Positions 1 to 12,442 of a stretch of 12,442 nucleotides of DNA are shown in pieces; the stretch's first letter is position 1, and each line of letters starts with the position of its first letter. Origin of the DNA: Candidatus Eiseniibacteriota bacterium (lineage in GTDB: Bacteria > Arandabacterota > Arandabacteria > Arandabacterales > Arandabacteraceae); contig JBDRNT010000145.1 of assembly GCA_043810925.1 (NCBI GenBank), positions 1 through 12,442 of the forward strand, given 5' to 3'. Below the pieces are notes generated by a model, which was not told the DNA's origin, did not search any database, and was given only the letters and a program-made list of their open reading frames with translations. The position numbers and the translations under genes were made by a program.

Positions 1-140
1 AGATCACCCTGTAGTGCCGCGTAACATCGCAACGGTTACTAAATCGGAAGATAAGATTTGGGAGTCCCCCACTGCTGGTGGACGGTCTACATTCTCACGC
101 ACCCACGCCGGCGAAAATCGGGGGTTTTGGGATGGGAACT

Positions 141-165
141 AATTAAGTCTGGTGCCACCGAAATT
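141..165 (+). repeat. 25-bp boundary repeat, copy A (AATTAAGTCTGGTGCCACCGAAATT)
   Basis: Matches copy B at 19/25, copy C at 20/25 and copy D at 20/25 by manual alignment. It lies 1 bp from the stop codon (167-169) of the lipoprotein gene. Confidence 0.8.
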
Positions 166-166
166 T

Positions 167-694
167 CTACTCTGGAGGAAACTGCCCGAATAGCTCGGTT
201 ACGGCTTCGAGAATCCTTGCCTCCATATCCTTTGGATTGTAGACCGCGCCCACCGCCGTACCCCGCCAGATTAGCTGTTTCTCATCCGCATCGACCAGAT
301 CCAGTAGCAGGGTGCCTTCCTTGTACCTCTGGACGTCGACGTGCCTTCCGACCCACCGGCCTCGCGGACCGTAGCTGTAACCATGTGTTGTGACATCGAC
401 CTTGTTCTTAGACCCTATGTGATATGCGACGAGCAGGTCCGGCTTGCCGGTCATTACCCTCTCGTAACCCTTGGCAGCAAGCTCGGCCTCAACAGCATCG
501 CGCAGTCGCTTATCAAAGAGCGAGGCGTCGAAGGATCGCCGTGGTGGAGCTTTGGGTTTCTGCTTGATCCAGTCAAAGGTCTTATACTGCGTAAAATCAG
601 TGTCCTGATCATAGTCGGTAGTAACCGACATCGTTGCACAACCGTATGTGCCGCTTAGCAGGAACAGCACCAAAACCAATGCCAGGTATCTCAT
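167..694 (-). CDS. DUF4136-domain lipoprotein
   Basis: The ATG at 694 follows a GGAGG RBS. The signal peptide has a lipobox (MRYLALVLVLFLLSGTYG-C). Family-typical motifs are present: DYD..DF..YKTFDW, PDLLVAY, Y.EGTL.LDLVDA....LIWRG.A, FPP. Confidence 0.9.
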   Translation of the reverse strand: MRYLALVLVLFLLSGTYGCATMSVTTDYDQDTDFTQYKTFDWIKQKPKAPPRRSFDASLFDKRLRDAVEAELAAKGYERVMTGKPDLLVAYHIGSKNKVDVTTHGYSYGPRGRWVGRHVDVQRYKEGTLLLDLVDADEKQLIWRGTAVGAVYNPKDMEARILEAVTELFGQFPPE

Positions 695-886
695 CGGGCT
701 TCCCTCCCTGGTTCGACCATCCACAGCGTGATCCATCCACCATGCGGCATGCTCTCATTTGCTTAACCGGCAGGCAAGCCAAAACCCCAGTCTCGGTGTG
801 CTCAACCCTGAGAGTCGGAGTGTGTCGTGTAACGTTTAGTGCGCGAAGTTGTGGGGAGTTGGTAGCATCGGGTGTCGAGTTCACCC

Positions 887-911
887 AATTGATGTGACAC
901 CACACTTAATC
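887..911 (-). repeat. 25-bp boundary repeat, copy B (minus strand GATTAAGTGTGGTGTCACATCAATT)
   Basis: Reverse complement matches copy A at 19/25. It is inverted relative to A, so A and B bracket the lipoprotein gene. Confidence 0.8.
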
Positions 912-931
912 GCCGCAGTTTCGTGCAACTA

Positions 932-2084
932 GTGCCGTGTCTCAGAAAGTGGTAGCTTTTTTGTCACTGATGTTGTAATCATGGAGGAACCTCACTAAGG
1001 AGGGTTTCTTCATGTGCGTTGGAGTTCGAGAGTTGATCACGTCGGAGGGTAAGAAGTTGCAGCGGCTTCTTCGCGGTGGGACGGATCCGATCACTTACAA
1101 ACGAGCGTTGGTGGTTCTGACGTCTGCTCAGGGCAGTTCTATCCGCGAGATAGCATCTGGCCAGTTGTTGTCGCGTGAGTATGTACGTCGGATCATCCAT
1201 GAGTTCAACCTGAAGGGTATGGCCTCGCTTCGGCGGGGATACGAGCGTGGAGGCCGCAAGCGTCAGATTCCACCCGAGGTGCGTAGTGTGATAGCGGAGT
1301 ATGCCCTGATCCCGCCGAAGATTGTAGGTTGTCCGTTCACCCGCTGGTCTCTGCGGAAGTTGCGTGCGTTCCTGATCCGGCGGGGCGTGGTGAAGACAAT
1401 CGGCCTGGAGACCCTGCGACGTATCTTCTCAGAGTACGGAGTCTCGTTCCAGCGGATCAAGACGTGGAAGGAGTCTAAGGATCCAGACTTCGTGGTAAAA
1501 AAACGCCATCAGGGCTCTCCTTGCGGCTGTACCGAAAGGCAAGCGGGTGATCGCGGTGGATGAGTTTGGACCCTTGTCGGTGCAACCGCAACCTGGCCGT
1601 ACATGGGCCCGGGTCAAACATCCCCGTAGGCGGCGTGCAACCTATAGGAGACCTCATGGGGTGACCTTCTTCCTGGGTGCCTATGATGTGGGAGCAAACA
1701 AGTTAATGGGACGCAGTTTCGATCGCAGACGCCATCAGGAGTTCCTCCTCTTCCTCCAGTGACTCCGGGCCAAGTACCCTGATGGGAAGAAGATCTATCT
1801 GATCGCGGACAATCTCTCGACTCATCTTCATCCAAAAGTCAAGCAGTGGGCGCATCGAAATCATGTCCACTTCACCTTCACACCTACCAACGCCTCCTGG
1901 CTCAACCCTATAGAGGCACACTTCGGGGGTATCAGCGAATTCGTTATCAAAGGCTCCGACTATGAGGGAAGAACTCAACTACGAGGAGAGATCCAGAAAT
2001 ACCCTCCGATGGAGAAATGCAAACCCATCGGACAAGCGCATCAAAAGGGCACAGAAAAAACACCAACTTTACGAGACGGGGCAC
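932..2084 (+). mobile_element. IS630-family insertion sequence, 1153 bp, inactivated
   Basis: Flanked by TA at 930-931 and 2085-2086. Terminal IRs including the TA are TAGTGCCGTGTCTCAGAAAGT and (reverse complement) TAGTGCCCCGTCTCGTAAAGT, 17/21 identical. Encloses IS630-type transposase reading frames. Confidence 0.93.
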
Positions 2085-2087
2085 TAG
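1012..2087 (+). pseudogene. IS630-family transposase, disrupted
   Basis: AAGGAGG RBS at 997-1003. N-terminal HTH region contains TRWSLRKL and WKESKDPDF. DDE motifs are IAVDEFGPL, YLIADNLSTH and TPTNASWLNPIE. Lesions: frame change at the A7 run (1497-1503), in-frame TGA at 1760-1762, and an extra C at 2002-2004. The restored C-terminus LRWRN...YETGH ends at TAG 2085-2087. Confidence 0.9.
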
Positions 2088-2103
2088 TGAGGAACTCACC
2101 GGT

Positions 2104-2127
2104 AATTCAGTTGGGGGCACTGTAACC
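2104..2127 (+). repeat. Degenerate boundary repeat, copy F (AATTCAGT-TGGGGGCACTGTAACC)
   Basis: Aligns to the consensus with a 1-bp gap and shares the AATTCAGT head with copy E. It sits exactly 37 bp from copy B once the IS630 and one TA are removed. Confidence 0.55.
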
Positions 2128-2180
2128 CCAGATTTCAAAGCCTGATCCCATCGGTGTGACCCCATCGGGGATGCGATCGG

Positions 2181-2205
2181 AAATTAGTATGGTGTCACTG
2201 AAATT
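2181..2205 (+). repeat. 25-bp boundary repeat, copy C (AAATTAGTATGGTGTCACTGAAATT)
   Basis: Matches copy A at 20/25. Confidence 0.8.
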
Positions 2206-2256
2206 GTTCGGGTATGCTGTCGCGGTAGAACATACGCACAACACGGGGGTGAGGGC

Positions 2257-2403
2257 ATGAATGTGAATAAGAAGCGGGAAAGCAAGAGCATAATAGCAGC
2301 CCTGTGCATCTGCCTTCTCTTCACAGGTATGGTAGCAGGATCAAAGATCAACCGGGGCGAGGAAGAGTCTTCAGTGACATCAAGAGAGCTCGTAGTATGC
2401 TGA
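2257..2403 (+). pseudogene. Orphan 5' end of a secreted-protein gene (signal peptide only, 48-aa ORF)
   Basis: A GGTGAGG RBS precedes ATG 2257. Manual translation MNVNKKRESKSIIAALCICLLFTGMVAG shows a basic N-region and a hydrophobic H-region. The ORF then runs out of frame into transposase sequence and stops at TGA 2401-2403. Confidence 0.55.
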
Positions 2404-2579
2404 GCAGAGCTCTACCTGACATGTTTCACTACCTGGATGATCCCAGGATCCCGTCAAGCACCAATGGTCTTGAAGGCTACTTCGCACAGCTGAAAGGACA
2501 CTACCGCCAACATAGAGGCTTAACCAGACAGAAGTGGACCGACTACTTCAATTGGTACTTCCACTACAAACCCAGATGA
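2337..2579 (+). pseudogene. C-terminal transposase fragment, IS256/mutator-like (Zn-binding variant-like)
   Basis: The motif LPDMFHYLDDPRIPSSTNGLEGYFAQLKGHYRQHRGL resembles the TTN.LE catalytic-Glu region of IS256-type transposases. The N-terminus is missing and the left boundary is approximate. A possible right end lies near GTAATATGCC at about 2614. Confidence 0.75.
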
Positions 2580-2646
2580 GTATAGAAAAAAGCCACATCT
2601 GTGAGTAATATGCCCGCGATGACATCGTCTAACACAGGACGATCTG

Positions 2647-5610
2647 CTATCTGATAAGCACGGCCCTCTTTGTGTCACTGCCCAACGGGCTTCCGCAATT
2701 CAGGAAGTAGACCCCAGATGCCACGTCACGGCCCGAATCATCCTTGCCATTCCACGCCATATTGTGCGTGCCCGCACCGAATGATTCATCTGCCAGAATC
2801 GTAACCAGCCTGCCCCTTGTGTCATACACCCTGACCGCTGCATCCGAGGCCCGTGCGAGTGTGACTGCGAACCTGATTTCAGACACAGCCGGAACAGGAT
2901 AGGGAGCGGAGAGTGTCACAGCTTTCCCGGACACGAGATCCATCCACTCAGGACGGACACCGGACTCGCCGATTGTCGCCCTGAAGTAGAGGTCGGCGTT
3001 TCCGTGTCGCATGTCGGTCCAGGCAACATAGACCCCACCCGTGACATCCACACCTATTGCAGGTAGGTTCGAGGCCCCGGGAGCGTTCGAAATCCTCATC
3101 TGGTCCAGCCACCCCGACCCCTCGTTGGATACAAGGTAAATCTCCGTCTCGCCGTGGCGATGGTCTACCCAGGTAACATGAACATCGTCCGCGCCGCTTG
3201 TAGCCACTGACGGACTGCAGGCCTCCGTCCCACCGGTTACAATCTGCTCGACCGGCTGCCACGCCGAACCGTCGTACAAGACATAGAAGATATCCCCACC
3301 GGTATTCTCACCATCCTGCCAGACAACGTGAAGCGTGGAATCAGGAGCGGCCGCGATCACCGGATCCCTCGAGTAGGATGAATCGTTCGAAATCTCTGTT
3401 CGACCTGACCAGGTCACTCCGTCCCAGCTCTGGTGCACAACCTTCTCCATCTCATCATTCACATTCGATGTCTGGCGTTCATACACCAGGTGTACCAGAC
3501 CGTCTGCCCCGAGGGCTACCGACGGCCGGTACGAGTCGCGTTGCGTGGATGCATCGACATCCACGGGTGCGGACCATCCCAGGCCCGTACGCACCGCGAA
3601 ATAAACGCCTTGAGTCCGGAGCCCATAACCGAGCCGCCGCTGCCAGGCAAGATAGACCTCCGATTCACCGGCAGCTATGGCAGGACTGAGGTCCACCTCC
3701 GACAGGTTGGCAACCTGCTCGTCACTTCCCCAGCCACCGACCGGATCGAAGTACTTGTAGAAGACTTCCTGGTCGCCGTCACGATCGTCGATCCAGGCCA
3801 CGTGGAGTCCACCACCCGGATCCTCGGCAATACATGGGCTGTGCGAGTGACCGGCATCATCAGTCAGGCGTGTTTCTGTTCCCCATGTACCTCCACTGCG
3901 CCGGCGATAATAGATCTCGCTGTTGGCATCACGTGTGTCGGCCCACACTAGATGGAGGGTACCATCATCACTCGCGATCATCGCCCGGCCACCGGGGAAA
4001 CACATGACGGAACTTCCATCGTCGTTCGTCAGGCGTTCCTCAGGGTCCCATCCCGCAAGCAGCGGGCTTCCCACGTCAACGGCGGCGTACGAATGACCGC
4101 CGATACTGTCGCTGTAGGACGCGTAGGAGAAGGACGTCCCCTCGACGATGCCCTGGGCCTGAAATGCCATGCCCCACTGACCTGCAGGCCCAGCCGCCAC
4201 AACATCCCATGCCGCCGTGACGGTGTCACCCGACAACATCACCGGAAGTGACACCGTGGGCGTGCCGCTTGCAAGTGCCAGACCGGCTGAGAGGTTTATC
4301 GTGGCCGTGCACATGGAACAAGGGAAAGCCCCGGCAAACCGCGTAGGGCCGGGATACACCACATCGAGATCGACAGAGAAGGTGTCGCCCTGGGAGACTG
4401 ATGACGGCACGGTCGGTGTCAGGAGCCACGGGCTCACCACCATGCCCCAGTAGGTGTATATCCACAGGGTGTCGACGAAGAAGTCCTGGTCTATGAGTAG
4501 ATCGGGGCCGCAAAGGTACCCGGCATACCAAGGGTCATGGATGACGAATACGTTCAGACTGTCATCATAACCCTTGACCACGCGGTAGTGACCGCCTGTC
4601 TGGTATTCATCATACCAGGTAAGTGTGAAAACGGGATAGCCGGCATAAACTGTCTTCTTAAGCCGCACAGCCTGATTCGTGAAGAATGTCACGTCTACGC
4701 ACGCAAGACCCAACTTGCGCTCGTTGTAACCTTGAAGTGAAGGATTCTGAATCGCCGTACTCATCCCGCTGAAGTGCGCAGCACGGCGGTTGTCGGTATC
4801 CATGGTCCCGTAGCTCGGTGCTTCATTCGTGACATCGCCGATATCGTGCTGGCCTATTTCCTCACCCACGAAATCCATCATCATCTGATTTGAAGCCGGC
4901 CCGCAATACCAGTCCGTTATCTGGAAGTGGTAGGGTACACCGGGAAGGCAGTAGGCCGGTGGGTAATCATCCACAAGCGGGGAATCGTCACCGGAAGCGG
5001 AGAGGTTACCGGGAGTATCCGGCTGTGCGCGATTCGGATCAATCAGCGATGGAGCGGGCGTCAGCAGCCTCCGGTATGATTCGTCCCGGGATCTGATTAG
5101 CGGGGCATCACTCCGGGAAGCGTCTATCAACCACACATCATCACCGGTCTCGTAGCGCCAATAGACATGCTTGTCGGAGCCACCGATCAGGATGGGTTCT
5201 TCAAACTCGCCCGATTCCCCGATCGCATGACGTTCGGCCCGCAGTCTTTGTCCGGCATCCGCGGCCGAGACCAGGGGAAAACCATCACCCGTATAACTGA
5301 ACGAGTACCATCTCGGCGCCCCGGACCGGGCATCGACGGAAATCATGCCGATGATGTCTCCATGTGACGAGCGGATCGGCACGACTCCGTAGGAGGGCAC
5401 AAGTGTCTCGGGATGGTGAATGAAGAAGACCTCATCCAGAGAGGCACCCTCAAGTGCCGCCTTGGGAACAAGTTCATCGCTGCCGACCGAGATCGCCCGA
5501 TCGAGAGCATCATTCGCCGCACGGAGCGCGGCGGGTCTGTCAACCTCATATGAAAACGCAACTGAAAAAACTGCAAGAACCAACGCTACTGTCAGAGCCA
5601 GGTGTCTCAC
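2647..5610 (-). CDS. Secreted multidomain protein: C39-like cysteine peptidase, Ig-like domain, beta-propeller repeats and FlgD-Ig/C-terminal sorting-like domain
   Basis: GTG start with GGAGG RBS and a signal peptide. Catalytic motifs are QITDWYCGPAS (Gln, Cys), GGHYRVVKGYD (His) and IHDPW (Asp). About six (L/V)H(L/V)(V/A)W.D repeats follow. The C-terminus has PYPVP...VRVYDTRGRLV...WNGKDDSGRDVASGVYF. Confidence 0.88.
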   Translation of the reverse strand: MRHLALTVALVLAVFSVAFSYEVDRPAALRAANDALDRAISVGSDELVPKAALEGASLDEVFFIHHPETLVPSYGVVPIRSSHGDIIGMISVDARSGAPRWYSFSYTGDGFPLVSAADAGQRLRAERHAIGESGEFEEPILIGGSDKHVYWRYETGDDVWLIDASRSDAPLIRSRDESYRRLLTPAPSLIDPNRAQPDTPGNLSASGDDSPLVDDYPPAYCLPGVPYHFQITDWYCGPASNQMMMDFVGEEIGQHDIGDVTNEAPSYGTMDTDNRRAAHFSGMSTAIQNPSLQGYNERKLGLACVDVTFFTNQAVRLKKTVYAGYPVFTLTWYDEYQTGGHYRVVKGYDDSLNVFVIHDPWYAGYLCGPDLLIDQDFFVDTLWIYTYWGMVVSPWLLTPTVPSSVSQGDTFSVDLDVVYPGPTRFAGAFPCSMCTATINLSAGLALASGTPTVSLPVMLSGDTVTAAWDVVAAGPAGQWGMAFQAQGIVEGTSFSYASYSDSIGGHSYAAVDVGSPLLAGWDPEERLTNDDGSSVMCFPGGRAMIASDDGTLHLVWADTRDANSEIYYRRRSGGTWGTETRLTDDAGHSHSPCIAEDPGGGLHVAWIDDRDGDQEVFYKYFDPVGGWGSDEQVANLSEVDLSPAIAAGESEVYLAWQRRLGYGLRTQGVYFAVRTGLGWSAPVDVDASTQRDSYRPSVALGADGLVHLVYERQTSNVNDEMEKVVHQSWDGVTWSGRTEISNDSSYSRDPVIAAAPDSTLHVVWQDGENTGGDIFYVLYDGSAWQPVEQIVTGGTEACSPSVATSGADDVHVTWVDHRHGETEIYLVSNEGSGWLDQMRISNAPGASNLPAIGVDVTGGVYVAWTDMRHGNADLYFRATIGESGVRPEWMDLVSGKAVTLSAPYPVPAVSEIRFAVTLARASDAAVRVYDTRGRLVTILADESFGAGTHNMAWNGKDDSGRDVASGVYFLNCGSPLGSDTKRAVLIR

Positions 5611-5653
5611 GTTCCGTGCCTCCCGTTACTGCAGCACACACTGCAGGAATTGT

Positions 5654-5683
5654 AGTATACCACACCCGCCGCTGTGGTGTCAA
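5654..5683 (-). promoter_or_regulatory. Sigma70-type promoter of the peptidase gene
   Basis: Minus strand TTGACA (5683-5678), 18 bp, TATACT (5659-5654), with an extended -10 TG. It lies 43 bp upstream of the start codon. Confidence 0.7.
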
Positions 5684-5715
5684 AGCCTCCCGCAGCCAAT
5701 GTCTGACCGCGGGAT

Positions 5716-5740
5716 AATGTCGCCTACACCATACTGAATT
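5716..5740 (-). repeat. 25-bp boundary repeat, copy E (minus strand AATTCAGTATGGTGTAGGCGACATT)
   Basis: Matches the consensus at 20/25. Inverted partner of copy D across a 37-bp spacer. Confidence 0.75.
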
Positions 5741-5777
5741 ACTGAGAAACGGACCAGAAGTTGGACCAGAACGCAGG

Positions 5778-5802
5778 AATTAAGCATGGTGCAACCGAAC
5801 CT
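5778..5802 (+). repeat. 25-bp boundary repeat, copy D (AATTAAGCATGGTGCAACCGAACCT)
   Basis: Matches copy A at 20/25. It overlaps the ABC-F stop codon (5801-5803). Confidence 0.8.
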
Positions 5803-7810
5803 ACTGGAACTTTTCGAGCTCCTCAAGCAGGCGTTCGAGCTTCCGCTCGGCATCCATGTAGTCATCGGCCAAACGATGGATCTCACCACGATCCGGTGGG
5901 GGATTGCGGAGAGTGCGATCGAGGTCGGTGAGCTTCTCCTCAAGCTCGGAAATATCTTTGTTCAACTCGGCCAGGCGGGCCTTGCGGCGACGCTCCTCGG
6001 CGATCTCGCGGTTTTTTGCGGCACGGGCCTTCTTGAAAGCCTCACGCTTGCTCACGCGGGCCTCCTCGGCACCCGGATCGGCAGGCACGACGGGCTCCTG
6101 ACGCGAGTGATATTCGCTATACGTGCCGTCGAAGATCTTAAGATCTGCTTCGTTCCTGTCAATCTCCCAGACCTGTGTCGCGAGGGCGTCAATCAGGTAG
6201 CGGTCGTGAGAAACCAGGATGATGGTCCCATCAAATTCGGCCAGTACGTTCTGCAGAACCTCCTGAGACGGGATATCGAGATGGTTGGTCGGCTCATCCA
6301 GGAGCAGGAAGTTGCAGTCGCCGAGCGCGAGCTTTGCAAGTGCCAGTCGTCCACGCTCACCACCCGAGAGGACGCTGACTTTCTTAAAGACGTCGTCACC
6401 AGTGAAGAGATAGCGGGCGAGATGGCTTCGGATCTCACCGGGCAGCAAGTGGCCGGCGACTGATTCGATTTCCTTGATCAGGGTGTTCTCCGGATTGAGC
6501 CCCTCGTGAGCCTGAGCGAAGTAGCCTACATCGAGTTTGACACCGAGCTCGACCTTGCCTCCCACCGGCGGAATTATGCCGAGGATGGTTTTGAGAAGCG
6601 ATGTCTTGCCGGAACCGTTGGGACCGATCAAGGCCGCACATCCCTGGCGCGTGAGTTCCATGTCGGGAACAGCGAAGAGACGTTTGCCCGGATAGCCTAC
6701 CACAAGATCGTTTGTGCGAAGGACGATGTTACCACCGCGTTTTGCGGCACGCAGTTTGAACTTGAGTTGCTGTGGGCGGCGAACCGGGTTCTGCAGGGAG
6801 CGGACACGCCGCTCGGCCTCTTCAACACCCATCACACTTGTAGTTATCTGCACCTCCCCACTTATCCGAAGCCATGACTTGCCCCGCATGGCCTCAAGCC
6901 CGATCTGCTCGATCGCCTGCACCTGGCGGCTAAGACGCTTAAGCCGGCCCCGGGCCTGGGGGACGTTCTGTGCGGAGATATTGCGTTTGATGTAATCCAC
7001 GTCCTTGAGAAGACGGGCTTTCTCTGCTTCAAATTCCTTTGATCGAAGTTCCCACCGTTCCTGGCGTTGCCTGAGGTAATGGCTGTAGTTGCCACGATAG
7101 GGTTCGATTCCGCCCGTGTTCATCTCCCAGATGTTGTTGCACACCTTGTCGAGGAGATAGCGGTCGTGCGAGACAACAAGAATAGCACCGTCCCAGTCCT
7201 TTATGTAGTTCTCCAGCCATTCGACCGACACGGTATCGAGATGGTTGGTCGGCTCGTCCAGTATCAGAAGATTCGGGCCGTCGAGTAAGAGCCGTGCAAG
7301 CAAAGCACGGGTTCGCTGGCCGCCGGAAAGATGACTGACCGGCTGGTGGTGTTCCTCGGAGGAGAACCGCAGACCGGTCAAGACCTGGCGGATGCGTGCT
7401 TCGTAAGTGTATCCGCCCAACTCTTCGAAGCGGGTCTGGAGCGTACCGTAGCGTTCCATAACCCCGTCGGCCTTCTCAGGCGCGGCCATCTCACCCTCAA
7501 GATGGGCCAGCTCTTCCTGAATGGTGAGGACGTCCGCAAATGGCAACAGACACTCCTCCCAGAGGGTCTTGCTGGACTCCACCACGGACTCCTGAGGCAG
7601 GTAGCCTATGGTCAGTCCCCTGGCGCGCTGGACCGAACCTATCGACGGAGCGTCCTCTCCCGCAACGATACGAAGCAGGGTCGTCTTCCCGATGCCGTTC
7701 GGACCGACGATCGCGATGCGCGCACCGTGAGGAATGCTAAGGGACAGCCCGGCGAAAACGCTCACGTCGCCGAAGCTCTTACCTATGTTCTGTGTAGTTA
7801 CTAAAGACAT
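5801..7810 (-). CDS. ABC-F family ATP-binding protein (ribosome-associated, Uup/YdiF-like)
   Basis: Two ABC domains (GPNGIGKTT/LSGGQ/LDEPTNHLD and GPNGSGKTS/LSGGE/LDEPTNHLD), no TM segments, an inter-domain helical linker and a C-terminal coiled coil. Confidence 0.95.
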   Translation of the reverse strand: MSLVTTQNIGKSFGDVSVFAGLSLSIPHGARIAIVGPNGIGKTTLLRIVAGEDAPSIGSVQRARGLTIGYLPQESVVESSKTLWEECLLPFADVLTIQEELAHLEGEMAAPEKADGVMERYGTLQTRFEELGGYTYEARIRQVLTGLRFSSEEHHQPVSHLSGGQRTRALLARLLLDGPNLLILDEPTNHLDTVSVEWLENYIKDWDGAILVVSHDRYLLDKVCNNIWEMNTGGIEPYRGNYSHYLRQRQERWELRSKEFEAEKARLLKDVDYIKRNISAQNVPQARGRLKRLSRQVQAIEQIGLEAMRGKSWLRISGEVQITTSVMGVEEAERRVRSLQNPVRRPQQLKFKLRAAKRGGNIVLRTNDLVVGYPGKRLFAVPDMELTRQGCAALIGPNGSGKTSLLKTILGIIPPVGGKVELGVKLDVGYFAQAHEGLNPENTLIKEIESVAGHLLPGEIRSHLARYLFTGDDVFKKVSVLSGGERGRLALAKLALGDCNFLLLDEPTNHLDIPSQEVLQNVLAEFDGTIILVSHDRYLIDALATQVWEIDRNEADLKIFDGTYSEYHSRQEPVVPADPGAEEARVSKREAFKKARAAKNREIAEERRRKARLAELNKDISELEEKLTDLDRTLRNPPPDRGEIHRLADDYMDAERKLERLLEELEKFQ

Positions 7811-7819
7811 AGCTATTGA

Positions 7820-7848
7820 AATCTACATGGATAGCGCGAGGCACACAA
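7820..7848 (-). promoter_or_regulatory. Possible sigma70 promoter immediately upstream of the ABC-F ATG
   Basis: Minus strand TTGTGT, 17 bp, TAGATT, ending 9 nt before ATG 7810. No SD sequence is visible. Confidence 0.4.
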
Positions 7849-7882
7849 AGGATTTTCCGGGCCGGCCAGGCTTTACCGAATA

Positions 7883-8593
7883 TCAGTCGAGCTTCATCGC
7901 CTGCTTGCGCTTGGCAGCCGGCCACTTCTCAATTGCATAACGAAGAGCTGTCCGGGACATCCTTTTCTTATGTTTCATCACGAACTTGTGCACATCGTCG
8001 AAGAAGTAATCCCCGGCCACCTTCAGCATCCAGCCATAGCCCTTCTGCACCAGGTCTTCGTCATCTCTCATCAGGAGTTCTGCCGTCTTGAACACATCCT
8101 TAAGCAGTAACCCGCGCGTGACGGGCACGATCAGGGCAACCGCAGATGCGCGTCTGAGCCACATGTTTCTGGATGCCACCCACTTCTCCCGCTTCGGGGA
8201 GAGATCGGGAAACGTGGCAATCAGACTGCCGAGTATCCCGCAGAATTGATCGCATGAGGCCCAGTCACTTACGTACTTCTTGAGCCACCGTTCGAATCGT
8301 ACAATGTCCTTCCGTGCGTACTGCTCTTCGAGTTTCTGGGCCCACTCAAATGCCACGAAGCGGGTGTAACGCCTGCCGCTTGCGAGCATCTCATCACAGA
8401 TATCCAGTATCTCGTCCCTGTCACACGACCTGACTGTCTTGAAGACCTTGTTTGACACCCCACGCACGATGGGAGTCCTTAAGCCGACAGGGTGCTCGAG
8501 TTTCTCCTTGAAGAACCGTTGATAGTCGGTCCTGTTCGCCGGCTTGTCCACCGCTTTGATCTCCTTGAGCAAGGTCTTGACTACGGCATGCAT
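7883..8593 (-). CDS. DNA alkylation repair protein (AlkD-like HEAT-repeat family)
   Basis: Strong AGGAGGT RBS. Motifs include GLRTP, WASCD, S.NMWLRRA, D.EDLVQKGYGWMLK and MSRTALRYAIEK. Confidence 0.92.
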   Translation of the reverse strand: MHAVVKTLLKEIKAVDKPANRTDYQRFFKEKLEHPVGLRTPIVRGVSNKVFKTVRSCDRDEILDICDEMLASGRRYTRFVAFEWAQKLEEQYARKDIVRFERWLKKYVSDWASCDQFCGILGSLIATFPDLSPKREKWVASRNMWLRRASAVALIVPVTRGLLLKDVFKTAELLMRDDEDLVQKGYGWMLKVAGDYFFDDVHKFVMKHKKRMSRTALRYAIEKWPAAKRKQAMKLD

Positions 8594-8608
8594 CCGGCCA
8601 CCTCCTCT

Positions 8609-9130
8609 TCAGCTGGTCCGGCCCAGCTGATCTTCAGCCACTTCAATGGACCTCAGCCGTACTGATATGACGGTAATGCCATACCCGGCAAGGGTCAGGT
8701 TGATGCGCCTGGCAATCGCCTCGCCCACCTCATGTTGACTGTACCGGCCCTGGCGCAACCCGTAAGCATCGGCATAGTCACTGAGGAACTCCGTTACGAC
8801 CGGGGATATGAGTCTTTCAACGAACGCGCCCTCATAGGATCTGTGTAGCTTCAAGATACTGTCGGCGCAGACGGACATCAGCAGAACTCCGTCGAAATGC
8901 ATCTTCCCGATCGGCCCGTCATAGGTTATTTCCAGTCGCGTCTCACGACTCTCGACCGGATAGATCGTAGCGCGCCGCCACGGGGCTTTCATGTGGAGAC
9001 CGTGATCGAGCAACCGCAGGTCATCACCTGATTCGATCACACCCATGTAGCCGCGGTGGATATACTGGCTCGATGCCACAACACCGGCGATCGCCGCACA
9101 GACTGCTATGATCACTATCTTCTTCGTCAT
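8609..9130 (-). CDS. SPFH/Band-7-like domain protein with N-terminal membrane anchor
   Basis: The likely start is ATG 9130 (MTKKIVIIAVCAAIAGVVA). HRGYMGV, GLHMKAPW and L.GYGITVISVRLRSI match SPFH patterns. The protein is 173 aa with no coiled-coil tail. Confidence 0.65.
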   Translation of the reverse strand: MTKKIVIIAVCAAIAGVVASSQYIHRGYMGVIESGDDLRLLDHGLHMKAPWRRATIYPVESRETRLEITYDGPIGKMHFDGVLLMSVCADSILKLHRSYEGAFVERLISPVVTEFLSDYADAYGLRQGRYSQHEVGEAIARRINLTLAGYGITVISVRLRSIEVAEDQLGRTS

Positions 9131-9209
9131 GGTTGAAGGCACGCTCTCTTTGCCAGGAGTATACCGGATTCTCCCGATTGCCAGAAGGGATTTGCATTCG
9201 GATATCCGG

Positions 9210-9238
9210 TTGATCGGCCGGATTGTACCTGTTAGTGT
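9210..9238 (+). promoter_or_regulatory. Possible sigma70 promoter of the YdeI-like gene
   Basis: TTGATC (9210-9215), 17 bp, TAGTGT (9233-9238), with an extended TG at 9230-9231. It ends 7 nt before ATG 9246. Confidence 0.45.
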
Positions 9239-9245
9239 CATCCGC

Positions 9246-9827
9246 ATGGTACGACAAGAAGTGAAGCAACTCTATGTGACCGGCAGGGAAGAATGGCGAG
9301 CCTGGCTTAAGAAGAACCATGACACAGTGAAAAAGATCTGGTTGATCTACTACAAGAAGCACACAGGCAAACCACGAATTCCTTACGATGATGCGGTTGA
9401 AGAGGCTCTTTGCTTCGGCTGGATAGACTCCACCGTGAAACGCCTCGATGATGAGAGATACATGCAAAAATACACTCCCCGTAAGGCCAAGAGTGTCTGG
9501 TCGGAGACAAACAAAGCTCGGGCAAAGAAGATGATCCAACAGGGACGGATGACTGAAACCGGTCTCTCCAGGATCAGGGATGCAAAGCGTAGCGGGGAAT
9601 GGAAGAAAGCCGGATCGCGAGACCTACCGGACGAGATCCCGCACGATCTCAAGCGGGCTCTCGCAGCCAACAAGAGTGCCAAGCGCAACTTCGAGAACCT
9701 TGCTCCTTCCTACAAGAAGCAGTTCATCTGGTGGATCTCTAGTGCCAAGCGGGATGAAACCCGGCAGAAGAGGATCGAGAAGACCGTCAGCATGGCGGAG
9801 GAGAACAAGAAACCGGGTATGCTGTAG
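9246..9827 (+). CDS. YdeI/OmpD-associated family protein (bacteriocin-protection-like)
   Basis: Hallmark motifs are WRAWL..NH, YDDAVEEALCFGWIDS, YTPRK.KS.WS..NK, P.DL..AL.AN..A...F and SAKRDETR..RI. The start is ATG 9246 or GTG 9261. Confidence 0.92.
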   Translation: MVRQEVKQLYVTGREEWRAWLKKNHDTVKKIWLIYYKKHTGKPRIPYDDAVEEALCFGWIDSTVKRLDDERYMQKYTPRKAKSVWSETNKARAKKMIQQGRMTETGLSRIRDAKRSGEWKKAGSRDLPDEIPHDLKRALAANKSAKRNFENLAPSYKKQFIWWISSAKRDETRQKRIEKTVSMAEENKKPGML

Positions 9828-9944
9828 CGCAGGGTCTCCGTGTCCGACGAGTATCAGTCCGCCGGGGCTGAAGGACTCCCTGGCGCTCCCCGACGCAGTC
9901 CCCGTCGAATGCTCGTAGAGCAGTCTGCAGGCGCGTGAGGCGGG

Positions 9945-9973
9945 TTGACAGGTGGTTCCGGGTCTTGTATGGT
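9945..9973 (+). promoter_or_regulatory. Sigma70-type promoter of the wHTH-propeller gene
   Basis: Perfect TTGACA (9945-9950), 17 bp, TATGGT (9968-9973). Confidence 0.6.
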
Positions 9974-10067
9974 GCGGTTGCGGGCGTCTGTCCGAGACGC
10001 GGGGCTTCCGGAGTTGAGATCGGGCCACGGCGTACGGAGAAACACCGGTTGAGAAAGCTTGCATACC

Positions 10068-12236
10068 ATGAATGACGCGAACCAGCTGCCGGGAAGCACA
10101 TGCGATGTCCATCCGTTCCGTATCGGTACCTGGCTGGTTCAGCCGGGACTCAACAGGCTGACTCGTGGACAGGAATCTATCGCGATCGAACCCCGAATCA
10201 TGCATGTCCTGACGTGTCTTGCGAGCCGTCCCGGTCAGGTCGTCGCAAGGTCGGCGCTTCTCGACACCGTCTGGGGCGAGGTCGTAGTCAATGAGGAGGC
10301 GCTGACTCATGCCGTATCCCAGCTTCGACGTGTCCTGGGTGATGACCCTAAGAATCCCGGCTTCATCGAGACTATCCACAAGAGCGGTTATCGTCTGATT
10401 GCACCGGTCTCACCGGACCGCGGGGACCAGACACCCGGCGCCGAGGCTGAGGACACACCGGGTACGTTGGATGCATCATCAGACCGCGTGGTCCGTCCGC
10501 AGCGGGGTCTATTCAGAAAGAGGCTCGTCGCAGCGCTCGGCACGCTCATCGTCGTCATTGCCGTCATCTCTGTCTTCGTAATCATCCCTCGGTCCCGGTC
10601 GAAGATCAACCCGCTCCCGGTCGCACTGGAGGAGATTCCGCTTACCAGCTACACTGGAAGCGAGATCTGTCCTGCCATCTCACCCGATGGAACCCGCATC
10701 GCCTTTTCCTGGAAGCAGGAAGATGAGAGCAACTACGATCTCTACATCACTCAGAAGAACGCAGAGACACCACTGCGCCTGACCGACACGGATGGTGATG
10801 AATACTATGCAGTCTGGTCACCGGATGGTGCTGAACTGGCGTACGCCTACCAGGGCGGGGACGGGATCACGATCTACATCATCCCCGCCATCGGGGGTTC
10901 GCCGCGGAAAGTCGTTGATCCTCCCCACGGTATCGCCGCCATGGACTGGTCACCGGACGGGCGGTCGCTTGCCTACTCGTCGCGGAAGGCGATGTATGAG
11001 CCCCACAGGATCTTCCTGTTTTCATTTGAGACCGGACAGAACCGTGAGCTCACTTCACCCGTACCATTCTCACAGGGAGACTACCGTCCCGTGTTTTCTC
11101 CCGACGGCGCCAGCGTTGCCTTTACCCGGGGGGACAGGACGTACCTGCAGGATATCTTCATCGTTCCCACACGAGGAGGTGATCCCGAACGAATCACCCA
11201 TTCCCAGCACTACATTGCCGGTCTGGATTGGACGCCGGATGGAGAAGCCCTGATCTTTTCGTCGGGCCCGACGCGGATTGCCGATCTGCGGCTTTGGAGA
11301 CTCTCGCTTAAGGATAGATCGCTCACCTGGCTGCCTACTGTGGGCCACCGGCCCTTACGGCCCTCAGTTGCTCTTAAGGCTGCGGGACTCGTGTATGAGC
11401 AGCAATCGATGGGGTCCGATATCCTCAAGATCGAGGTCCCCGGAGACGGCAAGGAGGCAGTCCCCGTCATAGCATCCACCCGTCATGACTACGGCCCGCA
11501 ATATTCACCCGGAGGCAATCTGATCTCTTTCATATCTACCCGCTCGGGGAGTCCGCAGATCTGGGTGTGCAGAGCGGATGGATCGAATCCGCGGGAGTTG
11601 ACTCGCTTCGAACGAGCATACATTGAGAACCCCTGCTGGTCTTATGATGAACGCCGTATAGCCTTCAGTGCAGCCCCGGGGAACCAGACAGCCATCTATG
11701 TCGCGGACATCGAAACCGGAGAGGTCACCCGTCTCTCGGCCTCAGACAAGCATGAGAAGTGTCTTGGCTGGTCAAGGGACGGCGAGTGGCTCTACTGCAA
11801 GTCGGAGCGAAGTGAGGCCTGGTGGGTCTGGAAGATCCGATCGGATGGAAGCGACGCTGTCGATCTCATGGAAGAAGACGTATTCCGGCTTGCCGAGTCG
11901 AGTGACGGAAGACGCCTTGTATACTCAAGAGCCGACACATCCGGCGTCTGGTCGACAACGCTTGCCGGAACGGAGAAAGCGTGTCTCATCAACGAGCCCG
12001 GTACCGTTGTTCCCTGCGGGTGGCGGGAGACCGAAAAGGGCATTTACTTCTTCAATGTGGATGAGGGTGCAGTCAGCCTGTGGCTCAAGGATGCCGCCAC
12101 CGGCGAGGTGGAGAGACTGGCCACGGGAGCCGAGTTTTTTGCGATCAACCTCGATGTCTCACCCGCCGGTGACGCTGTTGTTTTCGACCGCATGGGACCT
12201 ATCGAATCCGACATAGCCCTTGTCGAGGCTTTCTGA
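10068..12236 (+). CDS. Membrane-anchored transcriptional regulator: OmpR/CadC-type winged helix, TM helix and TolB/PD40-like beta-propeller repeats
   Basis: The wHTH region has EPRIM.VL..LA.RPGQVV.R..LL..VW...L..AVSQLRR.LGDD...P.FIETI.K.GYRL. The TM segment is LVAALGTLIVVIAVISVFVII. There are repeated (W/F)SPDG..(I/L)A(F/Y) motifs. ATG 10068 is preferred over TTG 10059. Confidence 0.92.
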   Translation: MNDANQLPGSTCDVHPFRIGTWLVQPGLNRLTRGQESIAIEPRIMHVLTCLASRPGQVVARSALLDTVWGEVVVNEEALTHAVSQLRRVLGDDPKNPGFIETIHKSGYRLIAPVSPDRGDQTPGAEAEDTPGTLDASSDRVVRPQRGLFRKRLVAALGTLIVVIAVISVFVIIPRSRSKINPLPVALEEIPLTSYTGSEICPAISPDGTRIAFSWKQEDESNYDLYITQKNAETPLRLTDTDGDEYYAVWSPDGAELAYAYQGGDGITIYIIPAIGGSPRKVVDPPHGIAAMDWSPDGRSLAYSSRKAMYEPHRIFLFSFETGQNRELTSPVPFSQGDYRPVFSPDGASVAFTRGDRTYLQDIFIVPTRGGDPERITHSQHYIAGLDWTPDGEALIFSSGPTRIADLRLWRLSLKDRSLTWLPTVGHRPLRPSVALKAAGLVYEQQSMGSDILKIEVPGDGKEAVPVIASTRHDYGPQYSPGGNLISFISTRSGSPQIWVCRADGSNPRELTRFERAYIENPCWSYDERRIAFSAAPGNQTAIYVADIETGEVTRLSASDKHEKCLGWSRDGEWLYCKSERSEAWWVWKIRSDGSDAVDLMEEDVFRLAESSDGRRLVYSRADTSGVWSTTLAGTEKACLINEPGTVVPCGWRETEKGIYFFNVDEGAVSLWLKDAATGEVERLATGAEFFAINLDVSPAGDAVVFDRMGPIESDIALVEAF

Positions 12237-12296
12237 CCGGATCCCGGTGGAACCGCCGGTCGAACTCCTGTGATACACTCCGCGAATTGGTGGACT

Positions 12297-12320
12297 GTCA
12301 CGAATGGCACTAACTTAATC
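12297..12320 (-). repeat. Degenerate (half) boundary repeat, copy G (minus strand GATTAAGT-TAGTGCCATT...)
   Basis: The head half matches copies A and B with the same 1-bp gap position as copy F. The tail half has diverged. It lies 60 bp past the regulator stop codon. Confidence 0.45.
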
Positions 12321-12442
12321 TCCTTCTATAGTAATTTCTGTGTGGGCATTCCTTGAAGACGCTGCGCGGTTTAGTAAGGAGTTGGTAGTTCTTGGGTCGC
12401 CGTTTTCTTGCCCTGGGTTCTGATCTGTTTGGTCTATGTGGC

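Follow-up and report, generated by a model that had tools for sequence, protein, structure and literature searches.

TIRYT genes are described as being flanked by terminal inverted repeats (TIRs) that are not of the REP type and that share the motif GGGGWSAS; the corresponding TIR families are moderately abundant, with copies that occur singly, as dimers or in groups (Di Nocera et al., 2013; PMC3733652). According to Quentin et al. (2018; PMC6006769), TIRYT corresponds to TnpA-Y1 subclass 2.1 and to the RAYT group 1 of Bertels, and Table 1 of their survey gives for this subclass the motifs NHVH, W[EQ], YIELNP and SS and a median length of 238 aa. What that survey says of subclass 2.1 mentions no REP-like sequences in the neighbourhood of these genes. 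For RAYT group 1, the flanking 16-mers have been found to occur around 12 times (Bertels, 2017; PMC5581495).

Here we analysed a stretch of 12,442 nt (the window) from a binned bacterial genome assembly (G000; 185 contigs, 3.85 Mb). A first-pass annotation of the window had pointed to a 25-nt repeat family at gene boundaries and proposed two origins for it: sites of a cassette-assembly system resembling pdif modules, or REP-type elements mobilised by a RAYT gene located elsewhere. These repeats belong to a family, F1, whose units are very probably not the borders of cassettes, and instead represent the dispersed terminal inverted repeats of a TIRtron with its gene outside the window, on C115.

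F1 copies in the window and their context

The features of the window that concern the repeats are the following:

1..145, no strand: end of a multi-copy element, bases 1-140 identical to G000:C168:11113-11252
141..165, plus strand: F1 copy A, 2 mismatches, profile E 2.7e-7
167..736, minus strand: DUF4136 lipoprotein gene (context), stop abutting copy A
887..911, minus strand: F1 copy B, 5 mismatches, profile E 1.7e-4
928..2088, plus strand: IS630-like insertion sequence with 34-nt imperfect terminal inverted repeats
2104..2128, plus strand: claimed copy C, unsupported as an F1 member
2181..2205, plus strand: F1 copy D, 3 mismatches, profile E 3.2e-6, a solo copy in the spacer to the right of the IS630-like element
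2647..5610, minus strand: C39-like peptidase gene (context), also with BNR, FlgD-Ig and a weak T9SS sorting-domain match
5716..5740, minus strand: F1 copy E, 5 mismatches, profile E 5.6e-3, left half of a head-to-head doublet
5778..5802, plus strand: F1 copy F, 5 mismatches, profile E 9.5e-3, right half of the doublet with E
5801..7810, minus strand: ABC-F ATPase gene (context), stop codon within the tail of copy F
12297..12321, minus strand: claimed half copy G, unsupported as an F1 member

Seven copies had been claimed. Those at 141 (+), 887 (-), 2181 (+), 5716 (-) and 5778 (+) were significant in a search with a profile derived from 71 F1 copies located elsewhere in the genome (threshold E <= 0.01), whereas those at 2104 and 12297 were recovered neither by the profile at E <= 100 nor by a scan allowing up to 8 mismatches; by eye, the latter has only a AATTAAGT-like head. 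All supported copies are degenerate, with 2-5 mismatches. When the consensus proposed earlier was used with at most 3 mismatches, it matched only 141-165 (+, 2 mismatches) and 2181-2205 (+, 3 mismatches) in the window and nothing in 200 shuffles. This consensus is nevertheless the right one for the family, with 5 exact and 25 one-mismatch copies elsewhere in the genome. Two further families of the same genome, F2 and F3 (see below), have no match in the window better than E 0.28.

As had been claimed, the supported copies lie at gene boundaries, all five being intergenic, and successive copies alternate in orientation (+ - + - +). The tail of copy A ends 1 nt short of the stop codon of the lipoprotein gene (167-169), and that of copy F overlaps the stop codon of the ABC-F gene (5801-5803). 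Copy B is found 150 nt upstream of the start of the lipoprotein gene, its head 17 nt from the IS630-like element (left end), and copy E has its tail towards the start of the peptidase gene (5610), at a distance of 105 nt. The E/F doublet measures 62 nt from centre to centre, with 37 nt separating the heads. In one public read run, which contained 12% of the sampled words, contigs did not cover positions 141, 887, 2181 or 5716-5802 and showed no junction at a repeat, so insertion polymorphism was not directly observed. No Pfam match was obtained for the ORF at 2304-2579.

Two other mobile elements are present. The multi-copy element carries a 16-nt terminal inverted repeat at 124-139, with its partner at C1:124-139, and TAATTA (140-145) is present on both of its sides; its insertion cut the head of copy A and split an F1 doublet (C1:182 with window position 141). 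The IS630-like element contains an HTH ORF (1012-1563) and an interrupted transposase frame, and its second frame has no Pfam match.

A dispersed family of non-palindromic units

Across the 3.85 Mb of the genome, F1 (consensus AATTAAGTWTGGTGTCACCGAAATT) counts 86 copies with at most 6 mismatches, against 0, 1 and 1 in three shuffles. By a crude gene call, ORFs make up 88% of the genome; 69 of the 86 copies are wholly intergenic and 4 are contained entirely within ORFs. The copies form 45-50 clusters, which are singles, head-to-head doublets or tandem arrays of 2-4 units with a period of 31-32 nt, roughly three turns of the helix. Head-to-head pairs within 130 nt number 14 genome-wide and fall into spacing classes of 31-32, 53, 62 and 101-106 nt, with interiors unrelated between loci; some doublets have spacers of 6-7 nt. 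Nowhere else in the genome do two F1 copies stand tail to tail within 1 kb of each other, as copies A and B do on either side of the lipoprotein gene. The description of gene blocks bounded by inverted repeats fits the window, but it is no general rule genome-wide.

Bounded by AATT on either side, the unit has a nearly palindromic core, TTYGGTG-N-CACCRAA. Its position matrix, drawn from the 86 copies, reads ..AAGTWTGG.. and shows no hairpin foot. Folded as DNA, single units reach only -0.6 to -2.6 kcal/mol, with z from +0.6 to -2.0 relative to shuffled sequence, whereas single-stranded doublets form strong folds (-27 kcal/mol, z -13.8). Because a single unit forms no hairpin, F1 is not a classical REP, and the hairpin-plus-GTAG recognition of the E. 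coli TnpA-REP is not simply transferable to it.

In 14 of 39 clusters, against an expectation of 3.0, the F1 tail directly adjoins a convergent stop codon. In G041, an unrelated genome with a related repeat, convergent stops lie within 40 nt of five of the 25 copies examined and within 5 nt of none; since these copies do not show it, the abutment is a trait of the present lineage and not of the class.

An all-against-all BLASTP of the ORFs within 5 kb of 45 clusters returned a group of secreted proteins (14 loci) and ABC ATPases (7 loci); in this comparison, no second transposase recurred near the clusters.

A Y1 transposase gene between inverted F1 arrays

A search of the genome with PF01797 (Y1_Tnp) matched three genes. 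One of them, G000:C115:14859-15587, encodes a 242-aa Y1 HUH transposase (49 bits, cut-off 23) and is physically linked to F1. Three copies stand to its left (14690, 14722 and 14754, all -) and two to its right (15582 and 15614, both +), with the flanking heads on both sides facing the gene, and its TAA stop falls within the first right-hand copy. The suggestion that the repeats could depend on a RAYT encoded elsewhere was thus essentially right. Its mobile-repeat part is supported, with the qualification that the unit is not a palindrome, so that the TIRYT/TIRtron variant fits better than a classical REP.

The motifs N66-H67-V-H69 (HUH) and Y126-x-E-x-N-P are invariant in 37 aligned homologues, and the invariant H67/H69, Y126, N130 and P131 align with HMH and YIyiNP of 4ER8, the E. 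coli TnpA-REP, which is also the top PDB sequence match of the C115 protein (E 9e-4). With an AF2 model (pLDDT 88.1), the best Foldseek match was again 4er8_A (E 2.6e-8, TM 0.75 on target), followed by ISDra2 and IS608 TnpA structures at ranks 2-25. The NCBIfam equivalog model NF047646 (REP_Tyr_transpos) gave 69 bits (E 3.8e-19), under its cut-off of 80 bits. By eye, the motifs PNHVHLV, LWQGRF, RYIEQNP and WPWSS match the set that Table 1 of PMC6006769 lists for subclass 2.1. The C-terminal domain of the F1-type protein matches no HTH model of Pfam at E values up to 1; a paralogue encoded on C15 has weak HTH matches (E 0.008-0.07), all under cut-off.

Paralogues, congeners and wider distribution

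The association of gene and repeat is found twice more in the same genome. On both sides of a paralogue on C14 (55% identity) lies a repeat family of its own, F2 (80 copies), and the C15 paralogue (38% identity) is likewise flanked by F3 (79 copies).

In G001, a genome of the same genus, we counted 4 exact F1 cores against 52 in G000. No F1-type gene was found in G001, which is 86% complete, so this gene may be unassembled. The F2 core occurs 25 times in G000 and 21 times in G001, the F3 core 61 and 99 times, and both genomes have both genes. Across these two genomes, of which G001 is 86% complete, repeat copy number tracks gene presence. When the four F1 sites of G001 were compared with G000, one was conserved, one partly so, one was specific to G001 and one corresponded to a 14-nt indel by a stop codon, which hints at TA or TAA as the target. 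No F1, F2 or F3 core was found in 11 other genomes of the taxonomic family.

Beyond this lineage, relatives are encoded at 605 loci. An exact flanking inverted repeat of at least 12 nt was present in 32 of the 49 relatives examined with both flanks, most of the ..AAGTATGGTGTCCCC.. type, close to F1. In five such genomes, the core occurs 2 to 26 times, with doublet and tandem spacings as in F1. The repeat is conserved with the protein across phyla, homologues from many of them having near-identical 25-nt inverted repeats at the flanks of the gene.

Origin of the repeats

A TIRtron would here consist of a single-copy TIRYT-type (RAYT-like) Y1 HUH tyrosine transposase gene, that of C115, lying between inverted F1 arrays. 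We infer that its enzyme moves the F1 units, and also the manner in which it does so: it would cut DNA at F1 units and then rejoin it, seeding solo copies and head-to-head doublets in intergenic spacers, and local duplication of the 31-32-nt unit would then yield the tandem arrays. The five copies of the window would be old, mutated members of F1 in the 3' and 5' spacers of ordinary chromosomal genes. They do not delimit mobile gene blocks. There is also a small chance that TIRYTs, unlike the hairpin-guided RAYTs, read helically phased, non-hairpin 25-bp sites, and that, in this lineage, the outward-facing tail, which provides a TAA, has been co-opted as a gene-end signal in about one third of the loci. 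The 31-32-nt arrays, the discrete doublet classes with unrelated interiors and the conservation of the repeat across phyla are the reasons for the non-hairpin-site part of this idea.

It is improbable that F1 units are instead sites of a host function unrelated to transposition that neighbour a transposase gene by chance, whether as protein-bound operators or as terminators or stabilisers acting in RNA at 3' ends. The near-palindromic core, the spacing of arrays and doublets by about three helical turns, the excess of tails at convergent stop codons and the strong folding of doublets would all suit such a function. However, the unit is kept with the transposase across phyla, inverted around the gene, and three paralogous genes each have a family of their own; moreover, copy number follows gene presence, and the four G001 sites reveal turnover between congeners. 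A secondary role of F1 units for the host, besides transposition, may exist.

Less credible still is the cassette reading, in which F1 units would be recombination sites of a pdif-like, Xer-type or other tyrosine-recombinase system moving the blocks between inverted copies. The window itself invites it, with its alternating orientation, the 141/887 pair that encloses one small gene, and units that carry a short palindromic core and terminate in AATT on either side. Yet this pair has no tail-to-tail counterpart within 1 kb elsewhere in the genome, and no genes are enclosed by the tandem arrays, which reach 4 units, or by doublets whose spacers measure 6-7 nt. The first-pass annotation had also proposed looking for recombinases and RAYT genes near the repeats and for synteny breaks at them. 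None of the 14 PF00589 (tyrosine-recombinase) matches in the genome is on an F1-bearing contig; the gene found flanked by F1 is the RAYT-type one on C115. Gene order around copy A is the same in G001, where the orthologue of the lipoprotein gene retains its left neighbour (the orthologue of G000:C1) with an F2-type doublet in the spacer, and the breaks in order relative to that genome, at 7810-7883 and 9829-10059, are free of repeats.

We give as little credence to F1 being the ends or MITEs of a DDE element with several sites per end (in the style of Tn7, Mu or IS21), or of the IS630-like element of the window: direct arrays of 2-4 sites do occur in opposite orientation (for example C7:12254 and C7:34651, 22 kb apart), and the IS630-like element is the close neighbour of copy B, but apart from the Y1 gene no transposase family recurs beside arrays, the IS630-like terminal inverted repeats are unrelated to the 25-nt family, and doublets of the same length, including those of 106 and 62 nt for which a MITE reading was rejected, have interiors that fail to align between loci, unlike MITE copies.

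Comparison with known systems

Likeness to pdif/Xer sites and integron attC sites, namely short sites at gene ends in alternating orientation, is limited to this window. F1 differs from both in having no associated PF00589 recombinase, no arrays of gene-plus-site units and synteny that argues against module mobility; its layout of doublets and arrays that contain no ORFs is unlike an integron cassette array, and the first-pass annotation had already set the sequence apart from a canonical XerC/XerD dif.

With the TnpA of IS200/IS605 elements (IS608, ISDra2), the C115 protein shares the catalytic fold and the HUH/Tyr chemistry. Those elements have subterminal hairpins and a Y-x-x-x-Q motif and are multi-copy autonomous insertion sequences, whereas here there is a single-copy gene per type and only the end repeats are dispersed.

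Classical REP, REPIN and BIME sequences and their RAYTs come closer. As they are described (PMC2817692, PMC3116915), these are likewise short, intergenic, species-specific repeats. F1 also recalls the accounts of E. coli TnpA-REP (4ER8) and Pseudomonas REPINs in its single-copy Y1 gene between inverted copies (the REPtron layout), its inverted doublets able to form long hairpins, a family proper to each paralogue, and its repeats as hot spots of IS insertion. In contrast to REPs, the single F1 unit is not an imperfect palindrome, forms no stem-loop and lacks a hairpin foot with conserved 5' GT[AG]G. The C115 protein is longer than a classical RAYT, with a C-terminal helical extension, and misses the NCBIfam RAYT model (69 of 80 bits). 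Finally, many F1 copies are direct tandem repeats, whereas BIMEs alternate in orientation.

The closest likeness is to TIRYTs and TIRtrons. The C115 gene encodes a roughly 240-aa Y1 HUH protein with NHVH, WQ, Y-x-x-x-NP and SS, and is flanked by non-hairpin inverted repeats; F1 is dispersed as singles, dimers and groups; and several genes with different repeats reside in one genome. On its opposite strand, F1 reads GGTGACAC, which agrees with 7 of the 8 positions of the GGGGWSAS motif given in PMC3733652, and the flanks of homologues, compared with the same motif, read GGGGACAC or GGGGACAG.

For annotation, F1-type repeats break assemblies, draw IS insertions and sometimes provide the stop codon of a neighbouring gene. 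The present analysis links a conspicuous repeat family of an uncultured bacterium with one particular gene and sets aside gene cassettes as a false lead. One genome with three paralogous genes, each paired with a distinct repeat population of some 80 copies, offers a natural comparison for a poorly studied subclass, one that a survey, in its account of it, reports as having no associated repeats (PMC6006769). Three gene-family pairs, together with a congener that has 4 exact cores, make the self-spread of end repeats by TIRYTs directly testable.

F1 and the C115 gene are a new example of an already known class of elements, in a host outside the lineages that the cited accounts name for it. The co-resident F1, F2 and F3 families are large (86, 80 and 79 copies) compared with the 2-26 exact cores of the five other genomes and with the approximately 12 occurrences of flanking 16-mers given for RAYT group 1 (PMC5581495), and the 31-32-nt tandem period and the tails at stop codons are local features of this example.

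Repeat copies and other elements in the window

The assembly comprises 3.85 Mb in 185 contigs, one of which is in its entirety the window. A profile of the 25-nt repeat family F1, trained on 71 copies all lying outside the window, returned exactly five copies there at E <= 0.01:

141, plus strand: copy A, 2 mismatches
887, minus strand: copy B, 5 mismatches
2181, plus strand: copy D, 3 mismatches
5716, minus strand: copy E, 5 mismatches
5778, plus strand: copy F, 5 mismatches

The first-pass annotation had counted seven copies; these five were upheld by mismatch scan and profile, and those placed at 2104 and 12297 were not picked up by the profile even at E <= 100. Its consensus, at <=3 mismatches, matched only 141(+) and 2181(+) in the window, with matches in 0 of 200 shuffles. 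F1 is the sole one of three repeat families of this genome in the window, where searches for F2 and F3 found none.

Over bases 1-140 the window matches the end of contig C168 (11113-11252) perfectly and shows 82% identity to where C129 and C34 end. These bases belong to a multi-copy insertion element that sits in the head of copy A and probably caused the assembly to break here. It terminates in an inverted repeat of 16 nt, paired with one on C1 (124-139), and TAATTA occurs on either side of it. An IS630-like element at 928-2088 has inverted ends of 34 nt that are imperfect and adjoin TA. It has an HTH ORF (1012-1563), the remaining transposase being in another frame past an A-run at ~1496, and elsewhere in the genome it is represented only by 172 nt on C117 (91% identity). 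Short ORFs at 2258-2579 have no Pfam match; by eye, their C-terminal part resembles a transposase fragment, and there is a signal-peptide-like start at 2258. In a mechanical ORF list, the SPFH-domain ORF (8609-9247, minus strand) and the YdeI/OmdA ORF (9108-9827, plus strand) overlap by ~140 nt on opposite strands, and one of them probably starts later than listed.

Genome-wide distribution and arrangement

A scan at 0 to 6 mismatches found 5, 25, 17, 17, 9, 10 and 3 copies, in total 86, while three shuffles of the genome gave 0, 1 and 1; the family stands well clear of chance. With a crude longest-ORF gene call covering 88% of the genome, 69 of the 86 are wholly intergenic, 13 straddle the end of an ORF and 4 fall within one. 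Conservation spans exactly 25 nt; T precedes the unit in 46 of the 86 copies and A follows it in 41.

The two ends of the unit are termed head (AATTAAG) and tail (CCGAAATT). F1 copies stand alone, in tandem arrays (2-4 units, period 31-32 nt; on C7, C38, C70, C81, C87, C95, C115, C148, C162 and C165) or in head-to-head pairs, 14 of the latter within 130 nt. No tail-to-tail pair within 300 nt exists genome-wide, and the sole one within 1 kb is 141/887 of the window. By eye, the 6-7-nt array spacers are alike within an array and unlike between arrays (e.g., C162, C70, C81), which points to local duplication of the 31-32-nt unit; arrays frequently terminate in partial tail repeats of 9-12 nt. Head-to-head pairs fall into length classes of 31-32, 53, 62 and 101-106 nt, their interiors having no alignable likeness between loci. 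A single unit folds no more strongly than shuffled sequence; doublets fold into 25-bp stems (-27 kcal/mol, z -13.8).

Of 39 usable clusters, 14 place the tail of their outermost unit at -3 to +5 nt relative to a convergent gene's stop codon, as against 3.0 +/- 1.5 (maximum 8; 2000 trials) when each cluster is slid within its spacer. Eleven of the 50 clusters, copy A among them, were left out for ORF-call overlap or a missing neighbour; the tails of copies A and F in the window both abut a stop codon. TAA makes up 8 of these 14 stops, and 21% of stops genome-wide. In G041, an unrelated genome with a related repeat, abutment was seen in 0 of 25 copies.

Transposase genes between inverted repeats

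A Pfam Y1_Tnp search of the genome found three genes:

C115, 14859-15587: Y1 transposase gene, 242 aa, flanked by F1
C14, 2865-3518: second Y1 transposase gene, product 55% identical to the C115 protein, flanked by F2
C15, 6403-7284: third Y1 transposase gene, 293 aa, 38% identical to the C115 protein, flanked by F3

Three F1 units lie to the left of the C115 gene (14690, 14722, 14754; minus strand) and two to the right (15582, 15614; plus strand), all five pointing their heads towards it; its TAA stop falls within the first right-hand unit. The protein carries NHVH, WQ, RYIEQNP and WPWSS motifs, with H67, H69, Y126, N130 and P131 invariant across 37 aligned homologues. By sequence it matches a single PDB entry, 4ER8 (E. 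coli TnpA-REP, E 9e-4), and its AlphaFold model (pLDDT 88.1, pTM 0.82) best matches 4er8_A (E 2.6e-8), then the ISDra2 and IS608 transposases. Against NCBIfam REP_Tyr_transpos it scores 69 bits, under the 80-bit cut-off. The C115 enzyme is inferred to mobilise the F1 units.

The F2 unit, AATTTGTAAGCTGGTACCGAATTA, has 80 copies at <= 6 mismatches versus 1 in shuffled sequence, and the F3 unit, GGGGTCAGAGCTAAAAAAGTGAC, 79 versus 7. All three families share one layout, a gene between inverted arrays with doublets and arrays elsewhere. The C15 protein has weak HTH matches at its C-terminus. Mixed spacers, with F1 adjacent to F2 or F3, occur at C55:24824-24979, C52:57726-57770 and 59089-59253, and C94:26122-26208; since units of different families adjoin in common spacers, the three share landing places.

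Cassette borders or colonised spacers

G001, a genome of the same genus (86% complete), has 4 occurrences of the 14-mer F1 core (52 in our genome); its F1 cognate gene was not found, the best match to the F1-type protein being a C14-type gene (56% identical). The F2 core occurs 21 times (25 in ours) and the F3 core 99 times (61), each with its cognate gene present and flanked by its own family. The F1 core is absent from 39 further genomes searched, and all three cores from 11 more genomes in the same taxonomic family. One of the four G001 F1 sites is conserved relative to ours, one partly conserved, one G001-only and one a half-unit. This 14-nt half-unit, in G001 contig C117 (~25097) and absent at our C165 (~6920), sits exactly at a stop codon, TAA in G001 and TAG in ours; the two loci are a candidate filled/empty site pair that could define the target.

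The first-pass annotation had offered the repeats as sites of a cassette-assembly system. That reading fails. In G001 the orthologue of C1:203-1612 directly adjoins the lipoprotein (DUF4136) gene, so gene order is kept over copy A, and their 90-nt spacer holds an F2-type doublet where our genome has copy A. In our spacer two F1 copies, C1:182 and window 141, form a head-to-head doublet whose centres are 62 nt apart, and the multi-copy element, with its 16-nt inverted ends and TAATTA on each side, interrupts it. The alkylation-repair, SPFH and YdeI genes remain together in G001, and the flanks of this block diverge at the equivalents of 7810-7883 and 9829-10059, two stretches of the window that are free of repeats. 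None of the 14 tyrosine-recombinase matches is on a contig bearing an F1 copy. The F1 repeats therefore mark repeatedly colonised spacers rather than module borders. The alternative also raised, REP-type elements moved by a RAYT, holds in its TIRYT form, with the C115 Y1 transposase gene between inverted F1 units.

Relation to known systems

Relatives of the C115 protein occur at 605 loci (one genome per species), the best 80 at 55-63% identity, with hosts recorded by title as Proteobacteria, Desulfobacterota, Planctomycetota, Nitrospirota, Bacillota, Armatimonadota and Acidobacteria. Among the 49 of these best 80 with both full flanks, 32 are flanked by an exact inverted repeat of 12 nt or more, in most cases at a distance of 32-50 nt from the start codon. 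Most such repeats are of the type at locus L060 (AATTTAGTATGGTGTCCCCGAAAT), as at L063, and close to F1. Its 13-nt core occurs 26, 15, 10, 7 and 2 times in five of these genomes, here too in doublets (28-32 nt) and tandems (29 nt).

Exactly such an arrangement was named TIRtron/TIRYT by Di Nocera et al. (2013, PMC3733652): the TIRs share the motif GGGGWSAS, and their families are moderately abundant, with copies that are single, dimeric or grouped. Most TIRYTs have been equated with subclass 2.1 (NHVH, W[EQ], YIELNP, SS; median 238 aa), near which no REP-like sequences were reported (Quentin et al., 2018, PMC6006769). Group 1 flanking 16-mers are given ~12 occurrences (Bertels et al., 2017, PMC5581495). 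The F1 system likewise shows a gene flanked by TIRs and dispersed singles, doublets and arrays; F1 and the C115 gene are therefore a member of this published class, with a copy number near the top of its range.
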